Origin: an uncultured bacterium
GTDB lineage: Bacteria; Fermentibacterota; Fermentibacteria; Fermentibacterales; JCC-6
Assembly (NCBI GenBank): GCA_964607515.1
Contig: CAZSKU010000012.1
Span: 1,058 to 65,057 of the forward strand
Reading direction: 5' to 3'
Length of the DNA: 64,000 nucleotides
Shown here: piece after piece, positions 1-64,000 of the stretch
Numbering within the stretch: the stretch's first letter is position 1
How the letters are laid out: each line of letters starts with the position of its first letter
Position numbers and translations under genes: made by a program
Notes under the pieces: generated by a model
Databases searched by the model: none
What the model saw: the letters and a program-made list of their open reading frames with translations, nothing else
Told to the model about the DNA's origin: nothing

Positions 1-2
1 CG

Positions 3-1235
3 GAGGGGGTTGCCTACGGCATCGAGGAGGCCCTGGCGGACGCCTTCAGGGAAGCCGCGGACATAATCCGCCGCGGCGGCTTCGCGGGCTGCAGCGCAGC
101 CGCCGTGGCATTCTGCGGCACCCACGCCTGGTTCGTCTCCACGGGAACCTGCCGGGTGATCAAGATCGAACCGGAGTCCGCCGCCGTACTGGCCATGGAC
201 GAATCCTCTGCGGCGGCATCCGGAACGGGAAGGGATCATCCGGAGTATTCCCGGAAGGTCCGGGAGCTTTCCCGCTGGCTCGGAAGCGGCAGGGAGGAAC
301 TCTCGGCGGGGCACACCCGGATCAGGCCGGACAGCCTCATTCTCGCGGCAACCCCCGGTGTGTGGATGCATATGAAGGACGGAAGCGTCTCCCGCCGGGG
401 CGTGGGAAGAAACCTCGACGCTTGGGTGGCGGGGATGGTCAGGGAAGCCCGTACCGCCTACCGCCGTCAGGGCGGAGCCGCGGCGGCGGCCTGCTGCAGC
501 ACCTCCGGAGGGGGCAGGATTCCGGTTCTGCCCTTCGTGGCTGTGGCGGCCATGGTTGTCCTCGGGGTGCTTCTTGCGGCGGGGGTCTTCGACTCTAGAA
601 GCCCTTCTGAAGAGACCGATACCTTTTTCTCCGGAGCCGATTCCACCGTCCAGGAGGTGGTGATGCCCCTGGAAACCGATTCGTCCTCCAGATTCTGGAG
701 CTACTCGCGGCTGTCGGCTCTGGCCGCCGACCCGGCCGGAGCCCCGCCGGACCTTTCCGCATACCTTCCCGTAGCCGGGGTACTGGCGGGCGGTGACTCC
801 ACCGCGTTCTCCCCGGACACCTTCGCCCTGGCCGGGAACCTGAACCCAGACCTGCAGTGGGAGAACTTCCGGCCCGGGATCTACCCCCTGGCCGGGGACA
901 CCGGGGCGGTGTTCCTGGCGGAATCCCTGAGGGAAAGGTACCCCGAACTCCCCGTAATACCGCTTTCCACGATCATCACCGTGAGGGAAGCCGAAGTGGC
1001 CGCCATGTCGCCGTGGCTGAGGAATCTGGAACCCGGCTCCGCCTCTGGGGTGGGGGTGGTGGTGGAAACCGGCAGCAGTGTCGCCGGAGGCGCTTCCTGG
1101 ATCAGGAACTACCCCGTCTTCATAAACGGGAACCGGGCCAACCAGGGGCTGGGGGGGGGCTTTCTGGGTGATTCGGTGCCGGGGATTCCGACGGGGCGGA
1201 ACGAATCCTGCTACAGGATTCTGATAATTCCCTGA
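3..1235 (+). CDS. hypothetical membrane-anchored protein, 5' end outside the window; Gly/Pro-rich C-terminal region with one predicted TM helix
   Basis: The reading frame is open from the window edge. It is in frame with ORF 105..1235 and continues upstream of the first ATG. A hydrophobic stretch (VLPFVAVAAMVVLGVLLAAGVF) is followed by a Pro/Gly/Ala-rich region. I could not recognise a family. Confidence 0.45.
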   Translation, partial: EGVAYGIEEALADAFREAADIIRRGGFAGCSAAAVAFCGTHAWFVSTGTCRVIKIEPESAAVLAMDESSAAASGTGRDHPEYSRKVRELSRWLGSGREELSAGHTRIRPDSLILAATPGVWMHMKDGSVSRRGVGRNLDAWVAGMVREARTAYRRQGGAAAAACCSTSGGGRIPVLPFVAVAAMVVLGVLLAAGVFDSRSPSEETDTFFSGADSTVQEVVMPLETDSSSRFWSYSRLSALAADPAGAPPDLSAYLPVAGVLAGGDSTAFSPDTFALAGNLNPDLQWENFRPGIYPLAGDTGAVFLAESLRERYPELPVIPLSTIITVREAEVAAMSPWLRNLEPGSASGVGVVVETGSSVAGGASWIRNYPVFINGNRANQGLGGGFLGDSVPGIPTGRNESCYRILIIP

Positions 1236-1265
1236 CCGGCCCCATACCTTTGCACTATATTCGAA

Positions 1266-1432
1266 CCGCCGCCGGCTTCGAGCCGGTGGCGGCACCCGGG
1301 CACAAGGGAACGGAGCCCGCGCGGCGAAAGCCCGCGAACCCGGTCAGGGCCGGAAGGCAGCAGCCGTAAGCGGTGTCCTTCGGGTGACGCGGCCACTCCG
1401 TTTCCGCCCGGGTGTTCCGTGTCCGGCGGGGT
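1266..1432 (+). ncRNA. ffs: signal recognition particle RNA (4.5S/SRP RNA), ends approximate
   Basis: A domain IV-like motif, CCGGTCAGGGCCGGAAGGCAGCAGCCGTAAGCGG, matches E. coli CCAGGUCAGGUCCGGAAGGAAGCAGCCAAGGCAG. It is enclosed by long complementary arms (GGGAACGGAG/CTCCGTTTCC and CACCCGGGC/GCCCGGGTG). It lies immediately upstream of dnaX, the classic ffs-dnaX-ybaB-recR arrangement. Confidence 0.55.
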
Positions 1433-1461
1433 CCTGAACCGCCCTTTCGAAGGGAGAGTCC

Positions 1462-2877
1462 ATGAGTTACCTCGTCTTCGCCCGGAAATGGCGCCCGATG
1501 ACCTTCTCTGAAGTGGCGGCCCAGGAACACATCACCGTAACCCTTCAGAACGCCATTGACACGGGACGCATCGGGCACGCCTACCTTTTCTCGGGCCCCC
1601 GGGGCGTCGGGAAGACAACCACCGCCAGGATCCTGGCGAAGGGGCTGAACTGCGAGAAAGGGCCCACCCCGAAGCCATGCCTGGAATGCTCGTCCTGTCT
1701 TCAGATCGCGGCCGGCTCCCACCTGGACGTGCTGGAGATTGACGGCGCCAGCAACCGTGGAATAGACGAGATCCGGGACCTGCGGGAGAAGGCCAGGTAC
1801 GCCGCCGCCGCCGGGGGCTTCAAGGTCTACATCATAGACGAAGTCCACATGCTCACCAAGGAGGCCTTCAACGCCCTGCTGAAGACCCTGGAGGAGCCTC
1901 CCGAAAAGGTGATTTTCATCTTCGCGACCACCGAACCCCGAAAGGTTCCCGCCACCATTCTCAGCAGGTGCCAGAGGTTCGATTTCCGCAGGATTCCCTT
2001 TCGGATCATGGCGGAGTACATATCCGGGGAAGCCTCCCGGGAGGGGATAACCATTTCGCAGGATGCCCTGGGGCTGGTGTGCAGAGCCTCTGGCGGCAGC
2101 ATGAGGGACGCCCTGTCCCTGATGGACCAGCTGGTGAGTTTCGCAGGAACCACTATTTCGGCGGAGATAGTGTCCAGACTCCTGGGGCTGGTGGAAACCG
2201 ACCTGCTGGCGGGGGTGGCGTCGGCGGTTCTTTCGTCGGACGCTCCGGCGGCCCTGGACCTCCTGGAGGAGGCGTCCAGAAGGGGATACAGCGTGGAGGA
2301 GTTCACCGAGGCCTTCTCGGGGTTCCTGAGGAACATGATGCTCGCCGCCTCCGGCGCCGGAAAAGGTATTTCCGACCTGTCCGAGAGCGAGATGGAGACC
2401 GTTCGGTCGTGCGTGGCGGGAGTTCCCGACATTGCGGTGCTCAACGTGCTTCGGGTGATGGCCGGAGCTTCAGCTCAGGTCCGGGAGGGGGCCGATCCCA
2501 GAATCACCATCGAGGGCGCCCTTCTCACGGCCGCCAGGCTTTCCAGCGTCTTTCAACTGGACGACATGCCCCGGGTTACCGTGAAAGCCGCCGTCCCGGC
2601 GGTGCCTTCGACAGGGAAGACAGCCGGAGGGGACGATCCGGTTTCAGGGATTCCCGGGGCAGCCGGGGCTGCTGCGGAACGGTCCGGGGCCGGCGCGGTT
2701 TCTCCGGAGGACTCGAAGTCCCTCGAGGACGAACCCTCTCCGGAGGAGCCCTCTCCCGCCCCCCGGGAGGATGGCGACGCCCTCAGGAAGAAGGAGAATG
2801 AAGACATCAAGGAGATAGCCGGGCTTTTCGACCTGATACCCGAACCCGGCGGAGAAGGAGCACGCGGTGAACCGTAA
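1462..2877 (+). CDS. dnaX: DNA polymerase III subunit gamma/tau
   Basis: N-terminus ARKWRPMTFSEVAAQEHITVTLQNAI...FSGPRGVGKTT with clamp-loader Walker A, a CxxC zinc module and a SRC-like motif (ILSRCQRFDF). RBS GAAGGGAGAG sits upstream. Confidence 0.95.
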   Translation: MSYLVFARKWRPMTFSEVAAQEHITVTLQNAIDTGRIGHAYLFSGPRGVGKTTTARILAKGLNCEKGPTPKPCLECSSCLQIAAGSHLDVLEIDGASNRGIDEIRDLREKARYAAAAGGFKVYIIDEVHMLTKEAFNALLKTLEEPPEKVIFIFATTEPRKVPATILSRCQRFDFRRIPFRIMAEYISGEASREGITISQDALGLVCRASGGSMRDALSLMDQLVSFAGTTISAEIVSRLLGLVETDLLAGVASAVLSSDAPAALDLLEEASRRGYSVEEFTEAFSGFLRNMMLAASGAGKGISDLSESEMETVRSCVAGVPDIAVLNVLRVMAGASAQVREGADPRITIEGALLTAARLSSVFQLDDMPRVTVKAAVPAVPSTGKTAGGDDPVSGIPGAAGAAAERSGAGAVSPEDSKSLEDEPSPEEPSPAPREDGDALRKKENEDIKEIAGLFDLIPEPGGEGARGEP

Positions 2878-3181
2878 GATGCGGGACGTGATGGCCCAGG
2901 CCCAGAAGATGCAGTCGGGGATGATGAAGGCCCAGGAGGAGCTTGCCGCAGCCACCGTGGAGGGCACTTCCGGGGGCGGGATGGTGACCGCCGTGGTGAG
3001 CGGCCAGGGGGAACTCAGGGGGGTGCGGATCTCCCCCGAGGCCGTGGACCCTTCGGACGTCGAGATGCTGGAGGATCTGATCCTCGCGGCGGTGAAGGAC
3101 GCGGTGGACAGAAGCCGGGAGCTGGCCCGGGAGAAGATGCGGGGTCTGGGGATGCCCCCGGGCCTGGGAGACCTTTTTTGA
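2867..3181 (+). CDS. ybaB: nucleoid-associated protein YbaB/EbfC
   Basis: A roughly 100-aa protein containing MAQAQKMQSGMMKAQEELAAATVEGTSGGGMVTAVVSGQGEL. It holds the conserved position between dnaX and recR. The start could be GTG 2867 or ATG 2879. Confidence 0.85.
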   Translation: MNRKMRDVMAQAQKMQSGMMKAQEELAAATVEGTSGGGMVTAVVSGQGELRGVRISPEAVDPSDVEMLEDLILAAVKDAVDRSRELAREKMRGLGMPPGLGDLF

Positions 3182-3765
3182 CCGGCTCTCCGGTTGACCG
3201 TCTGGCCGACGCTCTGGCGAAGCTCCCGGGCATCGGCAGGAAGACCGCCCTCAGGCTCGCCTTCTCCCTGGTGGACGACGGCAGGCTTTCCGAGGAACTG
3301 GCGGCGGTGCTGTCCGAGACCGCCAGAAACGTCCATGAGTGCCCTCTATGCAGAAACCTCACCCTGGATCCTGTCTGCGAGGTCTGCGGCAACGGGTCCA
3401 GGTCGAGATCCATATGCGTGGTCCACACTTCGGCGGACATGAGATCCATCGAGGACACGGGACTCTTCCGGGGGACCTACTTCGTGCTGCACGGAAGTCT
3501 CGCTCCCCTGGACGGAGTAGGCCCTGCAGAACTGGGAATCCCGGCGCTGCTGGAGAGGGTCGCCGGGGTGCAGGCCCAGGAGGTGATACTAGCCCTGGAC
3601 TCCACCACCGAGGGTGAGGCCACCTGCGCGTACATCGCCAGGGCCCTGGAAAGCCTCGGGGTGCCGGTGACCCGGCTGGCAAGGGGTCTTCCCCCGGGCG
3701 CCCTGGTGGAGTACGCCGACGCCCTGACTCTCAGCCAGGCGCTGAAGGGACGCAGCCGGGTCTGA
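3178..3765 (+). CDS. recR: recombination protein RecR
   Basis: LAKLPGIGRKTALRLAF helix-hairpin-helix, a C4 zinc finger (CPLCRNLTLDPVCEVCG) and a Toprim region. The TTG start overlaps the ybaB stop. Confidence 0.9.
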   Translation: MTGSPVDRLADALAKLPGIGRKTALRLAFSLVDDGRLSEELAAVLSETARNVHECPLCRNLTLDPVCEVCGNGSRSRSICVVHTSADMRSIEDTGLFRGTYFVLHGSLAPLDGVGPAELGIPALLERVAGVQAQEVILALDSTTEGEATCAYIARALESLGVPVTRLARGLPPGALVEYADALTLSQALKGRSRV

Positions 3766-4334
3766 TGGGCATGAACTGGCCCAACCGGCTGACCGTTGCC
3801 AGGATGATCATGGCCCCGGTCTTCATGGGCCTGTTGCTCTCCAGCCGTCCCGGTTGCAGGTACGCGGCTTTCGCTGTCTTTCTCGCGGCCAGCCTTACCG
3901 ACTTCGTGGACGGTTACCTCGCCAGGAGGCACGGCTGGGTGTCCAACCTTGGGAAGTTCCTGGACCCCCTGGCTGACAAGCTGCTGGTGAGCCTGGCCTT
4001 CATCGGCCTTTCCCAGCTGTCTCTGGTGCCCGTCTGGGCGGTGTACGCGGTGGTGGGTCGGGAACTCCTGGTCACGGGCCTGCGATCCATTGCCGCCTAC
4101 GCCGGAGTTCTCATACTCCCATCAAGGATTGGAAAACTGAAGGCGGTCATGCAGATGGTCGTTGTGCTGTTCTACCTTCTGGCTGCGGTGATGGAAACCG
4201 GCGGGGCCGGATTCCCTCCCGCCGTCATGACCGTCGGCTGGTGGGTGATGACCGGCTCGGTGGCCATTACCCTGGGTTCCGGCCTGCACTACCTCTGGGT
4301 CAACCGCCGCATCGTGGGGAGGCTCGGGCTGTGA
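3765..4334 (+). CDS. pgsA: CDP-diacylglycerol--glycerol-3-phosphate 3-phosphatidyltransferase
   Basis: CDP-alcohol phosphatidyltransferase motif DFVDGYLARRHGWVSNLGKFLDPLADK; polytopic membrane protein. Confidence 0.85.
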   Translation: MGMNWPNRLTVARMIMAPVFMGLLLSSRPGCRYAAFAVFLAASLTDFVDGYLARRHGWVSNLGKFLDPLADKLLVSLAFIGLSQLSLVPVWAVYAVVGRELLVTGLRSIAAYAGVLILPSRIGKLKAVMQMVVVLFYLLAAVMETGGAGFPPAVMTVGWWVMTGSVAITLGSGLHYLWVNRRIVGRLGL

Positions 4335-4786
4335 AAAAAGCCCTCGGGTTCGCAGGAGCCGCCCTGGCGACCTGCCTGGGCTCAGGGTACTTCCCCGTGG
4401 CGCCGGGCACCCTGGGCAGCGTCCTGGGAGCAGCCGCTTTCGCGGCGGCGGGCTCCTGGAGGGTGTATCTGCTGGCGCCGGTGACCGCCCTGGCGTGGGT
4501 CGGGTGCCGTTACGGGAGGAACGCCTGGGGGAAGGACCCTTCCCGGGTGAACGTCGACGAGTTCGCAGGCTGCTGGGTGGCATGCCTGGCGACCCCCGCT
4601 GAGTGGGGCTTCTGGGGCCTCGCATCGGCCCTGGCGTTGTTCCGGATCATGGATATTCTGAAACCGTGGCCGGTGTCGGCCCTGGACAAGGTGGACTCCC
4701 CCTGGGGGATACTCCTGGACGACCTGGCGGCGGGACTTCTGGCGGGGGCGGTCCTCCTGGCGGCGGGCAGGCTCCTGCCATGGTGA
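4331..4786 (+). CDS. pgpA: phosphatidylglycerophosphatase A
   Basis: A PgpA-like sequence (GSGYFPVAPGTLGSVLG...ILKPWPVSALDK) lies downstream of pgsA. I chose the GTG start at 4331 overlapping the pgsA stop. ORF 4241..4786 would extend it upstream. Confidence 0.7.
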   Translation: MKKALGFAGAALATCLGSGYFPVAPGTLGSVLGAAAFAAAGSWRVYLLAPVTALAWVGCRYGRNAWGKDPSRVNVDEFAGCWVACLATPAEWGFWGLASALALFRIMDILKPWPVSALDKVDSPWGILLDDLAAGLLAGAVLLAAGRLLPW

Positions 4787-5997
4787 TTCCCGCCGGAACA
4801 GTTCTGCTGGCGGTCGGGGACGAACTCCTCTCTGGACGCACCAGGGACTCGAACCTTTACGCCCTGGGAGGGATTCTGGGGCGCCGGGGCCTTCCCCTTC
4901 GGGAGGCCAGGGTTGTTCGCGACGACATAGGAGCCATCGCCGCCGCGGTAACCGGACTGCTCGCCCCCGGAACCCTTCTTGTGACCACCGGCGGGCTCGG
5001 TCCCACCCCCGACGACATGACCCTGCAGGGAGTGGCAGCCTCCCTGGGGCTTTCGATGGAGACATCCCCCGAAGCCGTGAGAATGCTGGAGGAACGGGCG
5101 TCCTCCGGGGGCGAGACCCTTCCGCCGGCCGCCCTGCGGCAGGCGGAGATACCCCGGGGAGCTACGCCGGTGAGGAACCCCGCGGGCATGGCCCCCGGGG
5201 TGGTAATCCGGGCCGGGGAATCCCTGGTGATCTGCCTGCCCGGGGTTCCCTCGGAAGCCCTGGCTCTTCTGCCGCCGTGTCTTGACGCCGCCGGGATTCC
5301 GGAGCGCAGGGGAACCGAATTCTACGCCCGGACCTGGGGAATGAGGGAGATCGACCTGTACCGGAAACTGGCCCAGCTTCACGAAGTCTTCGGCTGTTTT
5401 CCGGCGTACCTTCCCTTCCCGGGAAGGGTGGATCTGAATTTTTCCGGCGAACACGCCGAAGAGTTCAGAAGCAGGGCCGTCGAACTGCTGGGTTCCAGGG
5501 TGTACGCCCTGGAACGGGACATAACCCTGGAGGAGGTTCTCGCCCGGGAGCTTCTGTCCCGGGGGTTCACCGCCGCCGTGGCGGAGTCGTGCACCGGGGG
5601 AATGATAGCGGCGGGGCTCACGGGAGTCCCCGGCGCTTCCGCATGGTTCTCCGGGGGCGTGGCAGCCTACTCCAACCGGGCCAAGACCGGGTTGCTGGGA
5701 GTGCCGCCGGAGTTGATCCGGACCCGGGGGGCCGTAAGCCGGGAGGTCGCCCTTGCCATGGCTCGTGGAGCCTGTGCCGCCCTGGAGGCTCAGTGCGCCG
5801 TGGCGGTCACAGGGATAGCGGGCCCCTCCGGGGGATCGCCGGAGAAGCCTGTGGGAACCGTATGGATAGCCGCCTGCTCCGGCTCCGGGACCTCCGCCTC
5901 CCTCTGGAAGTTCGCCGGCGGCAGGGAATCGGTCCGAACTGCTGCTTCCTCCTGCGCCCTGGGCACTCTGCTGGATCTGATCAGGGAGGGCGGTTGA
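4780..5997 (+). CDS. cinA: competence/damage-inducible protein CinA (MocF-like N-domain plus C-terminal PncC-type NMN amidohydrolase domain)
   Basis: LLAVGDELLSGRTRDSN...VTTGGLGPTPDDMT at the N-terminal domain and AVAESCTGGMIAAGLTGVPGASAWFSGGVAAYSNRAKTGLLGV at the C-terminal domain. The ATG at 4780 overlaps the pgpA stop (ATGGTGA). Confidence 0.85.
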   Translation: MVIPAGTVLLAVGDELLSGRTRDSNLYALGGILGRRGLPLREARVVRDDIGAIAAAVTGLLAPGTLLVTTGGLGPTPDDMTLQGVAASLGLSMETSPEAVRMLEERASSGGETLPPAALRQAEIPRGATPVRNPAGMAPGVVIRAGESLVICLPGVPSEALALLPPCLDAAGIPERRGTEFYARTWGMREIDLYRKLAQLHEVFGCFPAYLPFPGRVDLNFSGEHAEEFRSRAVELLGSRVYALERDITLEEVLARELLSRGFTAAVAESCTGGMIAAGLTGVPGASAWFSGGVAAYSNRAKTGLLGVPPELIRTRGAVSREVALAMARGACAALEAQCAVAVTGIAGPSGGSPEKPVGTVWIAACSGSGTSASLWKFAGGRESVRTAASSCALGTLLDLIREGG

Positions 5998-6473
5998 GGC
6001 TCTTCGCGGCCCTTCTTCTTCCCCGGGACACCGTGGACATACTGGATCGGTGGTCCCGCGAGTGGCTCGAAGGGCGGCCAGGGGTGCGCCGGGTGTCCCG
6101 TGAGAACCTCCACCTGACCCTGAAGTTCTACGGGGAATACCCTCTCGAGAAAGCACGGCGGGAGATGGAACGGGCATGGTCGCTCCTGGGCGACGAACCC
6201 CTGCGTTTCGACCTGACCGAGACCGGATCCTTCGGCGGAAGGGTGCTCTGGGCCGGGGGCTTTTTCTCGTCCGGGGTCGGGCTTCTGGCTACGGCCCTGG
6301 GGGAGAGGAACCACAGGCCCCACGTTACCGTGGCCAGGATTTCCCGTGGAGAGCCGCCCCCTCCGCCTTCGCTCCCCTCCGGGCTTTCCGGCGGTTTTCA
6401 GGGAATGGCGCTGATGGAGAGCACTCTCGCTTCCGGGGGTTCTGTCTACCGACAGGCCACCCTCTGGAGTTGA
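5994..6473 (+). CDS. thpR: RNA 2',3'-cyclic phosphodiesterase (2H family, ThpR/LigT)
   Basis: Two H-x-T/S-x motifs (HLTLKF and HVTVAR) spaced as in the 2H phosphoesterase family. The TTG start overlaps the cinA stop. Confidence 0.7.
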
Positions 6474-6568
6474 GGGGTTGCCATGAGAACACATGTTCAC
6501 TATTCTACGGCGATGGCTGGAGCGGGGTCCCCTTTGCAGGGTCGCCTTGCGGGAAGAAAGGTGTAGCC

Positions 6569-7612
6569 ATGAGTAAACCGGAAGATTCGTCACAGGAGAG
6601 GGCGCGGGCGCTGGACGCCGCCTTCCAGCAGATTCAGAAGAAATTCGGCCAGGGCGCCATCATGCGGCTGGGAGACAACACCGCCATGAAAGTCGATGTG
6701 ATCCCCACCGGCAGCATCTCCCTTGACGCCGCGCTGGGCATCGGAGGGATTCCCCGGGGCAGGGCGATTGAGGTCTTCGGCGCCGAAAGCAGCGGCAAGA
6801 CCACCCTGGCCCTGCACATGCTCGCCCAGGCTCAGGGCGCCGGGGGGGAGGTGGCCTTCATAGACGCCGAGCACGCCCTGGACCCCGCCTACGCGGAGCG
6901 CCTCGGGCTCAACATCGACAACCTTCTGGTGGCCCAGCCGGAAACCGGTGAGCAGGCTCTGGAGATAACCGAAACCCTGGTGCGCTCCAATGCCATGGAC
7001 GCCATCGTCATAGATTCCGTGGCCGCCCTGGTTCCCAAGGCCGAGATCGAAGGGGAGATGGGCGACAGCCACGTCGGCCTTCAGGCCCGGCTGATGTCCC
7101 AGGCCCTGCGGAAGCTCACCGGAGCCGTGAGCAAGTCCCGCACCTCGGTCATCTTTATAAACCAGATCAGAATGAAGATCGGCGTGATGTTCGGCAATCC
7201 CGAGACCACCTCCGGAGGCAGGGCTCTGAAGTTCTACGCCAGCGTCCGGCTGGACGTCCGGCGGGTGGCCTCCATAAAGAACGGTGAAGATGTGGTAGGC
7301 AGCCGAACCCGGGTGAAGGTCGTGAAGAACAAGATGGCCCCGCCCTTCAAGGAGTGCGAATTCGACATCCTCCACGGCGAGGGGATATCCCGGGAGGGGG
7401 AACTCCTCGACCTGGGTCTTGAGAAGAAGGTCATCAACCGGCGGGGAACCTGGTACTCCCTGGGCGACCTTCAGCTTGGCCAGGGAAGGGATAATTCCCG
7501 GATTTTTCTGAAGGAGAACCCCGAGATCACCCTGAAACTCGAGACCGATCTCCGCACTCTTCTCGGGCTTCCCGCACAACCTGAAAAAGCCACGTCCCAG
7601 GCCGGGCAGTGA
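6569..7612 (+). CDS. recA: recombinase RecA
   Basis: Near-universal RecA sequence: [23 protein letters not shown]...[13 protein letters not shown]...[34 protein letters not shown]. Confidence 0.97.
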
Positions 7613-8208
7613 GCGCCGAGGAAGTCCTGTCCATGTCGGAGGTCCGGCGGGGCTGGGTGGCCGCGGTGCTCTCCGACGGGTCTGTGCTGATTACCTCGCA
7701 GGCCGCCGAAGCCATGGACCTAAGGCCCGGCTCTTCGGTGGACGGGGAGGTGGTGCGCCGGGAGGCCGCCCTGCTTCAGACCGCCGACGCCAGGAAGTAC
7801 GCCAACCGCTACCTGGCTCTGGCCGAGAGAAGCACCGGTCAGCTGGCGGGTAAGCTCCGGGAGCGGGGATACATGCCCGAGGTGGTAAGCGGCTGTCTGG
7901 AATGGGCCCGGGAGTACGGCCTGGTGGACGATCTCCGGTACGCCAGAGCCTTCGCCGCCGGGCGCACCCTGGGCAGGGCCGCGCTCAGGGCCAGGCTCAG
8001 GAAGAACGGTGTCCCGGAAGCGGTAGTGGCGGAGGTGACCGCGGGGGCATGCGACGCCGGGCAGACCGAGGCGCTGACGGACATCATCAGAAGGAAGTAC
8101 GGCTCCCTGAACGACAGGGAGAGGGCCATGAGAAGGGCCGCCGGCTGGCTCGCCCGGCGGGGCTACGCCCCCTCGATCATCGCCCGGGTGCTGGAGAAGG
8201 CCCTTTGA
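7609..8208 (+). CDS. recX: recombination regulator RecX
   Basis: Immediately follows recA, with its GTG overlapping the recA stop. Roughly 200-aa helical protein with a typical RecX repeat profile ([10 protein letters not shown]...[11 protein letters not shown]...). Confidence 0.8.
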
Positions 8209-8301
8209 AGAATCCGCACACCAGGTGGTTCTACACCGCGGTGGGGTGCATGGTTACCGGCGACCGGCCTCCCTCTCCGCCCCCGGGGCTTCCGGAGCCC
8301 A

Positions 8302-8732
8302 TGTTACGGGCCCTGGAGATGCCGGCGCCGGAGCCTTTTCCCGGCCGGGAATACCCCGGGGAGGGTCTCACGGGAAACAGGTGCCGCAGGATATACGGCG
8401 CCGCCTGGGAAATCCTTCGCCCAGCAGGGTTCCGAAGGCCCGGACGTTTCGAACCCTGGCCGGGGGTGCCCCTGCTGATTCCCTTCTTCCGCGGCCCCGT
8501 GGGGGCGATACCCCAGGGTTTCTCCCCGAGGGTGCCGCTCCACCTCCGTAGCCTGGCGGTGGCGGGAAAGGCGGCCGCCTCGGCGGCCCTGGGAATGAGG
8601 CTTCTGGTGGTCTGCGCCAGGGTGGAGCCCGAAGCCTGGGCGGTGATCCGCGCCGGGGGAGGCGTGGTGTGCACCCCTGCAACGCTTCCACAAGCCCTTT
8701 GCGAACTTGACTTTCCCGGGGGGTCGGAATAG
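8302..8732 (+). CDS. hypothetical Pro/Gly-rich protein (weak call)
   Basis: Open frame with GC3-rich codon usage in the 647-bp recX-rplM spacer. I found no recognisable domain. The 3' end overlaps the predicted rplM promoter. Confidence 0.2.
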
Positions 8733-8741
8733 ATTAGCCGT
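8707..8741 (+). promoter_or_regulatory. sigma70-type promoter for rplM-rpsI
   Basis: TTGACT, a 17-nt spacer, then TAGATT. It sits about 115 nt upstream of the rplM start codon. Confidence 0.5.
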
Positions 8742-8855
8742 CCCCATGCCTGAACACGCACAACCCCTCGAGGGCGGGGGCGAGTTGTTTCCATAACATC
8801 TTGATTCGTTGATTTGTAGTTGGCATAGAGAACAGCCCTTTTCGGAGGTAGTACG

Positions 8856-9284
8856 TTGAAAACCTATTCGGCCAAGGCCGGCGAGATACAGCGCAACTGG
8901 TGGCTGGTGAACGCCGACGGCCTGACCCTGGGCAGACTGTCCACCAAACTCGCCATGCTGCTTCAGGGCAAGAACAAACCGGTTTACACCCCCCATCTGG
9001 ACACCGGAGACTTCGTGGTAGTGGTGAACGCCGACAAGCTGAACATCACCGGAAGAAAGCTCGACCAGAAGCGCTACTACAGACACTCGGGCTATCCCGG
9101 AGGGCAGAAGTCCGTGCTCATGCGCGACCTCATGGAGAAGCACCCCGACCGGGTTCTCAGGCACGCAGTACAGGGGATGCTGCCGAAGAACAGGCTGGGC
9201 AGGGCCCAGCTCAAGAAACTCAAGATCTATTCGGGAGACGAGCATCCCCACGGGGCCCAGCAGCCCCAGGTGCTCGAGTTCTAG
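8856..9284 (+). CDS. rplM: 50S ribosomal protein L13
   Basis: KTYSAKAGEIQRNWWLVNADGLTLGRLSTKLAMLLQGKNKPVYTPHLDTGDFVVVVNADK. The TTG start is preceded by GGAGG. Confidence 0.95.
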   Translation: MKTYSAKAGEIQRNWWLVNADGLTLGRLSTKLAMLLQGKNKPVYTPHLDTGDFVVVVNADKLNITGRKLDQKRYYRHSGYPGGQKSVLMRDLMEKHPDRVLRHAVQGMLPKNRLGRAQLKKLKIYSGDEHPHGAQQPQVLEF

Positions 9285-9301
9285 CATCGGGAAAGGTTAG
9301 C

Positions 9302-9688
9302 ATGGATCAGCATATCGGAGTGGGTAGACGGAAGACCAGCACCGCCCGGTGCTACCTCAGAGCCGGTTCCGGAAGGATTCTCATCAACGACAGGACCCCG
9401 GGTGAGTACTTCGGCGAGCTGTCCCAGAAGGACCACGCCCTGGAACCCCTTCACGCGGTCCGGGTCATGGGTCTTTTCGACGTGGTGGTAAACGTCCGGG
9501 GCGGCGGTATCACCGGCCAGGCCGGCGCCATCAGGATGGGCATCGCCAGAGCCCTGGTGGAAGCCAATCCTGAGTACAGGCAGACCCTCAAGACCCAGGG
9601 AATGCTCCGGCGCGATCCACGCATAGTCGAGCGCAAGAAGTACGGCAAACCGAAAGCGCGCAAGAGGTTCCAGTTCTCCAAGAGGTAG
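9302..9688 (+). CDS. rpsI: 30S ribosomal protein S9
   Basis: GVGRRKTSTARCYLRAGSGRILINDR...KYGKPKARKRFQFSKR C-terminus. Confidence 0.95.
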   Translation: MDQHIGVGRRKTSTARCYLRAGSGRILINDRTPGEYFGELSQKDHALEPLHAVRVMGLFDVVVNVRGGGITGQAGAIRMGIARALVEANPEYRQTLKTQGMLRRDPRIVERKKYGKPKARKRFQFSKR

Positions 9689-9807
9689 TGTTTCAGTTCC
9701 CGCGGAGGCGGGACTAACTCACGGCGGGAATAAGCGGGCGTCCGGTGTCCAGTAATGGATTGGCGCCCGCCTCCGCCGGCGGTTTCAACCGAAAGGACGA
9801 TCGAACG

Positions 9808-10641
9808 ATGCAGATTCCCTCCATTCAGCAGATGCTGGAAGCCGGGGTTCACTTCGGCCACCAGGACAAACGCTGGAACCCCGCCATGAAGAACTACATC
9901 TTCATGTCCCGGAACGGCATACACATCATAGACCTCAAGAAGACCCAGAAGGCCCTGGAGGATGCGGTGAACCTGGTCTCCAGAACCGTAGCCCAGGGCA
10001 GGGACGTGCTCTTCGTGGCCACCAAGAAGCAGGGTCGGGAGTGCGTGGAGAGCCACGCCGAAAGGTGCGGCCAGTACTTCATGACCGAACGATGGCTCGG
10101 CGGAACCCTCACCAATTTCAAGACGGTCTTCCGCAGCATTCTCCGGCTGAATGAGCTTGAGAAAGAGGAGAAGGAGGGTTTCCCCCGGGGTCTCAAGAAG
10201 AGGGAGATTCTTCAGAAGACCCGTGAGCGGGAGAGGATCGAGAAGTACCTTCGGGGCATAAGGCACATGAAGGGTCTTCCGGGCGTTGTGATTGTGGTGG
10301 ACATCAAGAAGGAGGCCATCGCGGTACAGGAGGCCAGAAGGCTGGGCATTCCGTGCGTGGGCGTGGTGGACACCAACTGCGATCCCGGCGAGGTGGACTA
10401 CCCCATTCCCGGGAACGACGACGCGATCAAGTCCATCTCCCTGATCATCGGCGCCCTGTCGGACGCGGCCCTGCTGGGAGCCGAGGGCAGAAATCCCAGG
10501 GAGACCGGGGAGAAGCCGGAAACCGCCGCGGAAATGCCTGTTGAGGCAGCCGCCGGGAAGGTTGTTCCGGAAACCCGGACCGGGGAGCCGGCGCAGGAGC
10601 AGGCCCCTGTAACGGAACCGACCACCGAAGAGAAGGAATAG
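9808..10641 (+). CDS. rpsB: 30S ribosomal protein S2
   Basis: MLEAGVHFGHQDKRWNPAMKNYIFMSRNGIHIIDLKKT...TERWLGGTLTNFKT. The C-terminus is an acidic tail. Confidence 0.95.
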   Translation: MQIPSIQQMLEAGVHFGHQDKRWNPAMKNYIFMSRNGIHIIDLKKTQKALEDAVNLVSRTVAQGRDVLFVATKKQGRECVESHAERCGQYFMTERWLGGTLTNFKTVFRSILRLNELEKEEKEGFPRGLKKREILQKTRERERIEKYLRGIRHMKGLPGVVIVVDIKKEAIAVQEARRLGIPCVGVVDTNCDPGEVDYPIPGNDDAIKSISLIIGALSDAALLGAEGRNPRETGEKPETAAEMPVEAAAGKVVPETRTGEPAQEQAPVTEPTTEEKE

Positions 10642-10645
10642 CGTC

Positions 10646-11236
10646 ATGGATGTCAAAACGATACAGGAACTCCGCAAGGTTTCGGGCGTCGGAGTGATGG
10701 AGTGCAAGAAGGCCCTGCAGGCCACCGGCGGAAAGGTGGACGAGGCCCTCAAGCTCCTCCGTGAGCAGGGCATGCAGGTGGCCGCCAAGAAGGCCACCCG
10801 GGAGGCCAACGAGGGCCGCGTGGAATCCTACATCCATTTCAACGGGAAGATGGGCGTCCTGGTGGAGGTGAACTGCGAAACCGACTTCGTGGCCCGCACC
10901 GATGACTTCATGACCTTCTGCAAGGAACTGGCGGTGCACATCGGCGCAATGATGCCCGAGTACGTCTCCAGCGCCCACGTCCCGGCCGAGAGGCTGGAGG
11001 AGGAGAAGGGCATTCTCCTGAAGCAGCTCGAAGGTTCCGGGAAACCCCAGAACATCCTCGACAAGATAGTCGAGGGGAGGCTTGCCAAGTTCTACGGCGA
11101 GACCTGCCTTCTGGACCAGATCTGGTTCCACGACGAGACCCTCGGGACCGTTTCCGCGGTGCTGAACAGCCTTATCGGCCGGGTAGGCGAGAACATAGTC
11201 ATCAACCGCTTCTCCCGGTTCAACATAGGATCCTGA
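10646..11236 (+). CDS. tsf: elongation factor Ts (short form)
   Basis: ELRKVSGVGVMECKKALQATGGKVDEALKLLREQG UBA-like N-terminus, then a dimerisation core. Confidence 0.95.
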   Translation: MDVKTIQELRKVSGVGVMECKKALQATGGKVDEALKLLREQGMQVAAKKATREANEGRVESYIHFNGKMGVLVEVNCETDFVARTDDFMTFCKELAVHIGAMMPEYVSSAHVPAERLEEEKGILLKQLEGSGKPQNILDKIVEGRLAKFYGETCLLDQIWFHDETLGTVSAVLNSLIGRVGENIVINRFSRFNIGS

Positions 11237-11237
11237 C

Positions 11238-11957
11238 GTGGAGGAGGGCCCTCCCCACCGGGAACGGTTCCTGCTCAAGCTCAGCGGCGAAATCCTCGCC
11301 GGCGGCAGGGGACACGGAATAGATCCCGACACTGTGGTCCGCTTCGCCCGGGAACTGGCTGACCTGGCATCCCGGGGCTATCAGCCCGGAGTGGTGGCCG
11401 GGGGCGGCAACTTCCTCAGGGGCCGCGACACCACCGACACGACCCGCACCACCGCCGACTACATGGGCATGCTGGCGACGGTCATCAACTCCCTGGCCCT
11501 GTCCGACGCTGTGCTCCGGGCGGGAGGGAGGTCCACGGTGCTGGGCGCCTTCCCCTTTCCCGAGGCCGGTGTCGAGGTCTTCAGCCCCCGACGGGCGGAG
11601 CGGCTTTTCGAAGCCGGCGAAGTGGTGTTCTTCGCGGGTGGCACCGGCAACCCCCATCTCAGCACCGACACCGCGGCTGCTCTCAGGGCCGCCCAGACCC
11701 TTTGTTCCACCCTCTACAAGGGCACCAAGGTGGACGGAGTGTACGACCGCGACCCCAAAAAGCACCCCGGCGCCGTCCGGTTCGAGAGGTTGGGTTACCG
11801 GCAGGTCCTGGCCATGGACCTGGGCTTCATGGACGCCGCCGCCGTGGCAGTCTGCCGCGACGCGGGAATCAGAATCGCCGTTTTCGACCTGACCGGGCCC
11901 GGCAACCTCAGCAGCGTCCTCTCCGGCGGGCTTCCGGTCACGGTGGTGGAGGATTGA
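11238..11957 (+). CDS. pyrH: UMP kinase
   Basis: RFLLKLSGEIL...VVAGGGNFLRG...GTGNPHLSTDTAAALRAAQ...TKVDGVYDRDP. Confidence 0.95.
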   Translation: MEEGPPHRERFLLKLSGEILAGGRGHGIDPDTVVRFARELADLASRGYQPGVVAGGGNFLRGRDTTDTTRTTADYMGMLATVINSLALSDAVLRAGGRSTVLGAFPFPEAGVEVFSPRRAERLFEAGEVVFFAGGTGNPHLSTDTAAALRAAQTLCSTLYKGTKVDGVYDRDPKKHPGAVRFERLGYRQVLAMDLGFMDAAAVAVCRDAGIRIAVFDLTGPGNLSSVLSGGLPVTVVED

Positions 11958-11959
11958 TC

Positions 11960-12517
11960 ATGCAGGAGCAGATACTTTCAGAGGTCCGCGAGAAATCGTC
12001 GAAAACCGTGCAGAACACCTCCAGGGAGATGTCGGTGATCCGTACGGGCAAGGCCAGCCCCGCCCTGCTGGACAACATCCGGGTGGAGTGCTGGGGCGAC
12101 AGCCTGCCCATCAGGCAGGTGGCCGGCATCAGCGCTCCTGAACCTCGGATGATAGTGATCCAGCCGTGGGACCAGTCCACCGCGCCGGCCATCGCCAGGG
12201 CCGTGGAGGCAAGCGAACTGGGCCTCCGGGCCACCGTGGACGGGCCGGTCATCAGGATACCCGTGCCGAAGCTCTCCGAAGAGCGCCGCAGAGACCTGAC
12301 CAAACTGGTGAAGAAACTGGCCGAGGATGGGAAAACCGCCCTCAGGAATGTCCGCCGGGACGCCAACGACCAGTTGAAGAAGGCGTGCAAGGCCGGGGAG
12401 ATCACTGAGGACACCGAGAAGAAAACCCAGGACCTGGTCCAGAAGGCGGTGGACGAAGCCACGGCGGAGATAGACCGGCTTCTCAAGGCCAAGGAGAAGG
12501 AAATCCTGGAGGTCTGA
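11960..12517 (+). CDS. frr: ribosome recycling factor
   Basis: LSEVREKSSKTVQNTSREMSVIRTGKASPALLDNIRVECWGDSLPIRQVAGISAPEPRMIVIQPWD. Confidence 0.95.
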   Translation: MQEQILSEVREKSSKTVQNTSREMSVIRTGKASPALLDNIRVECWGDSLPIRQVAGISAPEPRMIVIQPWDQSTAPAIARAVEASELGLRATVDGPVIRIPVPKLSEERRRDLTKLVKKLAEDGKTALRNVRRDANDQLKKACKAGEITEDTEKKTQDLVQKAVDEATAEIDRLLKAKEKEILEV

Positions 12518-13221
12518 TGCCCGTTCCCCGCCATGTGGCCATAATCATGGACGGAAACGGCCGGTGGGCCAGAAAACGGGGGCTTCCCCGGACCGACGGC
12601 CATGCAGCCGCCGAGAGGGCTATTCACACCGCGGTGGAGTTCTGCGGCGAGACCGGAATCGAGTTTCTCACCCTCTACGCGTTCTCCACGGAAAACTGGA
12701 GCAGACCCAGGCTGGAGGTCGCCTTCCTGATGAGGCTTCTTTCCAGTTTCATCTCCAGGAACATCGACGAGCTGGACCGGAAGAGGGTCAGGCTCCGGGT
12801 TACCGGCCGGTTCGGCGACCTTCCGAAGAAGCAGCGGGATGACCTCACCGCAGCCATGAAAAGAACCTCGGACAACCCCGGGCTGACCCTGGTTCTGGCC
12901 CTGAGTTACGGAGGAAGGGCGGAGATCCGTGACGCCGTAGCTGACCTGGCGGCACGGGTAGCCCGGGGGGAGCTTTCCCCCGGGGACATCACCGAGGAAA
13001 CCATCGGTTCTCTGCTCTACAACCCGGACATTCCGGACCCCGACCTGATCATTCGAACCTCAGGGGAACAGCGGCTCAGCAACTTCCTGCTCTGGCAGTC
13101 GGCCTACAGCGAGCTGTATTTCACACCGGTTCTCTGGCCGGACTTCCGCAGGGAGCACTTCCAGTCGGCCCTCGACGACTACTCCCAGAGGGGCCGGCGC
13201 TACGGCGGGCTGACCAGTTGA
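12517..13221 (+). CDS. uppS: undecaprenyl diphosphate synthase
   Basis: PRHVAIIMDGNGRWARKRGLPRTDGH...FSTENWSRP...RTSGEQRLSNFLLWQSAYSELYF. Confidence 0.95.
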   Translation: MPVPRHVAIIMDGNGRWARKRGLPRTDGHAAAERAIHTAVEFCGETGIEFLTLYAFSTENWSRPRLEVAFLMRLLSSFISRNIDELDRKRVRLRVTGRFGDLPKKQRDDLTAAMKRTSDNPGLTLVLALSYGGRAEIRDAVADLAARVARGELSPGDITEETIGSLLYNPDIPDPDLIIRTSGEQRLSNFLLWQSAYSELYFTPVLWPDFRREHFQSALDDYSQRGRRYGGLTS

Positions 13222-14021
13222 GCCGTTTCCCGGGGCTCGGCGGCAGGCTTCTCGTGGCCATACCCGGAATCGCGATTTTCCTCTGGGTGGTCCTCTTCAC
13301 CGGCGATACACTGACTCTCGCGTTGTTTTCGCTTCTCTCGGGCCTTGCCGGATACGAGGCGGCCCGGTTGTGCCGCACTTCTCCGCCCGCATACCAGGGC
13401 CCGGCACTGGGCATTTCGTCAGCGCTGCTCACATGGCTCGTGGGTGCCGGTTCCCCTCTGGCCCTTCCCGTGATTCTGCTTCCCGGGGCGGTGTTGATTC
13501 CCGGGCGGCTTTTTCGAAGGGGTCCGGAGGATTTCCGGCGGGAGCCCATGGGAGCGCTGGGTCTCGCGGTCTTCTACGCCCTGGGTTTCGGGATTCTCGG
13601 CAGACTGGCCGTGGGACGGGAAGACAGGATCTTCGTTCTGCTGCCCCTGGTCACCTGCTGGGTCGGCGATACCCTGGCCTACCTGGCGGGATGCCGGTGG
13701 GGCCGCCACAAGATGCTTCCCAGGGTCAGCCCGGCGAAGTCATGGGAAGGATTCGCCGCAGGGGTTGCAGGCTCCGGTCTGGCGGCTGCGGCTCTGGGCT
13801 GGGGGCGCCATCCGGTGGTCCTGTTTGCCGGCATAGGGGTGGTCTGCGGTGTGACCGGGGTCCTGGGGGACCTGTTCGAGAGCGCGGTGAAACGGGATGC
13901 CGGGTTGAAGGATTCGGGCGCCCTGCTGGGGAGCCACGGCGGAGTGATGGACCGCTTCGACAGCGTGGCCGCGGCGGCGCCTGCGGCGGCAGCCCTTCTG
14001 ACGCTCCTCGGGATGCCGTGA
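13218..14021 (+). CDS. cdsA: phosphatidate cytidylyltransferase
   Basis: Polytopic membrane protein with the CdsA C-terminal signature WKSWEGFAAG...GDLFESAVKRDAGLKDSGALLGSHGGVMDRFDS. Confidence 0.85.
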   Translation: MSRFPGLGGRLLVAIPGIAIFLWVVLFTGDTLTLALFSLLSGLAGYEAARLCRTSPPAYQGPALGISSALLTWLVGAGSPLALPVILLPGAVLIPGRLFRRGPEDFRREPMGALGLAVFYALGFGILGRLAVGREDRIFVLLPLVTCWVGDTLAYLAGCRWGRHKMLPRVSPAKSWEGFAAGVAGSGLAAAALGWGRHPVVLFAGIGVVCGVTGVLGDLFESAVKRDAGLKDSGALLGSHGGVMDRFDSVAAAAPAAAALLTLLGMP

Positions 14022-14022
14022 C

Positions 14023-15135
14023 ATGGGGCGCCGGGTGGCGGTTCTGGGATCCACCGGATCCATAGGGGTTCAGGCCCTGAGGGTGATCAAGGATAGTCCT
14101 TCCCTCGAACTGCATTCGGTTTTCTGCGGATCGTCCGCCGAAGCGCTGGCCGACCAGGTCAGACGGTACCGGCCGGAACTGGCGGGCATCGCCACCCCCC
14201 CCGGGGGAACCCCTCCCGAGGGGGTGTGTTCGGGTCCCGGATGCCTCCGAAGGATGATTGAAGGCGCCGACATGGTGCTCAACGCCATCGTGGGCAGCGC
14301 CGGCCTGGAAGCCAGCCTGGCCGCCCGGGAGATGGGAATCCCCCTGGCGCTGGCCAACAAGGAGAGCCTGGTCGTCGGGGGCGACCTGTTGACGGATTAT
14401 CTGGAGAAGGGTCTGGTGATCCCCGTGGACAGCGAGCACAGCACGGTTTTCCGCTGCCTCTCGGGGGAAGCCCGGCCTCCGCTGAGAATTCTTCTCACCG
14501 CCAGCGGCGGAGCCCTCAGGGACACACCCCTGGAGGAGGTTCACAGGGCTACCGTGGAAAAGGTGCTGGCTCACCCCAACTGGCACATGGGGCCCAGGAT
14601 AACCGTTGACTCGGCATCCATGGTGAACAAGGCCTTCGAGGTGATCGAGGCCCGGAGGCTCTTTCCCGGAATTCCGGTAGGAGTGGTGGTGCATCCGGAG
14701 AGCATCGTGCACTCCATGGTGGAGACCGCCGACGGGGCCTGGAAGGGGCTCATGGGGCTGCCGGACATGAGGGTTCCCATATCGTTCGCACTCCACTGGC
14801 CCGATCTTTCCGCAGCGGCCCCGGATACCGGGGAGTCCCCGGTGGATTGGGGAACCCTGAGTTTCAGGGAGCTGGACGAGCGCCGTTATCCCGCCTTCAC
14901 CGCAGTCCTTGAGGCCTTCCGGGCCGGAGGGACGGCCCCGGCGGCGGCCAACGCCGCGGACGAGGAGGCGGTGGAAGCCTTTCTCTCCGGAAGGATTCCC
15001 TTCGGAGCCATAGCCCTGGTGATCGCCGGGGTGGTCAGTGAACACCGCCCCCGGCCGGTAACGGACCTGGAGACAATCCTCGAGGCGGACGCCGGAGCCA
15101 GGGCGGCGGCCCGGCGCATGATGGAGGTCCTGTGA
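14023..15135 (+). CDS. dxr: 1-deoxy-D-xylulose 5-phosphate reductoisomerase
   Basis: VAVLGSTGSIGVQAL...LANKESLVVGG...PVDSEHS...NWHMGPRITVDSASMVNKAFEVIEA. Confidence 0.9.
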   Translation: MGRRVAVLGSTGSIGVQALRVIKDSPSLELHSVFCGSSAEALADQVRRYRPELAGIATPPGGTPPEGVCSGPGCLRRMIEGADMVLNAIVGSAGLEASLAAREMGIPLALANKESLVVGGDLLTDYLEKGLVIPVDSEHSTVFRCLSGEARPPLRILLTASGGALRDTPLEEVHRATVEKVLAHPNWHMGPRITVDSASMVNKAFEVIEARRLFPGIPVGVVVHPESIVHSMVETADGAWKGLMGLPDMRVPISFALHWPDLSAAAPDTGESPVDWGTLSFRELDERRYPAFTAVLEAFRAGGTAPAAANAADEEAVEAFLSGRIPFGAIALVIAGVVSEHRPRPVTDLETILEADAGARAAARRMMEVL

Positions 15136-16382
15136 ACAGCGCGCTGGCGGTGGTTTTCGGCCTTGGGATCATCGTGTTTTTTCACGAACTCGGCCATTTC
15201 CTCATGGCCAAAGCCGTGGGCCTTCCCGTGGAGAGATTCTCCATGGGGTTCCCTCCGATCCTGTTCAGACTGAAGCGGGGCGGGACGGAGTACTGCATCG
15301 GAGCCGTTCCCCTGGGGGGATTCGTGAAGGTTGACCTGGGCACCTCCGGAAACCACGGTGAGGCGCCGGTCAAGGTGGCGTGGTGGAAGAGGGCCCTCGT
15401 GGTGCTTGCGGGACCGGGGATGAACCTCGTTCTTGCTTTCCTTCTTATTCTTCTGGTCCTCGGCGCCATCGGAACCCGGGTCCCCGACTCGGACCCGCTG
15501 GTGGACGACCCATACGGTGTGCCCGGTCTTCTCCGGGGCGACAGGATCGTCGCGGTGAACGACCTGCCCGTGGAGAGCTGGGAGCAGGTCTTTGAGGAGA
15601 CGCTCCGCGCCCCCGGGGGATTCTTTACGGTGGCAAGGGAAGGTTCGACAGAGCTGGAGGTTCCCTACTCCCTCACTCCCGAGTCAGCCCCGGGATTCAC
15701 CCCGCTTCTGCCCACGGTGATAGGGGAGGCCTCGGTGGGTCTTCCCGCCTACGAGGCCGGGCTAAGAACCGGAGACAGCATCATCTCCGCCGGGGGGGTA
15801 CCCCTGTCGGCTTTCAGCGACCTGCAGGCCAGGGTGGCAGGGTTCCAGGGAAGGTATCTGGAGGTGGTCTTCTCCAGGGGCGGCGCCATAGACACGATTT
15901 TCGTGGAACCCATTGACTACCAGGGCAGGAATCTGATCGGGGTCACGCCCCTCACCCGAACCCGCACCGTCACCCTGCCCCCGGGAAGGGCCCTGGCGGT
16001 GGCCGCCGCCGCGACGGCGGAAGGTGCAGGGGCCTTTTTCACGGGAATCCTGGCCCTTATCCTGAGGCCGGTTCAGCTGGTGCGCATGTCCGGCGGTCCT
16101 GTGTTCGTGGCGGAAACCCTGGGCCAGCAGGCCGCCTTCGGGCTGGCCAGGCTTCTGGAGACGGTCTCCTACCTGTCTCTGGCGATCATGGGGTTCAATC
16201 TTCTGCCGGTTCCCCTGCTGGACGGGGGGCAGTTCCTTATCCTGTTCTACGAGGGTGTCAGGGGAAGGCCCGCGTCGAAAAAACACATCCAGATCGCCCA
16301 GCAGGTGGGTTTCTTTCTGCTGCTTTTGCTTTTCGTGGCGGTGATCTGGCGGGACGTGGCCAGGGTGGTCACCAGGGTCTGA
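15132..16382 (+). CDS. rseP: RIP site-2 metalloprotease RseP (M50)
   Basis: HELGHFLMAKAVGLPVERFSMGFPP, a PDZ region, and the second metal-binding motif LAIMGFNLLPVPLLDGG. Confidence 0.9.
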   Translation: MNSALAVVFGLGIIVFFHELGHFLMAKAVGLPVERFSMGFPPILFRLKRGGTEYCIGAVPLGGFVKVDLGTSGNHGEAPVKVAWWKRALVVLAGPGMNLVLAFLLILLVLGAIGTRVPDSDPLVDDPYGVPGLLRGDRIVAVNDLPVESWEQVFEETLRAPGGFFTVAREGSTELEVPYSLTPESAPGFTPLLPTVIGEASVGLPAYEAGLRTGDSIISAGGVPLSAFSDLQARVAGFQGRYLEVVFSRGGAIDTIFVEPIDYQGRNLIGVTPLTRTRTVTLPPGRALAVAAAATAEGAGAFFTGILALILRPVQLVRMSGGPVFVAETLGQQAAFGLARLLETVSYLSLAIMGFNLLPVPLLDGGQFLILFYEGVRGRPASKKHIQIAQQVGFFLLLLLFVAVIWRDVARVVTRV

Positions 16383-16396
16383 CCGACCCGCGCGTG

Positions 16397-16744
16397 TCAG
16401 ATTCTTCCGCCGGGGGTGGCCGGAGGTTCCAGGGGGCTCTCCCCGAAGGGTGATTCCAGGAGAAGCAGCGTGTCCGAGGCGGCCCGGTAGAACAGGGTCC
16501 AGGCGGCCGGGTTGTGCCTTCCAAGCTCGGCCACCGCCCTGCCCAGGGAATCGGAGGGAGCCTCCCTGCGCAGGGGATGGCCCGGGGGAAAGGCTAGGTA
16601 CCTGGCCACCGCCCCGCCGGCATCCCTGAGCCGATCTCTCTGGTCGGGGGTCAGATCACCGCCGGACCCAGGGGAACCGCCGCATCCGGAGACGGCTATG
16701 ATCAAGGCGCCCAGGGCCGACAGCACGATTGTTGCAGCTTTCAT
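16397..16744 (-). CDS. small hypothetical lipoprotein
   Basis: Internal start MKAATIVLSALGALIIAVSGCGG gives a signal peptide with a lipobox (VSGC). The ORF-track start further upstream would lack any signal sequence. Confidence 0.4.
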   Translation of the reverse strand: MKAATIVLSALGALIIAVSGCGGSPGSGGDLTPDQRDRLRDAGGAVARYLAFPPGHPLRREAPSDSLGRAVAELGRHNPAAWTLFYRAASDTLLLLESPFGESPLEPPATPGGRI

Positions 16745-16796
16745 TCCGCCGCCACTATAGTTGTTTGTCGCGGCATTCACAATGAAGGGGGCCCTA

Positions 16797-19643
16797 ATGG
16801 CATCGAGGTTCCTGTTCGCCTTCGCGGTCGTCTTTTCGGTATCGGCTGCATCGGCAACCGGATACGGAAGGAACCGGGTGTACACCGGCGATAATCCCTG
16901 GTGGGAGCTTCATTCCAGCCGGTTCACCGTCTATTACGAAGAGGGCAACGAACAGGTTGCGGAGAGTACGGTGGTGATCGCCGAGAGAGCCATGCAGGGC
17001 CTGTCGTCCACCTTCGAGTACCTTCCTTCCCAGCCGATACCTGTGGTGGTCTATCGCTCCCCCGGCAGGTTCCGCCAGACAACCATCATCAGCGGGGAGG
17101 TCGGCGAGGGGGTCGGCGGTTTCACAGAGTTCTTCAAGGGCCGGGTGGTTGTTCCCTACGGCGGGGTCTTCAGCGAGTACCGCCACGTGCTGGAGCACGA
17201 AGTGAACCACGCCTTCGTCTACGACATGCTCTACGACAGAAGTCTGTATGGAATAGTCCGCACGAAGGCCCCCCTGTGGTCCCTGGAGGGGCTGGCCGAG
17301 TACACCTCCCAGGGGTGGGACATAGACAGCGAGTCGGAATTCCGGGACATGGTAATCGCCAACATGATCGTACCCATCCCGCAACTGTCCGCCCGGGGCG
17401 ACTACCTGGTGTACCGGGAGGGCCAGGCCGTCTATCACTTCATGGTGCAGCGATACGGCGAGGCCCGGTACATAACCTTCGTCCGGCACCTCAGGGACAA
17501 CGAGGGGCTCTCCGCGGCGATCAGGGAAGCATTCGACATGACCGTGGACCAGTTTAGCGAGAGGTTCATGGAGTGGGCCAGGGAAACCTACTGGGCCCCT
17601 GTGTCCACGGGCGAGAGCCCGTCGGACATAGGGTCCCCGGTGATTCTCGACGGACGGAACGGCAGGAAGAGGGTTGTTCTGGCGGAACCGGTCATCTCTC
17701 CCGACGGTTCCATGGCCGCCGGAGTGGAGGTGCACCGGGGAAGGTTCTCCACGGTGGTGCGTGACGCCGGCGACGGCCGGGAGATACTCCGGCCGCTCTC
17801 CGGAGGCGGACTGGTGGAATACAGCCCGTCGCCTATGTTCAGGACCGTCGCCTTCTCCCCCGGGTCCGACTCCCTGGCGGTGGCATACCAGGGGTTGTTC
17901 TCCGACGGACTGATGGTTCTGAAGATCGGCGGCGGATCCAGAAGGCTTTCCCGGGACTTCGAGCTGGTCAGGGACCCGGTGTGGAACCCCTCCGGGGGAG
18001 CGGTGGCTTTCAGCGCCCTGAATGAAGGCGTTCTGGACATCTTCCTGTGGGAGCCCGCAACCGGCCGTCTGGAGAAACTCACCCGGGGCGACAGCAGCCC
18101 CAGGGACCTCTGGTGGGGCGACCCGGGAATCCTGTTCGTGGGCGAAAGGCAAAACGGCCGGATCTACACCCTGAACTCCGTCACTCCCGGGAGCGATTCC
18201 GAGATCCTTTACGAAACCCCCTACCCGATCCAGAACCCGGTGTCCTATCCGGAGGGCGTGGTCTTCATCATGGATACCGGCTGCGGCGCCAACTTCCACC
18301 TGCTTTCCTCCGAGACCGGGGAGGTCGCCAGACTCACCGACCTCTACCGCACCCCATCTTCCCTCTCCAGGGCCTCCGGAACGGCGCTGTCACTCTTCTC
18401 GGCTTCGGACTGGAGCGGCGCCGGGCTTTTCATCACCAGGGACCTGTCCCTGCGGGAAGGCCGGTCCACGGAGTGCCCACGGGAGGGTGTGGAACCGGAT
18501 TCCTCCTACGCCCCGGTTCCCGGATTCAACCCGGAATGGCGCATATCTCCGTACGATCCGGCTCTGAGCATAGACTACGTGAGCGCTTCGGCGGGATTCG
18601 ACAGTTACGCCGGGCTGGCGGGCTACTCTCAGTTCATCTTCAGCGACGTCCTCGCAAGGCATCAGCTGGCACTTCTGATGGACCTCAACGGAGAGGTGAG
18701 CGACGTGGACGCTGGGGTTTTCTACTCCAACATCGAAAAGCCCGTCCAGTTCGGGGTTTCCCTGTATCGGCAGGCCAACAGGTACCGCTTCACCGACACC
18801 GTGACCGGCGACCGGGACTACGTAAGGGACACTGAGATAGGGGCGGGTTTGGAGTTCAGGTATCCCTTCACCAGGTCCCTGAGGGCTTCCCTGGGGACGT
18901 CCTACCGCCGGCTTGACCGGGAGGGTCTCTGGTCCACCGACATCAACCTTCGGGAGAACATCTTCAGCATCACCGGCCGGATGGTGAAGGACAACGCCCT
19001 GTGGGGTTCCACCGGACCCAGGGTGGGAAGCCGGCTGTCGCTTACCGCGGACTGGGCCCCGGGGCTTGGGGACAACGCCTCGTACACAACCCTGCAGGCG
19101 GATATGAGGAACTACACGTGGATATCCGGGCAGGTCACCCTGGCCACCAGACTCGCGGCGGGCGCCAGTTTCGGGGACGACCCCCAGAGGTTTTTCCTCG
19201 GGGGAGCGATTCCCCACAGGAGAAGCACCGGCGACGTTGAGGGGGTCGAGGACCTGTTCGGCTTCTACACCAGCTACGCCGACCTTCTCCGGGGCTTCGA
19301 CTACGTGGAGTTCAACGGTTCGAAGTACGCCCTGGGCTCCCTGGAACTCCGATTCCCGGTGGTCAATCAGCTCAGTCTCGCGGCTCCCCTGCCGGTCACC
19401 CTCACCGGTGGCCGGGGGGTGATCTTCACCGACATCGGAACCGCCGTGGACGACGTGAATGATTTCCGGGGCGCCTCCACCGGAGGCGGATACAGGCTGG
19501 AGGATCTCAAGATGGGGTTCGGCTTCGGGCTCAGGTTCAATCTCAGCTTCTTCGTCTTCCTGTGGGATTGCGCCTGGAGAACCGATCTGAACGGTGTCAG
19601 TGCCAAACCCGAGCACTACGTGACCCTCGGAGCCGAGTTCTGA
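16797..19643 (+). CDS. Omp85-family outer-membrane protein with N-terminal gluzincin-like (peptidase MA-type) domain and PD40 beta-propeller instead of POTRA repeats
   Basis: A signal peptide (MASRFLFAFAVVFSVSAASA) is followed by HEVNH (HExxH) and an EGLAEY third-ligand-like motif about 35 aa downstream. PD40-like blades follow (ISPDGSMAA, AFSPGSDSLAV, WNPSGGAVAFSA). The C-terminal roughly 330 aa is Omp85/BamA-like and ends ...RTDLNGVSAKPEHYVTLGAEF with a C-terminal Phe. It sits directly after rseP, where bamA normally lies. Confidence 0.8.
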   Translation: MASRFLFAFAVVFSVSAASATGYGRNRVYTGDNPWWELHSSRFTVYYEEGNEQVAESTVVIAERAMQGLSSTFEYLPSQPIPVVVYRSPGRFRQTTIISGEVGEGVGGFTEFFKGRVVVPYGGVFSEYRHVLEHEVNHAFVYDMLYDRSLYGIVRTKAPLWSLEGLAEYTSQGWDIDSESEFRDMVIANMIVPIPQLSARGDYLVYREGQAVYHFMVQRYGEARYITFVRHLRDNEGLSAAIREAFDMTVDQFSERFMEWARETYWAPVSTGESPSDIGSPVILDGRNGRKRVVLAEPVISPDGSMAAGVEVHRGRFSTVVRDAGDGREILRPLSGGGLVEYSPSPMFRTVAFSPGSDSLAVAYQGLFSDGLMVLKIGGGSRRLSRDFELVRDPVWNPSGGAVAFSALNEGVLDIFLWEPATGRLEKLTRGDSSPRDLWWGDPGILFVGERQNGRIYTLNSVTPGSDSEILYETPYPIQNPVSYPEGVVFIMDTGCGANFHLLSSETGEVARLTDLYRTPSSLSRASGTALSLFSASDWSGAGLFITRDLSLREGRSTECPREGVEPDSSYAPVPGFNPEWRISPYDPALSIDYVSASAGFDSYAGLAGYSQFIFSDVLARHQLALLMDLNGEVSDVDAGVFYSNIEKPVQFGVSLYRQANRYRFTDTVTGDRDYVRDTEIGAGLEFRYPFTRSLRASLGTSYRRLDREGLWSTDINLRENIFSITGRMVKDNALWGSTGPRVGSRLSLTADWAPGLGDNASYTTLQADMRNYTWISGQVTLATRLAAGASFGDDPQRFFLGGAIPHRRSTGDVEGVEDLFGFYTSYADLLRGFDYVEFNGSKYALGSLELRFPVVNQLSLAAPLPVTLTGGRGVIFTDIGTAVDDVNDFRGASTGGGYRLEDLKMGFGFGLRFNLSFFVFLWDCAWRTDLNGVSAKPEHYVTLGAEF

Positions 19644-20338
19644 TGGGAAACGAGACCCTTTGGTTCATAAGCCTTCTGCTCGCCCTGTCCGCCACGCTGA
19701 TGGTGTTCCGGTACGGGGGAAGGACGGGTCTCATCGCCCTGGTGTCTTCGGTGATCATCCTGTGCAACCTGGAGGTGATGAAGCTCACCACCTTCTTCGG
19801 CGTCACGGTGACCCTGGGAAACATCCTCTACGGAGTGATCTTCTTCGCCACAGACCTTCTGAACGAGTTCTACGGCCCTTCCGAGGCCAGGAAGGCGGTG
19901 ATCGCCGGCTTCGTTTCCATGATCGCCATGACCCTGGTGATGCAGTCGGCCCTGCTCTTCACGACTGCGCCGGACCCCTGGGCCATGGAGGTGAACCAGG
20001 CCATGGGGCTTTTGTTCGGTTTCATGCCGAGGCTCGCCGCCGCCAGCGTGGCCGCCTATCTGGTCAGCCAGTTTCATGACGTCTGGGCGTACAACCTTAT
20101 CAGAAAACGCACGAAGGGCCGGTTCCTCTGGCTCAGGAACAACGGCTCCACCATGGTGAGCCAGCTCATAGACACGGTTATCTTCTGCGGAATCGCCTTC
20201 TGGGGCGTTCTGGAGAAGAGGGTGTTCCTGGACGTATTGGTGTCAACCTACCTGATGAAGTTCATTGTGGCGGCCTTCGACACCCCGTTCATGTACCTGG
20301 GGAAGAGGATGGCCGTAAAGGGAGGTGAAAGGGATTGA
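19643..20338 (+). CDS. yhhQ: queuosine-precursor transporter (YhhQ/DUF165 family)
   Basis: Polytopic protein with the DUF165 profile (GNILYGVIFFATDLLNEFYG...FVSQFHDVWAYNLIRKRTKGRFLWLRNNGSTMVSQLIDTVIF). Its ATG overlaps the previous stop (ATGA). Confidence 0.8.
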   Translation: MGNETLWFISLLLALSATLMVFRYGGRTGLIALVSSVIILCNLEVMKLTTFFGVTVTLGNILYGVIFFATDLLNEFYGPSEARKAVIAGFVSMIAMTLVMQSALLFTTAPDPWAMEVNQAMGLLFGFMPRLAAASVAAYLVSQFHDVWAYNLIRKRTKGRFLWLRNNGSTMVSQLIDTVIFCGIAFWGVLEKRVFLDVLVSTYLMKFIVAAFDTPFMYLGKRMAVKGGERD

Positions 20339-21132
20339 ATATCCTGGGAGCCCTGATGCTCCTGGCCGCGGGGGCCTTCGCCTGGACATGCCCCGCCTGC
20401 GGATCGGAGCAGGCCGGAACCGTCTGCGCCGACTGCGGCCTGCCCGAGGTTCCCGCGGGGATGGCGTACGTTCCCGCCGCCGACGTGGTGGCGGATGGCG
20501 ATACCCTTCACGTGGGGGCCTTTTTCATCGATTCGTTCCCGGTGGTGTACCGGGACGTCCTTCCATGGCTTGGTGAGAACTGCCGGGACGGAAGGGTTCT
20601 GGCCTCGGTGATCACCGGGCAGTACAACGAGAGCGGCCACTTCCTGGCCTTCACCCCCTTCGTGGCATCTCCCTCCGGGGACTACACGGTCCCCGCGGCG
20701 GTGATGGACAGACCAGCCGCGGGATTCACATGGACCGGGGCGGACTGGTTCCTGTCCTCCCGGGGTCTCCGGCTTCCCACCCTGGCGGAACTCCACTCCG
20801 CCAGTGCTTTGGGGATCATCCAGCCTTTCAGCGCCTACAGCGAGATGCAGCTGTACTCGGCCCTTCTGGAGAGCAGCCTGGGCTCCGTGCTGGGAGCCCT
20901 TTCCCGGCAGGCAATGTTCGCCGGATTCAGCACCGCCGAGGAGAGGGTGATGTGGGAACTCACCTGTACCGGGTTCCGCGGCGATCCCCTCTCCGGTGCT
21001 CCCGGAGACGAAGGGCCTGTCGTCACCCTGTTCAAACCCCTGGAAGTGCCGGTGACAGCCGGTGCGGGAAGGGACATGGGATACTTCAACGTCGTCTTCC
21101 GGGGGGCCATCGACCTCCCGGGCTTTGAGTGA
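20335..21132 (+). CDS. secreted FGE-sulfatase (SUMF1/GldK-like) domain protein
   Basis: A signal peptide is followed by MAYVPAADVV...FFIDSFPVVYRDVLPW...WFLSSRGLRLPTLAELHSA, which matches the FGE-sulfatase fold motifs (RLPTEAEWEyAA-like). It is short at 265 aa. Confidence 0.6.
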   Translation: MNILGALMLLAAGAFAWTCPACGSEQAGTVCADCGLPEVPAGMAYVPAADVVADGDTLHVGAFFIDSFPVVYRDVLPWLGENCRDGRVLASVITGQYNESGHFLAFTPFVASPSGDYTVPAAVMDRPAAGFTWTGADWFLSSRGLRLPTLAELHSASALGIIQPFSAYSEMQLYSALLESSLGSVLGALSRQAMFAGFSTAEERVMWELTCTGFRGDPLSGAPGDEGPVVTLFKPLEVPVTAGAGRDMGYFNVVFRGAIDLPGFE

Positions 21133-21145
21133 AGGGAGCACCGCC

Positions 21146-21739
21146 TTGAGAAAACTCGTCATCGCGGCAACCCTGGCGGCCCTGGTCGCCGGGTGCGGGG
21201 GACGAACCGTCACCAGGACCGATCCCGGGACCGTCACCGACCTGAGCGGTTACTGGAACGACACCGATTCCCGGATGGTGGCCGACTCCATGGTGGCCCA
21301 GTGTCTGGCAGGAAACTGGCTTCTCTCGTCCCTTCGGGGCGAGCAGGGCAGGGGCGAGACGCCGAAACCCGTGATAGTGGTGGGAGGGGTCAGAAACCAG
21401 AGCCTGGAGCACATCAATACCGGAGTTTTCATGAGCGACATCGAGAGGGCCCTGCTGAACAGCGGCCGGGTGCTCATCGCCGCGGGAGGAGAAGCCCGGG
21501 AGGAAGTGCGGGAGGAACGTCGCGACCAGTCCATCTTCGCGTCCCCTGAAACGGCGGCGGCCTTCGGAAGGGAAGTGGGTGCCGACTTCGTGATGGTGGG
21601 GACCGTCAACTCCGTGGAGGACCAGGAAGGCGATGTCCGGGCGGTCTACTACCAGGTCAACCTGGAACTCGTGAGCGTAGAGACGGCCCTCAAGGTCTGG
21701 ATGGGCTCCACCGAGATCAAGAAGATCATCGAGTGGTGA
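21146..21739 (+). CDS. LpoB/COG3417-like lipoprotein
   Basis: The TTG start is preceded by GAAGGGAG. The lipobox is LVAGCGG. The C-domain (PKPVIVVGGVRNQSLEHINTGVFMSDIERALLNSGRV...FVMVGTVNSVEDQEGDVRAVYYQVNLELVSVETALKVW) resembles PBP-activator LpoB-type folds. Confidence 0.5.
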   Translation: MRKLVIAATLAALVAGCGGRTVTRTDPGTVTDLSGYWNDTDSRMVADSMVAQCLAGNWLLSSLRGEQGRGETPKPVIVVGGVRNQSLEHINTGVFMSDIERALLNSGRVLIAAGGEAREEVREERRDQSIFASPETAAAFGREVGADFVMVGTVNSVEDQEGDVRAVYYQVNLELVSVETALKVWMGSTEIKKIIEW

Positions 21740-23037
21740 AATTCCTTCCCGTTCCCGCACTGCTGGCGTTGACGCTGGCTTGTGCGACGGGCTACACTGG
21801 CACCGTCCGTCCCGTGGTTGACATGCTGGAGGACGAAAGGCCCGAAGCGGCCATGGAAAGGCTTCGGGAAGTCTTCCCCGATTCCACCGGGAACGACAGA
21901 CTCCTGTATCTGATGGAACTTGGGAACCTGTCCCGGTACGCCGGGCTTCTTCCGGTCTCCCGGGCCGCCCTGCTCAGGGCGGCCGCCCTGAGCGACCGGC
22001 AGCGGGGCATCCGGGTGGACCAGGAGGCGGCGTCCATGCTCACCGGCGAACTGGCCCGGGAGTTCCGCGGCGCCGACTACGAGAAGGTCTTCATCAACTA
22101 CGCCCTCGCGGCGGGTTACGCATCGGAGGGGAACCTGGAGGAGGCCCTGGTGGAGGCCCGCCGGGTGAACCAGAAGCTCCGGGAGTTCAACGTCGAGTAC
22201 GGGGAAAACCCCAACAGGTACATAGACGACGCCTTCATCAGGTACTTCATGGGAACCCTTTACGAAGCCGGGGGAGAGCTGTCCGACGCCCTGGTGAGCT
22301 ACCGGCGGGCGCTTCAGGTATACGAAGGGGACTACTCAAGGAACTATGGCGTTCCTCCGCCGGAAAGACTCAGGGCGGACCTCCTCCGGTTGTCCTTCGA
22401 GACGGGTTTTCAAAGCCTTCAGTCCGAACTGGAACTGAAATGGCCGGATACGGACTGGGAGAACACAGGTCCGGGCCGGGGATTCGGGGAACTGGTAGTG
22501 GTGCTGGAGGCCGGAAGCATCTCCAGAAGACACGAGGTGAGCCATACCGTCACCACGGAGGACCGGGTCTTCCAGATTTCCCTTCCCGCCATCCCCGACT
22601 TTCCCCGACGGCCTGTGACCGCCACGGCCTCGGCGGCCGGGCACCGGACCGGCTTTTTCCTGGTGCAGGACATGAACGCGCTGGCCAGGGCCAACCTGGA
22701 GGACCACGCAGCCCGGGACCTGGTGAGGGCCGCCGCCCGGACCCTGGTCAAGGCCGGGGTGGCGCAGCTCGGGGAGGAACTGGCGGAAAACGCCAGCGAC
22801 GATTCCCGGGTGGGCGACGTGGTGGGCCTGATCCTGAGCATCGCCGGGGCGGTGACCGACCGGGCTGACCTCAGGGCCTGGCTGACGATGCCGGCCCAGA
22901 TCCACATGGCCAGGCTGAGGGTTCCCCCGGGAACATGGCCCCTGACGGTGACCGTGAACGGAGTCTCAACCAGCCACGCTCCCGTGGAGGTGCCGGAGGG
23001 CGAAATGGTGTTCGTCTTCGTGAGGCGGAACCTGTGA
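21733..23037 (+). CDS. hypothetical lipoprotein with a TPR-like N-terminal region
   Basis: The GTG start overlaps the previous gene. The lipobox is LTLACATG. The N-terminal region is helical and TPR-like, and the C-terminal half is uncharacterised. Confidence 0.5.
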   Translation: MVKFLPVPALLALTLACATGYTGTVRPVVDMLEDERPEAAMERLREVFPDSTGNDRLLYLMELGNLSRYAGLLPVSRAALLRAAALSDRQRGIRVDQEAASMLTGELAREFRGADYEKVFINYALAAGYASEGNLEEALVEARRVNQKLREFNVEYGENPNRYIDDAFIRYFMGTLYEAGGELSDALVSYRRALQVYEGDYSRNYGVPPPERLRADLLRLSFETGFQSLQSELELKWPDTDWENTGPGRGFGELVVVLEAGSISRRHEVSHTVTTEDRVFQISLPAIPDFPRRPVTATASAAGHRTGFFLVQDMNALARANLEDHAARDLVRAAARTLVKAGVAQLGEELAENASDDSRVGDVVGLILSIAGAVTDRADLRAWLTMPAQIHMARLRVPPGTWPLTVTVNGVSTSHAPVEVPEGEMVFVFVRRNL

Positions 23038-23696
23038 CGGTTCCAGAGGGCATCCCCGGCAGGATAGATCATACGGTTCTCCGCCCTGACGCCGCTTTCG
23101 GCGACATCCGCCGGTATTGCGAAGAGGCGATGGAGTACGGGTTCCGCTCGGTATGCGTGAACCCGTGCAGGGTGGCCCTGGCGTACTCCATTCTGGGCCG
23201 CGGCGCCCCCAAGGTTTGCTCCGTGGCGGGTTTTCCCCTGGGTTCAGGCCCCGCCACTCCCCGGGAGGCCGGCATCGCGGCGGAACAGGGGGCCGGTGAG
23301 ATAGACGCGGTTCTGCCGGTGGGACTTCTCAGGGACGGAGACGCGGCAGGTGTCCTGGGGCTGCTGAAGGATGTGGTCTCCGCCGCCGGAGTTCCGGTGA
23401 AGATCATTCTGGAGACGTGTCTGCTCACCCTTGAGGAGAAACTTCTGGCGTGCCGCCTGGCGGTGGATGCCGGGGCCTTCTGCGTCAAAACCTCCACGGG
23501 ATTCGGTGCGGGAGGCGCGACCGTGGAGGATGTAACCCTTATTCGCAGGACGGTGGGACCGGGTATTCAGGTGAAAGCCTCGGGCGGAATCAGGACCCCG
23601 GAGACCCTTCGGGCGATGCTGGACGCGGGCGCCACCATCATAGGCACCAGCTCCGGGGTGGAGATACTGAAAAAGATGAGGCGGCCGGAGGGGTGA
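23034..23696 (+). CDS. deoC: deoxyribose-phosphate aldolase
   Basis: IDHTVLRPDA...VCVNPCRV...VAGFPLGS...AGEIDAVLPVG...CVKTSTGFGAGGATVEDVTLIRRTVG...VKASGGIRT (active-site Lys region). Confidence 0.9.
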   Translation: MTVPEGIPGRIDHTVLRPDAAFGDIRRYCEEAMEYGFRSVCVNPCRVALAYSILGRGAPKVCSVAGFPLGSGPATPREAGIAAEQGAGEIDAVLPVGLLRDGDAAGVLGLLKDVVSAAGVPVKIILETCLLTLEEKLLACRLAVDAGAFCVKTSTGFGAGGATVEDVTLIRRTVGPGIQVKASGGIRTPETLRAMLDAGATIIGTSSGVEILKKMRRPEG

Positions 23697-23735
23697 CCGG
23701 CCGCCTGCCTGCCCCGGTTCCGAGGGGCTTCCGGT

Positions 23736-23766
23736 CCGGAATGGGGAGGGGATCCATTCCTTTTCA
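23736..23766 (+). terminator. putative rho-independent terminator after deoC
   Basis: Stem GGAATGG / CCATTCC with a 9-nt loop, followed by TTTTC. It lies about 40 nt after the deoC stop. Confidence 0.4.
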
Positions 23767-23832
23767 TTCAAGACCCTTTTTTCACCCCGATGGGTGACGG
23801 AACCGGAACCGAAACAAATGCGAAATACAAGA

Positions 23833-23857
23833 AGCAAGAAGGTTGCCAAAAATGACT
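23833..23857 (+). repeat. direct repeat copy 1 (AGCAAGAAGGTTGCCAAAAATGACT), containing the start codon of a 100-aa ORF
   Basis: 23 of 25 nt are shared with copy 2 at 24153..24175. Both copies end in ATG ACT (Met-Thr). Confidence 0.4.
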
Positions 23858-24152
23858 TCTTCCCCTGACGCAGCGCTTCCAATGAATGGAACGGGCGGCC
23901 GTTTCACAGGCCGCCCGCTGTTCCGGGCCGCATGGGTTGCGGGGTTCATACTCCCCTGGGCCTGTCAGGGAGGGGATCAGACCGGCCTCGCCAGGAGTAT
24001 GATGGTCGGCAGCGCCGTCCCCGTTAGGATCAGCATCAGCCATCTCTTCAGCCCGGGTTTATACATCGCAGCTCCCTTCACGGAGGACTCTGCATTGGCT
24101 CCAACGACACAACCGATACAACGCGGTGCACAACCAACACACCTTGTGAAGT

Positions 24153-24175
24153 AGCAAGAAGGGTGCCAAATGACT
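24153..24175 (+). repeat. direct repeat copy 2 (AGCAAGAAGGGTGCCAAATGACT), containing the uvrD start codon
   Basis: See copy 1 at 23833..23857. Confidence 0.4.
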
Positions 24176-26305
24176 GAACCGCATCTCAATCCGGAACAGA
24201 GGGAAGCGGTGGAGTACGACGAGGGGCACCTTCTGGTGCTGGCGGGGGCAGGGAGCGGCAAAACCAGGGTGCTGACCTCGAAAATCATCCATCTTCTTAA
24301 GACAGGCGCGGCGAAACCGGGCAATGTTCTGGCGATGACCTTTACCAACAAGGCTGCCGCGGAAATGGGCGGCAGGGTGGCTTCCATGCTGGACGGAAAC
24401 CGCCTTCCCAGGATGGGGACATTCCATTCGGTGTGCCTCTGGATGCTCCGCAGGGAAGCTTCACGCCTGGGACTGAAGGACTGTTTCACCATATACGACA
24501 GGGACGACCAGAAGAGCATGGTCAGGAAGATACTCAGGGGTCTTGGCCAGCCACCGGGTGTCACCGTTTCGGCGGCGCTGTCATGGATATCGGCGGTGAA
24601 GAGCGACGACGGCGAAGGTGCGCCTGCCGCGGAAGGGGCCGGCAACCCCTGGCGGGAAACCCTGGAAAGGGTTTACCAGGCGTACCGGCGGGGCATGGAG
24701 GAAAACGGGGCTCTGGACTTCGACGATCTATTGACATATGCACGAAGGGCATTATGTCAAAATGCTGACATAGGGAATTACTACCGCTCCAGATTCACCC
24801 GGATCCTGGTGGACGAGTACCAGGACACCAACCTGGTTCAGCACCGGATACTCCGGGCCCTTGCGGGTGAGGACTCAAGGGTCACCGTGGTGGGTGACGA
24901 CGATCAGGCCATCTACGGGTGGAGGGGTGCGAGGGTTTCCAACATCCTGGAGTTTCCCGCGGACTTCCCTGGAACCAGGATAATCCGCCTGGAGACCAAC
25001 TACCGGTCCACCGGCAGTATTCTGCGGGCGGCGGGAACCCTGGTGGCCCGCAACACCTCCAGGCACGGCAAGACGCTGAGACCGGTGAACGAGGAGGGTG
25101 AGCCGGTTGCGGTGATTCCCGCGGCCACCCCGACCCATGAAGCCCGGTGGATAGTGGACTCGGCGGCGGAGTTCCGGTCCGACGGGGTCCCCCTGGAAAG
25201 GATGGCGGTCCTGTACAGGACCAACGCCCAGTCCCGGGAGTTGGAGGCCGCCTGCCGGCTCGGGGACGTCAGGTACGAGGTGGTGGGGGCCCAGCGATTC
25301 TTCGAGCGGGAGGAGATCAAGGACCTTGTGAGCTACCTCAGGGTGGTTGTGAATCCCGGGGACGGGGAGAGCCTTTCCCGGATCATCAACAAGCCCGCCA
25401 GGGGAGTCGGGGAGAAGAGCGCGGCAAGCTTTTTCCAGCAAGCCCGTTTGCGTGGACTGGACTACCTCTCCGCGCTGGCCTCCGCCACGAAGCTGCCCGG
25501 AGTGCACCCCCGGGGGGCCGCCGCCCTGGAACGTCTGGGGGAGACCCTGGGAAGGGCTGCGGAGATGGTCTCCCGGGGGGACCCGGCCGGGGAGATAGCG
25601 GACTTGGTTCTCCTGGAGACGGGGCTGGCGGAGCAGTACGGCTCCGGAGAGGTCACGGACCAGGCCAGGCTGGAGAACCTGGAGGAGTTTCGAAGATTCG
25701 CCGCCCAGTACGATATCGAGAGGCCGCGGGGAGGGTTGACGGGATTCCTCATGGAACAGAGCCTCATGACCACCCAGGATTCCTACAGCGGCCAGGGACT
25801 CGCCCTGATGACACTCCACTGCGCCAAGGGGCTGGAATTCGACGTGGTCTTCATCGCCGGCCTGGAGGAGGGGCTGCTGCCCCACATCCGCAGAGGGGAG
25901 AGGGGTCCGGCGGACCTGGAGGAGGAGAGGAGGCTTCTCTACGTGGGAATGACCCGGGCCAGAAAGCGCCTGTTCCTCACCACCTGCGCCTCCAGGGCCG
26001 GCCGGGGAGGCTACTGGGGCGGCCCGTCCCGGTTTCTGGCCGAGATCGCTCCTGCACTTCCCCCCCGGGACGCCCACTCCGCCTCGCTGCCCCCCGAACC
26101 CCCCCGGGAGGAGAGCTTCCGCCGGGGCGAGATCATCGGGCATCCCAGGTACGGCAGGGGAATGGTCCTCTCGGCCCGGCGCCGGAGCGGCGAGTGGGAA
26201 CTCACCATCGATTTCGGCTTCGACGAACCGAAGACCATCCTCACGGGCTATGTTCCGATTCAAAGGTATGGGGACGGAGTAAACAAAGTCAACAAACAAT
26301 GGTAA
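24170..26305 (+). CDS. uvrD: ATP-dependent DNA helicase UvrD/PcrA
   Basis: LNPEQREAVEYDEGHLLVLAGAGSGKTRVLTSKIIHLL (motif I), VDEYQDTN (motif II), and the helicase motifs III-VI in order. Confidence 0.95.
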   Translation: MTEPHLNPEQREAVEYDEGHLLVLAGAGSGKTRVLTSKIIHLLKTGAAKPGNVLAMTFTNKAAAEMGGRVASMLDGNRLPRMGTFHSVCLWMLRREASRLGLKDCFTIYDRDDQKSMVRKILRGLGQPPGVTVSAALSWISAVKSDDGEGAPAAEGAGNPWRETLERVYQAYRRGMEENGALDFDDLLTYARRALCQNADIGNYYRSRFTRILVDEYQDTNLVQHRILRALAGEDSRVTVVGDDDQAIYGWRGARVSNILEFPADFPGTRIIRLETNYRSTGSILRAAGTLVARNTSRHGKTLRPVNEEGEPVAVIPAATPTHEARWIVDSAAEFRSDGVPLERMAVLYRTNAQSRELEAACRLGDVRYEVVGAQRFFEREEIKDLVSYLRVVVNPGDGESLSRIINKPARGVGEKSAASFFQQARLRGLDYLSALASATKLPGVHPRGAAALERLGETLGRAAEMVSRGDPAGEIADLVLLETGLAEQYGSGEVTDQARLENLEEFRRFAAQYDIERPRGGLTGFLMEQSLMTTQDSYSGQGLALMTLHCAKGLEFDVVFIAGLEEGLLPHIRRGERGPADLEEERRLLYVGMTRARKRLFLTTCASRAGRGGYWGGPSRFLAEIAPALPPRDAHSASLPPEPPREESFRRGEIIGHPRYGRGMVLSARRRSGEWELTIDFGFDEPKTILTGYVPIQRYGDGVNKVNKQW

Positions 26306-26313
26306 ACCGCTGT

Positions 26314-27132
26314 ATGGCAAAAATATGGAGTTCGGATGAACTGCGGGTCGAATGCAGAAGGGTCAGAGCGCTGATTCTGAAAATGATCCACGGGGCAGGC
26401 AGCGGTCATCCCGGGGGAAGCCTCTCCTGCGTGGAAATCCTGGTGGTGCTCTACAGGATGATCCTCCACCACGACCCGGACAATCCTTCCATGGAGGACA
26501 GGGACAGGTTCGTCCTCTCTAAGGGCCATGGAGCTCCGGCCCTGTACGCTGTCCTGGCCCGTTGCGGATACTTACCGGAAGAAGAGCTGGCAACCCTGCG
26601 AAAAGTCGGTTCCAGGCTGCAGGGACACCCGCACATGCAGAGCCTCAGGGGCCTCGACAGCTCCACCGGCAGCCTGGGCCACGGGCTCTCCATCGCCGTT
26701 GGAATGGCTCTCGGGCTTCGACTGAAGGACAATCCGGCAGGAGTGTACTGCCTTCTGGGCGACGGCGAACTTCAGGAGGGCAGCGTCTGGGAGGCCGCCA
26801 TGTCGGCGCCCGCCCTGGGACTGAACAACCTGTGCGCGTTGGTGGACAACAACAGGGTTCAGCTGGACGGTCCGACCGCGGAGGTGATGCCGGTGGATCC
26901 CCTGGAGGAGAAATGGAGCGCCTTCGGCTGGGAGGTGCTGCGGTGTCCGGGACACGACGTGGATGCCCTGATCACCGCTCTGAAAGGGGAAGCCGCCCGG
27001 CCCAGGGTGATAATCGCCGATACCGTCAAGGGCCGGGGTGTCTCTTTCATGGAGGGAGACAGCCTTTGGCACGGCAGGGCTCCCGATGAAGGGGAGCTGA
27101 AAAAGGCGCTCCGGGAGGTGGAATCTGGCTGA
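26314..27132 (+). CDS. transketolase, N-terminal (TPP-binding) subunit
   Basis: GSGHPGGSLSCVEILVVLY...SKGHGAPALYAVLA...GSLGHGLSIAVGMAL...LLGDGELQEGSVWEAAM. Confidence 0.9.
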   Translation: MAKIWSSDELRVECRRVRALILKMIHGAGSGHPGGSLSCVEILVVLYRMILHHDPDNPSMEDRDRFVLSKGHGAPALYAVLARCGYLPEEELATLRKVGSRLQGHPHMQSLRGLDSSTGSLGHGLSIAVGMALGLRLKDNPAGVYCLLGDGELQEGSVWEAAMSAPALGLNNLCALVDNNRVQLDGPTAEVMPVDPLEEKWSAFGWEVLRCPGHDVDALITALKGEAARPRVIIADTVKGRGVSFMEGDSLWHGRAPDEGELKKALREVESG

Positions 27133-28072
27133 TGGCGCCCTCAGGGCCACCAGGGAGGGCTACCTGGAAGGGCTTCTTGAAGCCGGAGAGAGGGACCGCA
27201 GGGTGGTCGTCCTCGATGGCGACGTGGGAAGGTCCCTGGGAACCGGCGCTTTCCGGGACCGTTTTCCCGAAAGGTACAGGAACCTGGGCATCGCCGAACA
27301 GAACATCGCCGGTTGCGCCGCCGGACTGGCACTGGAGGGCTTCATCCCATTCTACAGCACCTATGGCGTGTTCGCCGTAGGAAGGGCTCTGGACCAGATC
27401 AGAACGTCAATCTGCAACATGAACCTGCGGGTGAGGATAGGAGGCGCCCACGGGGGGACCAGCGTGGGCCCCGACGGCGGAACCCATCAGGCCCTGGAGG
27501 ACATCGCCCAGACCAGAAGCCTGCCCGGCATGACCGTGCTGGTCCCCGCCGATGCGGGACAGACCAGGGAGGCGGTTCTGGCCTCTCTGGGCATTCCGGG
27601 GCCGGTGTACCTGAGATTCGGGAGAAACCCGGTGCCCGCGGTTTACCGGGAATCGGTCCCGGTGGCCGCCGGCAGGGGCAACCTTCTTAGGAAGGGAAGA
27701 GACCTTTTGATAGTGGCTTGCGGTGCCATGGTCGCCCATGCACTGGACGCCGCGGTGCTTCTGTCCGGAAAGGGCCTTTCGGTCTCGGTGATTGACATGG
27801 TGTCCGTAAAGCCGCTGGACGGGGAACTTATTCTAAAGGCGGCCGGTGGGGCCGCGGGGGTGGTCACCGCCGAAGACCATCAAACCGCCGGAGGGTTGGG
27901 CGGAGCGGTGGCGGAGTTCCTGGGGGAGCACCTGCCCAGGCCGATGAGAATCCTCGGGGTGCCGGGACGCTTCGGGGAGAGCGGAACCCCGGAGGAACTG
28001 AGGGGCCTCTTCGGCCTTACCGCGGAGGGAATCGCGGCTGCGGCCATTGACTTGGCGGGGTGGCGGGAATAG
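27132..28072 (+). CDS. transketolase, C-terminal subunit (apparent +1/-2 frame discontinuity within the first codons)
   Basis: The conserved N-terminus (GALRATREGYLEGLLEAGERDRRVVVLDGDVG) reads in the frame of ORF 27203 upstream to 27134 with no in-frame canonical start. The ATG at 27132, overlapping the N-subunit stop, is one base out of frame. Adding one G to ATGGCGCC (giving ATGGGCGCC) would restore MGALRAT. The rest of the gene (IAEQNIAGCAAGLALEG...RFGESGTPEEL) is intact. Confidence 0.7.
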
Positions 28073-28136
28073 GATGCAAACTGCTGGAAATCGGCAAATT
28101 CCACTCTCGGTTTTATCCTGAAAGGAAGTGGTATTC

Positions 28137-29054
28137 ATGGCAAGAATACTGATCTGCGATCCGGTGTCCGAGGATGCCCTGGATGTGATCCGCAGGGCCG
28201 GGCACGAAGTAGTGGTAAAGACCGGAATGGACCAGGACACCCTCATCCAGACCGCCCCCGGATTCGACGCCATGGTGGTGAGAAGCGCCACCAAGGTCAG
28301 GGTCCCGGTTCTGGACGCCGCCAGGAATTCCCTGAAGCTGGTGGTCAGGGGGGGAGTGGGGGTCGACAGCATCGACGTGGACCATGCACAGACCCTCGGA
28401 ATCGCCGTGAAGAACACTCCGGCCGCCAGTTCGGTGGCAGTGGCTGAACTGGCCCTGGGCCACATGCTGGCCTGCTGCCGTGGAATTCCCGGAGCCGACA
28501 GGACCATGAAAGACGGCGTCTGGGACAAGAAATCCTTCAGCAAGGGGCTCGAACTCTACAATTCCACTCTCGGTCTGGTAGGATTCGGCAGAATCGCCAG
28601 GGAAGTCGCCAAGCGGGCCGACGCGTTCGGCATGAAGGTCATTTTCTACGATCCCTACGCCGGAGAATCTCCCTCCATCGCAGCACGCAAGGTAGACCTG
28701 GACACTCTCTGCCGGGAATCGGACTTCATCAGCCTGCACGTCCCCTACACCGGGGAAACCGCCCACATCCTCGACGCAGCCAGATTCGCCATGATGAAGA
28801 AGGGCGTTGTTATCGTGAACTGCGGCCGGGGCGGCACCATTGACGAGGTTGCCCTTCAGGCGGCCCTGGAGGAGGGAAGGGTTCATTCCGCGGCTCTGGA
28901 CGTTTTCGAGACCGAGCCGCTCACCGGTGCTGACAGCTCCCTGATCAAGAACCCCAGGGTGGTTGCCAGCCCCCACATGGGCGCCGGTACCCTGGGGGCG
29001 ACGGACAGGATCGGAGTCGAGGTTGCGGACATCATCGTGGACTATTTCAAGTAG
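28137..29054 (+). CDS. serA: D-isomer-specific 2-hydroxyacid dehydrogenase (short D-3-phosphoglycerate dehydrogenase-like)
   Basis: GLVGFGRIAREVAKRADAFGMKV NAD-binding motif. Catalytic R, E and H lie in ...VVIVNCGRGGTIDE...SPHMGAGT. Confidence 0.8.
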   Translation: MARILICDPVSEDALDVIRRAGHEVVVKTGMDQDTLIQTAPGFDAMVVRSATKVRVPVLDAARNSLKLVVRGGVGVDSIDVDHAQTLGIAVKNTPAASSVAVAELALGHMLACCRGIPGADRTMKDGVWDKKSFSKGLELYNSTLGLVGFGRIAREVAKRADAFGMKVIFYDPYAGESPSIAARKVDLDTLCRESDFISLHVPYTGETAHILDAARFAMMKKGVVIVNCGRGGTIDEVALQAALEEGRVHSAALDVFETEPLTGADSSLIKNPRVVASPHMGAGTLGATDRIGVEVADIIVDYFK

Positions 29055-29077
29055 GCAACACTGCGAAAGGCGGGCCG

Positions 29078-30364
29078 ATGACAAGGACAACGCCCCTGCT
29101 TCTCCTGTTCCTGGCCGCTCTTGCTGCGGCCCAGACCGGAGAGACCCAGCCACCCCCCGCGGACTCCGGGGTCGTCGAGTCGGCCGCGGAACCCTTACCG
29201 GCGGAACCCGAACCGGTTCCCGCGGCTGAGATCGCCCCCCCGGGGGGAATACTGGTGACGGACTACCCGGACGACGCCGGCGACAGGCTCATGGTCTGTT
29301 TCGAGCCGGGCGCCGAAGCCGGCGATCCCGACCTCTTTGCGGCGTACCAGGTTTTCAGGAGACCCCTCGGGGCGCCTGACTCGGCCTGGGCCATGGTTAA
29401 CATGATCCCGGTGGGCGAGGGAACCAGCTTCATAGACGGCTTCGACCCGGACTTCCCCGTGGAGGAGGGTGCGCAGTACGAGTACCGGGTTGACGCACTC
29501 TACCTGGATCAGACCGTGGTTGCGGGGGAGGCCATTGCCGCCCAGGAGGTCGCATCCGGCCAGTGGTTCCACACCGGCAAAGTCAGGGTGCTGGTCGCCT
29601 GCGCCATATTCCTCGGCCTCATCTTCTACTTCTTCTCCCGGGCCAAGACCGGCGCCAGCATGTACCTTCGGCCGATCGCCGGCATCGAGGCCATTGACGA
29701 GGCCATCGGGCGGGCCACGGAAATGGGCAAGCCCATTCTTTACGTCCCGGGGCTTTCCTACATCGAAGACGTGGCAACCATCGCCAGTCTGACCATCCTG
29801 GGAAGGGTGGCCAGGAAGGTGGCGGAGTACCAGACTCCCCTGTGCGTACCCAACACGGACCCCATAGTCTTCACCGTGGCGGAGGAGGCGGTGAAGCAGG
29901 CGTACCTGGAGGCCGGCCGCCCCGACTCCTACGACCCTGACAGCGTGTTCTTCCTGACCCAGAGCCAGTTCGCCTTCGTGGCGGGGGTGAACGGGATCAT
30001 GATGCGCCAGAAGCCCGCCACCAACTTCTACCTGGGCATGTTCTGGGCTGAGAGCCTGATTCTTGCCGAGACGGGGTCCCTCTCCGGGGCGATCCAGATA
30101 GCCGGCACCGACGCGGTCACCCAGCTTCCCTTCTTCATCACCACCTGCGACTACACCCTGATCGGCGAGGAACTCTACGCCGCCAGCGCCTACCTCAGCC
30201 GGGAGCCCATGCAGATGGGCTCCATCAAGGGACTGGACGCGTGCAAGGCGATACTGATGGTCTTCATCACACTGGGCATCATTCTCGCCCTTGTGGATGT
30301 GGCTGCGGAAACCCAAACCCTGGCGTGGCTCAAAGACCTGGTAACGTCTCAGGTGATGGACTAG
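29078..30364 (+). CDS. uncharacterised membrane protein A1: signal peptide, Ig-like extracytoplasmic domain, TM, conserved ~180-aa core, C-terminal TM
   Basis: MTRTTPLLLLFLAALAAAQT signal peptide. An extracytoplasmic domain contains DGFDPDFP...YEYRVD. TM helix VLVACAIFLGLIFYFF. Conserved core YLRPIAGIEAIDEAIGRATEMGKPILYVPG...FFITTCDYTLIGEELYAASAYL. No family recognised. First gene of the coupled operon. Confidence 0.6.
   Translation: MTRTTPLLLLFLAALAAAQTGETQPPPADSGVVESAAEPLPAEPEPVPAAEIAPPGGILVTDYPDDAGDRLMVCFEPGAEAGDPDLFAAYQVFRRPLGAPDSAWAMVNMIPVGEGTSFIDGFDPDFPVEEGAQYEYRVDALYLDQTVVAGEAIAAQEVASGQWFHTGKVRVLVACAIFLGLIFYFFSRAKTGASMYLRPIAGIEAIDEAIGRATEMGKPILYVPGLSYIEDVATIASLTILGRVARKVAEYQTPLCVPNTDPIVFTVAEEAVKQAYLEAGRPDSYDPDSVFFLTQSQFAFVAGVNGIMMRQKPATNFYLGMFWAESLILAETGSLSGAIQIAGTDAVTQLPFFITTCDYTLIGEELYAASAYLSREPMQMGSIKGLDACKAILMVFITLGIILALVDVAAETQTLAWLKDLVTSQVMD
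29668..30196 (+). repeat. near-identical duplicated segment, copy 1 (inside A1); perfect-identity core about 29768..30195
   Basis: By direct comparison it matches 39258..39784. About 428 bp are 100% identical, with few-mismatch flanks. The coding sequence on either side is divergent. Confidence 0.8.
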
Positions 30365-30386
30365 CCCACCGGAAGGAGCTTGAGCA

Positions 30387-31031
30387 GTGAAGAGAGCTGT
30401 TCCCCTCATGATAGTCCTGGTGGGCGGAGTACTGATGATTATCCAGTACTTCATTCCCCACCGGATATCCCAGGATATTTTCGACAACTACACCATCTGG
30501 ATCCCCATCATAGGAGCCTTCGCCCTGGTTCTGGGCGTTGGCAGCCTCACCAGGCTTCACGGCCACCGGGTGAGGAACCGGGCTCCCAACTGGCCCTACA
30601 GCCTGGCGGTGATCGTTCCGATCTACCTCATGCCCATATTCGCCCTGCTCCTTCCGACCTCGGTCGGAGGCGGCATGGAAGCCCCCAGCGTATTCAACTT
30701 CGCCTTCATGCACATACAGGTTCCCATCCAGTCCACCATGTTCAGCCTCTTGGCCTTCTACATCGCCAGCGCCGCTTTCCGGGCCTTCCGGGCCAAGAGC
30801 CTTCTAGCCACGGTGCTGCTGCTCACGGCGGTGATAGTGATGATGGGGCAGGTTCCCATCGGCGAGCTTCTGGGAAGCTGGTTCCCGAAGCTGGGCCTCT
30901 GGATAATCGACTTCCCCAACAACGCCGCCAAGAGGGCCATCGGTCTCGGGGTGGGATTCGGCATTCTGGCCACCCAGCTCAAGATCATTTTCGGCGTCGA
31001 GCGTAATTGGCTCGGCGGCGCCGGTGATTAG
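30387..31031 (+). CDS. uncharacterised polytopic membrane protein B (about 5-6 TM)
   Basis: The GTG start is preceded by GGAAGGAG. Multiple hydrophobic helices. No family recognised. Confidence 0.55.
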   Translation: MKRAVPLMIVLVGGVLMIIQYFIPHRISQDIFDNYTIWIPIIGAFALVLGVGSLTRLHGHRVRNRAPNWPYSLAVIVPIYLMPIFALLLPTSVGGGMEAPSVFNFAFMHIQVPIQSTMFSLLAFYIASAAFRAFRAKSLLATVLLLTAVIVMMGQVPIGELLGSWFPKLGLWIIDFPNNAAKRAIGLGVGFGILATQLKIIFGVERNWLGGAGD

Positions 31032-31042
31032 GGGGTGAAGAC

Positions 31043-32044
31043 ATGAAGGAAAACATCTGGAGCAGAATGCTCAACCTGGACAGGCGATGGATCTTCCTCT
31101 TCATAGGGGTCGTCTGCATCGTTCCGTTCTTCATTCCCTTCGGGCTGCCGCTGATACCCACCCAGCACGTCATTTCCATTTTCGACTACATCGAGGGGCT
31201 CGGCCCCGAGAACGCCATCTTCGTGAGTTTCGACTTCGACCCGGGCACGGACCCGGAGAACATGCCCATGGCGGTGGCCGTCACCAGGCACGCCTTCGCC
31301 AGGCATATCCCTGTGTTCTTCACCGCCAACGCCCCGCTGGCGCAGGGAATGCTGGAGTCGGGATTCGCCTACGTGACCAATCCTCACAGCGAAGACTACT
31401 TCCACGTGGTGACCTGGCCCGAGTGGGCCCCCTACCGGGAGATGGGCATCACCGAAAGGGACCAGCTGGAGGCCGCCTGGGAGGCTGACGGGAACGTGCT
31501 TCCTGCGAATGCCGCCGGATGGGTGTTCGAAGGACGTGATTTCGCCAAGCTGGGCTACCTCCCCTACTTCAGCCTCGTGATCCTGGGCATGACCTCCTCC
31601 ATCGCAGCCCAGTACCCGGAGGACATGAGCGGCAACCCCTTGGCGGAGATGCCCATGCTTCAGGAGCACAAGAGCCTCAGGGAAGTGGACCTTGCCACGA
31701 CCTTCGCCGGAAGCGCCGCCTGCATGTGGTGGGTCACCTACGCCCGTGAAAAGATCGGCCTTCCGGTGGCCTTCGGGGTCACTGCGGTCAGCGCCACCGA
31801 CTACACCATCTACATCCAGTCGGGCCAGCTGGTGGGCCAGATGGGCGGACTGCGGGGCGCCGCGGAGTACGAGGTTCTCCTGCAGCAGAAAGGCTACTTC
31901 GAGCAACCCGACAGAGCCTTCATCGGAATGGACGTCCAGAACGCGGCGCACCTGCTGATCTTCTTCTTCATCGTGCTTGGCAACATCGCCTACTTCGCCG
32001 GGGGTTTCCATAAAAAGGGCGCACTGCTGAAGGGAAGGAGGTAG
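31043..32044 (+). CDS. uncharacterised membrane-anchored protein C (N- and C-terminal TM helices flanking a soluble domain)
   Basis: RBS GGGGGTGAAG. N-terminal helix WIFLFIGVVCIVPFFIPFGLPLI and C-terminal helix LLIFFFIVLGNIAYFAGGF. Lies 11 bp after B. Confidence 0.55.
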   Translation: MKENIWSRMLNLDRRWIFLFIGVVCIVPFFIPFGLPLIPTQHVISIFDYIEGLGPENAIFVSFDFDPGTDPENMPMAVAVTRHAFARHIPVFFTANAPLAQGMLESGFAYVTNPHSEDYFHVVTWPEWAPYREMGITERDQLEAAWEADGNVLPANAAGWVFEGRDFAKLGYLPYFSLVILGMTSSIAAQYPEDMSGNPLAEMPMLQEHKSLREVDLATTFAGSAACMWWVTYAREKIGLPVAFGVTAVSATDYTIYIQSGQLVGQMGGLRGAAEYEVLLQQKGYFEQPDRAFIGMDVQNAAHLLIFFFIVLGNIAYFAGGFHKKGALLKGRR

Positions 32045-32047
32045 ACC

Positions 32048-32677
32048 GTGTACGAAACCATCGGAATCTGGGTAGCGGCCATCTTCACCCTGGCCATGTA
32101 CTCCTTCCTTTACAAGGAGAACCCCCTGTACCGCCTCGGTGAGCATCTGGTAGTCGGCATATCAACAGGGTACTTCATCGTTCTCACCTACACCCAGGTG
32201 TTGAAACCCAGGCTCATAGACGCCATCGCCCTGGAGAACCAGTGGATCCTGGTGATTCCGGCCCTGCTGGGTCTTCTGTACGTCACCCGGTTTTTCCCCA
32301 AGATCGCCTGGCTCTCCCGGTACCCCATGGCCTTCATCATGGGCACAAGCATGGGCGTGGGCTTCCCGCTGTCCATGAAGGCCAGCGTCCTGAGGCAGCT
32401 GGAAGCCACGATTCTGCCGTTGTACCAGGCGGGGATGCCCTGGCAGATCCTGGCGGGCAACATCATCCTGGTGTTCGGAACCCTGGCGGCTCTGATCTAC
32501 TTCTTCTTCAGCAAGCCCCACAGGGGTCTTTTCTTCGGAACCGGGTCCAAGATCGGGATCTGGGTCATCATGATCGGATTCGGAGCCACCTTCGGCTTCA
32601 CCGTCATGGGCCGGATCAGCCTGTTGATCGGAAGGGTGCAGTTCCTTCTGAAGGACTGGCTGGGTGTGATCAACTGA
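32048..32677 (+). CDS. uncharacterised polytopic membrane protein D (about 5-6 TM)
   Basis: The GTG start is 3 nt after the stop of C. Similar size and topology to B. Confidence 0.55.
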   Translation: MYETIGIWVAAIFTLAMYSFLYKENPLYRLGEHLVVGISTGYFIVLTYTQVLKPRLIDAIALENQWILVIPALLGLLYVTRFFPKIAWLSRYPMAFIMGTSMGVGFPLSMKASVLRQLEATILPLYQAGMPWQILAGNIILVFGTLAALIYFFFSKPHRGLFFGTGSKIGIWVIMIGFGATFGFTVMGRISLLIGRVQFLLKDWLGVIN

Positions 32678-32750
32678 CGGGAACGCCCCCGGTCCTTCCC
32701 GGGCCGGGGGCGCCCATCCTTCCAGAGTGTTCCGGGAGAGGGAGGCTGGC

Positions 32751-35498
32751 ATGAACGGCCTGATCCTGGTAACGGACATCGGAAGCACCACCACAAAGGC
32801 TCTTCTGCTGGATACCGCCGGGGGAATACTCACCCCGGTGGAGAGTTGCGAGGAGCCCACCACCGTGGAAAAACCCCACGAAGACGTGGCCGTCGGTCTG
32901 TTCCGGGCGGTGGACGGCTTGTCCCGCCTGTCCGGAGTGCAGCTGAGGGATGGCGGCCGGTTCCTGGTGCCGTTTTACGCCACCAGTTCAGCGGGAGGCG
33001 GTCTGCAGATACTGGTGATCGCCCTGGCATCCCGTGACACCGGAACAGTGGCAAGGGCGGTGACCTGCGGGGCCGGAGGGGTGGTGCTGGACGCTTTCAA
33101 CATCGACGATGATACCCCAAGAGTGGAGAAGATTCAGAGGATGGCGGGCCTCTCCCCCGACCTGGTGGTGCTGGCGGGAGGGTACGAGGACGGGGCCCTG
33201 GCCGCGGTGGTGAACATGGCCCAGTTGCTTGCCCAGGCAAGCCCCAAACCGAAATACCGGGCAGGAACCCTTCCGGTGGTGTTCTGCGGAAACTCGAAGG
33301 CGGGGGAGTTCGTCAGGGAAGCCCTCGGGGCTGGTTTCAGGCTTTACTGCACGGAGAACATCAGGCCCTCGGGGCTGGAACTCAATCTCAGACCCGCCGT
33401 ACAGATGGTCCAAAGACTCTTCATGGACCACGTGATGCAGATGGCGCCGGGCTACAGTTCCATAGCCGGAGCCGTGTCGGCTCCGATTGTCCCCACACCC
33501 TCGGGCGTGGAACGGATACTTTCCCTGTGGTGCCGGGAGACCGGCAAGTGTGCTCTGCTTGCGGATATGGGCGGGGCCACCACGGACGTGTTCACCGCGG
33601 TCGCCGGGGGGGTCGCGCGAACCGTGAGCGCCAACATCGGGATGAGTTACAGCCTGTCAAACATCCTCAGGGAGGCCGGTCTTCCGGGGATCATGAGGCA
33701 CCTGCCCGGGGTGGATCCTTCACCGGTGCGGGACCGGATACTGGAGAAGACCCTGTTTCCAACCCGGCCCCCCGGCGACGACTTCGGGCTTCGGGTGGAA
33801 CACTCCTGCGCCGCGGAAGGCATGGCCCTGGCCTGCCGGCAGCACCTGGAGTTCTCCTACCGACGGGCCAGGGTGGGTTTTCTCGATCGGCTCAAGCTTC
33901 TTGGAAGGTGCAAGTTCGATCAGAGGTTCAGAACCCTGGACGAGAAGGAAGGCTTCAGCCTGAGCGACTTCGGAACCCTGATCGGAGCCGGCGGCGTCCT
34001 GGCCCACGCCCCAGGGCGTAGGGCCGCCTGGATACTCGCCCAGGGATTCTTTCCCCGGGGAGTCACCACCCTGATGGTGGACAGCCCTTTTCACAGCCCC
34101 CACATGGGTGTGCTCAGCAGCTCCTTTCCCGAGATGGCCCTGGGCTACTACCGCAGCCACTGCCTGAAATCGGTCTGCCGGGTGGTCACCCCGACAGGCT
34201 CCCTCCGGCCTGGCAGGCCGGGGATCGGAGTAAGGGGCCCCCACGTCGAGACGATGGTCCTGGGCGGCGACTTCCTGTACCTGGAGGACGGGAAGGGAAC
34301 GTCCGCCGGAAACTGGCGGGAGACCGAGAGCATTCCGATGCTGGTTGACTGCAGGACGAACCCCGATCAGACACTTCCCGTGGATTTCGACAAGAGGCCG
34401 GCGGAGGTGCTCCCGGTGCCCGCCGCCCGTGAACGACAGGCGAGGTTCTCCGAGCCGGGAGAAATCCTGCACACCTTCTCCCTGCCCTATCCGGGAGAGA
34501 TACTGGTGGGCGCCGGAGATACCGTGGAGCCCGGAACCCTCCTGGGAAGGAACCCTCTCAGCCCTCCAATGGTCTACTTCCTGGACGTCAGGACATCGGG
34601 GGGCTATGACGACGCCACTCCCACCGGGGAAATCCTGGACGGGGTGCTGGTGGCTCCGGGAGACGTTGTGAACCCGGGAAAGCAGGTGTTCCGCAGGATT
34701 GTCAGGCACGGCCTCACCCGGGAGGTACACGAGTTGAAAAGCCCCGTCCGGGGCTTGGTGACCGGTATCGTCCCCCCCGGGCTTGTCTGCCTCAGGGAGA
34801 TACAGGACTACGACGGCAAGCCCCACGTGGTGGATGTGGCGGGACCCCTGGGGATAAAGCCAGGGCACATCCACAGATTCCTGAAGGTGAAGAAGGGCGA
34901 TTTCGTGCTTCAGGGGCAGGCTCTGGCGGCGGGGGAAAGGTTTCCGATGGTAAAGAGCCCGTCCGCTGGCACCATCACAGAGGTGGACAGGGAGTCGGGC
35001 ACCGTGACCGTGCACTACAGAACGGTTCCCGTGGACATGCGATCGCCCATCCACGGGGTTGTGTCGGGGGTTGTTCCGGAGCACTCCGTGACCCTGTCCT
35101 TCCGGGGAACAGTGATGGAGGGGGTGCTGGGGCTGGGAAGGGACACCTACGGCGTCTTCTCCACGGAGCCGGCCCCTGGAGCCCTGGTTCTCAGGATGGG
35201 AACGATGACTCCGGAGGATCTGAGGCGGGCCGTGGACTGCGGCGCGGCGGCGGTGGTATCTGCGGGGATTTCAGGGGAACTGGTGTCCGGCTACCTGGGG
35301 GAGGATCCCGGGGTGATACTCACCGGGGGCGAGGACCTCCCTGTATCCCTGATGGCCGTGTGCGGCGCGGGCTTGAGAAGGTTTTCCGGGGATATATGGA
35401 GGACTCTGGAGGGGCTGCCCGGCCGCCGGGGCGCTCTGTTCACAACCACCAGGATAAGGGCCGGGGTGGAGAGACCCAGGCTTTTCATGGAGGAATGA
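32751..35498 (+). CDS. large ASKHA-superfamily ATPase (GlmL/MutL/EutA-like N-terminal half) fused to a ~450-aa C-terminal region with repeated barrel-sandwich-hybrid-like hairpins
   Basis: The ATG is preceded by GGGAGG. LVTDIGSTTTKALLLD (phosphate-1) and LLADMGGATTDVFTAV (phosphate-2) are typical of GlmL-type actin-fold ATPases. The C-terminus has repeated GDxVxPGxxL-type motifs (GDTVEPGTLLG, GDVVNPGKQVF, KKGDFVLQGQAL). Confidence 0.65.
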   Translation: MNGLILVTDIGSTTTKALLLDTAGGILTPVESCEEPTTVEKPHEDVAVGLFRAVDGLSRLSGVQLRDGGRFLVPFYATSSAGGGLQILVIALASRDTGTVARAVTCGAGGVVLDAFNIDDDTPRVEKIQRMAGLSPDLVVLAGGYEDGALAAVVNMAQLLAQASPKPKYRAGTLPVVFCGNSKAGEFVREALGAGFRLYCTENIRPSGLELNLRPAVQMVQRLFMDHVMQMAPGYSSIAGAVSAPIVPTPSGVERILSLWCRETGKCALLADMGGATTDVFTAVAGGVARTVSANIGMSYSLSNILREAGLPGIMRHLPGVDPSPVRDRILEKTLFPTRPPGDDFGLRVEHSCAAEGMALACRQHLEFSYRRARVGFLDRLKLLGRCKFDQRFRTLDEKEGFSLSDFGTLIGAGGVLAHAPGRRAAWILAQGFFPRGVTTLMVDSPFHSPHMGVLSSSFPEMALGYYRSHCLKSVCRVVTPTGSLRPGRPGIGVRGPHVETMVLGGDFLYLEDGKGTSAGNWRETESIPMLVDCRTNPDQTLPVDFDKRPAEVLPVPAARERQARFSEPGEILHTFSLPYPGEILVGAGDTVEPGTLLGRNPLSPPMVYFLDVRTSGGYDDATPTGEILDGVLVAPGDVVNPGKQVFRRIVRHGLTREVHELKSPVRGLVTGIVPPGLVCLREIQDYDGKPHVVDVAGPLGIKPGHIHRFLKVKKGDFVLQGQALAAGERFPMVKSPSAGTITEVDRESGTVTVHYRTVPVDMRSPIHGVVSGVVPEHSVTLSFRGTVMEGVLGLGRDTYGVFSTEPAPGALVLRMGTMTPEDLRRAVDCGAAAVVSAGISGELVSGYLGEDPGVILTGGEDLPVSLMAVCGAGLRRFSGDIWRTLEGLPGRRGALFTTTRIRAGVERPRLFMEE

Positions 35499-35815
35499 TG
35501 AATCCAGAGGAGCTGATGGGTTGTTTTCCCGGAGTAGTCCTGGACTCCGGAAACCATGTTCTTTTCCGTGGATTGCGGATAGGCTCGCTGGAAACATCCG
35601 GCGGAACAGTTATCTTCAGGCTTCTGGTCCACCGGCTGGATTACGGGCCGCTGCTTTCGGAGTACCCCTTCCTGATTCCGTCCACTGAAGGCTTTGTAGA
35701 AGTGCTGCTGGGGGATACGCCCGGTGAGGAGGTTGTGTCGGCCCTGCTGGAGTGCATCAGGAGCTCCGTGGACCGTGCCGCCGAAACATCGGGAGAGAGT
35801 ATAATTGCGCAGTGA
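35495..35815 (+). CDS. small hypothetical protein (possibly roadblock/LC7-like), translationally coupled to the ATPase
   Basis: ATGA overlap with the upstream stop. 106 aa. The roadblock-like assignment is tentative. Confidence 0.4.
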
Positions 35816-35841
35816 AACCCGAAACCGCAGGGAGGTTTGAC

Positions 35842-35994
35842 ATGTGGGTTTGCCAGGCGTGCGGGTGGGTCTACGATCCCGCTCAGGGTGACCCGGACGG
35901 AGGAATCGCTCCGGGGACGGCGTTCGAGGATATCCCCGACGACTGGGTGTGCCCGGTCTGCGGCGTTGGCAAGGACATGTTCGAGAAGGAATGA
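35842..35994 (+). CDS. rubredoxin
   Basis: [12 protein letters not shown]...[16 protein letters not shown]: two CxxCG knuckles. RBS GGAGG. 50 aa. Confidence 0.85.
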
Positions 35995-36260
35995 GGATTC
36001 CAGTGAAAGAAACCATCGTTGCCATACTGGTATCCCACAGGAACCAGGCCGCTGTCAATGTTCAGAAGGTGCTGACCGGCTGGGGCTGCATGATCAAGAC
36101 AAGGCTCGGGATACACGAGGGCACCATGGAGGACTGCTCCGAGAGGGGGCTCATCATCCTGAGCCTGACAGGAGAGGAAGAGAAGAAAGAGGAACTGGTC
36201 AGGAAGCTCAACGCCCTGAGCGACGTAACCGCCAAGAGGGTGGACCTGGCGCTTGACTGA
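35991..36260 (+). CDS. small ACT-like protein (TM1266/TIGR03959-like)
   Basis: ATGA overlap with rubredoxin. [34 protein letters not shown]...[27 protein letters not shown] resembles TM1266-type ACT-fold proteins. Confidence 0.4.
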
Positions 36261-37035
36261 CCGGCTCGCCGGCGTTCTCGAGGATGTCTATTCCCGATGG
36301 AATCGCCGGGAGTTCGTGCATCCCGATCCTCTGGAGTTCCTCTACCCCTACGATGACCTCCCCGACCGGGAGATTGCCGGACTGGTGGCCTCGGGGCTGG
36401 CCTACGGCAGGGTGGCACAGATCCTCGGAAGCGTTGGCGCGGTGCTGGAAGCCCTGGGGACATCGCCTTCCTCTCTGCCCGAGAACCGGCTGGAAGGAAT
36501 ACTCGCCGGATTCAGACACCGGTTCACCCCGGACTCGGACCTGGTCCGGGCGATCCGCGGCGCCCTTCGCATTCAGAGGGAACACGGATCCCTCGGCGGA
36601 TTCGTCGCCCGGGCGGCCACGGAAGGCGGAATTCTGGAAGCCCAGCGGAGGCTCGTCGCCGGGATTCTCGGCGACGGGCCGCCCTCGAGCCTCCTCTCCT
36701 GCCCCACCCGGGGAAGCTGCTGCAAAAGGCTGAACCTCTGGTTCAGATGGATGGTCAGAAGTGATTCGGTGGATCCCGGGGGATGGGCAGGCATCCAGGC
36801 TTCCGAGCTGCTTGTTCCCCTGGACACCCACATGTGGAAGATCGGCAGAAGGCTGGGCTTCACCGGCCGGAACAGCCCGGACCTGAGGGCGGCCATGGAA
36901 ATCACCCGGGGTTTCGGAAGGGTGAATCCGGGAGATCCGGTGAAGTACGATTTCGCCCTGACAAGGTTCGGAATCAGGTCCGATCTCACCCTGGAATCGC
37001 TGTTCTCGGAGCTTGACCCGCCGGAAGGGTTATAG
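36253..37035 (+). CDS. TIGR02757/DUF2400-family protein (HhH-GPD-like)
   Basis: TTG start with an 8-nt overlap onto the upstream gene. Profile LEFLYPYDDLPDREIAGLVASGLAYGRVAQI...LVPLDTHMWKIGRRLG. Confidence 0.55.
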   Translation: MTDRLAGVLEDVYSRWNRREFVHPDPLEFLYPYDDLPDREIAGLVASGLAYGRVAQILGSVGAVLEALGTSPSSLPENRLEGILAGFRHRFTPDSDLVRAIRGALRIQREHGSLGGFVARAATEGGILEAQRRLVAGILGDGPPSSLLSCPTRGSCCKRLNLWFRWMVRSDSVDPGGWAGIQASELLVPLDTHMWKIGRRLGFTGRNSPDLRAAMEITRGFGRVNPGDPVKYDFALTRFGIRSDLTLESLFSELDPPEGL

Positions 37036-37053
37036 TAAATTCGCACCTCGTGT

Positions 37054-37129
<76 letters not shown>

Positions 37130-37142
37130 ACCCCCTTTCACC

Positions 37143-37532
37143 ATGAAGTACGATCCCAACGCCGTCACGATTCAGCCCATGGGCGCCGGAGGCCCCGGAG
37201 GCCAGCACCAGAACCGCAGCTTCACCGGGGTCACCCTGATTTTCAGCATATCCGACAGCGGGCTCCCCGAGGAAGTGGCCCAGCGGCTTCGGGAAGCCGC
37301 AGGATCCCGGCTGAACCAGCGTGACGAGATAATCATCCAGGCCAGGGAACACAGGAGTTTCGAACAGAATCTCAGGGCCGCCAGGAAAAGGCTGGAGAGG
37401 CTTCTGGACCGGGCAGGCCGGGCTCCGGCGGTCAGGATTCCCACCAGCCCGTCCAAGGCGTCACGGGAAAGAAGACTGCAGGAAAAGCGCCTTCGCGGGG
37501 AAATCAAGAAAAGGCGAACCGAAGATTTCTAG
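37143..37532 (+). CDS. arfB: alternative ribosome-rescue factor ArfB (peptidyl-tRNA hydrolase, RF1-type GGQ domain)
   Basis: GPGGQHQNRSFTGVTL GGQ motif, plus a basic C-terminal tail (KRLQEKRLRGEIKKRR). Confidence 0.8.
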   Translation: MKYDPNAVTIQPMGAGGPGGQHQNRSFTGVTLIFSISDSGLPEEVAQRLREAAGSRLNQRDEIIIQAREHRSFEQNLRAARKRLERLLDRAGRAPAVRIPTSPSKASRERRLQEKRLRGEIKKRRTEDF

Positions 37533-38710
37533 GGTTCTATGACAAGGTAAGGGGCGTCTTCCTGGAGCTGCACGACCCTCCCTATGACCGCTGAGGCGGT
37601 ATCCCCCCCCTGGTGAAGACGGTCCAGGGCCTCGCCGGCCTGATCGGGGCGTACGGCAGCCAGAAGACCCCCGGAAGTCTGTGCGTCGAACAGGAGTTTG
37701 ACCAGGTCCGGATCCAGACCCTCGGTCATGGAGACGTTTTCCCCCACGTACTTCCTGTTGTTGCCCGAGCCGCCGGGGAAGAAGTCCCTGGCGAACTTCC
37801 TTCCCCCCGGGAACAGCGGGACGCTGTCGGCGTTGAAGGAAAACCCCACCCCTCCGCTTCGTGCCATTATCAGGGCGTGCCCCAGCAGCCCGAATCCCGT
37901 GATGTCTGTCATGGCGCTGACATCCAGCTCCCTGAGAATCCGGGAAGCGTAAAGGTTCAGCCTCTCCATGGAAGCCACAACCGGACGGAACAGAGAATGG
38001 GGAAGGGCGGAAGCCTTGTTGGCGGTGGTCAGCACACCGGAGCCGAGAGGCTTGGTGATTACCAGAAGGTCTCCCGGACGGGCCATGGAATTCCGAAGGG
38101 CCTTTCCCGGATCTATCACCCCGGTGACGCTGAGGCCGAATACCACCTGATCCTGTTCCATGGTGTGTCCGCCCACCAGGACGACTCCAGCCTCAACCAT
38201 CTTCTCGCAGGCGCCGGACAGGATCTGCTCCACGATATCGGAATCCAGAACATTGCCCGGAAAACACAGGAGGTTCATGGCTGTCAGGGCGTCGCCGCCC
38301 ATGGCCCAGACGTCGGACATGCTGTTGGCGGCGGCGATCCTGCCGAACTCGAGCGGGCTCGGAACTATCGGCTGGAAGAAGTCCACGGTCTGCACCAGTG
38401 CCTTGTCCGGCGTCAGCAGATAGACCCCTGCGTCATCCATGGACTCCATGCCCACGATGAGATTCTGCGACCGGATCCTTGGGAGCCTCTCAAGAATCCC
38501 CGACAACCTGCCGGGGGACATCTTGCCGGCTCAACCGGCGCATGCGGCGTAGTCCATCAGATTGATGGAAGGCTTCGCCATCGCCCCAGCCTTTCCCAGA
38601 ACATCCTTCTCGCAGTACACCTGTTCCCCCAGGAGTTCATGGAACTTCCTGCATGCGACGCAGTCGCCGTGGCGTTCGCACTCCATGGGACAGGGGCAGT
38701 TGATGTTCAT
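37529..38710 (-). CDS. selD: selenide, water dikinase SelD with in-frame UGA (Sec) codon and a Cys-rich N-terminal extension
   Basis: ORF 37529..38521 carries SelD motifs (LVGMESMDDAGVY...GGHTMEQ...MTDITGFGLLGH). In-frame upstream the reading continues MAKPSINLMDYAACAG-TGA(38531..38533)-AGKMSPGRL, so the TGA sits at the position of the catalytic Cys/Sec. The frame stays open to the ATG at 38710 (MNINCPCPMECERHGDCVAC...), preceded by AAAGGGGA. Translation from 38581 is an alternative start. Confidence 0.75.
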
Positions 38711-38737
38711 TCATCCCCTTTCAATCGGGATTACTGT

Positions 38738-38766
38738 ATTATACCAGGCCTGGTGTGCTTCTCCAA
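38738..38766 (-). promoter_or_regulatory. candidate sigma70 promoter for selD (-35 TTGGAG, 17-nt spacer, -10 TATAAT)
   Basis: Read on the minus strand: TTGGAGaagcacaccaggcctggTATAAT. It lies about 25 nt upstream of the 38710 ATG. Confidence 0.4.
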
Positions 38767-38796
38767 TTCCGGGGACGGTCGCGAAAGGGCGGTCAC

Positions 38797-39951
38797 ATGG
38801 TTCACCTGCTCATGCCGGGGGTACTCTGCCTGATGGTTCCGGAAATAGCGTCGGTAACCGATGTTCCCAACGACGCCGGCGAATTGCTGATGGTGGAGGT
38901 GTCGTTTCCCTCAGGGGTCGAGGAGGTCGGCGGTTTCCTCCTCTGGCGCACACCCGCCGACCTGGACGCCTGGGAGCTGGTGATGGTGGAGGCTCTCCCG
39001 CTGGAGTCCAACCTGCTGATGGACGGTTTCGATCCGGACTATCCCCTGGTTCCCGGAACCCGGTACCTGTACCGTCCCGGATTGATCACCCTTCAGGGGG
39101 ACACCCTCCCCGGCCCGGTCTTCACTGGCGCCGAAGCTCCCTCGGGGTCATGGTTCAACACCGGCGAGACGCCCACCCTGGCGGCCTGCCTGATTTTCAT
39201 GGCGCTGATCTTCTACTACTTCCAGAGAGCCCTCAAGGGCGCGGAGTTCTACCTCCGGCCGATCGCCGGCATCGAGGCCATTGACGAAGCCATCGGACGG
39301 GCCACGGAAATGGGCAAGCCCATTCTTTACGTCCCGGGGCTTTCCACCATAGACGACGTGGCAACCATCGCCAGTCTGACCATCCTGGGAAGGGTGGCCA
39401 GGAAGGTGGCGGAGTACCAGACTCCCCTGTGCGTACCCAACACGGACCCCATAGTCTTCACCGTGGCGGAGGAGGCGGTGAAGCAGGCGTACCTGGAGGC
39501 CGGCCGCCCCGACTCCTACGACCCTGACAGCGTGTTCTTCCTGACCCAGAGCCAGTTCGCCTTCGTGGCGGGGGTGAACGGGATCATGATGCGCCAGAAG
39601 CCCGCCACCAACTTCTACCTGGGCATGTTCTGGGCTGAGAGCCTGATTCTTGCCGAGACGGGGTCCCTCTCCGGGGCGATCCAGATAGCCGGCACCGACG
39701 CGGTCACCCAGCTTCCCTTCTTCATCACCACCTGCGACTACACCCTGATCGGCGAGGAACTCTACGCCGCCAGCGCCTACCTGGGGCGGGAGCCCAGGCA
39801 GATGGGGGGTATAAAAAGCCTTGACGCATGCAAGGTCATCATCATGACCCTTATAGTTTTGGGAGTAATCGCATTCCTGGCGGATTTCCTGGCCGGAACG
39901 GATTTCCTTCCGCGGATCAGGGGCTGGATCACCACCCCCGAGGGCTTCTGA
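38797..39951 (+). CDS. uncharacterised membrane protein A2, orphan paralog of A1
   Basis: Same architecture as A1: N-terminal hydrophobic leader, Ig-like domain with DGFDPDYP, a TM helix, a core essentially identical to A1, and a divergent C-terminal TM tail. RBS GCGAAAGGGCGG resembles the A1 RBS GCGAAAGGCGGG. Confidence 0.6.
   Translation: MVHLLMPGVLCLMVPEIASVTDVPNDAGELLMVEVSFPSGVEEVGGFLLWRTPADLDAWELVMVEALPLESNLLMDGFDPDYPLVPGTRYLYRPGLITLQGDTLPGPVFTGAEAPSGSWFNTGETPTLAACLIFMALIFYYFQRALKGAEFYLRPIAGIEAIDEAIGRATEMGKPILYVPGLSTIDDVATIASLTILGRVARKVAEYQTPLCVPNTDPIVFTVAEEAVKQAYLEAGRPDSYDPDSVFFLTQSQFAFVAGVNGIMMRQKPATNFYLGMFWAESLILAETGSLSGAIQIAGTDAVTQLPFFITTCDYTLIGEELYAASAYLGREPRQMGGIKSLDACKVIIMTLIVLGVIAFLADFLAGTDFLPRIRGWITTPEGF
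39258..39784 (+). repeat. near-identical duplicated segment, copy 2 (inside A2)
   Basis: See copy 1 at 29668..30196. Confidence 0.8.
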
Positions 39952-39964
39952 CAAGCGGGCAGAA

Positions 39965-40423
39965 ATGACGATAAGGTTCATGCGGCCCGAAGACCACAGG
40001 CAGCTGGTGGAACTTTGGAGCGGTTCACCGGGCAATGCGGTCACCCGCGCGGATTCGTACGAGGAGTTCTCCGAGTTTCTGGCGAGGAACGGCGAGTTCT
40101 GCTTCACCGCAGTGGACAGGGCAGGAGACGGGATCCTGCATGCTGCCGGGAGCGTCATGGCCGGAAGCGACGGCAGAAGGGGATACGTGTACCATCTGGC
40201 CGTGAGAGAGGATCTTCGGGGAAGAGGGCTGGGAGGCAGGCTCATGCGGAGCGTGGAGGAGGCGCTGAAGCGCTCGGGGCTCGAGAAGATCCACCTCTTC
40301 ATCTACCGCGACAACCCGGCGGTGGCCTTCTACGAGAAAATGGAATGGCATGTGCGCCATGACATTCTGGTGATGAGCCGGGTGCTGGAAGGTCCCGGAC
40401 AGGATCGGAACAAAGGAAGATGA
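39965..40423 (+). CDS. GNAT family N-acetyltransferase
   Basis: YHLAVREDLRGRGLGGRLMRSVEEALK acetyl-CoA-binding motif (R/Q-x-x-G-x-G/A). Confidence 0.8.
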   Translation: MTIRFMRPEDHRQLVELWSGSPGNAVTRADSYEEFSEFLARNGEFCFTAVDRAGDGILHAAGSVMAGSDGRRGYVYHLAVREDLRGRGLGGRLMRSVEEALKRSGLEKIHLFIYRDNPAVAFYEKMEWHVRHDILVMSRVLEGPGQDRNKGR

Positions 40424-40490
40424 TGCCTTCCCTCGGTTGACAAATGCGCGCTCTTGTTATAGCATCACAATTCCAAGGAAGGAGGGTTCC

Positions 40491-41048
40491 GTGAACAAGG
40501 TTTTATTGGTCCTCATGGTCGTCTCTCTGGCCGGTGCCGAGGTTCTCCAGTACGACGACGGCACTCCCGCCCAGCATACCTTCGAAGGGATCTGGCGGGG
40601 AGTGTCCTTCGACGTGCAGGACTTCAACCCCGATGCAACGGGTTTCCTGCTTCAGCAGGTGGAGTACTGGTTCTTCGACTCCGGTTCCCCCGCCTGGGAC
40701 ACGGCCGAGTTCTGGGCCGAGGTTTTCAGCGGCGGGATCGGCGGGCCCGAGGCCATGTACGTGGTTGAGCAGCTTACCGCGGTGCACTACGCCCCGGTAT
40801 ACCTCAACCTGGGTGGCGGAGTGCCCGTACCCCAGGGCTTCTGGTGCGTAGCCAGCAGCCAGCTCAGCACCAACGGTTCGCCCTCATTGATGGGCGACGC
40901 AGCGGCAGGCTCCGGCAGGAGCTTTTACTCCAACGACCTCTCGAACTGGACCCCCTGGGCCGCCGGTGATTACATCATCAGGGCCCACGGGGAGTACTCG
41001 TACTCCCTAGACGCCCGCAGCTGGGCGCAGATCAAGAACCTGCCGTAG
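40491..41048 (+). CDS. secreted hypothetical protein
   Basis: The GTG start is preceded by AAGGAAGGAGGG. Signal peptide VNKVLLVLMVVSLAGA. No family recognised. Confidence 0.5.
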   Translation: MNKVLLVLMVVSLAGAEVLQYDDGTPAQHTFEGIWRGVSFDVQDFNPDATGFLLQQVEYWFFDSGSPAWDTAEFWAEVFSGGIGGPEAMYVVEQLTAVHYAPVYLNLGGGVPVPQGFWCVASSQLSTNGSPSLMGDAAAGSGRSFYSNDLSNWTPWAAGDYIIRAHGEYSYSLDARSWAQIKNLP

Positions 41049-41493
41049 CTTTTGTTTCGTCGCGGGGCTGGATGAGACCCATCTTGTCCAGCCTCGCGAT
41101 GACCGCCTTCTCGGATCGGCCTGTTATCCCCGCCAGGGTCGCGGTGTCGGTGTTCTTCCTGAATTCCTTTTCCAGTTCCATGTCGTCTTCGGGCGACCAT
41201 TTTGAAAAAGCCCTGGGGTGCAGTGCCCTGACCTCATCCACCCCCTCGTCCCCCCGGCGCATCACCAGGTTTTCCACCGCGTCAAAAGCCTCGTTGAGGG
41301 CGTTCCTGAATGCTGTTACACCCTCCTCGAAGAGAATCACCCTGCTCTGGGTGAAGCTGTCGGCTTCGGTGCGCCGGCTTTCCGTTATGGAGATGTAATA
41401 CCTTCCGTTGACAGCCTGCCTGGCGTCCACGAAATAGGTCGTCTTGCCGCAGGCGACCCTGGCCTCATGAATTTTCGCCCTTTCCGGAACCAT
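41032..41493 (-). CDS. PUR-alpha-like nucleic-acid-binding protein (DUF3276 family)
   Basis: KTTYFVDARQAVNGRYYISITESRR...SRVILFEEGVTAFRNAL matches the bacterial PUR repeat. Confidence 0.55.
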   Translation of the reverse strand: MVPERAKIHEARVACGKTTYFVDARQAVNGRYYISITESRRTEADSFTQSRVILFEEGVTAFRNALNEAFDAVENLVMRRGDEGVDEVRALHPRAFSKWSPEDDMELEKEFRKNTDTATLAGITGRSEKAVIARLDKMGLIQPRDETKATAGS

Positions 41494-41588
41494 TTTTCAC
41501 GCCTCCCTTCTTCCGACGATACCTCTCAATCCATGCTACGGCCCGTTCCGGGGAATTTTCAAGGGTATATTTCTTCCCTGGAGGCGCA

Positions 41589-43400
41589 ATGAACCCGTAC
41601 ATGTTTCCCGTCAGCGGCCGTGAGATGAGGGCTCTGGGATGGAACCGGCCGGACGTGCTGCTGGTGACCGGCGATGCCTTCGTCGATCATCCGTCCTTCG
41701 GGGTGGCGGTGATCGCCAGGGTACTCCAGGGGGCCGGTTACCGGGTGGCGGTTCTGGCACAGCCTGATCCCGATGATCCGGGGGTGTTCCTGGAACTGGG
41801 AATTCCCAGGCTGTTCGCGGGGATCACCCCGGGGAACATGGACAGCATGGTGAACCACTACACAAGCCTCAACCGGATCAGGTCCGACGACTCATACACC
41901 CCGGGGGGTCTGCCCGGAAGAAGGCCCGACCGAGCCGAACTGAAGTACGCCAACTCCCTTCAGAGGGTGATGAAGGGGGTTCCCTTGGTGCTGGGGGGGC
42001 TGGGCCCCTCGACCCGGCGGGTGAGCCACTACGACTTCTGGAGTGATCGGGTGCGAAAGAGCGTTCTTCTGGACTCCAAGGCGGATATACTGGTATACGG
42101 TATGGCGGAAAAGACGGTACTGGAAGTGGCCCGCCGGTTGGATTCCGGTGAAAAACTCGCAGGAATCCGGGGAACTTGCTGGTTCGCGTCCAGTGCAGAC
42201 CCCATGCCCGGGGACGTGGAGTTGCCTTCCCACGAGGACGCGGCTTCCTCGCCGGAAGCTTTTCTTCGAATGACCAGGCTTCTGGAGGAGAACCAGAATC
42301 CATGGAACGCCGCCAGACTCCTGCAGCGGTCGGACACAAGAACCCTGGTGGTGGAACCGCCCGCCTTTCCTCTCACCGGCGAGGAACTGGACGCGGTCTA
42401 CGCCCTGCCGTTCACCGGAATGCCCCATCCATCAACCGGCGGAGACATTCCAGCCTGGCGGATGATCCGGCACTCCATAACTGTCGTGAGGGGATGCCCG
42501 GGGGGGTGCACCTTCTGCGCCCTGGGATTCCACCAGGGCAGATTCGTCACCTCGAGGAGCGGAGAATCGGTGCTGAATGAAGCCCGGAGGCTTGTCGACC
42601 AGAACCCCGGCGGTCTGGTGGTCAGCGACCTGGGAGGCCCGACCGCCAACGTGTACGGCCTCGGTTGCGGCAACCCGGAAGCCATGCGGGCGTGCCGGCG
42701 CCCTTCATGCCTGTATCCCGATATTTGCAGGTGGTTCGACACCGACCACTCCCGCTACGTGCGGCTGCTCGGAGAGGTGTCGGATCTGCCCGGGGTGACC
42801 CGGGTGCTGGTGTCCAGCGGTGTGAGACACGACCTGGCACTCCGGGATCCCGCTTTCATGAAAGTCCTGGTGGAGAGGCACGTTCCGGGGCATCTGAAGA
42901 TTGCTCCCGAGCACACCGAGGACGATGTCCTGAAACTGATGCGCAAGCCCGGAGGCGAACTGTGGTCCCGGTTCTGCCGGGAGTTCCGATCCCTGTCCGC
43001 CGCGGCAGGGAAGGAGCAGTACCTGCTTCCCTACATAATAGCGGCCTTTCCTGGATGCACCATGGAACACATGACCCGGTGCCGAGGAAAGCTCGCGGCG
43101 ACCGGCGCCCTGCCCAGGCAGGTGCAGGTTTTTCTTCCCACCCCCATGACCGTGGCGGCGGCCATGTACTGCACCGGGCTCGACTACTTCACCGGGGAAC
43201 CCCTGAGGGTTCCCAGAAGGCCGTCGGAGAAATCGGCCCAGAAGGAGGCTGTGCTGGGGGTCAGTTCCAGCGCAGGGCCGCGAACACCCCGAGGGCGCAG
43301 TGAAAACCGACATCCGAAGCCAGACGGACCCCGATCCCGATCCGCCGGAAACGGATCAGCGAGACAGCCCGGAAAAGCCCCTCCGCTGCGAAAACAGTGA
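41589..43400 (+). CDS. ygiQ: YgiQ-family radical SAM protein (UPF0313)
   Basis: N-terminus GREMRALGWNRPDVLLVTGDAFVDHPSFGVAVIARVL. Radical-SAM cysteine cluster GCPGGCTFCA. Basic low-complexity C-terminal tail. Confidence 0.85.
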   Translation: MNPYMFPVSGREMRALGWNRPDVLLVTGDAFVDHPSFGVAVIARVLQGAGYRVAVLAQPDPDDPGVFLELGIPRLFAGITPGNMDSMVNHYTSLNRIRSDDSYTPGGLPGRRPDRAELKYANSLQRVMKGVPLVLGGLGPSTRRVSHYDFWSDRVRKSVLLDSKADILVYGMAEKTVLEVARRLDSGEKLAGIRGTCWFASSADPMPGDVELPSHEDAASSPEAFLRMTRLLEENQNPWNAARLLQRSDTRTLVVEPPAFPLTGEELDAVYALPFTGMPHPSTGGDIPAWRMIRHSITVVRGCPGGCTFCALGFHQGRFVTSRSGESVLNEARRLVDQNPGGLVVSDLGGPTANVYGLGCGNPEAMRACRRPSCLYPDICRWFDTDHSRYVRLLGEVSDLPGVTRVLVSSGVRHDLALRDPAFMKVLVERHVPGHLKIAPEHTEDDVLKLMRKPGGELWSRFCREFRSLSAAAGKEQYLLPYIIAAFPGCTMEHMTRCRGKLAATGALPRQVQVFLPTPMTVAAAMYCTGLDYFTGEPLRVPRRPSEKSAQKEAVLGVSSSAGPRTPRGRSENRHPKPDGPRSRSAGNGSARQPGKAPPLRKQ

Positions 43401-43635
43401 AGAAAAGCATCGCCCGGGGATTGTTGGGCGGATCCTGAAGTTCTCCGGAGCGCAGCACCGCCGACGCGTCCCTGGTGAGGCCGCAGAGAAGGCAGGGCTG
43501 TCCGGTCAGGGCCAGTTGCCTGCAGACCGTTAGTTCCGGGCACATTCCGGATATGGCCGGCGCCGCCAGGGGCACCAGAAGGCAGTATGCCAGAAGCCCG
43601 GCGACGGTGGCGTTGAAGATCGAGTAGACTCTCAG
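43261..43635 (-). CDS. DUF2752 domain membrane protein (start codon unresolved)
   Basis: TVAGLLAYCLLVPLAAP TM helix, then CPELTVCRQLALTGQPCLLCGLTRD (CPxCGxTRA-like). There is no ATG, GTG or TTG in frame upstream of the TM helix. The start may be non-canonical, or there is a frameshift relative to DUF4190. Confidence 0.45.
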   Translation of the reverse strand: MRVYSIFNATVAGLLAYCLLVPLAAPAISGMCPELTVCRQLALTGQPCLLCGLTRDASAVLRSGELQDPPNNPRAMLFFTVFAAEGLFRAVSLIRFRRIGIGVRLASDVGFHCALGVFAALRWN

Positions 43636-43892
43636 TATTTCAGCAGCCCCGAAGTAAGGTCTCCCGCGGCGAATATCAGCGTGTAACCGGCGATGAACAG
43701 GATCGCCAGTCCGTTCAGGATGATCCCCGCCATGGCGACGCCGGTGGGCTGGTCGTTCTCCCTCTTCCTGTTGTAGCTCACCAGACCCAGCACCAGCCCG
43801 AGTATCGCCGGGGCCAGGGCCAGCCAGCTGCAGCACGGAATGAACCCCAGGATCGCCGAGACCACACCTATGATCAGTGATGCCACGTCCAT
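43632..43892 (-). CDS. DUF4190 small membrane protein
   Basis: MDVASLIIGVVSAILGFIPCC... two TM helices. RBS GAAAGGGGTGGGGA. Confidence 0.65.
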   Translation of the reverse strand: MDVASLIIGVVSAILGFIPCCSWLALAPAILGLVLGLVSYNRKRENDQPTGVAMAGIILNGLAILFIAGYTLIFAAGDLTSGLLKY

Positions 43893-43908
43893 TCCCCACC
43901 CCTTTCCA

Positions 43909-46791
43909 TCAGAGCTTTTCGGTGTTCGGAACTCCGATTTCGACCAGTTTTCTTCTGTCTGCGGCTACGCAGACTACCGCCCCTCGGGATTCCCTCGCCA
44001 CGACTTTCGAGGCCCGTCGAAGGGAATCGGCATCCACCTCCAGAAGCCTTTTCCAGACCTTTCCGTGATACTCCCTGTCCATTCCGGTGAAGAACGAAGC
44101 CGTTGCGGTCAACGGGGCCCGGGCGGGCCTCACCAGGGGATCGACCCTCTGGAGGGTCGAGAACACGGCTCCCCGGACGGTTTTCTCGTCCAGATCCAGA
44201 TGCTTCTCCGGGTCGCCCAGTATTTCAAGCGCGGCCGACATGCTCTCAATCGGCGACGGGTCGCGGTAGGTGCTGAAGGCCAGCAGGCCGGGGCTTGCCC
44301 AGGATGAAACCCCGTAGGCTCCGATTCTCCCACGGATCCTGTTCCACAACGGACCGTTTCCCAGAATGGTCATCAATACCAGAAGGGGTTCGAACAGGGG
44401 GTCGGAGGGCTCCCTTCCCGGAAAGGCTCCGGCCAGGGAGGCGACCTCCGAGTCGGTGATGATCCCCCGGTAGCCCGGCCGTACCGCTCTCGGGAAGGAT
44501 GCCGGTGAGAAGGGACGCCGGGTTCCGGGAAGTCTGTCCAGGAAGCTTGTGACCGTCTGGAGCGCCTCTTCGGGCCCGGTCCAGGCCAGGGCCACCGGGG
44601 CCTCCAGTCTCAGCCGGTCCCATATCTCCATGAGCCTGCGGGAGAGAACCGAGGGTTTTCCGGCGGCGAGCCTGCAGGTAGTCCGGGCCATGGGCATCCC
44701 CTTCAGCAGCCGTACCACCTCCATGCCGTTCCGGAGTTCCGACATGGCCTCGAGCCCGGCGAACCCGCCGGCGCTCTCCACGAACCTGGCCCTGATCCCG
44801 CTCTCCACCTCCCTGCCCAGTTCCGCCACCCGGGCAACATCATCCAGGGCAGGAGAGAGAATCCGGGCTGCCAGCAGGCTCAGAAGTCCGGAAAGGTCGC
44901 CCTCAAGGCACGATACGTTGAAGGATACCACCGGGATTGCCGTTCCCGGGGATGCCAGGGGTTCATAGACCGCAACTCCCGCGGCGATGCCTCCGGAGCA
45001 CGCCGTTTCCCGGCGGGAGACCTCCTGGTAGGACATACCCCCGGCTCCGGTTCCCGTTACGGTCTCCACCGCAAGCTGCGCCAGGGGCATATCGCCGGGG
45101 GAGAGGCCGCCGACTCCCAGGGAGAGGTTAAGATGGCACACCCCGTTGGTGAAACCAGGCACCGTTATCAGATGTACCCCCGGGGCCCTCTCCTCACGGC
45201 TGTACTCGAGGAACGAGGGTTCCCGGGGAATGTCCCTGATGCAAAGCGATGGAAGCGACGCCGCCGCCTCGGGAGTATCGGGGGTTTCCTGGCGGGTCTT
45301 CAGGGATATCGACTGAAGCCTCAGAGATTCCAGACCGCCCGGGTCCAGTCTCTCCCCCTCCCTCTCCGCGGCTTTCTCCCTTCTCCTGCCGAGCCTTCGG
45401 AAATGGGCGGGATCGGGGTAGAAGACCGCGTCCACCCGTCCATCGTTGTCCAGCAGATAGCGCCGGATCATCCCTTCCATGCAGCGGGGATCCCGGTCCA
45501 GCATCGTGTGGAGACGGGCCAGATGGCTCTCCTCTTCCAATTCGTCCAGCGGATTCCTGCCGTGGGTCCAGGCCTTGGCGGCGGCGCCGAGGATACCGTG
45601 GGCCCACCTCTGGCTTATCCGGCGCAGGAGCAGCTCCTTCCTGTGAAGGAAGCCCCTGGTGTCCTCTGGATTCAACCCTTCTGCGCACCGCCTGAGGGTC
45701 TGATCCACCAGTCGGAAGACATCTTCCGATCTCTCCCGCTCCACCCCCCTGAGCCCCGTGGTGAAAGTGGGTCTGGCTATGTCGCAGTCGTAACCGGAGG
45801 GACCGAGACCCGTTCCCAGACCGCTTCCCACCAGGGCGTCCTTAAGGGGGGCGGCGTCGCCCTCCAGAAGCACGTCGTCCAGCAGGGACACGGCCAGCGA
45901 CTCCACGGGGTCATCGCCCCGGTCCATCAGCCATGCTCTGAGCACCGTGCACCCGGCTTTCCTTGAGCCCGGTACCGGAAACTCCCCTCTGACGGGTCCG
46001 ACGAACCCTGGCTCCGTGATAATCTCGGCAGAGGAGGGGGTCGGTTGGAACCCCCGGAGCCTTTCCCCGAGGAACCCGGTCACCTCGTCCCCCGGGATAT
46101 CCGCCATGACCAGGAGACAGCAGTTGCCCGGGTGATAGTGCCTTTCATGGAAATTCACGAAGGCTTCGTAGGTCAGCCCGGGAATCCGGTCCGGTTCTCC
46201 CCCGGAGCAGTGTCCGTAGGTGGTGCCTGGAAAAAGAAGGGCCCTCAACCTTCTTTCCAGGTAGTCGTCGGGATCCGAGTACGCCCCGCGCATTTCGTTG
46301 TAGACAACCCCCATCCTGGCTGTCCGGCCGTCCTCCAGGAAGTCCAGCCGGTGCCCTTCCTGAAGGAAAGAAGACCGTTCCAGAAGGGGGTGGAACACCG
46401 CGTCCATGTAGACGTCAACCAGGTTGAAGAAATCCCTGGTGATGAGACTGGCGCAGGGGTACACCGTCCTGTCGTCGTAGGTCACGGCGTTGATATAGGT
46501 GGCCATGCTGGTCTTCACGAGTTCCATGAAAGGGTCCTTCAACGGGAACCTGGCGGACCCGCACAGAACGCAGTGCTCCAGGATGTGCGGTACTCCGGTG
46601 CTGTCTTCGGGCGGAGTTCTGAAAACCGCGGCGAAAAGTTTCTCGCGGTCTCCCGGGCATCTGAAGAATGCCAGTTCCGCCCCCGAAGGTTCATGGACCG
46701 CCCGGATCGCATCGCTGCGGATGCCGGGCATGAAGCGTCGCTCCAGGAGCCGGAAGCCTCCCGCCAGGCTGATGTCCCTTTCGCTTGTCAT
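43909..46791 (-). CDS. M16C-family zinc peptidase (presequence-protease-like)
   Basis: Inverted zinc motif HILEHCVLCGS (HxxEH) near the N-terminus, plus the ~960-aa four-domain size typical of PreP/M16C. Confidence 0.85.
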   Translation of the reverse strand: MTSERDISLAGGFRLLERRFMPGIRSDAIRAVHEPSGAELAFFRCPGDREKLFAAVFRTPPEDSTGVPHILEHCVLCGSARFPLKDPFMELVKTSMATYINAVTYDDRTVYPCASLITRDFFNLVDVYMDAVFHPLLERSSFLQEGHRLDFLEDGRTARMGVVYNEMRGAYSDPDDYLERRLRALLFPGTTYGHCSGGEPDRIPGLTYEAFVNFHERHYHPGNCCLLVMADIPGDEVTGFLGERLRGFQPTPSSAEIITEPGFVGPVRGEFPVPGSRKAGCTVLRAWLMDRGDDPVESLAVSLLDDVLLEGDAAPLKDALVGSGLGTGLGPSGYDCDIARPTFTTGLRGVERERSEDVFRLVDQTLRRCAEGLNPEDTRGFLHRKELLLRRISQRWAHGILGAAAKAWTHGRNPLDELEEESHLARLHTMLDRDPRCMEGMIRRYLLDNDGRVDAVFYPDPAHFRRLGRRREKAAEREGERLDPGGLESLRLQSISLKTRQETPDTPEAAASLPSLCIRDIPREPSFLEYSREERAPGVHLITVPGFTNGVCHLNLSLGVGGLSPGDMPLAQLAVETVTGTGAGGMSYQEVSRRETACSGGIAAGVAVYEPLASPGTAIPVVSFNVSCLEGDLSGLLSLLAARILSPALDDVARVAELGREVESGIRARFVESAGGFAGLEAMSELRNGMEVVRLLKGMPMARTTCRLAAGKPSVLSRRLMEIWDRLRLEAPVALAWTGPEEALQTVTSFLDRLPGTRRPFSPASFPRAVRPGYRGIITDSEVASLAGAFPGREPSDPLFEPLLVLMTILGNGPLWNRIRGRIGAYGVSSWASPGLLAFSTYRDPSPIESMSAALEILGDPEKHLDLDEKTVRGAVFSTLQRVDPLVRPARAPLTATASFFTGMDREYHGKVWKRLLEVDADSLRRASKVVARESRGAVVCVAADRRKLVEIGVPNTEKL

Positions 46792-46895
46792 GGTGCGGCC
46801 TTTCCGGTTCTATGGCGAACGGTGAATATAGCCCGGGCGCCTTCGGGGTGGATAAGGGGCCCGTCAGGAATTAGATTGGCGCCAGGATCAGCGAA

Positions 46896-47708
46896 ATGAA
46901 AACGAAACACATTGCAGTGTCCGCCTCTCTCAGAAAAGCCGGTAAAACAATGCTGGCCCAGGGGCTAATCCGTCGCGCCTCCTCTTCCGGTCTGGTGTGC
47001 GGATATGTGAAGCTGAGGCGGAGGATGAACTCCCGGCCGGAGGTGTATCCCGGTCCAGGCACGTCCGGTTCGGACACCCACCGCTGTTCCGTGCCGGGGG
47101 CATCCTTCACCGCCCTGGTGGAGTATGGATCGCCGGATCAACTGGACGACCTCTTTCCCGAGTGGCTTCAGCGGTGCGATCTTGTGGTGTGGGAAACCAA
47201 CAGCGCGGTGGAACTCCTGGACCCCGATGTACTGGTTTTCATTGATATGGAAGGCACAGGATCCGGAAAGAATCCCGAGCTGGCCCTCCGTGCCGATCTC
47301 GTGGTGGAGGCCCCCCTCACGGAGGAACCCGGGGCGGTCCTGTGCGACCTCGTGCTGGAGCTGGCAGGCTTTCCGGGAATCAGGGCCGTTTCCACCGGCT
47401 TCAAATGCTGGCTGCGCACCGCCCGGGGACCGGTCCTGGGAACGGGCATAGCCCGGCTTCTCGGCCACATCGCCGAGTCCGGCAGCATCAGCTCGGGCTC
47501 CCGGCTGGCGGGGATATCGTACCGGAGGGCGTGGACGCTGCTCTCCCGGGCCGAAGCCAATCTCGGAGCCCGGCTGGTGACCAGAACCAGGGGAGGCAGG
47601 GACAGCGGCGGCAGCAGGTTGACCCTTCTGGCGCAGCGGCTGATCAAAGATTTCAAGATCCTGGAGGAGACCCTCCAGAAGACCCGAATGGATGTGGAGG
47701 AGAAGTGA
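46896..47708 (+). CDS. MobB-like domain (degenerate P-loop) fused to ModE-type winged-helix HTH; probable regulatory/accessory protein of the Moco operon
   Basis: N-terminus HIAVSASLRKAGKTMLAQGLIRR resembles the MobB GSGKTTL region. C-terminus GIARLLGHIAESGSISSGSRLAGISYRRAWTLLSRAEANLGARLVTRTRGG...LT matches the ModE N-terminal HTH. Confidence 0.55.
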   Translation: MKTKHIAVSASLRKAGKTMLAQGLIRRASSSGLVCGYVKLRRRMNSRPEVYPGPGTSGSDTHRCSVPGASFTALVEYGSPDQLDDLFPEWLQRCDLVVWETNSAVELLDPDVLVFIDMEGTGSGKNPELALRADLVVEAPLTEEPGAVLCDLVLELAGFPGIRAVSTGFKCWLRTARGPVLGTGIARLLGHIAESGSISSGSRLAGISYRRAWTLLSRAEANLGARLVTRTRGGRDSGGSRLTLLAQRLIKDFKILEETLQKTRMDVEEK

Positions 47709-48913
47709 TTTCCTTTGAAAAGGCCCTCGAAACGGTGCTTGCCCGGTCACTGAACCCGGGCCGTGAAGAGGTGGAGCTTTCCGCGGCGGTGGGAAGGGTG
47801 CTGGCGGAGGATGTCATCTCGGACATCGCCATGCCTCCCTTCGACAGGAGCGCCGTGGACGGTTTCGCTCTGACAGGCGAAGGAACGGCATTCCTACTGG
47901 CGGAAGAGATTGCCGCGGGACCCGGGACTCCTCCGCCGCTTGCGCCCGGCACCGCGGCGCCCATCATGACCGGAGCTCCGGTTCCGGAAGGGGCCGACCG
48001 GGTTGTCATGCGCGAGGACACGGCTGTCGCGGGGAACAGAATGACGGTGAACAGGCCGGTTCTTAGGGGGGCCAACGTTTGCCGGCGGGGCGAGGATATG
48101 CGGGAGGGCGGCATGGTCCGGGCTTCCGGAGATCCTGTCACCCCCGCCGCAGCCGGTGTCTGCGCCATGGCCGGAAGGACGTCCCTGCGGGTGTATCGCA
48201 GGCCGTCGGTGGCGTTGATCACGACCGGCGACGAGGTCATCGAGCCTGCCATGGTTCCCGGCCCCGGTCAGGTCCGCAACGCCAATGCGGTCCTGGGTGT
48301 CTCCGCCCTGTCCGCAGCAGGGTTCGGTTCCCTTCGCGCCATCCATTCCAACGACTCTCCCGCAGCGCTGCGGAATGCGGTGGAGGATGCCCTCGGCAGC
48401 GCCGACCTGTTGCTGGCCGCTGGAGGGGTCTCTCTGGGCTCCCGGGATTTCGTTCCCGTCGTGATGGAAGAAGCCGGTTTCGAGTTTCTTTTCAGGGAGG
48501 TGGCCCAGAAGCCCGGCAAACCCCTCTGCTTCGCGATCACAGCGGAAAAGGCCTTCTTCGGTCTTCCCGGGAATCCCGTCAGCGTTCTTGTGGCCCTGGA
48601 GGAGTTCGTCATTCCGTATCTGAGGAAATCCTCGGGTTTTGCCCATTTCATTAAGACGACCTATCGGGGGGTCCTTACCGACAACGTCAGGTGCAGGCCC
48701 GGCAGGTCCAACATCTTCAGGGCGGTGTGCCGCCCGGGTCCGGACGGCTTTCTTGTAACCGTCCCGGAAAGCCACGGTTCCGGCGACCTGATGAGCGCCG
48801 CCGGGGCCAACTGCCTGGTCCGGTTTCCGGCGGATTCCACCGGGGCGGCCGCCGGGGACCCGGTTCGTTTTTCCTTTATGTCGTCGGTCTTCGGGGAGTC
48901 GGTTTTCTCGTGA
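47705..48913 (+). CDS. moeA: molybdopterin molybdotransferase
   Basis: MoeA fold motifs: ISDIAMPPFDRSAVDGFAL, ITTGDEV, GGVSLGSRDF, FGLPGNPVS. GTGA overlap with the upstream gene. Confidence 0.9.
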   Translation: MISFEKALETVLARSLNPGREEVELSAAVGRVLAEDVISDIAMPPFDRSAVDGFALTGEGTAFLLAEEIAAGPGTPPPLAPGTAAPIMTGAPVPEGADRVVMREDTAVAGNRMTVNRPVLRGANVCRRGEDMREGGMVRASGDPVTPAAAGVCAMAGRTSLRVYRRPSVALITTGDEVIEPAMVPGPGQVRNANAVLGVSALSAAGFGSLRAIHSNDSPAALRNAVEDALGSADLLLAAGGVSLGSRDFVPVVMEEAGFEFLFREVAQKPGKPLCFAITAEKAFFGLPGNPVSVLVALEEFVIPYLRKSSGFAHFIKTTYRGVLTDNVRCRPGRSNIFRAVCRPGPDGFLVTVPESHGSGDLMSAAGANCLVRFPADSTGAAAGDPVRFSFMSSVFGESVFS

Positions 48914-49839
48914 CATCGGCGGTCCGGAGGCAACCCGACTACCTGCGCCTCTCGGTCACGGATCGGTGCAACCTCCGGTGCATCTACTGCATGCCTCCGG
49001 GGGGAGTGCCCGAGGTGGCCCACGGCGACCTTCTGACCCTCGAGCAGACGGCCCGGCTGGTATGGACCATTCATGGGGTGCTGGGGCTCAGGAAGGTAAG
49101 GATCACCGGCGGAGAGCCCCTGGTGAGGAAGGGTGTGGCCGGCCTGATTTCCATCCTTCCCCGGGACCCGGAGATTGCCATGACCACCAACGGCATGCTG
49201 TTGTGCGAACGTGTCGAGGAGCTGGCTGTGAACGGGCTTTCCCGGGTCAACGTGAGCCTCGACAGTCTCAGGGACGACGTCCTGAGGATGATCACCCGGC
49301 GGGAAGCCAGTCTGGAGGCCGTTGAAAGGGGGATACGGTGCGCCCAGAGGGCGGGGCTCGCACCGGTGAAGGTGAATTGCGTGGTCCTGAGGGGTATAAA
49401 CGACGGCGAGCTGGCCCGGATGGTGGAATGGGGGGCCCGGATGGGGGTCCACGTGAGGTTCATCGAACACATGCCCCTGGCGGAGGGCGACCCGGTTCGG
49501 GAAACCGTGTTCCGGGATGAGATAGCCGAACTGGCGGGGGGAGGCTTTCCGGAGGGAGTGTCAGGCACCGAGGAGACCTGGACGAGGGGGGACGGATTGA
49601 GTTTTGGCGTTATCTCCCCCGTCTCGGGAAACCTCTGCAGGGAGTGCCGGAGGGTTAGGCTCACCGCCCAGGGGGTTTTCATGCCATGTCTTTCAGGCGT
49701 CGGGAAGGTTGACCTGAAGCCTCTGGTCCTATCCGGCGCCGGGCGGGAGGAAATCGAAAGGGCGGTGACTGAGGCGGTGAACAGGAAGCCTGAGCGGGGG
49801 GACTGCCGATCCCTGCCCATGTGGAGCATAGGAGGATGA
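48910..49839 (+). CDS. moaA: GTP 3',8-cyclase
   Basis: LRLSVTDRCNLRCIYCMP radical-SAM cluster, plus C-terminal cysteines CRECRRVRLTAQGVFMPC. Confidence 0.92.
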   Translation: MTSAVRRQPDYLRLSVTDRCNLRCIYCMPPGGVPEVAHGDLLTLEQTARLVWTIHGVLGLRKVRITGGEPLVRKGVAGLISILPRDPEIAMTTNGMLLCERVEELAVNGLSRVNVSLDSLRDDVLRMITRREASLEAVERGIRCAQRAGLAPVKVNCVVLRGINDGELARMVEWGARMGVHVRFIEHMPLAEGDPVRETVFRDEIAELAGGGFPEGVSGTEETWTRGDGLSFGVISPVSGNLCRECRRVRLTAQGVFMPCLSGVGKVDLKPLVLSGAGREEIERAVTEAVNRKPERGDCRSLPMWSIGG

Positions 49840-50312
49840 CCATGCCGGAGAACGGGCTTCATTTCGACGATTCGGGCAGACCCAGAATGGTGGACGTGAC
49901 AGGGAAGGGGGTTACCGCCCGAACCGCGTCGGCCCGGGGTGAGATTATTCTGGGGCGGGCGGCGATGGAGGCCCTCGGGGCTCCCACGAAAGGGCCGGTG
50001 GAAACGACCGCGGCCATCGCAGGCATACAGGCCGCCAAGAGAACCTGGGAACTCATTCCCCTCTGCCATCCCCTTCCTCTGGACAAGGTCGACGTCCGTT
50101 TTCAGATTGAGGCTGATTCACTGGTATGCACATGCTCGGTGAAGGGTGAAGCCAGGACCGGCTACGAGATGGAAGCCCTCACCGGAGTTACCGTGGCGCT
50201 TCTCACCGTGTACGACATGCTGAAAGCCGTGGACCGGGATATGGTTATCATGGGTGTGAGGCTGGTTTCGAAGACCGGCGGGAAGAGCGGAGACTGGAGG
50301 CGCTCCGAATGA
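49836..50312 (+). CDS. moaC: cyclic pyranopterin monophosphate synthase
   Basis: MVDVTGKGVTARTA...IPLCHPLPLDKVDV...TGVTVALLTVYDMLKA. RBS AGGAGG. Confidence 0.92.
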   Translation: MTMPENGLHFDDSGRPRMVDVTGKGVTARTASARGEIILGRAAMEALGAPTKGPVETTAAIAGIQAAKRTWELIPLCHPLPLDKVDVRFQIEADSLVCTCSVKGEARTGYEMEALTGVTVALLTVYDMLKAVDRDMVIMGVRLVSKTGGKSGDWRRSE

Positions 50313-50803
50313 GTCCGTCCGGAACCTCCTTTTCGGTGCTTACCGTGAGTGATTCCTGTTCGGCGGGGGAGAGGGAAGACCTGAGCGGTCCCGAAATAGT
50401 CCGCATTCTTTCCTGTGCAGGGTACTCTCCGGTGGAGCTGGCGGTGGTTCCCGACGGCATCGAGCCCGTATCCGAAGCCCTGTCCAGGCTGTGCAAAGAC
50501 GCATCCCTGGTGCTCACCACCGGCGGCACGGGTTTCTCCCCCAGGGACTTCACCCCCGAAGCCACCGCGTCGGTTTGTGAACGGCTGGTCCCTGGAATAC
50601 CCGAAATGCTTCGGGCCAGGTCAGCCATGAAGACTCCCGCCGCCTGGCTGGGGCGCGGATGCGCCGGGATCAGGGGCGAAACCCTGGTGGTCAACCTGCC
50701 GGGAAGCGTGAAGGCCGTCGGAGAGTGTCTCGAGTTCCTGCTTCCCCTGCTTCCCCACGCCCTGGAAATCCTCCGGGGCATGGCCGGACGCTGCGGGGGC
50801 TGA
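50309..50803 (+). CDS. mog: molybdopterin adenylyltransferase (MogA/MoaB family)
   Basis: LVLTTGGTGFSPRDFTPEAT...GIRGETLVVNLPGS. Confidence 0.85.
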   Translation: MSPSGTSFSVLTVSDSCSAGEREDLSGPEIVRILSCAGYSPVELAVVPDGIEPVSEALSRLCKDASLVLTTGGTGFSPRDFTPEATASVCERLVPGIPEMLRARSAMKTPAAWLGRGCAGIRGETLVVNLPGSVKAVGECLEFLLPLLPHALEILRGMAGRCGG

Positions 50804-50871
50804 GAGCTTGTCTTTCATCGTCACAGATTTTATGTATTTGAACAGACGGTCAGTGATGATGGAGGCAGGCA

Positions 50872-53058
50872 TTGGCTTTTCTACCGGTCGCTACCCTTCG
50901 AATACTGCTGATTCTGGGAGTTCACAGGATATCCAACCAGTGGATGGAACTGGTGGTGACCGACGACTGCTCCCGGGGCTGTCCGGGATCGGTCATGTCC
51001 CTGGTGGACCTGACATCCGGGATAGACCTGGTAACCCCGGGGCAGGAATTCTCCGCGGTAACGCTGGGCGATTGCAGACCCATGCCTGGAGAAGTGTACT
51101 TCACGGATTCCACAGCGGTCTTCGTATCCCCTGGCATTTCAGGGCCGTCGGGGAACGTGCCGGTTTCGGTCAGCATCTCTTACACCCTTGTGGAAAGAGA
51201 TCTGGAGATCGTCTACCGCCTGCAGTTCCTGCAGGACGTGGAATTGACGGAACCTCTGGAGGCCGTCTTCGGCATTCGAGGCTGGGAGCAGGTTTTCATC
51301 GAGAACCAGACCGGTCCGGACGACTCCTTCCCCCTTGACGGCAGCACGGGATTCCAGCGATTCAGCGGAAGCCAGATCGTCCGGCTGTCCGGAGGAACGA
51401 AACCCGGGACGATGTTCCTCTTTCCCATCGTGCCCAAGGGGATATTCCGGATAGAAGACTCCGGATGTCCGGAGATCGGCCTCCTCTTCTTCGACACCGA
51501 CCTTCCCAGGGAGAACTGCCAGGGGCCGGTCCTTCACTCGCTTGTGCCCGGCGGCGAGTCCAGGGAGTACTTCGCGAAGATCATCCTCGACCCCGGGTTC
51601 CGGCCCGTCTTCGTGGGGAATCACCCGGACGGGTACGAGCGAACCGCCTCCTGGATGATGGACGAACTCCCGTTCATCCATCCTGAGCAGGGCTACATCT
51701 GGGGATATTCCGAGACGCCGGACGGTCCCGAACCGGTCTCCGCGTCCATGATCAGGCTTCTCGAGGAGCATCCGGGGCTGAAGATGGACTGGCTGATCCT
51801 TCCCGACGCTATTCTCACACCCAACCGCGACTCAGCCTGGGCGGAACCCGGCTGGGAATGGAGCTGGTCCCACTGGCACTGTACCTGGCGCATCTGCACC
51901 GAGGCCCCCGCGGAATACGTGCAGTGGCTCCGGAACATTCAGAGCCACGTGTACCCGTGGTCCGAAAGGATCACCATGGGGTGCCACGGATACCACCACA
52001 CACCCAATGCCGATTCATCCTTCGGGGAGTTCCACGAGTTCATAACCTACGAGCCCTGGGAGCACCAGGAGAGGCTGTCCATGGCCATGGCGGACATCGC
52101 CGCGATGGGGCTGGATACGAACATGGTGAACGTGATCCGATTCCCCGGCCACAGAACTTCCCTCAGCGGGTTGTGGTCGGTGATAGATCACGGATTCGTC
52201 TTCTACTGCAACGGCTTCAGACCCTACGACTGCTTCGCCGGGGAGCAGTTCTGGAACCAGTGGATAACAATGTTCCAGACTCCCCGGGGTAGAATATGGG
52301 GTTCGAACACCGTCTGGTGGGCCGACATGGGGCAGTCCTACCTGTACGATTTCCTCAGTGTCGTAATGGATCGGGGGAAGTTCGGTCTGCTTGGAACGCA
52401 CCCGATCGGCATGCTGGCTGGAGGAGAGGACCCCGAGGCCTACCACAGGATAGACAGCGTCCTGACGTCCCTGGAGGAGGACTACCCCCATTTCGGCTGG
52501 CTGCTGCCCATCGAGTATGGATCACATCTCGAGGCCTGCTACAACATATCCGTCCGGGGTGTCCGCAACCACGGCGGAATCCTGAGAATGGCGCTCGACG
52601 GCGAAATCCCACAAGGTCTCACCTTCTGTGCCCTCCTCGATCCGCGGGACGTGGTGGAACTGGTCACCCTGGACGGTCTACCGCTGGACTGGGAGGTGAG
52701 GGACGGATGCCGGCTCTTCGCAGTGTCGAACCGGCGGGATCCCGGAGAGCATCTTCTGGAGATCCGGCTGAATCCGGAGAGGTTCGACAATCCCGATTAC
52801 TCGGCTGCATCGCTGATCTCCGTGAATCCCTCTTTATCCGGGAATCTCCGGATCGGAGTGCTCGGCGGACCGCCGTCGGAACCGGTGCCCGTCAGGGTTT
52901 TCGATCTGGCGGGAAGGATGGTGTTCAGCGGCGACGTGGACATGAGTTCCGGAAGGGCTTCCATTCGGGTCCCGGGAGGCCTTCCCTCCGGGGTTTACGC
53001 GGTCAGGGCGGTCATAGCCGGCAGCCCCTGCTCCGCGGAGGCGGTGCTGCTGCGCTGA
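50872..53058 (+). CDS. secreted protein with C-terminal T9SS-type sorting domain (Por_Secre_tail-like); catalytic region possibly polysaccharide deacetylase/glycoside-hydrolase-like
   Basis: N-terminal hydrophobic leader. The last ~80 aa (VNPSLSGNLRIGV...VRVFDLAGRMVFSGDVDMSSGRASIRVPGGLPSGVYAVRAVIAGSPCSAEAVLLR) match the T9SS CTD profile. The body carries His-rich motifs (CHGYHHTPNAD). Confidence 0.6.
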   Translation: MAFLPVATLRILLILGVHRISNQWMELVVTDDCSRGCPGSVMSLVDLTSGIDLVTPGQEFSAVTLGDCRPMPGEVYFTDSTAVFVSPGISGPSGNVPVSVSISYTLVERDLEIVYRLQFLQDVELTEPLEAVFGIRGWEQVFIENQTGPDDSFPLDGSTGFQRFSGSQIVRLSGGTKPGTMFLFPIVPKGIFRIEDSGCPEIGLLFFDTDLPRENCQGPVLHSLVPGGESREYFAKIILDPGFRPVFVGNHPDGYERTASWMMDELPFIHPEQGYIWGYSETPDGPEPVSASMIRLLEEHPGLKMDWLILPDAILTPNRDSAWAEPGWEWSWSHWHCTWRICTEAPAEYVQWLRNIQSHVYPWSERITMGCHGYHHTPNADSSFGEFHEFITYEPWEHQERLSMAMADIAAMGLDTNMVNVIRFPGHRTSLSGLWSVIDHGFVFYCNGFRPYDCFAGEQFWNQWITMFQTPRGRIWGSNTVWWADMGQSYLYDFLSVVMDRGKFGLLGTHPIGMLAGGEDPEAYHRIDSVLTSLEEDYPHFGWLLPIEYGSHLEACYNISVRGVRNHGGILRMALDGEIPQGLTFCALLDPRDVVELVTLDGLPLDWEVRDGCRLFAVSNRRDPGEHLLEIRLNPERFDNPDYSAASLISVNPSLSGNLRIGVLGGPPSEPVPVRVFDLAGRMVFSGDVDMSSGRASIRVPGGLPSGVYAVRAVIAGSPCSAEAVLLR

Positions 53059-55749
53059 TCAGTCCCGGCTGCCGTTTATCTCCTTCCACACCTCCACCAG
53101 CCCCTCCTCCCCGGGTTCCTGGCTCCAGCGCCTGTTCACGAAAAGGTTCACCATCCTGTTGTTGGATGAGGTGGTCTGAGCCTCTATCCGTCTGGCTCCC
53201 CAGTCCCTGGCTATCTTCTCGCAGAAGTCCGTGAGGATTCCCCCGAGGCCCATGTTCTGCCAGGGGTCGCCCACCAGAACCGCGTACTCGGCGGTTTCCA
53301 TTCCCGGATCCGCCACCAGCCTTCCCACTCCGAGGAGCTTTCTGGCGCCGTCGTGTTCCAGCTCCGCCACGATTGCCAGTTCCCTGTCATAGTCTATGTA
53401 GCAGTGTCTGACAGCCGCCTCGTGGGTTGCCCAGTGGTAGAAGAACCTGAACCTGGAGTAGATGGATTCCCGGGAGCAGGAGCCCAGCAGCTCCAGCCAC
53501 ATGGGTTCGTCCTCCGGGCGGATCGGCCGCAGGAGCACCCGGGTGCCGTCCTTCATGACCGCGGTTTCCACGAACTCTTCCGGATAGGGCCGCAGCGCCA
53601 GGTGACCGAAGGGTTTTCCGGGTACTGCGCCGGGGTCCACCAGTGCCCTGGCGTCCAGGGCAAGAGCGCCGTTTTCATCGACCAGCAGCGGGTTGATGTC
53701 CATCTCCCTGATCGCCGGGTTGTCGCTGGCGATGTAGGAGAGCCTCATCACGGTGGTGACAAGGGCGTCCATGTCCACCCCGGGCCTTCCCCGGTAGCCC
53801 TTCAGCAGAGGCAGTATTCGAAGCTGCTCCAGCATCCGCATCACCAGGGTCTCGTTCAGCGGCGGGAACCCCAGGGCCCTGTCTTCAAGGATCTCCGCGT
53901 TGACCCCCCCGGCTCCCAGCATGATCACCGAACCGAACACCGGATCCCGCTTGAAGCCCGCTATCATCTCCACACCCTGGAAGACGTTGGCCATCTTCTG
54001 CACCGTAACCCCCCGGATAAGCGCTCCCGGCTTCCATTCCGCAGCCCTCTTCACGATCCTGTCGAAAGCCGTCCTCACCTGAAGGTGGTCTTCGAGGTTC
54101 AGCTCCACGCCGCCCGCCTCGGATTTGTGCGTGATGTCCGGGGAATCGAGCTTCAGCACCACCGGGTATCCCGTTTTCTCCGCGGCGGCCACCGCATCGT
54201 CAGGCCCCTTCGCAGGCACCGGCAGGGTGGAGGAAATCCCGTAGAACTCGAGGATACGCTTGGAGTCGGTCTCCGATAGCATTTTCGTGTTCTGCGCGGG
54301 AAGACCGTCGAGGAAAGCTGAAGCTTTGCCGCGGCCTTCCGAAAGATCGAGCCTGATGTCCCGGGGAGTCTGGTGAAGGGATTCTAGGTTGCGGGAATAA
54401 CTCACCAGAGTCATGAAAGCTTCGACGGCCTGTTCAGGGGTGTCGTAGACCGGAATACCGCACTCAGCAAGTATCCTGGCTCCCTCCCTGACCGTCTCTC
54501 CCCCCATCCAGGCCGCCAGAACGGGCTTCCTTGAGCTTTCCGAGAGCTTGCCAATGGATTTAGCGACACCGTCGGGTTTTGTCATGGCCTGGGGTGTAAG
54601 GATCACCAGCAGCGCGTCCACCCCCTTGTCCGCCAGAACCAGAGAGGATGCCTTCTCATAGCGCTTCGTGTTGGCGTCACCCAGGATGTCCACCGGGTTC
54701 CCGCCGGACCAGAAGCCCGGAAGGCACTCGTCCAGTGCGGACACGGTCTCTCCGGACAACTCCGCAAGCGACCCGTTTCCCGCCATGAGCGCGTCCACCG
54801 CCATCACACCGGGACCTCCGGCATTGGACACTATTCCCAGCCTTGGTCCCTTTGGAATCCTCTTTCGCCCGATGAGTTCGGCGCATCCGAATATTCCGCC
54901 CACGTTAAGCACCCGGGCCATGCCCGCCCGGGAGAAGGCCGCGTCGTACACCGAATCCTCCGAGACCATGGCCCCCGTATGGGAAGCGGCCACGGCGGCG
55001 GATCTGGGAAAACGGCCCGCCTTGTACACGATGATGGGTTTTGTTCTGGCGAACGCCCTGGAGGCGGTCATGAACCTTCTGGCCCTGGTCACCGATTCCA
55101 CGTAGAGGATTATGGATTCGGTGGACTCGTCTTCGCCGAAGTAGTCAATCAGGTCGGCGAAATCAACATCCAGGGCATTTCCCACCGAGACGAAGGCCGA
55201 GAAGCCGATTTTTTCCTGCCTGGCCCAGTCCAGCACCGAGGTGCACAGTGCGCCGGACTGGCTGATGAAGGCCACGCTTCCCTTTTCAGGCATGGCGGGG
55301 GCGAAGCTGGCGTTGAGGTTCGCCGAAGGGACTATGACCCCCAGGCAGTTGGGCCCAAGCACCCTCATCTCAGGATTGTCCCTGAGTATGCCCTCCAGGT
55401 TCCGCTGCATGGCAGCCCCTTCGGGCCCTGATTCCCCGAAGCCGGCGGACATGATGATGACGCCTCTGACGCCGGCCGCGGCACACTCCCTCAGGATGCC
55501 CTCCACCTCGCCCGCCGGGGAACACACCGTCACCAGGTCGGGAGTTCTGGGAAGGGACCCGATGGATGGGTAGCATGGAACCCCCAGGACCGCTTCGCTG
55601 CCGGGATTCACAGGGTACACCACACCCCGGAAGGCGCTCCCCACCAGGTTCCTCAAAACCCTCCCCCCGACGCTGTTGGGGTTGATGGTGACTCCGGTGA
55701 TGGCGATTCTCGTGGGTTTCAGAATGCTGTCCAGACCGTGAACGTTCAT
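53059..55749 (-). CDS. Pat/YfiQ-like protein acetyltransferase (NDP-forming acyl-CoA synthetase alpha/beta domains fused to C-terminal GNAT)
   Basis: CoA-binding and ligase-CoA domains, an ATP-grasp region, and a C-terminal GNAT (VGRLVADPGMETAEYAVLVGDPWQNMGLGG). I chose the internal start MNVHGLD, which has GGAGG 9 nt upstream. Confidence 0.8.
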   Translation of the reverse strand: MNVHGLDSILKPTRIAITGVTINPNSVGGRVLRNLVGSAFRGVVYPVNPGSEAVLGVPCYPSIGSLPRTPDLVTVCSPAGEVEGILRECAAAGVRGVIIMSAGFGESGPEGAAMQRNLEGILRDNPEMRVLGPNCLGVIVPSANLNASFAPAMPEKGSVAFISQSGALCTSVLDWARQEKIGFSAFVSVGNALDVDFADLIDYFGEDESTESIILYVESVTRARRFMTASRAFARTKPIIVYKAGRFPRSAAVAASHTGAMVSEDSVYDAAFSRAGMARVLNVGGIFGCAELIGRKRIPKGPRLGIVSNAGGPGVMAVDALMAGNGSLAELSGETVSALDECLPGFWSGGNPVDILGDANTKRYEKASSLVLADKGVDALLVILTPQAMTKPDGVAKSIGKLSESSRKPVLAAWMGGETVREGARILAECGIPVYDTPEQAVEAFMTLVSYSRNLESLHQTPRDIRLDLSEGRGKASAFLDGLPAQNTKMLSETDSKRILEFYGISSTLPVPAKGPDDAVAAAEKTGYPVVLKLDSPDITHKSEAGGVELNLEDHLQVRTAFDRIVKRAAEWKPGALIRGVTVQKMANVFQGVEMIAGFKRDPVFGSVIMLGAGGVNAEILEDRALGFPPLNETLVMRMLEQLRILPLLKGYRGRPGVDMDALVTTVMRLSYIASDNPAIREMDINPLLVDENGALALDARALVDPGAVPGKPFGHLALRPYPEEFVETAVMKDGTRVLLRPIRPEDEPMWLELLGSCSRESIYSRFRFFYHWATHEAAVRHCYIDYDRELAIVAELEHDGARKLLGVGRLVADPGMETAEYAVLVGDPWQNMGLGGILTDFCEKIARDWGARRIEAQTTSSNNRMVNLFVNRRWSQEPGEEGLVEVWKEINGSRD

Positions 55750-55892
55750 GCTTGATGCCTCCGGTGGAGCGGAACTATTCCGATTAAGGGAATACACTGG
55801 TTCCTTTGCCGGAAATATGTTCACACCTGTTGCCCGGGGAGGTATGTCATCTGAAACGGAACATTGCATCGAGCCGGGAGTCCGCCCCCAAG

Positions 55893-56717
55893 ATGCTGCT
55901 CCTGTTGGCTGCCGCGGTATGGGGGCTGGCCTTCACCGCACAGAGGGCCGGAATGGAGCACATGGGTCCCCTGGCGTTCAACGGATTGCGGTTCCTGCTG
56001 GGCTCCCTGGTGCTGATTCCGTTCTTCCGGTCGGGAGTGACCCGGAGGATTCTTCGACCCTCCCTTGCCGCGGGCCTCCTGCTGTTTTGCGGCGCCTCAC
56101 TTCAACAGTGGGGAATAGTTCACACCACCGCCTCCAGGGCGGGATTCATAACAGGGCTGTACATCGTGTTCGTGCCACTGATAGGAGCCCTCCAAGGCGA
56201 CCGCGAGCCCGCGACCGCGTGGGCGGGATTCTGGGTGTCTCTCGCGGGGCTTTACCTTCTGAGTTTCAGGGGGGGGTTCGGAGCGGTGAATCCGGGCGAT
56301 GTGCTGGTCCTTTTGGGGGCATTGGCCTGGGCCTTTCACGTCCGCCTCATCGGATCCCTGGCGGGTTCCCATCCGCCGGGAAGCCTTGCCCTCTGCCAGT
56401 TCGCCGTGTGCGGCCTTCTCAGTCTCCTTTCGGCGGTGGCGGCGGGAGAGTCGTTCCGGGGCGTCCCGCGGACCCTGCTTCCCCTGGGCTACAGTGGATT
56501 TTTGTCGGTGGGCCTTGCCTTCACCCTCCAGGTGTTCGGCCAGAAACGGGTCAGACCTTCAGCCGCCGGCTCCATCATGGCTCTGGAGTCGGTCTTCGCC
56601 GCCCTGGGAGGGTGGCTGGTGCTGGGGGAATCGTTCACCTCCGTCGAGGCAGCCGGGTGCTTCCTGATGTTCTCTGGAACCCTTCTGGCTGCGGGAGGTT
56701 CGGGCTCCCCTCATTGA
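55893..56717 (+). CDS. DMT-superfamily (EamA-like) transporter
   Basis: About 10 TM helices with the two-EamA-repeat pattern. Confidence 0.75.
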   Translation: MLLLLAAAVWGLAFTAQRAGMEHMGPLAFNGLRFLLGSLVLIPFFRSGVTRRILRPSLAAGLLLFCGASLQQWGIVHTTASRAGFITGLYIVFVPLIGALQGDREPATAWAGFWVSLAGLYLLSFRGGFGAVNPGDVLVLLGALAWAFHVRLIGSLAGSHPPGSLALCQFAVCGLLSLLSAVAAGESFRGVPRTLLPLGYSGFLSVGLAFTLQVFGQKRVRPSAAGSIMALESVFAALGGWLVLGESFTSVEAAGCFLMFSGTLLAAGGSGSPH

Positions 56718-56769
56718 CCGCGGCCCCCTGCACTCTTATTCATGCTCGAAGCGCCGGGAGGCCTGATAG

Positions 56770-57846
56770 TTGAAACTGCTCTGCACCGCCGATCTTCACC
56801 TGGGAAGAAGCATACCCCTTCCAGAGGATGTTTCCCAGGATGCCCATGGTCCTTCCAGGGCTTGGCGGCTCATCTGCGACATTGCGGTGGACGAGAGGGT
56901 GGATGCCCTGCTAATAGCCGGGGACGCCATAGATTCGGAGAAGAGTTACGCCGAGGGCATGGCGGTATTCCGGAACGGTCTCAGAAGGCTCCAGACTGCG
57001 GGCGTCCCGGTGATCCTGACCGCCGGCAACCATGACTGGAACCTCCTGGCCGAGGCAGCCATGGGCTTTCCCGGGGTTGTTCCCCTTGGTCTCTCCGGAC
57101 GCTGGGAAACCCATTCGCTTGGCGACGTGACAATCCTGGGATGGTCCTTTCCCGGAAGACATCACAGGGAGTCGCCCATGACGGGCTTCCCGGATATCCT
57201 TCCGGAAAAGACGGTCGGCCTTCTCCACTGCGACCTGGACTCCGGGGGCGGTCTCTACGCGCCGGTTAGGACCGGTGAGCTGGAGTCCAGGCCCGTAGCC
57301 AAATGGGTGCTCGGCCACATGCACTCCCCTCTGGACACGGACAGGCTTTTCTACCCCGGTTCGCCGCTGGGTCTCAACGCCGGGGAGACCGGGCCGAGAA
57401 GCGTGGTGATGCTGGACACCGATATGATGAGCTGCCGAAGGATTCCCATGGCGGTGCTGGAGTGGAAGCTGGTTTCCATCACCGAAGACGACCTTCTGGA
57501 TCCCGAAGAGCGGATTTCCTCCGCGGTGGAGCGGGTTCTCGGCGCCGAGGCGGGATCCGTGCTCACGGGATTCAGGGTTCTTTTCCAGGGAAGAACCGCC
57601 AGAAGCAGGGATTTCAGGAAGGCCGCAGCCTCCCTGGACAACGCCGCTTTTCCCGGCTTTTTTATCCAGCAGGCCATTGATGAGACGAAACCTCTGCTGG
57701 ATATCGCGGCTCTGGCGGAGGGAAAGAAGATGAGTTCGCTGTTGGCGGCGGAGGTGCTGGCCATGGATCCCCGGAGTGAGGACTACTCCGTGGGTGTAGA
57801 ACTGCTGGAGGAACTCCTGGAGCGGGAGCGGGGATTTGAGGATTAG
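56770..57846 (+). CDS. sbcD: metallophosphoesterase, SbcD/Mre11-like DNA repair exonuclease
   Basis: LCTADLHLGR...IAGDAID...TAGNHD...GHMH calcineurin-like motifs. Confidence 0.75.
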   Translation: MKLLCTADLHLGRSIPLPEDVSQDAHGPSRAWRLICDIAVDERVDALLIAGDAIDSEKSYAEGMAVFRNGLRRLQTAGVPVILTAGNHDWNLLAEAAMGFPGVVPLGLSGRWETHSLGDVTILGWSFPGRHHRESPMTGFPDILPEKTVGLLHCDLDSGGGLYAPVRTGELESRPVAKWVLGHMHSPLDTDRLFYPGSPLGLNAGETGPRSVVMLDTDMMSCRRIPMAVLEWKLVSITEDDLLDPEERISSAVERVLGAEAGSVLTGFRVLFQGRTARSRDFRKAAASLDNAAFPGFFIQQAIDETKPLLDIAALAEGKKMSSLLAAEVLAMDPRSEDYSVGVELLEELLERERGFED

Positions 57847-60800
57847 GAGCCTGCGGATCGTCACAATGCCCGGGTTCCCTTTGAACGGGCCCGTGCTCGA
57901 GGATCTGAGCCAGGGCATGAACGTGGTGATCGGGGCCAACGGGGCAGGGAAAACCACCCTGGCCCTGGCGGTGAGGTGGCTGCTGTGGCCTGCTACGGCT
58001 GGCAGGGGCGCGCCTCGCGTGGTTTCCGCCCAGACCTACGACAACATTCCCCTGGAGATCAACCAGAGCCACCGGGAAGGCCAGGACAAGTTGAAGCTTC
58101 CTCCCGACAGCCATGCCGACTGCTTCACCATAACCGCTGACGACCTGTTCGACGGGGGAACGGCATCCTTTGCAGACAGAGTGAAGCAGGCCATCACCGG
58201 GCAGGTCTCGGTGGACTCCCTGTACCGGAAAGAGGATGGTTCCCGGGCTCTGGAGACCGAACTGGCGGGATTCCGCAAGGACTACGAGAACAGAGCTCGG
58301 GAGATCGAGGGGAAACACGGGCTTATCTCCCGGCTGCCGGAGCTGCGCGAGAAACTGACCGAGGGTAGAAAGGCGGAGCAGAGGCTGGTTCTCCTCAGGG
58401 AAGCCCTGGAGTTGCGGGAGATAGATGTCCGGCTGGCATCCATGAAGGGAATGGAGAACACCGCGCCCACAGACCTGGGAAATGCCCAGAGGCTCAGGAA
58501 AGAGATCAACGCCCTCAAGGCCGGCATTGCCGAACTGGATCGGCAGTCGGAGAAATGTCTGCAGAATATCGAGGAGACGGGTCTGAACGAGGTGCCCGAC
58601 ACTCTGGGCGAGATCAGGGCGCTGCTTGAAAATGTCAAGGCGTCGGCCCGGAAGAAGAGTGATCTGGAGGAGAGCCTCGCCGGGCTCCTTCGAGTCCTGG
58701 AGGGGGTACCCGACAATGCCGGGCTGGAGGATCTGGACAAAGTCCTCTCCTCGGTGCTGGAACACGAGAAGATTCTTGAGAGGATACGGGAACTCGGAAG
58801 CCGGAAGGCGGCACTTGAGGAAACCCTCGGGGATGTCCGGGTGGAGGAGTTGGAAAGGGGGAGAAGCCTCCTGATCCGATGGCTGACCCAGAGGGAGCAC
58901 AGGGATCTGATTATTCCGGCGGGGCTTCTCACGGTGGCGGTTCTTCTGCTGCTGGGAGGCGACACGCGCCTGGCCGTCCTGGCCCTGGTCCTGTTTGCAT
59001 GGTCTTTGCTGGCCCCGGTGGTGCAGATGAAGCTGCTCCAGGGGAAATACCGGAAGACAGGGCTGCAGGAGCCGTCGTTCTGGGCAGGCAGGGATGTGAT
59101 CGGTTTGGTGAGAGCCTTGGAGACAACGATGGGCGATCATCGGTCTCTTGTGGAAACCGGCAGGGATATGGCCCGGCTGCAGGAGGAGGCCGACGACCTT
59201 CGGCAGCGCAGTCTGGGAATCCGCGAGAAGACGGGGGTGAACTCGGCCTTGGGCATGGAGATGCTGGTGGACAGGATGAAACGGTCCGGCGAGGTGGACG
59301 TCCTGAAGGGCAGGCTCGAGAAGGTGGACGCCGGGCTGAGGGACGACCTCCTGAGGCTGGGGGAGCTGCTCGGTGCATGGAATGTTCCGCCTCCCGACAG
59401 TGTCCAGCAGGCGGCGGGAGGCGTTGAGGCGCTGGAGGAGAGAGTCCGGATCTACATTCAGGAGGAGTCATCCCTTAAAAGCCTTCGCAGGGAGGCTGAA
59501 GCATCCCGCAGGAGACTTGCCGACCTGGAGGTCGAAATGGGAGGGATATTCTCCAGGAACGGCTTGGAGACAGGGGATTTCGACTCGCTGAAGGAGAGGG
59601 ACGGAAAGCTCAATTCCTATCTTTACCTGGTCCAGAGGCGAGACTCGATGAAAAAACATGGTGAAGGCGTCCTGTGTCCGCCGGAATCCCTGGAGGAGGA
59701 GATTCGAGCGGCGGAGGAAATGGCGGCCACCTTGGACGATACCCGGGAGAAAGTCACCCTGGCCATGGACGCCGAGAGGAAAATGGTGCAATCGGTGGAA
59801 CTGGTGGATATCCTTTCCCGGATTGCACAGGCGGAGCGCAAGCTTGAGGCCAGGAACGCCGCCAACCGGAGAGTTCGAATACGCAACAGACTTCTTGACG
59901 CTGTGAAGAGGAAGTACCAGGTGGAAATCCAGCCGCCGGTGGTGAACCGGGCGTCGAGTCTGCTATCCCGTTTCACCGGGAACCGCTACAGCTTGAACCC
60001 GGTAGGGCTGGAAGACGAGGACATCTCGGCACTGGACTCGGAAACCGGAGCGGCGCTGCCCCTGGAGCACCTTTCCCGGGGAACCAGAATGCAGCTTCTG
60101 CTGGCCCTGAAAATCGCTTTCGCCGAACTGGTTGAGGCCGGTGACAGGCTTCCGATTATTCTCGACGAAGTGCTGGCGAATTCTGACCTGGAACGGTTCA
60201 GGGAGGTAACCCTGGCCATGGTGGAACTGGTTCGCCAGGGCAGGCAGATCTTCTATCTCACATGCCAGGAGCCCGACGCATCCCTGATTCGGCAGGTCTT
60301 CAAGGAGTCCGGAGATATTGCGGTGAAGGTCATCCGTATAGACCGCGCAAGCCCCGGGGCATGGCCCGACTACACGGGGCTGATAGAGAGCGTCCCCCAG
60401 CCCGGCGGGCTCTCCTACGACCGGTACGTCCGGCTGCTGGAACCGCCGGGTGTCGTACGGGGGATGAGTCCCGGCGGGATTCATCCCGCCTGGGTTCTCC
60501 ACCGTACGGATACCCTGCACAGGCTTCTCATGGCCGGGCTGAACAGCCTGGGTAAAGCCTTTGCCTCCGGCACTTCCGTTCTGGACGCAAAAGAAGCCCG
60601 GGAACTGGAACAGGCCAGACTGGTTGCGGAGAGGGTTCTTTCCCTTTATACCCGGGGGAGGCCTGAACCATTGACCAGGAAGACCCTGGAGGAATCACCC
60701 GTGGGACGATCCAGACTTCTGGACGATGTGTGGTCCCTTTCCGCGAGAGTCGGGCATCACCCGGCGAGGCTTCTGGAGGAACTCAGGCAGAAGGGGGTGC

Positions 60801-61015
60801 CCGGTTTTCGCTCCGCTCTCGTGGACGAGTTCGAGGAATTCCTTCAGGCACATGGGTATTTGTGCCGGGAACAGCCTATTTCCAGGGAGGAAGCCCGGCT
60901 TCATGTTCTGGAATCGGCTGAGGGGGATCCGGAGCGTGTCCGGACGATCTTCGAGAGGTTGTGGGATTCACTGGAAAGTTCCGGCAGACCAGGGAGTCGT
61001 GGGTTGCAGGCATGA
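57836..61015 (+). CDS. sbcC: SbcC/Rad50-like AAA ATPase (YhaN-like) with central hydrophobic hairpin
   Basis: N-terminal Walker A (VVIGANGAGKTTL), long coiled coil, C-terminal signature and Walker B (LSRGTRMQLLLALKIAF...ILDEVLANSD). Two hydrophobic segments (LIIPAGLLTVAVLLLLGG and LAVLALVLFAWSLLAPVV) lie mid-protein. Confidence 0.75.
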   Translation: MRIRSLRIVTMPGFPLNGPVLEDLSQGMNVVIGANGAGKTTLALAVRWLLWPATAGRGAPRVVSAQTYDNIPLEINQSHREGQDKLKLPPDSHADCFTITADDLFDGGTASFADRVKQAITGQVSVDSLYRKEDGSRALETELAGFRKDYENRAREIEGKHGLISRLPELREKLTEGRKAEQRLVLLREALELREIDVRLASMKGMENTAPTDLGNAQRLRKEINALKAGIAELDRQSEKCLQNIEETGLNEVPDTLGEIRALLENVKASARKKSDLEESLAGLLRVLEGVPDNAGLEDLDKVLSSVLEHEKILERIRELGSRKAALEETLGDVRVEELERGRSLLIRWLTQREHRDLIIPAGLLTVAVLLLLGGDTRLAVLALVLFAWSLLAPVVQMKLLQGKYRKTGLQEPSFWAGRDVIGLVRALETTMGDHRSLVETGRDMARLQEEADDLRQRSLGIREKTGVNSALGMEMLVDRMKRSGEVDVLKGRLEKVDAGLRDDLLRLGELLGAWNVPPPDSVQQAAGGVEALEERVRIYIQEESSLKSLRREAEASRRRLADLEVEMGGIFSRNGLETGDFDSLKERDGKLNSYLYLVQRRDSMKKHGEGVLCPPESLEEEIRAAEEMAATLDDTREKVTLAMDAERKMVQSVELVDILSRIAQAERKLEARNAANRRVRIRNRLLDAVKRKYQVEIQPPVVNRASSLLSRFTGNRYSLNPVGLEDEDISALDSETGAALPLEHLSRGTRMQLLLALKIAFAELVEAGDRLPIILDEVLANSDLERFREVTLAMVELVRQGRQIFYLTCQEPDASLIRQVFKESGDIAVKVIRIDRASPGAWPDYTGLIESVPQPGGLSYDRYVRLLEPPGVVRGMSPGGIHPAWVLHRTDTLHRLLMAGLNSLGKAFASGTSVLDAKEARELEQARLVAERVLSLYTRGRPEPLTRKTLEESPVGRSRLLDDVWSLSARVGHHPARLLEELRQKGVPGFRSALVDEFEEFLQAHGYLCREQPISREEARLHVLESAEGDPERVRTIFERLWDSLESSGRPGSRGLQA

Positions 61016-61111
61016 ACCGGCTGCGACTCATCGTGCCTGCGATTGCCCGGGGCGCGCCTCTTTAGCCCAGTATCGGCGCCTGTTGGGGTCTCAACCGCTG
61101 CAACCTCGACT

Positions 61112-61139
61112 TTGCTTTTCCGGAGGCCATTGGTTATAA
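61112..61139 (+). promoter_or_regulatory. candidate sigma70 promoter (-35 TTGCTT, 16-nt spacer, -10 TTATAA) for the YEYQAD-repeat gene
   Basis: Sequence motif only. Confidence 0.3.
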
Positions 61140-61195
61140 GGGGATTCCATAAGCAGTACTCCGGAGTCGTAGGAAGGCCTGCATTGGTAAAAGCA

Positions 61196-61558
61196 ATGAA
61201 AAACAACAGATTACGTAAGTTAGTTGACTTTGTTTACTCCGTCCCCCTGCTGTTCTTAGCGGGGCTGGCCCAGGCCGGAAACGTCTTCGTCACCGAATAC
61301 GAGTATCAGGCGGATCTGACGGTGCTGCCCGTGGAGTACGAGTATCAGGCCGACCTCAACGTTCTGGTGGTGGACTACGAGTACCAGGCCGACGGCGAGG
61401 ACGGGCTCTGGTACTACTGCGACTACGAGTACCAGGCCGATGTCCTGGTGTACTTCTGCGAGTACGAGTACCAGGCGGATCTGAAGGTACTGTTCGTGGA
61501 ATACGAGTACCAGGCGGGCTGGAACTGCGGCCATCCCTGGCAGGAAAGGCTCCACTGA
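61196..61558 (+). CDS. secreted tandem-repeat protein (six YEYQAD-containing repeats)
   Basis: Signal peptide MKNNRLRKLVDFVYSVPLLFLAGLAQA. Six 13-14-aa repeats of the form (V/T)EYEYQAD(L)xVLxV. The ORF-track start at 61043 is unlikely because it carries no signal peptide. Confidence 0.6.
   Translation: MKNNRLRKLVDFVYSVPLLFLAGLAQAGNVFVTEYEYQADLTVLPVEYEYQADLNVLVVDYEYQADGEDGLWYYCDYEYQADVLVYFCEYEYQADLKVLFVEYEYQAGWNCGHPWQERLH
61293..61520 (+). repeat. in-frame tandem DNA repeats (~39-42 bp units, GAATACGAGTA(T/C)CAGGC(G/C)GA...)
   Basis: Direct reading shows six imperfect units, all coding. Confidence 0.7.
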
Positions 61559-61559
61559 C

Positions 61560-62201
61560 TTGAACCGCGGGGAGCCCTTCGAGTACTCCGGCCTTTCGGA
61601 AAGGGCGGAGGAGCTGCTGGGCAGCCAGGAGGGTCCGGGGCTCGACTTCAAGGAATCGGTAGGAGCCCTGTCGGCTGACGATCTGGTGGCCTTCGCCAAC
61701 ACCGAGGCCGGCGGAGTGATCCTTCTCGGGGTCAGAGAACTCCGGGACTCCAGAGGAATGCAGGCTGCCGAGGTTGTCGGCTGCGAGGTCGGGGACAAGG
61801 CCAAGCTGAATATCCTGGGTAAGGCCGAGAGCTGCGTACCCCCGGTGGAAGTATGGGTGATCCTGGAGAACGGCGATGGCGGGAAGCCATTCTACCGTGT
61901 GGAGATTCCCCCCGGCCGGAACCGGCCATACTGCACCAGCGGCGGCACTTACAAGATCCGGGGAGACGCAAGGAACGAGGCCCTCACTCCGGACAAGCTT
62001 CTCTCCCTGTTCCTTGAGACCGAGAACGCCAGGTTCGTCAACCGTTTCAGGGAGGCGGCATCGGACCTGGAGGAGGGGCTGCTGGAAATCAAGCGCAAAC
62101 TCCTCAGCGAGATGGGAGACATCTACCGCCAGGTGGACAGCCTGAGGGCAGGGCTGGAGCGGGGAGGGTATTCTACTCCCCCGGGGGTTGACAAAAAGTA
62201 A
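61560..62201 (+). CDS. AlbA_2 (Schlafen-type) putative DNA-binding domain protein
   Basis: LDFKESVGALSADDLVAFANTEAGGVILLGV...YRVEIPPG...YKIRGDARNEALTPD matches the AlbA_2 profile. Confidence 0.55.
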   Translation: MNRGEPFEYSGLSERAEELLGSQEGPGLDFKESVGALSADDLVAFANTEAGGVILLGVRELRDSRGMQAAEVVGCEVGDKAKLNILGKAESCVPPVEVWVILENGDGGKPFYRVEIPPGRNRPYCTSGGTYKIRGDARNEALTPDKLLSLFLETENARFVNRFREAASDLEEGLLEIKRKLLSEMGDIYRQVDSLRAGLERGGYSTPPGVDKK

Positions 62202-62222
62202 AACAGATATATCATTGTGGCA
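62187..62222 (+). promoter_or_regulatory. candidate promoter (TTGACA, 17 nt, ATCATT) and AT-rich leader for the DUF4097-DUF2089 operon
   Basis: A perfect -35 hexamer overlaps the end of the AlbA_2 gene. The -10 is weak. Confidence 0.3.
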
Positions 62223-62259
62223 ATTCCACTATACCACATAGATGAAAGGAATTGCCAAA

Positions 62260-63165
62260 ATGAACGAAGAGAGAATGAAAGTCCTTGAGATGGTGGCCGA
62301 CGGCACCATTTCCGCGGAAGATGCCGCAAAGCTTCTGGACGCCCTGAACGACGGTGGTTCCAGAACCATGTTCCGCCCCCCTCTCACGCCAAAGCATCCC
62401 CGGCATGAGCGTCCGTTCCACGGGATCTTCCATGTGATGGGCGGCGTCATGGGCGACGTGATGAAGGAGATGAGGTCGGGTCTGCTACGGGAAGAGGTTC
62501 CCGATGACGCCGTCGAGACCGACTGTCTGGACGAGAAGCTTCCTGACGGGACGGCGTTGGTGGTCAGGAGCGTCGGCGGACTCATAGGCGGCGGAGGCGA
62601 AAGCGTTACGGTAACCCGGAGCGCCGGGGGCAATCTGGTTGTAAAAGCTCCTGAGGGCGGAAAGCTGAAGGTCTCCAGGGGTGAGAAGGAGATCAGCATC
62701 TACATCGCAGAGGGCGAAACCCTTCTGGAAATCCCCGATAATGCGGAGTCTCTGAACGTGAGAATCAAGGGCGGCGGCATCTCCGCCTCCGATCTGCCCT
62801 GTCCCTTCAAGGCCTCCACCATGGGCGGCTCGGTGAGTGTTGCCAGGCCTTCCACACACTTCTCGGTGAAAACCATGGGCGGGAATCTGGACCTGACCAT
62901 GGACGACCGGTGGAGCGGATCCTCCAAGGCGAAGACCATGGGGGGCGGAGTCACGGTGGTCCTGTTGAAAGGTTTCAAAGGCAAGGTAGACGCATCAACC
63001 ATGGGGGGAACCGTTGAAGCCTCCGGAGTCACCGTCCTGGAGGACAGATCGTCCAACGGATCGTCCCGGAAGACCGTCTCTGCCGGAGATCAGGAGAGCG
63101 ACTCCCTGCTGGTGGTGAAAACCATGGGCGGCGGTGTAGTGATCCGGGCGGGCGGAGATGTGTAA
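62260..63165 (+). CDS. DUF4097 (putative adhesin/beta-helix) protein with N-terminal SHOCT-like helix
   Basis: MNEERMKVLEMVADGTISAEDAAKLLDAL, then repeated xTMGGxVxV units (five or more). Confidence 0.65.
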   Translation: MNEERMKVLEMVADGTISAEDAAKLLDALNDGGSRTMFRPPLTPKHPRHERPFHGIFHVMGGVMGDVMKEMRSGLLREEVPDDAVETDCLDEKLPDGTALVVRSVGGLIGGGGESVTVTRSAGGNLVVKAPEGGKLKVSRGEKEISIYIAEGETLLEIPDNAESLNVRIKGGGISASDLPCPFKASTMGGSVSVARPSTHFSVKTMGGNLDLTMDDRWSGSSKAKTMGGGVTVVLLKGFKGKVDASTMGGTVEASGVTVLEDRSSNGSSRKTVSAGDQESDSLLVVKTMGGGVVIRAGGDV

Positions 63166-63529
63166 CACTCCCGCGCCCACCAACTGTCCTTCCTGTGGTG
63201 AGGGTCTGACGGTGGTAAGACTGGAGTGCCCGAAATGCGGAACCCAGGTTTCCGGGAAGTACAGGCTCTGTCCGATCTGTTCGCTTACCGGCGAGGGCAG
63301 GAAGCTGTTCAACCTGTTCCTGGAATACAGGGGGAACCTGAAGGCCGTTCAGAGAAGCCTCGGAGTCTCCTACCCCACCGCCCGGGCCAGGGTGGAGGAG
63401 CTGTTCCGGGAGCTGAGCGGCGGCGAGAGACACCCCATGGATGTGCTGGACGATCTTCACAGCGGAGAGATCGGTGTGGAAGAGGCGCTGGAACTCCTGA
63501 AGGGGGTTTCGGCACAGCGGGAAGGGTGA
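63158..63529 (+). CDS. DUF2089 zinc-ribbon/HTH protein
   Basis: CPSCGEGLTVVRLECPKCGTQVSGKY...CPIC zinc ribbon, then GNLKAVQRSLGVSYPTARARVEEL HTH. 8-nt overlap with the upstream gene. Confidence 0.7.
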   Translation: MCNTPAPTNCPSCGEGLTVVRLECPKCGTQVSGKYRLCPICSLTGEGRKLFNLFLEYRGNLKAVQRSLGVSYPTARARVEELFRELSGGERHPMDVLDDLHSGEIGVEEALELLKGVSAQREG

Positions 63530-63537
63530 CGTACGTC

Positions 63538-64000
63538 ATGAAGAGCGGGCTGCTTCTCGGGATGACTCTGTTTCTGTGGGCATCGTGTTCAATGACCCTG
63601 GGTGACGATCTTCTGGAGGAACGTCATGAAAGCCGCCTCCTCAGGGAAGGAGCGCGGCTCTCCATCGGCAATCTTAACGGAGACGTCACCATCATGCCCT
63701 GGGACGGCGACCAGGTGTCGGTTACCATGTCCATCTACGGCAGCGCCTCCCGGGGGATTCCCGAGGGATTCTCCGTGGAGACCGCCTTCACCGAATCATC
63801 GCTGACATACCAGGTAAGGTATCCTTCGGGGGTGATCAACATGTCGGTGAAATTCATGATACTGGTTCCCGAGGGGCTCTCCCTTCAGACCGAGGTCGAG
63901 ACCAGCAACGGAAACATCTCCGTGGAGGGACCCCATACCGTCGCCCTGGAAACCGCCAACGGAAACATCTCCGTGGAGGGAGCCGTCGGCGGCGAGGGAG
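63538..64000 (+). CDS. DUF4097-like lipoprotein, 3' end outside the window
   Basis: MKSGLLLGMTLFLWASCS signal/lipobox. Repeated SNGNISVEG units. The frame is open to the window edge. Confidence 0.5.
   Translation, partial: MKSGLLLGMTLFLWASCSMTLGDDLLEERHESRLLREGARLSIGNLNGDVTIMPWDGDQVSVTMSIYGSASRGIPEGFSVETAFTESSLTYQVRYPSGVINMSVKFMILVPEGLSLQTEVETSNGNISVEGPHTVALETANGNISVEGAVGGEG

Follow-up and report, generated by a model that had tools for sequence, protein, structure and literature searches.

An ASKHA ATPase joined to tandem BSH and swivelling domains, encoded beside conserved membrane genes: a putative ATP-driven subunit of an undescribed membrane complex

Introduction

GlmL/MutL proteins (PF13941; NF040745, TIGR01319) are the closest described relatives of the protein reported here, the product of gene E in an uncultured Fermentibacteria genome. 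GlmL is a single-domain protein of ~460 aa encoded beside B12 mutase genes (glmS/glmE, ornithine/lysine aminomutase), and to our knowledge its mechanism is itself unproven. The N-terminal 467 aa of E match the Pfam family end to end and carry the same ASKHA phosphate-1, phosphate-2 and adenosine motifs. However, E is 915 aa long, twice the length of GlmL, and its gene lies beside membrane genes. Annotation pipelines call E-type proteins "glutamate mutase L", a name that the evidence argues against and that is probably misleading.

Other described proteins resemble E in their folds. The large subunit of diol/glycerol dehydratase reactivase (DdrA/GdrA; PDB 2d0o_A) has no detectable sequence relation to E; its swivel domain is inserted in the ATPase, whereas that of E is C-terminal and follows a BSH array, and it works with a DdrB partner and a dehydratase, neither of which accompanies E. 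RnfC and NqrA have N-terminal BSH domains (PDB 8ahx_C, 8a1u_A; PF13375, PF05896), and repeated hybrid motifs stand in series in the tandem SBHM arrays of RNAP beta' SI3 and NusG domain II (PDB 8emb, 2xhc). The BSH fold is also common to E and the biotinyl/lipoyl carriers, but the conserved modifiable Lys of the latter (MKM or DKA) is not found in E. The periplasmic membrane-fusion proteins HlyD and AcrA carry a coiled-coil hairpin that separates their BSH halves and, in addition, a signal peptide or TM anchor; E has none of these. Finally, the swivelling beta/beta/alpha fold is that of the phospho-His domain of PTS Enzyme I, PPDK and PEP synthase (2wqd_A, 1vbg_A, 5hv1_A). We know of no ASKHA ATPase that serves as the power source of a membrane transporter.

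Here we describe gene E and its surroundings in the window, by which we mean the whole stretch of 64,000 nucleotides analysed. The comparison brought to light a conserved six- to eight-gene cluster in which no membrane component has a known relative and the one enzyme that can be recognised, an ASKHA ATPase, is combined with beta domains resembling those of carriers.

Results and discussion

Gene E and its ATPase half

Gene E (32751..35498, + strand) translates without a stop into 915 aa, a fused ASKHA-BSH-swivel protein. Direct reading of the sequence placed a Shine-Dalgarno GGAGG (32741..32745, +) 5 nt upstream of the ATG, and for this reason the ATG at 32751 was preferred over the GTG at 32727. 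Public data contain a 915-aa protein, P0001, that is 100% identical to E, and homologues align over the full length with 34-86% identity (30-48% among genome loci). Because such full-length homologues exist, E is a gene maintained by selection rather than a random ORF in a genome with 63% GC. E is a real cytoplasmic protein, and no TM segment is predicted in it. A 97-aa ORF overlapping its stop codon is kept in close relatives only.

The ASKHA ATPase domain of the Pfam MutL/GlmL family covers residues 5-467 (32763..34151, +; PF13941, E=8.6e-73), the match spanning profile positions 1-446 of 450 at 246 bits vs a gathering cut-off of 27. A previous sequence-only reading had recognised in this half the phosphate-1 motif DIGSTTTK and the phosphate-2 motif DMGGATTDV, spaced as is typical of GlmL/MutL. 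Both were located (DIGSTTTK at residue 9, DMGGATTD at 272), together with TSSAGGG at 78 and GAGG at 412, and the spacing is that of the MutL family because almost the whole Pfam profile is matched. D9, G11, S12, T13, T15 and K16 are invariant in 34 homologues, as are TSSAGGGLQ at 78-86, D272, G274-D279 and G414-G415. The features expected of the ASKHA superfamily, namely phosphate-1 (DxGxT), phosphate-2 (DxGGxTTD) and adenosine (GxGG) motifs, are all conserved; the nucleotide-binding motifs are complete and intact, and ATP hydrolysis is predicted from them. The ATPase is followed by a small beta domain (residues ~477-533; 34179..34349, +), whose strands were modelled by AF2 with pLDDT 83-91 and whose D533 is invariant in the 34 homologues.

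The strong Pfam MutL match, with GlmL and ornithine Or-4 protein as the best NCBIfam matches, would agree with E being a genuine GlmL, that is, an accessory or reactivating protein of B12-dependent glutamate (methylaspartate) mutase. The NCBIfam scores of E are, however, far below the cut-offs: 134 vs 475 (133.9 for the GlmL equivalog NF040745), 132 vs 600, and 86 vs 204 (86.4 for the glmL_fam subfamily TIGR01319). The ATPase encoded as a separate gene in other genomes, E_N, stays below them as well (231 vs 475 and 162 vs 204). Besides the doubled length of E, there was no glmS/glmE or mutase among the scanned neighbours of the window cluster (22-44 kb), and no mutase family among the conserved neighbours in the 87 genome loci described below. 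We regard a genuine GlmL as extremely improbable.

The C-terminal half

A disordered linker (residues 541-557; 34371..34421, +; pLDDT <50) separates the two halves. The match of stand-alone E_C proteins to E begins just past it, and the E_N and E_C parts were probably joined here. Beyond it lie a tandem BSH/SBHM array (residues ~570-806; 34458..35168, +), with hairpins at 589, 637 and 716 and an EIQDY motif at 683, and a C-terminal swivelling beta/beta/alpha domain (residues ~812-915; 35184..35495, +). The AF2 model of the C-terminal half has a pLDDT of 83.9 and contains no long helices. The earlier description of a ~450-aa hairpin region holds for the BSH-type hairpins but not for the last ~100 aa, which form the swivel domain. 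At least three GDxVxPGxxL-type hairpins had been claimed, and three matches to G[DE]xVxxGxx[LIVF] were found against 0.03 expected in 5000 shuffles of the C-terminal half. The likeness to biotinyl/lipoyl or HlyD-type motifs was also borne out, by weak Pfam matches to Biotin_lipoyl, RnfC_N and NqrA_N and by fold matches to BCCP, membrane-fusion proteins, RnfC, NqrA and the tandem hybrid motifs of RNAP SI3.

These likenesses are those of fold. In Foldseek, the middle region matches tandem SBHM arrays best (E=8e-6 to 1e-3); the proteins that contain them are unrelated to E and resemble it in fold and repeat arrangement only. The rmsd of RnfC/NqrA on E is large (13.7-29.6 Angstrom), so that only individual domains superpose. 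Unlike Rnf/Nqr, E has no Fe-S, FMN or NADH domain and no conserved Cys or Cys clusters, and no Rnf/Nqr family of Pfam or NCBIfam was matched by the products of the neighbouring genes A-D. A motif scan of E found neither Walker A nor CxxC, in agreement with the claimed lack of cysteine clusters and Walker motifs.

Conserved positions common to fused and split forms in the BSH array are L578, G582, G740, G750, G769, G796 and G801. Most of the universally conserved residues of the C-terminal half are in the swivel domain (T858-G859-x-E861, G872-x-G874 and T900-x-x-R903-A-G-x-x-R908-P909). Where the phospho-His domains have their acceptor His (GGxTSH), absent in E, E conserves TGxE, GxG and TxxRAGxxRP; moreover, it lacks the PEP-binding or nucleotide-binding partner domain of the PEP-utilising enzymes and gives no PEP-utiliser Pfam matches.

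One possible interpretation of these folds is that E_C is a modified swinging-arm carrier (lipoyl, biotinyl or phospho) and E a metabolic enzyme. Fold matches of the BSH part include BCCP and lipoyl domains, and those of the last domain include phospho-His swivel domains; in one split-type E_C, Biotin_lipoyl and RnfC_N exceed the Pfam gathering scores, and in 10 loci of 4 phyla the cluster is directly flanked by a gene for an LplA/LipB-family ligase. However, the C-terminal half has no conserved Lys, His or Cys (for His, residues 565-915 of 34 fused and split sequences), and for this reason E is not a biotin, lipoyl or phospho-His carrier of the described kind. The hairpin Lys of the split forms occurs in only ~60-70% of sequences, at non-canonical spacing, and is replaced by T or R in two LplA-linked loci; the segment with this candidate Lys is missing from the window protein. 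No carboxyltransferase, biotin carboxylase, E1/E3 or PEP-binding domain was found linked to E. The test proposed in the sequence-only reading, alignment of the C-terminal half to an enzyme domain with conserved catalytic residues, returned carrier and swivel folds and no conserved catalytic Lys or His, and so did not refute that reading. We consider a metabolic carrier enzyme very unlikely.

Fused and split forms

The C-terminal half matched 1612 representatives of 50%-identity clusters at E<=1e-10, and stand-alone and fused forms are both abundant. The fused form belongs to the group of Fermentibacteria, Cloacimonadota and Zixibacteria; elsewhere there are two adjacent genes, E_N (~600 aa, MutL plus ~130 aa that include the small beta domain) and E_C (~375 aa). 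We collected 87 genome loci of E homologues, found with full-length alignment: E_N and E_C are separate in 45 and fused in 33. The partner E_C gene was always present when E_N was split, and 40 of the 45 split loci have the two genes adjacent on the same strand. In 5 split loci of Latescibacterota, Opp genes lie between them. In a neighbour-joining tree the fused forms make up one clade, four sequences excepted. E is a lineage-specific fusion of two neighbouring genes, E_N and E_C. The fusion had been called unusual; it is not rare but a common joining of two adjacent genes in certain lineages. The statement that no characterised protein has this architecture stands: E has no sequence relatives in the PDB, and literature searches on DUF6754, PF13941, GlmL with glutamate mutase and 'glutamate mutase L' yielded nothing relevant.

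Some homologues carry additional N-terminal parts, which bear on whether E is a sensor or regulator in which the ASKHA domain binds a ligand or nucleotide and the protein signals the condition of a membrane partner to gene expression, on the model of HTH-ASKHA (ROK/Mlc-type) regulators. An N-terminal HTH_3/XRE domain is present in ~7/120 best homologues (P0075, P0082, P0088, P0092, P0095, P0097 and P0098), and one Cloacimonadota form (P0099) has a Cys-rich N-terminal extension. But DNA-binding domains are absent from the window protein and from most of its homologues, and the invariant catalytic-type phosphate-1 and phosphate-2 motifs fit turnover better than ligand sensing alone. We consider a sensor unlikely.

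Membrane genes linked to E

Four membrane genes precede E on the + strand of the window, with gaps of 22, 11, 3 and 73 nt along A-B-C-D-E. Gene A (29078..30364, 428 aa) encodes a signal peptide, an ectodomain with Fn3/titin matches, a TM segment (169-187), DUF6754 (PF20539, E=1.6e-116) and a second TM segment (391-409). Genes B (30387..31031, 214 aa) and D (32048..32677, 209 aa) encode polytopic membrane proteins of no family, and gene C (31043..32044, 333 aa), likewise of no family, has an N-terminal TM, a hydrophilic domain of ~250 aa and a C-terminal TM. Profile searches of the PDB with A, B, C and D returned only Fn3 in the A ectodomain. Terminator-like and promoter-like sites in the operon region were not enriched vs shuffled sequence. 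The idea that B and D are a pseudo-symmetric pair was dropped, since they are not detectably homologous (hhalign probability 0.7%, BLAST E=0.17). A second DUF6754 paralogue, A2 (38755..39951, +), differs from A in its ectodomain and is nearly identical in its cytoplasmic domain; conservation of DUF6754 is extreme, reaching 62% identity between phyla.

The full A-B-C-D set lies within 10 kb of E in 29/87 loci, and 4 further loci have partial sets broken off at a contig or locus end. Gene A is linked to E across phyla, and B adjoins A, C and D in 31 loci. The linkage spans at least 13 phylum-level lineages, mostly of uncultured bacteria: Fermentibacteria, Cloacimonadota, Eisenbacteria, Latescibacterota, Elusimicrobia, Gemmatimonadota, Marinimicrobia, WOR-3, Fibrobacteraceae, Nitrospiraceae, Dormibacterota, Armatimonadota and Bacillota. 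Split-type genomes have two further small membrane proteins, F and G, which were searched for and not found in the window. When all ORFs of the 87 loci were clustered, A-D, F and G were the only widely conserved neighbours. None of A-E, F, G or E_C matched PADLOC, and an anti-phage defence system was discarded as a candidate. A check of whether orthologs co-occur with B and D had been suggested: co-occurrence is frequent in the 87 loci, but adjacency is not universal, A-D being absent from the flanks in 30/33 fused and 19/45 split loci (some on short contigs). In archaea, the E_N/E_C pairs are accompanied by a Peptidase_M55 D-aminopeptidase and an Orn/DAP decarboxylase, and A-D are missing from the vicinity; evidently, neighbouring A-D genes are not required for the E module to function, or at any rate to be encoded.

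Such loci could also mean that E works in solution, either as an ATP-dependent chaperone or reactivase or as an enzyme whose target is a cytosolic client or a small molecule, and that the membrane and Opp genes share only a pathway or regulation with it, e.g., substrate uptake. The analogues would be DdrA (ASKHA plus swivel) or the ATP-dependent amide activation of hydantoinase/oxoprolinase type. Consistent with this, many loci lack nearby A-D, the archaeal ones with peptidase and decarboxylase included, Opp genes are adjacent, characterised GlmL relatives accompany amino-acid mutases (by NCBIfam names), and Pfam Hydantoinase_A matches E weakly (14.5 bits vs gathering 22.9). On the other hand, ORF clustering of the 87 loci gave no conserved soluble partner gene, neither a HyuB-like gene (Hydantoinase_B, HyuB/OplB) nor a DdrB-like gene was found among the neighbours, and no catalytic residues could be assigned in E_C. 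A soluble role is somewhat unlikely.

Proposed role of E

Because the E parts adjoin four membrane genes in at least 13 lineages, E probably belongs to an undescribed membrane-associated system and not to glutamate mutase. That it is the ATP-driven cytoplasmic subunit of an undescribed membrane complex has, in our estimate, close to an even chance. E would be the peripheral subunit of a complex built from A-D (plus F and G in split-type genomes). The actin-fold domain would close upon ATP binding and hydrolysis, and the movement may reach the swivel domain by way of the small beta domain and the BSH arm. The swivel domain would dock on a partner in the cytoplasm, for which the DUF6754 domain of A is the most plausible candidate, and the complex would thereby be gated, energised or remodelled; this choice of partner is a guess, because the predicted DUF6754 structure is poor (pLDDT 58).

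Opp-type peptide importer genes are often interleaved with or adjacent to the E / A-D clusters, nested in or flanking them in at least 5 phyla. Since importer genes of Opp/Dpp type recur in this way, the system is suggested to act on or with imported peptide-like substrates. The Opp association could also be co-regulation only. A wider reading, possible but doubtful as a whole, is that E_N/E_C and A-D (with F and G in split forms) are a new class of membrane machine, driven by an ASKHA rather than a P-loop ATPase and functionally coupled to Opp-type peptide uptake, which would transmit force through the BSH arm and swivel domain and be widespread in uncultured phyla. Should E indeed drive the membrane complex, a membrane process would be coupled to ATP in a new way. 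A sizeable set of genes listed as "hypothetical" in uncultured phyla would then become testable, because DUF6754 and D each have >7000 homologues; among the matches of D listed, every name is 'hypothetical protein'.

The arrangement of the cluster is variable, A-B-C-D-E in the window and E-A-B-C-D elsewhere. One Cloacimonadota contig encodes both E and A-B-C-D-A', 860 kb apart.

ATPase half of E

E, the fused protein under study, is encoded by a stop-free reading frame of 915 aa (32751-35498, + strand), and GGAGG was read from the sequence ahead of its ATG at 32751 (32741-32745, + strand). A 915-aa protein in public assemblies (P0001) is identical to E. The closest named relatives of E are those of Candidatus Fermentibacteraceae (65% identity), so that the window can be assigned to an uncultured Fermentibacteria genome, with a GC content of 60-68%. 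No transmembrane (TM) segment was predicted in E.

The Pfam MutL profile (PF13941) matched residues 5-467 over its whole length (E=8.6e-73). The two phosphate motifs claimed in the sequence-only reading were located at residues 9 (DIGSTTTK) and 272 (DMGGATTD). Alignment of 34 homologues, down to 34% identity, showed no variation in the ASKHA phosphate-1, connect, phosphate-2 and adenosine motifs, so that the N-terminal half, as judged from sequence, very probably functions as a nucleotide-binding module. E can scarcely be a true GlmL, as it scored below the NCBIfam cut-offs for the GlmL equivalog (134 bits vs 475), the ornithine Or-4 protein (132 vs 600) and the glmL_fam subfamily (86 vs 204), and clustering of all ORFs of 87 loci revealed no conserved B12-mutase, HyuB-like or DdrB-like partner. 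No sequence-related solved structure was found for E, and our literature search found neither a characterised protein with its architecture nor any mention of DUF6754 or PF13941. E is best classed with the MutL/GlmL-type ASKHA ATPases without being called a GlmL.

C-terminal half of E

At least three hairpins had been claimed for the C-terminal half, and the pattern G[DE]xVxxGxx[LIVF] indeed occurs at residues 589, 637 and 716, where shuffled sequences are expected to give 0.03 matches; as had also been claimed, E contains no Walker A motif and no CxxC. Weak Pfam matches to barrel-sandwich hybrid (BSH) families (RnfC_N, NqrA_N, Biotin_lipoyl) lie near residues 710-752, and the matches to PDB sequences were lipoyl, BCCP and NqrA proteins, all weak (E>0.005). 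Modelled with AF2 from 25 sequences, residues 462-915 gave a mean pLDDT of 83.9 and were predicted to form a small beta domain (~477-533), a disordered linker (541-557), a mostly-beta region (~570-806) and an alpha/beta domain (~812-915); at a pTM of 0.58, how these domains are placed relative to one another is uncertain. The proposed repeated-hairpin, BSH-like fold thus suits the middle region of the model, but the last ~100 residues are predicted to adopt a different fold. This last, swivel domain carries most of the strictly conserved residues of the C-terminal half: among 34 bacterial and archaeal sequences of both forms, fused and split, T858-G859-x-E861, G872-x-G874 and T900-x-x-R903-A-G-x-x-R908-P909 are kept in 33 or all 34.

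The C-terminal half of these 34 sequences shares no conserved Lys, His or Cys, and no known enzyme domain with its catalytic residues kept, which the sequence-only reading had named as the sign of a metabolic enzyme, was found there. Without its defining residue, neither the biotinyl/lipoyl-carrier reading nor the phospho-His one holds, and it is quite improbable that E is a modified swinging-arm carrier. A gene for an LplA/LipB-family (biotin/lipoate) ligase does abut the cluster at 10 loci in four phyla (L034 16151-17086; L046 6551-7663; L060 19675-20418; L074 12052-12945; L066 8429-9265; other Latescibacterota loci). A candidate hairpin Lys, the possible ligase target, is 60-70% conserved and is T or R in two ligase-linked loci, and E of the window does not have this hairpin segment.

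Fused and split forms

Among 50%-identity cluster representatives, the C-half profile matched 2530 proteins at E<=1e-3, 1612 at E<=1e-10 and 442 at E<=1e-30, including both fused proteins of ~920-1050 aa and stand-alone proteins of ~360-460 aa that start directly past the linker. We compared 87 loci, 80 taken at one genome per species and 7 from look-ups. E is fused in 33. In 45 it is split between two genes, one for E_N, ~600 aa long and made up of MutL and the small beta domain, and one for E_C, of ~375 aa; seven loci have the N-half only and two were unclassifiable. In 40 of the 45 split loci E_C is the next same-strand gene after E_N, and in the other five, all Latescibacterota, genes of a peptide-type ABC importer (Opp/Dpp) sit between them. 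The fusion in E is a common joining of two genes. Fused forms were seen in Fermentibacteria, Cloacimonadota, Zixibacteria, Delongbacteria, Mcinerneyibacterium and a few unnamed lineages, and all except four fall in a single clade of a neighbour-joining tree of the ATPase domain, which suggests that the two genes fused once or twice, with their junction in the disordered linker.

Some fused homologues of ~1020 aa (P0075, P0082, P0088, P0092, P0095, P0097, P0098; e.g. L003 8001-11069) carry an extra N-terminal DNA-binding domain of the HTH_3/XRE kind. Such variants would fit E being a sensor or regulator, which we nevertheless regard as improbable. One Cloacimonadota form (P0099, L007 8001-11174) has a Cys-rich, zinc-ribbon-like N-terminal extension, and Bacillota (Fermentithermobacillaceae, Clostridiales MAGs) have two E_N/E_C pairs per locus (L036, L043, L055, L056, L083).

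Membrane genes linked to E

Four membrane-protein genes, A-B-C-D, lie directly upstream of E, with successive gaps of 22, 11, 3 and 73 nt. A (29078-30364) encodes 428 aa with a signal peptide, an Fn3-like ectodomain, a TM segment, DUF6754 and a second TM segment; B (214 aa) and D (209 aa) are polytopic, and C (333 aa) has a ~250-aa hydrophilic domain between two TM segments. No relatives of B, C or D were found in Pfam, NCBIfam or PDB, and the source names listed for their homologues are all "hypothetical protein".

Co-occurrence of E with the membrane genes, a point raised by the sequence-only reading, held in part. In 29 of the 87 loci A-B-C-D, with internal order kept, are found no more than 10 kb from E, and in four others a partial set is truncated by the end of the contig or locus; these loci represent at least 13 phylum-level lineages. 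Adjacency is not universal, since 30 of the 33 fused loci, mostly Cloacimonadota, do not have A-D nearby. On one 2.2-Mb Cloacimonadota contig, E is at 0.49 Mb and A-B-C-D-A', where A' is a second A-type gene (L088), at 1.35 Mb, and for several E proteins the longest contig is exactly as long as that listed for A, C or D proteins; both observations suggest co-occurrence at the genome level. The usual order elsewhere is E_N-E_C-A-B-C-D, and that of the window A-B-C-D-E; such variable order with constant gene content argues for functional coupling of E and A-D rather than mere inherited synteny. That E is instead soluble, a chaperone or an enzyme sharing no more than its regulation with the membrane genes, seems somewhat unlikely.

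Two further small membrane proteins, both without a family, are encoded in split-type clusters upstream of E_N (L034-L087, e.g. L045 9258-9990): F (~115 aa, 36 loci), with the motif E..RPL.FLGSQ, and G (~140 aa, 19 loci), with two TM segments and a soluble domain. Neither was found in the window. No counterpart of this six- to eight-gene system is described in the literature searched.

A second DUF6754 paralogue lies at 38755-39951. The cytoplasmic DUF6754 domains of the two window paralogues are nearly identical as protein over ~180 aa, a 300-nt repeat inside them is only 88% identical as DNA, and the Fn3-like ectodomains have diverged. These comparisons point to an inner domain under very strong purifying selection and to interchangeable outer domains.

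A possible working of E

We tentatively favour, at somewhat under even probability, the reading that A-D would form a membrane complex and that E would be its peripheral subunit, driven by ATP. In E an intact actin-fold nucleotide-binding domain is followed by a beta-rich arm and then by a swivel domain that is conserved, E_N and E_C are obligatorily paired as adjacent or fused genes, and linkage to A-D is frequent and operonic. The ASKHA domain would close in a nucleotide-dependent manner, and the BSH array would relay this movement to the swivel domain; there, conserved Thr, Glu and Arg residues would form the surface that docks on a cytoplasmic partner. As that partner, the best candidate would be DUF6754 of A, with its 62% identity between phyla and its near-identity in the window paralogues. 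Functional analogies, not family membership, may be drawn to DdrA, in which an ASKHA and a swivel domain perform ATP-driven subunit exchange, to RnfC/NqrA, whose BSH domain is seated on small polytopic subunits, and to Hsp70, whose ASKHA domain drives a beta-sandwich domain.

Other neighbours

In at least five phyla, Opp/Dpp-type genes (SBP_bac_5, two permeases, ABC ATPases) lie inside the cluster or directly beside it (e.g. L067 1325-13022; L062 9950-20853; L046 249-12686; L084 9980-20595). Their arrangements differ: Marinimicrobia have SBP-OppB-OppC-E_N-E_C-F-A-B-C-D-ATPase, Latescibacterota place SBP and permeases between E_N and E_C, and Eisenbacteria have them downstream of D. This recurrence suggests that the role of the system has to do with peptide-like substrates taken up by the cell.

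Elusimicrobia-type clusters carry a glycosyltransferase gene (GT-C, PMT_2/ArnT-like) inserted after E_C (L050 12912-16504; L058 13103-15313; L084 13072-15294); L050 also has an inserted B12-binding radical SAM gene, and in L050 and L058 the insertions lie between E_C and A. The archaeal E_N/E_C pairs (Methanomethylicia, Culexarchaeum; L048 9944-15157, L061 8884-14434), with no A-D within 10 kb, are followed by genes for a Peptidase_M55 D-aminopeptidase and an Orn/DAP/Arg decarboxylase.

In the window, the region 3' of E (35498-36260) begins with a ~97-aa ORF, conserved in close relatives only, whose start overlaps the stop codon of E. Further downstream are a rubredoxin gene (35842-35994), an 85-aa ORF (36003-36260) and a DUF2400 gene (36253-37035).

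Follow-up and report, generated by a model that had tools for sequence, protein, structure and literature searches.

The selD gene in the DNA analysed here, a 64-kb stretch referred to below as the window, is very probably one gene that encodes a 393-aa, selenocysteine-containing SelD of a Candidatus Fermentibacteria bacterium, with a Cys-rich module fused in front of the enzyme. The features that make up the locus are as follows:

38761..38766, minus strand: -35-like hexamer TTGGAG, with TTGnnn in the corresponding position of 8 loci
38738..38746, minus strand: extended -10 element TGgTATAAT, with TATAAT invariant in 8 Fermentibacteria loci
38714..38721, minus strand: ribosome-binding site AAAGGGGA, separated from the ATG by 3 nt, with GGAAAGGGGATGA-ATG invariant in 8 Fermentibacteria loci
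37529..38710, minus strand: complete selD reading frame with one UGA read through (393 aa plus TAG stop), from frame analysis and a TIGR00476 match at 4e-101
38606..38710, minus strand: Cys-rich module, residues 1-35, from conservation, family search, its relation to DUF6485 and 75% synonymous substitutions
38567..38605, minus strand: variable linker, residues 36-48, with 31% of substitutions synonymous and a length that differs between lineages
38534..38566, minus strand: canonical SelD N-terminus ..INLMDYAACAG, residues 49-59, including Cys57 of CxxU and aligning with E. coli SelD residues 6-16
38531..38533, minus strand: UGA predicted to be read as selenocysteine, residue 60, aligning with E. 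coli Cys17 and present as TGA in 23 loci
38498..38516, minus strand: SECIS-like hairpin with an 8-bp stem and a GGU apical loop (38508..38506), from folding, RNAalifold and covariation
37532..38530, minus strand: SelD body, residues 61-393, with Lys63, AIRS and AIRS_C, from Pfam, NCBIfam and alignment to 3u0o

On the minus strand, the selD frame opens at ATG 38710..38708, passes an in-frame TGA at 38533..38531 and closes at TAG 37531..37529, just as the first-pass annotation had proposed when it carried the frame upstream through the TGA to this ATG. The NCBIfam equivalog model for selD (TIGR00476) matched the read-through product with 338.3 bits (cutoff 125), and the match (residues 51-358 on model positions 2-311) includes the UGA. 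Pfam domains of the SelD body were AIRS (PF00586, 6.6e-22) and AIRS_C (PF02769, 1.2e-18). Within the sequence that surrounds the UGA (..NLMDYAACAG-U-AGKMSPGRL..), residue 60 aligned with Cys17 and K63 with Lys20 of E. coli SelD (PDB 3u0o), giving an active-site motif of C57-A-G-U60 (CxxU) followed by A-G-K63; without read-through of the UGA, the window's SelD has no equivalent of Cys17 or Lys20. Against the SelD of A. aeolicus (2yye), residue 60 aligned with the site of the Sec13Cys substitution. These results bear out the earlier view that the UGA stands where SelD has its catalytic Cys/Sec and, as far as sequence can tell, strongly support the view that SelD is itself a selenoprotein, with selenocysteine at a recoded UGA.

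Public annotation divides the gene into a 59-aa "hypothetical" protein and a truncated, 330-aa SelD that starts at ATG 38521, so that Sec60 and Lys63 are both lost. In this clade, the best 120 database matches to SelD were all truncated "SelD" entries of this kind, with neither the catalytic Sec nor the Lys, and the N-terminal part was deposited separately as a 59-aa hypothetical protein. The annotation error is systematic in this clade and, since the entries are truncated and the N-terminal piece is filed apart, surveys of protein databases would miss both the Sec form and its added domain. Taken literally, the public division describes two genes, in which the UGA truly terminates a Cys-rich peptide of 59 aa that resembles DUF6485, and SelD is made separately from ATG 38521. 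Gene callers do yield exactly that split everywhere, TGA is the most frequent ordinary stop codon in the window, and the module occurs as free-standing proteins of ~50 aa in other organisms. However, the 59-aa product ends in a canonical SelD N-terminus (residues 49-59, corresponding to E. coli 6-16), and the SelD left behind would be without Sec/Cys17 and Lys20. The first-pass annotation had held against its own reading a downstream start that still leaves a complete active site; ATG 38521 is not such a start.

The two-gene division also fits poorly with what was seen in 23 related loci, 8 from Fermentibacteria and 15 from more distant lineages. The codon at residue 60 was TGA in 23 of 23, never TAA or TAG, and the two open reading frames were always in the same frame, so that every locus had a full SelD in frame with the TGA. 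Third codon positions took most substitutions to either side of the UGA, and the synonymous share was 0.75 for the module, 0.73 for the SelD body and 0.83 for the stretch between linker and UGA (residues 49-59); the claim that the Cys-rich N-terminal extension is translated thus gains support from a module (75% synonymous) that behaves like the SelD body (73%). The window has no other in-frame TGA with a clear coding signal to its left and right, nor do most relatives, and the TGA is kept in all 23 loci; this pattern is more than chance. A promoter and ribosome-binding site had likewise been reported ahead of ATG 38710, and both were found, conserved in 8 Fermentibacteria loci. The spacer between TTGGAG and TGnTATAAT is 17 nt, and this promoter was the only sigma-70-like site between 37300 and 39000, where 0.3 would be expected.

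A hairpin, CCCCGGCA-GGU-UGUCGGGG, with an apical loop of only 3 nt, lies downstream of the UGA. The first-pass annotation was correct that it is there but had it begin about 11 nt after the UGA, whereas it begins 14 nt after. RNAalifold independently predicted the 8-bp hairpin. Among 23 sequences, 89.1% of cells were paired as compared to 73.1% in shuffles (0/500), slid registers gave at most 49.5%, and compensatory changes were present in four base pairs; the covariation score was 0.370 as compared to 0.097 in shuffles (0/500), a signal to which codon constraints and shared ancestry could contribute a part. A minimum-free-energy register with a bulged C was rejected, as covariation favours the continuous 8-bp register, and the lower stem predicted from the window sequence was not kept in relatives. 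Rfam searches of the whole window at the gathering threshold returned only SRP RNA and tRNA-Phe, with no SECIS and no tRNA-Sec, and a permissive scan of 38400..38600 gave noise (E>4) and no SECIS match; Rfam models probably do not extend to bacterial SECIS elements as a class. Folding and covariation nevertheless agree with the earlier suggestion that the hairpin could be part of a bacterial SECIS, and support the conclusion that it behaves like one. A covarying hairpin at the place expected of a SECIS is, moreover, difficult to reconcile with two separately translated genes.

Searches of the 64-kb window, and of 20-kb flanks in 7 relatives, found no selA, selB or tRNA-Sec, and a SelB search that started from the sister lineage yielded no sequence named Fermentibacteria among its best 120 matches. 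The sister SelD, in locus L024, is 53% identical and has the same C-A-G-U and the same UGA. At L024, selA and selB are directly upstream of selD and a tRNA-Sec is 7 kb downstream, and such a cluster around a sister gene again argues against a UGA that merely ends a separate peptide. Considering all of this, we regard the two-gene arrangement as very improbable. The missing machinery genes could also be taken to mean that the locus makes a single polypeptide without selenocysteine, either because a near-cognate tRNA suppresses the UGA (giving Cys or Trp) or because the lineage has lost its Sec machinery, since the Fermentibacteria sequence that could be searched (the window and the flanks of relatives) showed none of those genes. 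Full machinery is, however, present in the closest sister lineage, and a SECIS-like hairpin that is conserved and shows compensatory changes would have no role without SelB. The TGA is also strictly kept over deep divergence even though one mutation would give TGC or TGT, and this retention suggests that Sec is actually used. Read-through without selenocysteine is therefore scarcely credible, and insertion of selenocysteine at residue 60 is the reading adopted below.

The N-terminal extension that precedes the enzyme has the pattern C-x-C-x3-C-x5-C-x2-C-x3-H-x8-C, i.e., six Cys and one His. C5, C7, C11, C17, C20, H24 and C33 are invariant, with these seven residues unchanged across lineages that are just 40-50% identical, and H14 is nearly so. 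The N-terminal 59 aa of the window's protein had no Pfam or NCBIfam match, and DUF6485 was unmatched at E<=1; one relative (P0041), however, passed the Pfam cutoff for DUF6485 (PF20095) with 25.9 as compared to 24 bits, in a match confined to profile positions 5-45 (of 70). DUF6485 shares with the module the arrangement C-x-C ... C-x-R-H-G-x-C-x-x-C-x3-H ... C. Judged from these profiles, the module is a distant relative of DUF6485 and not a member, the link being at the profile level only. The module also occurs on its own, as tandem repeats and in fusions with GNAT acetyltransferases, and the SelD-linked set matched the free-standing and GNAT-fused sets with an hhalign probability of 98.9%. 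By sequence comparison, the extension is thus a recurring domain family related to DUF6485, a point absent from the first-pass annotation. A search of literature and databases for DUF6485 found no function, structure or paper, and no solved structural relative of the module was found; its AlphaFold model was of moderate confidence (pLDDT 72).

Module-bearing SelDs form a single clade, made up of Ca. Fermentibacteria (the window's group) and other uncultured lineages, and account for ~11% of the sampled SelD loci of C-A-G-U type. All of those found are Sec forms with CxxU. A single open reading frame joining the module to a SelD with Cys at the residue-60 position was found neither among 1.84 billion representatives nor among the best 120 SelD matches. 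The idea that CxxU is confined to module-bearing SelDs was rejected, as L024 and L051 carry CxxU without the module. Other long open frames upstream of sampled SelD loci were likewise rejected as true extensions; their GC3 was lower than in the body of the gene, and they have a canonical Met at 15-20 codons ahead of the UGA. In a separate set of small proteins, the module is joined to a C-terminal C-x-x-UGA tail. These mini-proteins (L016/L017, L021 and L022) are ~70 aa long and consist of the module, a hydrophobic helix and C-P-[AS]-U-M-R; their read-through products had no NCBIfam match.

In the mechanism that the evidence strongly supports, the ribosome would start at ATG 38710 and, at the UGA, SelB with Sec-tRNA(Sec) would be recruited by the hairpin 14 nt downstream, such that selenocysteine is inserted. 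Sec60 would be the catalytic residue in a mobile N-terminal loop, C57-A-G-U60-A-G-K63, and the rest of SelD is predicted to be a normal enzyme that converts selenide and ATP to selenophosphate. The 35-residue module, with its six invariant Cys and one invariant His, is tethered to this loop by a presumably flexible linker of ~13 residues. By analogy with other SelD fusions, we tentatively suggest that the module might bind selenium itself or else a metal, be it zinc or an iron-sulfur cluster, and cooperate with the CxxU loop, in which case it would capture and hand over selenium or would reduce a Cys57-Sec60 selenenylsulfide. The more specific proposal, a dedicated selenium-handling domain that binds selenide or perselenide, or carries a metal or Fe-S centre reducing the Cys-Sec selenenylsulfide, and passes selenium to the CxxU loop, is doubtful. 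If it were true, the ~70-aa mini-proteins would represent a new family, of small selenoproteins that carry selenium, and a missing piece of the in vivo selenium route to SelD would have been identified.

It is also quite possible, if short of an even chance, that the Sec-SelD is correctly read and that the module lies outside selenium chemistry, as a structural zinc-binding domain of a generic kind that helps the protein to oligomerise, stabilises it or docks it to a partner or nucleic acid, and that was fixed by chance in one SelD clade. The free-standing, tandem and GNAT-fused copies have no obvious selenium link, the linker to the enzyme is variable and presumably flexible, and the closely related SelDs of L024 and L051 lack the module, so that it is not required for a CxxU SelD. 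On the other hand, wherever the module was found attached to SelD the enzyme is a Sec form carrying CxxU, an independent set of small proteins pairs the module with another C-x-x-UGA tail, and the known N-terminal SelD fusions are of selenium-delivery or redox domains and also have CxxC/CxxU (PMC2398784, PMC4561486). A role alongside the CxxU loop would be in keeping with those fusions.

SelD is the second largest prokaryotic selenoprotein family, and in vivo delivery of selenium to it is described as "incompletely elucidated" in a 2026 review (PMC13188914). NifS-like and Ndh-like SelD fusions are the main genomic clues to that delivery. The fusion described here is a third, independent, N-terminal one, again with the rare CxxU, and offers a small, tractable domain for tests of selenium and metal binding; it is also the first functional context for an uncharacterised, DUF6485-like family and brings to light the truncated SelD entries of the module-bearing clade. 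The selenium literature consulted (Mariotti 2015 with its supplement, Zhang 2008, and reviews from 2022 and 2026) holds only Ndh, NifS, methyltransferase and Plasmodium extensions, and a literature search for a Cys-rich SelD extension, or for Fermentibacteria/Hyd24-12 with selenium, found nothing relevant. While Sec-SelD itself is well known, the fusion of a Cys-rich module to it looks to be an undescribed architecture.

Sec-containing SelD is textbook knowledge, and the window's protein resembles the Sec-SelD/SPS2 of A. aeolicus (PDB 2yye/2zod, solved as Sec13Cys) in its family (TIGR00476), in its two domains (AIRS and AIRS_C), in having a UGA at the catalytic position of the N-terminal loop with a Lys three residues on, and in a stem-loop inside the coding sequence just 3' of the UGA. 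It differs in having ~43 added N-terminal residues, which comprise the conserved Cys6His module, and in its C-x-x-U active site. In the SECIS of E. coli fdhF, GGU is at +22..24 from the U of the UGA and the upper stem has a bulged U. Like that element, the window's hairpin is within the coding sequence shortly 3' of the UGA and has a small apical loop with G-G-U flanked by ..GCA and UG..; in contrast, its GGU is at +26..28, i.e., 4 nt farther from the UGA, its conserved upper stem is without the bulged U, and its lower stem is unconserved among relatives.

The closest counterparts in architecture are the known N-terminal SelD fusions, NifS-like-SelD (Geobacter sp. FRC-32) and Ndh-SelD (PMC2398784, PMC4561486). 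A CxxC/CxxU active site is the hallmark of these fusions, and CxxU is found in only ~5.6% of single-domain Sec-SelDs (PMC2398784). The window's extension had no Pfam or NCBIfam match to a COG1252 (NADH-dehydrogenase-like) or COG1104 (NifS-like) domain and is only ~43 aa long; the domain added to SelD is instead a 35-residue Cys-rich module, unlike NifS or Ndh. NifS-SelD (CxxU), Ndh-SelD (CxxC) and the window's SelD nevertheless all combine an N-terminal domain with an extra Cys three residues before the catalytic residue. The domains of the first two are presumed to act in selenium supply or redox chemistry (PMC2398784, PMC4561486), and the role suggested here for the module would be analogous to that proposed for the NifS-like and NADH-dehydrogenase-like domains on other CxxC/CxxU SelDs.

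On the minus strand of the window, a frame that begins with the ATG at 38710 extends 59 codons to a TGA (38533..38531), and beyond that codon it stays open for another 333 codons until a TAG (37531..37529).

Features of the selD locus (window positions)
38766..38738, minus strand: promoter TTGGAG-17 nt-TGnTATAAT, the sole sigma-70-like site in 37300..39000 (0.3 expected)
38531..38710, minus strand: upstream half, a 59-aa ORF in the ORF list
Start ATG 38521, minus strand: downstream half, a 330-aa ORF in the ORF list
38516..38498, minus strand: hairpin CCCCGGCA-GGU-UGUCGGGG, starting 14 nt after the UGA

The 393-aa read-through product, entered in searches with selenocysteine (Sec) as Cys, contained both AIRS and AIRS_C domains and matched the NCBIfam selenophosphate synthetase (SelD) equivalog TIGR00476 at 338 bits (cutoff 125); since the match covers residues 51-358, it crosses the stop codon. 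Among solved structures, residues 44-369 aligned with E. coli SelD (3u0o), beginning at the first residue of 3u0o and placing the UGA codon (residue 60) on Cys17 and K63 on Lys20. Residue 60 also fell on the engineered Sec13Cys position of Aquifex aeolicus SelD (2yye). The first-pass annotation had claimed that the UGA occupies the catalytic Cys/Sec site and that the frame runs back through it to ATG 38710, and both claims were borne out; a start downstream of the TGA, which it had weighed, would at the annotated ATG 38521 (Met64) give a protein with neither catalytic residue. Public gene calls cut the window selD in two, a "hypothetical protein" of 59 aa and a "SelD" of 330 aa without the catalytic Sec and Lys, and all 120 of the closest SelD entries (best 120, 5.8 billion proteins) were truncated likewise, including the NCBI entries named SelD [Candidatus Fermentibacteria]. 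An architecture that joins a Cys-rich N-terminal module (residues 1-35) to SelD is thus being systematically lost from public annotation.

The window lineage is Candidatus Fermentibacteria (candidate division Hyd24-12), and eight loci of identical arrangement were compared, i.e., the window, six genomes of the group and one JGI contig. All eight share the codon position of the TGA, and reading through it gives a full SelD. Pairwise substitutions at codon positions 1/2/3 numbered 55/41/244 in the module and 650/411/2533 in the body after the UGA, a third-position excess on either side of that codon. Synonymous changes made up a fraction of 0.75 in codons 1-35, 0.83 in codons 49-59 and 0.73 in the body, while the intervening linker evolves freely (0.31). 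A scan for TGA codons with coding signal on both sides detected selD in the window and in 5 of 7 relatives. Its sole other match was a TGA in the window at 61013, the end of a 1059-aa AAA_23/SMC-like ORF (57836..61015); composition is coding-like on both sides, but this most likely marks a pair of neighbouring genes in a common frame. In more distant lineages, too, this selD TGA precedes A-[GA]-K and a SelD body, and a metagenome pattern scan added at least eight further module-bearing loci. The Sec60 codon was TGA in 23/23 loci and TAA or TAG in none. One MAG contig (CAWJQI010000005.1, L007:10001-11311) encodes a SelD of 436 rather than 392 aa with an unrelated C-terminal tail, probably a frameshift or assembly error near the 3' end.

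The promoter and ribosome-binding site proposed upstream of ATG 38710 also held up, TATAAT and GGAAAGGGGATGA-ATG being invariant in 8/8 Fermentibacteria loci and a TTGnnn element standing at the -35 position in each. An in-frame TGA lies directly before ATG 38710, so the start of selD is not further upstream. At its other end, selD is met by a convergent gene (about 37143..37532, plus strand) whose final 4 nt overlap the stop codon of selD and which encodes an ArfB-like protein of 129 aa, with an RF-1 domain and a GGQ motif. That gene follows tRNA-Phe (37054..37129), and the tRNA-Phe/ArfB-like/selD synteny is kept in 7/7 Fermentibacteria relatives. Two DUF6754 paralogues lie on the plus strand (38755-39951 and 29078-30364), one of them divergent from selD, an arrangement retained even in the deeper-branching locus L014.

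RNAalifold, applied to the aligned 63 nt from the UGA, returned one conserved helix (columns 18-25 with 29-36, 3-nt loop). Across 23 sequences, 89.1% of cells were paired as compared to 73.1% in shuffles, and the covariation score was 0.370 as compared to 0.097; neither observed value was reached in 500 shuffles, although kinship alone may let sequences beat shuffles with structure absent. Shifting the 3' partners by 1-3 columns lowered pairing to at most 49.5%, and this slid-register control, along with the number of pair types, argues against such an artefact. Double changes occurred at four pairs; pair 21-33 was CG in 11, GC in 6, UA in 2, AU in 1 and UG in 1, and pair 23-31 was CG in 10, GU in 9, AU in 2 and GC in 1. 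A bulged C in the single-sequence MFE fold was rejected, as covariation favours a continuous register. The lower stem was not conserved among relatives, and no Rfam family matched the hairpin. Among the metagenome matches listed, 6-8 of 8 pairs were in register in each module-bearing locus, and the remaining loci mostly had 2-4. The hairpin of the first-pass annotation is hence conserved and covarying, but it begins 14 nt after the UGA rather than about 11. Its position and G-G-U loop resemble the E. coli fdhF SECIS (the hairpin directing Sec insertion), shifted 4 nt downstream. Overall, there is strong support for a single polypeptide in which the downstream hairpin directs Sec to residue 60 and which works by the usual SelD chemistry; what was first observed at this locus is confirmed and its interpretation is supported.

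No tRNA-Sec was found in the window, where the only RNA genes are tRNA-Phe and a bacterial small SRP RNA (1308-1406; Rfam, 76.8 bits), the latter directly upstream of dnaX (DNA polymerase III gamma/tau, 1462-2877). The large window ORFs scanned, among them DnaX, RecA, Dxr, RseP, UvrD and a DUF6754 protein, include neither SelA nor SelB. Nor did seven relatives show any Sec machinery in their 20-kb flanks. The closest informative relative, L024 (GCA_043803945.1), has a SelD that shares 53% identity with that of the window, along with ..SACAG-U-AGK.. and the hairpin; there, selA, selB and an HGD-D family gene run in a row up to a split selD (L024:4998-11005), and a tRNA-Sec gene (L024:18237-18333) lies 7 kb downstream of selD. 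The best 120 hits of a search seeded with L024 SelB named relatives from Chitinivibrionales, KSB1 and WOR-3 and none identifiable as Fermentibacteria. Several SelB matches and truncated SelD matches fell on contigs of equal size (39340, 18871, 9024, 10791), which, although equal sizes may belong to different contigs, suggests that selB-selD linkage also occurs in related lineages.

Residues 1-35 (MNINCPCPMECERHGDCVACRKFHELLGEQVYCEK) are nearly invariant in close relatives and matched no Pfam or NCBIfam model. An exhaustive search of 1.84 billion representatives with a module profile yielded 52 proteins in four groups. The first comprises about 14 SelD fragments of 58-79 aa, alignable over their full length, that finish in ..L[ML]D[YF]xxCAG directly before a UGA; a SelD body follows every fragment whose DNA was examined. 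The others are free-standing proteins of about 50 aa, tandem duplicates (P0016, P0041, P0056) and GNAT acetyltransferase fusions (P0042, L008:2464-3084, L009:9560-10150), in which the module is C-terminal in Oscillospiraceae and Bacillota MAGs and N-terminal in P0042. C5, C7, C11, C17, C20 and C33 are invariant across all four groups, and R13, G15 and H24 nearly so, H24 being invariant in SelD-linked members. One tandem member scored above the cutoff of Pfam DUF6485 (25.9 vs 24 bits, profile positions 5-45 of 70), and hhalign found SelD-linked and free-standing modules to be homologous (probability 98.9%, E = 2.9e-17).

A metagenome scan for TGYGCNGGNTGAGCNGGNAARNT, which is a sample of at least 120 stretches and not a census, gave 77 SelD recoding sites among the 120 matches listed: 8 with an in-frame upstream module, 66 without and 3 cut by contig ends. 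Other long upstream extensions at these sites were rejected as open frame through non-coding DNA. When SelD bodies were placed in a neighbour-joining tree, one clade took in all module-bearing enzymes, and only L024 and L051 within it are without the module; this is consistent with the module having been acquired once and later lost. No protein with module and SelD in an unbroken ORF, the expected look of a Cys form, occurred in the profile search of 1.84 billion representatives or in the 120 best matches to the full-length query, all of which were 303-373 aa with at most 88% query coverage; clustering at 50% identity might conceal a rare example.

The module could be a Cys cluster that binds metal or selenium, tethered by the flexible linker beside the mobile catalytic loop, where it might assist selenium capture or reduction of a Cys57-Sec60 selenenylsulfide. 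Such a selenium-relay or redox role is rather doubtful. A selenium link is supported by the SelD context, in which the module occurs only with Sec forms of the CxxU type (Cys three residues before Sec), and, as a parallel case, by the NifS and Ndh fusions. Further support comes from module proteins of about 70 aa:

L017:40-252, ~70-aa module protein
L016:944-1156, ~70-aa module protein
L021:778-999, ~70-aa module protein
L022:8001-8228, ~70-aa module protein

In these, the Cys-rich module is followed by a hydrophobic helix, ..C-P-[AS], TGA and ATG CGN (M-R, sometimes G-K or G-E), and the frame then closes at a true stop. In GC-rich and AT-rich genomes alike, 14-16 nt separate the TGA from the start of a hairpin; that of L022, with a T-rich run following, could be a terminator instead. 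No NCBIfam model matches these proteins, which are candidates for a novel family of small selenoproteins bearing CxxU at the C-terminus. Counting against a selenium link, GNAT-fused and tandem modules have no obvious selenium context, and sister CxxU SelDs, e.g., the C-A-G-U enzyme of L024, are without the module. Both points would suit a purely structural zinc domain, a possible though tentative reading against which stands the restriction of the module, within SelD, to CxxU Sec forms.

Sec-containing SelD is well established, and its presence here is known biology in a new lineage. SelD is on record with added NADH-dehydrogenase-like and NifS-like domains, with a methyltransferase in Naegleria and with a large extension in Plasmodium. 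In prokaryotes the fusions are N-terminal and of the SelD-Cys type, NifS-SelD in Geobacter sp. FRC-32 being the sole exception (Mariotti et al., PMC4561486). CxxC was found in all Ndh-SelD fusions and CxxU in the NifS-SelD fusion; among single-domain enzymes, <5% of SelDs have CxxC and about 5.6% of Sec-SelDs have CxxU (Zhang and Gladyshev, PMC2398784). Since its active site is C57-A-G-U60, the window SelD fits this rule, pairing an extra N-terminal domain with an extra Cys at position -3. We found no description of the Cys-rich module-SelD architecture in the selenium papers and reviews consulted, and SelD with a fused DUF6485-like module is a variant of the enzyme's architecture not described before: like the Ndh- and NifS-SelD fusions in its added Cys, but with a different and much smaller added domain.

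Follow-up and report, generated by a model that had tools for sequence, protein, structure and literature searches.

The window, as we call the whole 64-kb stretch of DNA analysed here, contains exactly two genes of the DUF6754 family, which we refer to as A1 and A2, and one copy each of genes B, C and D and of a MutL-like gene. It is otherwise rich in housekeeping functions, with dnaX, recR, recA, recX, uppS, rseP, an Omp85-family protein, uvrD, molybdenum-cofactor genes and others. A1 lies directly next to B-C-D, forming what we term an A-B-C-D module; A2 does not. The features of A2 and its immediate surroundings are as follows.

37529-38710, minus strand: selD, selenoprotein form, divergent from A2 (in-frame TGA at 38531-38533)
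38781-38792, plus strand: Shine-Dalgarno-like GCGAAAGGGCGG 5' of the A2 start (GAAAGG kept in close A1 and A2 orthologues)
38797-39951, plus strand: A2, DUF6754-family paralogue without partner genes, 384 aa (ORF; Pfam PF20539, 382 bits; identity to P0001)
38797-38853, plus strand: putative N-terminal hydrophobic leader of A2, aa 1-19 (hydropathy scan; AlphaFold2 helix at residues 2-13)
38842-39111, plus strand: Fn3-fold beta-sandwich ectodomain of A2, aa 16-105, paralogue-specific
39142-39885, plus strand: DUF6754 domain match in A2, aa 116-363 (Pfam)
39160-39234, plus strand: transmembrane helix 1 of A2, aa 122-146 (hydropathy scan, AlphaFold2)
39256-39782, plus strand: gene-conversion tract common to A2 and A1 (29669-30195 in A1), 521/527 bp identical (98.9%)
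39796-39894, plus strand: transmembrane helix 2 of A2, aa 334-366 (hydropathy scan, AlphaFold2)
39965-40423, plus strand: GNAT acetyltransferase gene, 13 bp 3' of A2 (Pfam PF00583; NCBIfam PRK03624-like)

The A2 reading frame extends from the ATG at 38797 to the TGA at 39949-39951. A longer version starting from the GTG at 38755 was rejected because it is not conserved: in L003 and L024, two close orthologues, a stop codon interrupts the frame 9 codons 5' of the ATG. A2 itself is an already catalogued DUF6754 hypothetical protein, with an exact match of the same length (P0001) present in both NCBI and ENA. Its match to the Pfam DUF6754 model (PF20539) takes in positions 2-249 of the 257 in the model and scores 382.1 bits, well over the gathering cut-off of 27. 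In the AlphaFold2 model (mean pLDDT 69), residues 2-13 are helical, 16-105 form a beta-sandwich (pLDDT about 85), 157-330 fold into an alpha/beta core, and the two transmembrane helices take up 122-146 and 334-366. The leader is probably a signal peptide or anchor. We assign the ectodomain to the Fn3 fold because it forms a seven-strand beta-sandwich that is superposable on solved Fn3 domains; the Pfam fn3 model (PF00041) has no match in A2 at E <= 0.01, and some relatives match it weakly. As for the predicted membrane topology, basic residues follow transmembrane helix 1, which by the positive-inside rule would place the core in the cytoplasm.

Upstream, A2 is separated by an 86-bp intergenic region from selD on the minus strand, in line with the divergent arrangement first described for this locus. 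The in-frame TGA of selD sits in the motif AG-U-AGK, and the gene also has a Cys-rich N-terminal extension. The GNAT protein encoded downstream scores 55.8 bits against Pfam Acetyltransf_1 (cut-off 20.7), and its best NCBIfam match, PRK03624, reaches 85 bits, under the cut-off of 124. It is probably the operon partner of A2; a bicistronic A2-GNAT unit would be compatible with a promoter-like site at 40437-40465, 5' of the gene that follows GNAT.

The second paralogue, A1, heads the following set of genes.

29078-30364, plus strand: A1, DUF6754 paralogue heading the B-C-D set, 428 aa (ORF, Pfam; conversion tract at 29669-30195)
30387-31031, plus strand: B, polytopic membrane protein without a Pfam family
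31043-32044, plus strand: C, bitopic protein in which two transmembrane helices flank a domain of about 260 aa, without a Pfam family
32048-32677, plus strand: D, polytopic membrane protein without a Pfam family
32727-35498, plus strand: MutL/GlmL-family (PF13941) ATPase-like protein, 923 aa, with a beta-rich C-terminal half

The A1 and A2 proteins are 70% identical over 369 aa, and both match DUF6754 with an E-value of about 1e-115 (388.4 bits for A1). As the first-pass annotation had proposed, they are built alike, each with a leader, an Fn3-fold ectodomain, a transmembrane helix, a predicted cytoplasmic DUF6754 core and a second transmembrane helix; A1 alone has about 44 aa more, a Pro/Glu-rich linker that comes after the signal peptide. 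A nearly identical ribosome-binding context had also been pointed out for the two genes. Both strings are indeed present (GCGAAAGGGCGG 5' of A2 and GCGAAAGGCGGG 5' of the A1 start at 29078), but their common part is the Shine-Dalgarno-like GAAAGG, and the resemblance thus carries little weight beyond that of an ordinary ribosome-binding site. GAAAGG is found upstream of both A1 and A2 in close relatives only; more distant genera have GGAGG. Being Shine-Dalgarno-like, the common string is ruled out as a duplication remnant.

No NCBIfam model matched A1, A2 or any of B, C and D, and Pfam matches of the latter three at E <= 10 were noise only. Relatives in the PDB were sought for every subunit and none was found. 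Comparisons with hhalign detected no homology of B, C and D to one another, and none of the PADLOC models for anti-phage defence matched the products of A1, A2, B-C-D, the MutL-like gene or GNAT. The N-terminal 475 aa of the MutL-like protein match PF13941 at 246 bits.

Conservation of the locus in the Fermentibacteria

We scanned one genome per species, which yielded 68 loci, and then reconstructed their gene order. All but one (67/68) come from Candidatus Fermentibacteria, namely Fermentibacteraceae, Sabulitectum and Aegiribacteria, with the closest surveyed loci showing 76-85% identity to A2. L157, the closest genome, repeats the layout of the window and has an A2 that is 91% identical. A constant plan emerges among the surveyed loci: serA-A1-B-C-D, followed by the MutL-like gene and then by A2 with GNAT. 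The MutL-like gene is adjacent in the closest relatives, lies 4-6 kb off in Sabulitectum and was not detected within the fetched flanks in Aegiribacteria.

Variation on this plan concerns mainly the surroundings of A2. GNAT follows A2 in Fermentibacteraceae and Sabulitectum but precedes it in Aegiribacteria; likewise, the arrangement divergent from selD occurs in the former two and not in Aegiribacteria, where A2 lies on the same strand as D, about 2.5 kb downstream. Sabulitectum has a second, overlapping GNAT gene between A2 and GNAT (A2-GNAT'-GNAT). In Aegiribacteria, the locus reads A1-B-C-D-GT4 glycosyltransferase-GNAT-A2-GNAT', and the other strand carries a Wzi-like gene. A2 was initially described as followed only by a GNAT acetyltransferase; the gene that follows is indeed GNAT and not B-C-D, but "only" undersells the pairing, since A2-GNAT adjacency is conserved in both gene orders.

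The first-pass annotation had regarded A2 as lacking the partner genes and had named A2 orthologues with their own B-C-D-ATPase genes as the counter-evidence to look for. None of about 45 Fermentibacteria loci has a B-C-D set of its own beside an A2-type gene, and A2 always lies within about 2.5-10 kb of a single A1-B-C-D set. In loci of a Fermentibacter daniensis-like clade (L032, L044, L046, L055-L057 and L060), which include one closed chromosome, A2 is absent and A1-B-C-D and GNAT are present. A2 is therefore old but dispensable, because this clade keeps A1-B-C-D without A2 at the locus.

Across the phylum, the ectodomains of A1 and A2 are about 33% identical at the amino acid level, and core identities are 0.90 for A1-A2, 0.90 for A1-A1 and 0.91 for A2-A2 comparisons. 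Between close relatives, A1 and A2 have similar dN/dS values: 0.1-0.3 for the ectodomain, 0.03-0.05 for the core. These low ratios show that A2 is a working gene under purifying selection. At the dN/dS resolution used, we saw no diversifying selection in the ectodomain of A1 or A2.

The DUF6754 family and the A-B-C-D module

A profile search for DUF6754 yielded 1,278 representatives (50% clustering) at E <= 1e-30; the total at E <= 0.001 takes in Fn3-only proteins too. In these proteins DUF6754 is always C-terminal, after ectodomains of widely differing length. Relatives occur in Fermentibacteria, WOR-3, Latescibacteria, CSSED10 and Gemmatimonadota and are named in NCBI only as "fibronectin type III domain-containing" or "DUF6754 domain-containing". 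Nearly all members of the family are found in an A-B-C-D operon, whereas A2 is not. Our literature searches found no paper on DUF6754, PF20539 or PF13941 and nothing on the combination of WOR-3, Fn3 and Wzi, and the Hyd24-12 genome paper makes no mention of the A-B-C-D genes.

A metagenome scan seeded with the profile of subunit C returned 80 loci, in which A-B-C-D is an invariant unit, ordered B-C-D-A in Gemmatimonadota and often present in tandem, with two or three repeats. In about 12 of the metagenomic loci, a MutL-like gene lies directly 5' of A-B-C-D. This makes it reasonable to count the ATPase as part of the system, as had been done on first reading, and rules out a linkage limited to the Fermentibacteria. 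In several lineages, the gene next after the module encodes a Wzi-like outer-membrane protein.

Extra A genes without their own B-C-D also occur in unrelated metagenomic lineages, as in the A-A-B-C-D-A-B-C-D arrangement of L070/L071 and a similar one in L112. L149, considered as a further orphan-A locus, was rejected since it actually encodes one A protein of 707 aa. The cores of these orphan A proteins are 86-90% identical to the neighbouring B-C-D-linked A. Complete modules residing in the same genome have diverged further, with identities of 55-70% for the A cores, 38-55% for B, 31-52% for C and 42-58% for D. On contigs that are long enough, every A-type gene has B-C-D adjoining or within about 10 kb.

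Sequence exchange between the A1 and A2 cores

One feature shared by A1 and A2 had gone unremarked in the first reading. Over the 527-bp tract, which coincides with the cytoplasmic core between both transmembrane helices, the two genes differ at six positions, and the longest exact run spans 428 bp (A1 29768-30195, A2 39355-39782). At a per-site identity of 0.8, the chance probability of such an exact run is about 1e-41. Outside the tract, in the ectodomain, transmembrane helix 1 and the C-terminal parts, A1 and A2 DNA is about 50-58% identical, with about 58% nucleotide identity in the transmembrane helices. The two tracts form a direct repeat with a 9,587-bp spacing, the sole long repeat between 27 and 42 kb; no inverted repeats were found near A1 and A2 in this interval, and no recombinase genes lie near the two genes.

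The L157 genome provides an independent instance of the same pattern. Its own A1 and A2 are 100% identical over codons 187-328, and the tract is only 91.5% identical between the window species and L157 (8.5% difference). Homogenisation therefore went on after speciation, since the copies within L157 are identical yet the tract differs between species; had there been just one conversion, in the common ancestor, its trace would have faded in both genomes by now. This is the signature of concerted evolution: identity of 100% within the genome in both the window and L157, 91.5% between them, and flanks of 50-58% that bound the affected segment. Other lineages have tracts of independent origin, some of them already eroded: raised within-genome core identity is also seen in L051 (0.98), L053+L039 (0.94), L048 (0.91), L023 (0.89) and L024 (0.85), compared with 76-82% (0.40-0.55 at third codon positions) in genomes without the effect. 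Consistently, the A1 of the same genome is the nearest relative of the A2 core in about 8/38 genomes.

Two independent short contigs, L069 (ENA) and L156 (Logan), encode the exact A2 and A1 proteins, respectively, and cross the tract into unique flanks. The A1 strain variant in L156 has A2 bases at 29701 and 29710, mismatch sites in the left part of the tract, and tract length is therefore polymorphic in the population. Diagnostic sites within the tract form a mosaic of A1-type and A2-type bases, so that no direction of conversion can be assigned. Together, these sequence patterns indicate that A1 and A2 undergo recurrent, ongoing gene conversion confined to their cytoplasmic core.

A proposed second head for one set of partners, and known parallels

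New here are the phylum-wide orphan status of A2, its GNAT linkage and the ongoing, domain-limited gene conversion. We give about an even chance to A2 being a working second A subunit that shares the single B-C-D set and has its core homogenised by conversion. Under this proposal, A2 would assemble with the B-C-D proteins, possibly also with the MutL/GlmL-like ATPase, encoded 3-10 kb upstream, and would thereby equip that inner-membrane complex with an alternative Fn3 head on the periplasmic side. Its expression would be driven by a divergent promoter region of its own, and GNAT would probably be co-expressed. Homologous recombination between the slow-evolving cores of the direct repeats repeatedly copies a core segment of about 0.5 kb between A1 and A2, keeping the cytoplasmic domains identical and leaving the ectodomain, both transmembrane helices and the C-terminal tail paralogue-specific. 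This retains from the earlier interpretation the orphan copy, its distinct ectodomain and the possible alternative subunit, but not the analogy to a cassette that came with it.

We infer the physical sharing of B-C-D and the co-transcription of A2 and GNAT, and five circumstantial observations favour the former. A2 strictly co-occurs with, and is linked to, A1-B-C-D. Nowhere in the phylum does it have a B-C-D set to itself, and selection has retained it over a long time. Converted genes have been tolerated again and again, which suggests that the A1 and A2 cores are interchangeable. Finally, orphan A copies are core-matched to their neighbours, in contrast to A proteins with their own partners, which are core-diverged. 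Some of these may also be read differently. Conversion is perhaps limited to the core because no other part of the genes is alike enough to recombine, and it is therefore no proof of a shared interface; an old duplication and a slowly evolving core could explain the A1-A2 core identity across the phylum without special constraint; and the orphan copies in L070 and L112 could be young duplicates. The transmembrane helices, where contact with polytopic partners is likely, are not alike in A1 and A2, which counts against sharing, as do the absence of A2 from one clade and the conserved tie to GNAT.

The strongest alternative, which we regard as possible though clearly short of even, is that A2 acts alone or with the GNAT protein(s), apart from B-C-D. 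Its DUF6754 core would then be self-sufficient and tethered to a periplasmic Fn3 sensor or binder, and conversion would be a passive by-product of similarity. That A2 and GNAT have stayed together might suggest a further, or separate, role of this kind: the adjacency persists in both gene orders and extends to the A2-GNAT'-GNAT arrangement of Sabulitectum and the GT4-GNAT-A2-GNAT' arrangement of Aegiribacteria. The divergent promoter region of A2, its diverged transmembrane helices and the F. daniensis-like clade, in which A1-B-C-D is unchanged without A2, fit this alternative as well. Against it, A-type genes are otherwise always beside B-C-D in all surveys, and A2 itself is never more than about 10 kb from A1-B-C-D; its transmembrane helix 1 retains the positions conserved family-wide, and the orphan A copies in other phyla have no adjoining GNAT.

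It is rather improbable that A2 is a redundant isoform of A1, playing the same role under another promoter or regulation with neutral ectodomain differences. The identical cores, the common architecture, the separate promoter and the loss of A2 in one clade would all agree with redundancy, but a neutral duplicate is expected to be lost or homogenised, whereas the A2 ectodomain, only about 33% identical to that of A1, forms a distinct orthologous lineage in at least three genera with a dN/dS of 0.1-0.3.

Programmed variation, with A2 as a pilS/pilE-like donor for ectodomain swaps into an expressed A1 locus, is disfavoured and in our view highly unlikely. The locus does have two copies with variable N-termini and a common constant region, and A1/A2 recombination does happen. 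The cassette analogy of the first-pass annotation nevertheless fails on several counts: A2 is complete, with a start codon, a Shine-Dalgarno-like site and a leader, and is under purifying selection, unlike a promoterless or truncated donor from which a variable segment is copied out; the converted part is the constant core and not the variable head; the ectodomains are stable orthologues across genera and are not shuffled; and there is a single extra copy, with inverted repeats and recombinases absent nearby. Just as little credence is due to an assembly artefact or a decaying pseudogene, for although the source is probably a metagenome assembly, in which exact repeats longer than read k-mers can collapse or be mis-joined, the two-gene layout recurs among the 68 independent loci surveyed, contigs L069 and L156 each span the tract, the pattern returns, with different sequence, in the sister genome L157, the intermediate identities of 0.85-0.94 elsewhere are not producible by collapse, and the ORFs are intact with low dN/dS.

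Returning to A2 as a second subunit of a shared complex, we suggest with low confidence that this complex is a machine or transporter of the inner membrane that has to do with the cell envelope or with surface glycans. Weak leads in this direction are the periplasmic Fn3 head together with the large C domain predicted outside the membrane, and the cytoplasmic ATPase-like partner together with the recurring Wzi-like, GT4 and GNAT neighbours. On a broader and more speculative level, DUF6754-B-C-D, often joined by a MutL/GlmL-like ATPase, might constitute an unrecognised, widespread inner-membrane machine of Fermentibacteria, WOR-3, Latescibacteria and Gemmatimonadota, in which interchangeable A heads dock on common B-C-D proteins via DUF6754. 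In Fermentibacteria, A2 would have been kept for the life of the phylum, with its docking domain matched to that of A1 by continual conversion since both fit the same partners, and the Wzi-like, GT4 and GNAT neighbours would tie the machine to surface-glycan or envelope assembly.

The module merits attention in its own right. It is large, very strongly conserved and among the core-genome genes, and more than 1,000 clusters at 50% identity match it (E <= 1e-30). Neither a function nor a solved structure has been described for it, and only one of its four membrane subunits has a Pfam family. As a natural pair whose cytoplasmic cores are identical but whose periplasmic heads differ, A1 and A2 map the domains of the family and mark a constant, probably partner-facing part versus a part that is free to specialise. 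They also offer a clean way to ask if two heads can be served by a single B-C-D set, and they are a tidy instance of single-domain gene conversion in uncultivated bacteria, seen at both species and strain level.

Several known systems offer points of comparison. The GlmL/MutL family (PF13941) comprises accessory ATPases of B12-dependent mutases, and the 923-aa protein resembles them in its N-terminal 475 aa. It differs in falling far under the NCBIfam GlmL equivalog cut-offs (134 vs 475 bits), in its extra beta-rich C-terminal half of about 450 aa, and in its genomic context: no mutase gene lies near its gene, which is linked to A-B-C-D membrane modules instead.

The pilE/pilS system is one of silent-cassette antigenic variation. 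Like it, A1 and A2 combine an expressed locus with a second, recombining copy that has a common constant region; unlike in pilE/pilS, this second copy is complete, translatable and selected, the variable part is not exchanged, only one extra copy exists and dedicated recombination signals are absent. Concerted evolution by gene conversion is known from textbook cases such as tufA/tufB in enterobacteria and the rRNA operons, and the A1/A2 pattern is close to the tufA/tufB type in having identical copies within a genome and orthologues that are 8.5% apart, in its sharp borders and in its recurrence in several lineages. In contrast to that type, only the cytoplasmic core domain of A1 and A2, about 175 codons, is homogenised, and the outcome is two stable mosaic genes and not two identical ones.

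Chemoreceptors with different periplasmic domains dock onto one CheA/CheW set, and the proposed sharing of B-C-D may be seen by analogy with this arrangement. The A proteins have no sequence or fold relationship to chemoreceptors, partner sharing is here only inferred, and most lineages elsewhere pair each A with its own B-C-D. The analogy would lie in the design: a variable periplasmic head is joined to a highly conserved cytoplasmic module, and the head-bearing A paralogues outnumber the partner sets.

Fn3 head and A-B-C-D modules in other lineages

The Fn3 head of the DUF6754 paralogues A1 and A2 opens with a conserved motif, D-x-P-(N/D)-D-A-G, found in the window at 38853-38894 and 29254-29295. 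The repeat finder detected this motif stretch as the sole ectodomain segment between A1 and A2. A1 and A2 share the motif with DUF6754 proteins from other phyla (consensus DTPNDAG-SITV-W).

Elsewhere, the membrane-protein gene module A-B-C-D is repeated in tandem, with two or three full copies per array (loci L085-L087, L095, L099, L100, L102, L114, L117, L130, L133, L137 and L152). These copies have diverged deeply; their A cores share 55-70% identity and their B, C and D subunits 31-58%. In Fermentibacteria, the C subunit (31043-32044 in the window) carries an insertion of ~45-50 aa (alignment A4, columns ~120-175) that C subunits from Gemmatimonadota, Latescibacteria and WOR-3-like lineages lack.

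Recurrent neighbours of the module

The MutL/GlmL-family protein of the window (32727-35498, + strand; 923 aa) is found without a mutase partner, and its extra C-terminal half gives weak matches to the RnfC_N and NqrA_N barrel-sandwich hybrids. On many unrelated metagenomic contigs, a MutL-like homologue lies immediately 5' of A-B-C-D modules (MutL-like-bearing loci: L082, L098-L100, L117, L133, L135, L137, L140, L146 and L152).

A gene for an outer-membrane protein of the Caps_assemb_Wzi family likewise adjoins the module recurrently and in different lineages; it follows the module in L072-L075, L129 and L151, and L026 (11634-13052, - strand), L077 and L133 are further loci of this group. In Aegiribacteria, the interval from D to the Wzi-like gene holds one GT4 glycosyltransferase gene and two GNAT genes. 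At several loci, a MazG-like gene is located 5' of A.

Genes on either side of A2

Small genes occupy the interval between the MutL-like gene and the DUF2400 gene, with an identical layout in the sister genome L157. The features between the MutL-like gene and selD include:

35752-35994, + strand, rubredoxin-like ORF (CxxC...CPxC)
35949-36260, + strand, TM1266-like putative Fe-only hydrogenase regulator
37054-37129, + strand, tRNA-Phe (GAA) gene, flanked by the DUF2400 gene and the RF-1-domain ORF
37095-37532, + strand, RF-1-domain (ArfB-like) ORF

Because the longest call of the RF-1-domain ORF runs into the tRNA-Phe gene, its actual start probably lies further 3'; the ORF comprises 129 aa in L157.

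The adjacent selD (37529-38710, - strand) is a selenocysteine-containing form, with an in-frame TGA at 38531-38533 in the motif context AG-U-AGK. Its Cys-rich N-terminal extension of 59 aa begins MNINCPCPMECERHGDCVACRKFH and has no Pfam match. Both the TGA and the extension are present, as in the window, in Sabulitectum (L009), and gene callers split selD into ORFs of 59 and 330 aa in L157 and in L069, an independent contig with an exact A2.

Downstream of A2, the GNAT gene is followed by:

40437-41048, + strand, ORF with a signal-peptide-like N-terminus

This ORF matches no Pfam family and probably starts at the GTG at 40491, 3' of a GGAGG. Among close relatives, it is present in L001, L002, L004 and L157 and absent from L003 and L024.

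Additional features of the window

Two further features were annotated:

1308-1406, + strand, bacterial small SRP RNA (Rfam RF00169, 76.8 bits), 5' of dnaX
53059-55869, - strand, 936-aa protein with CoA-binding, succinyl-CoA-ligase-like and ATP-grasp domains and a C-terminal GNAT domain

The 936-aa protein has the domain architecture of Pat/PatZ-type protein acetyltransferases.
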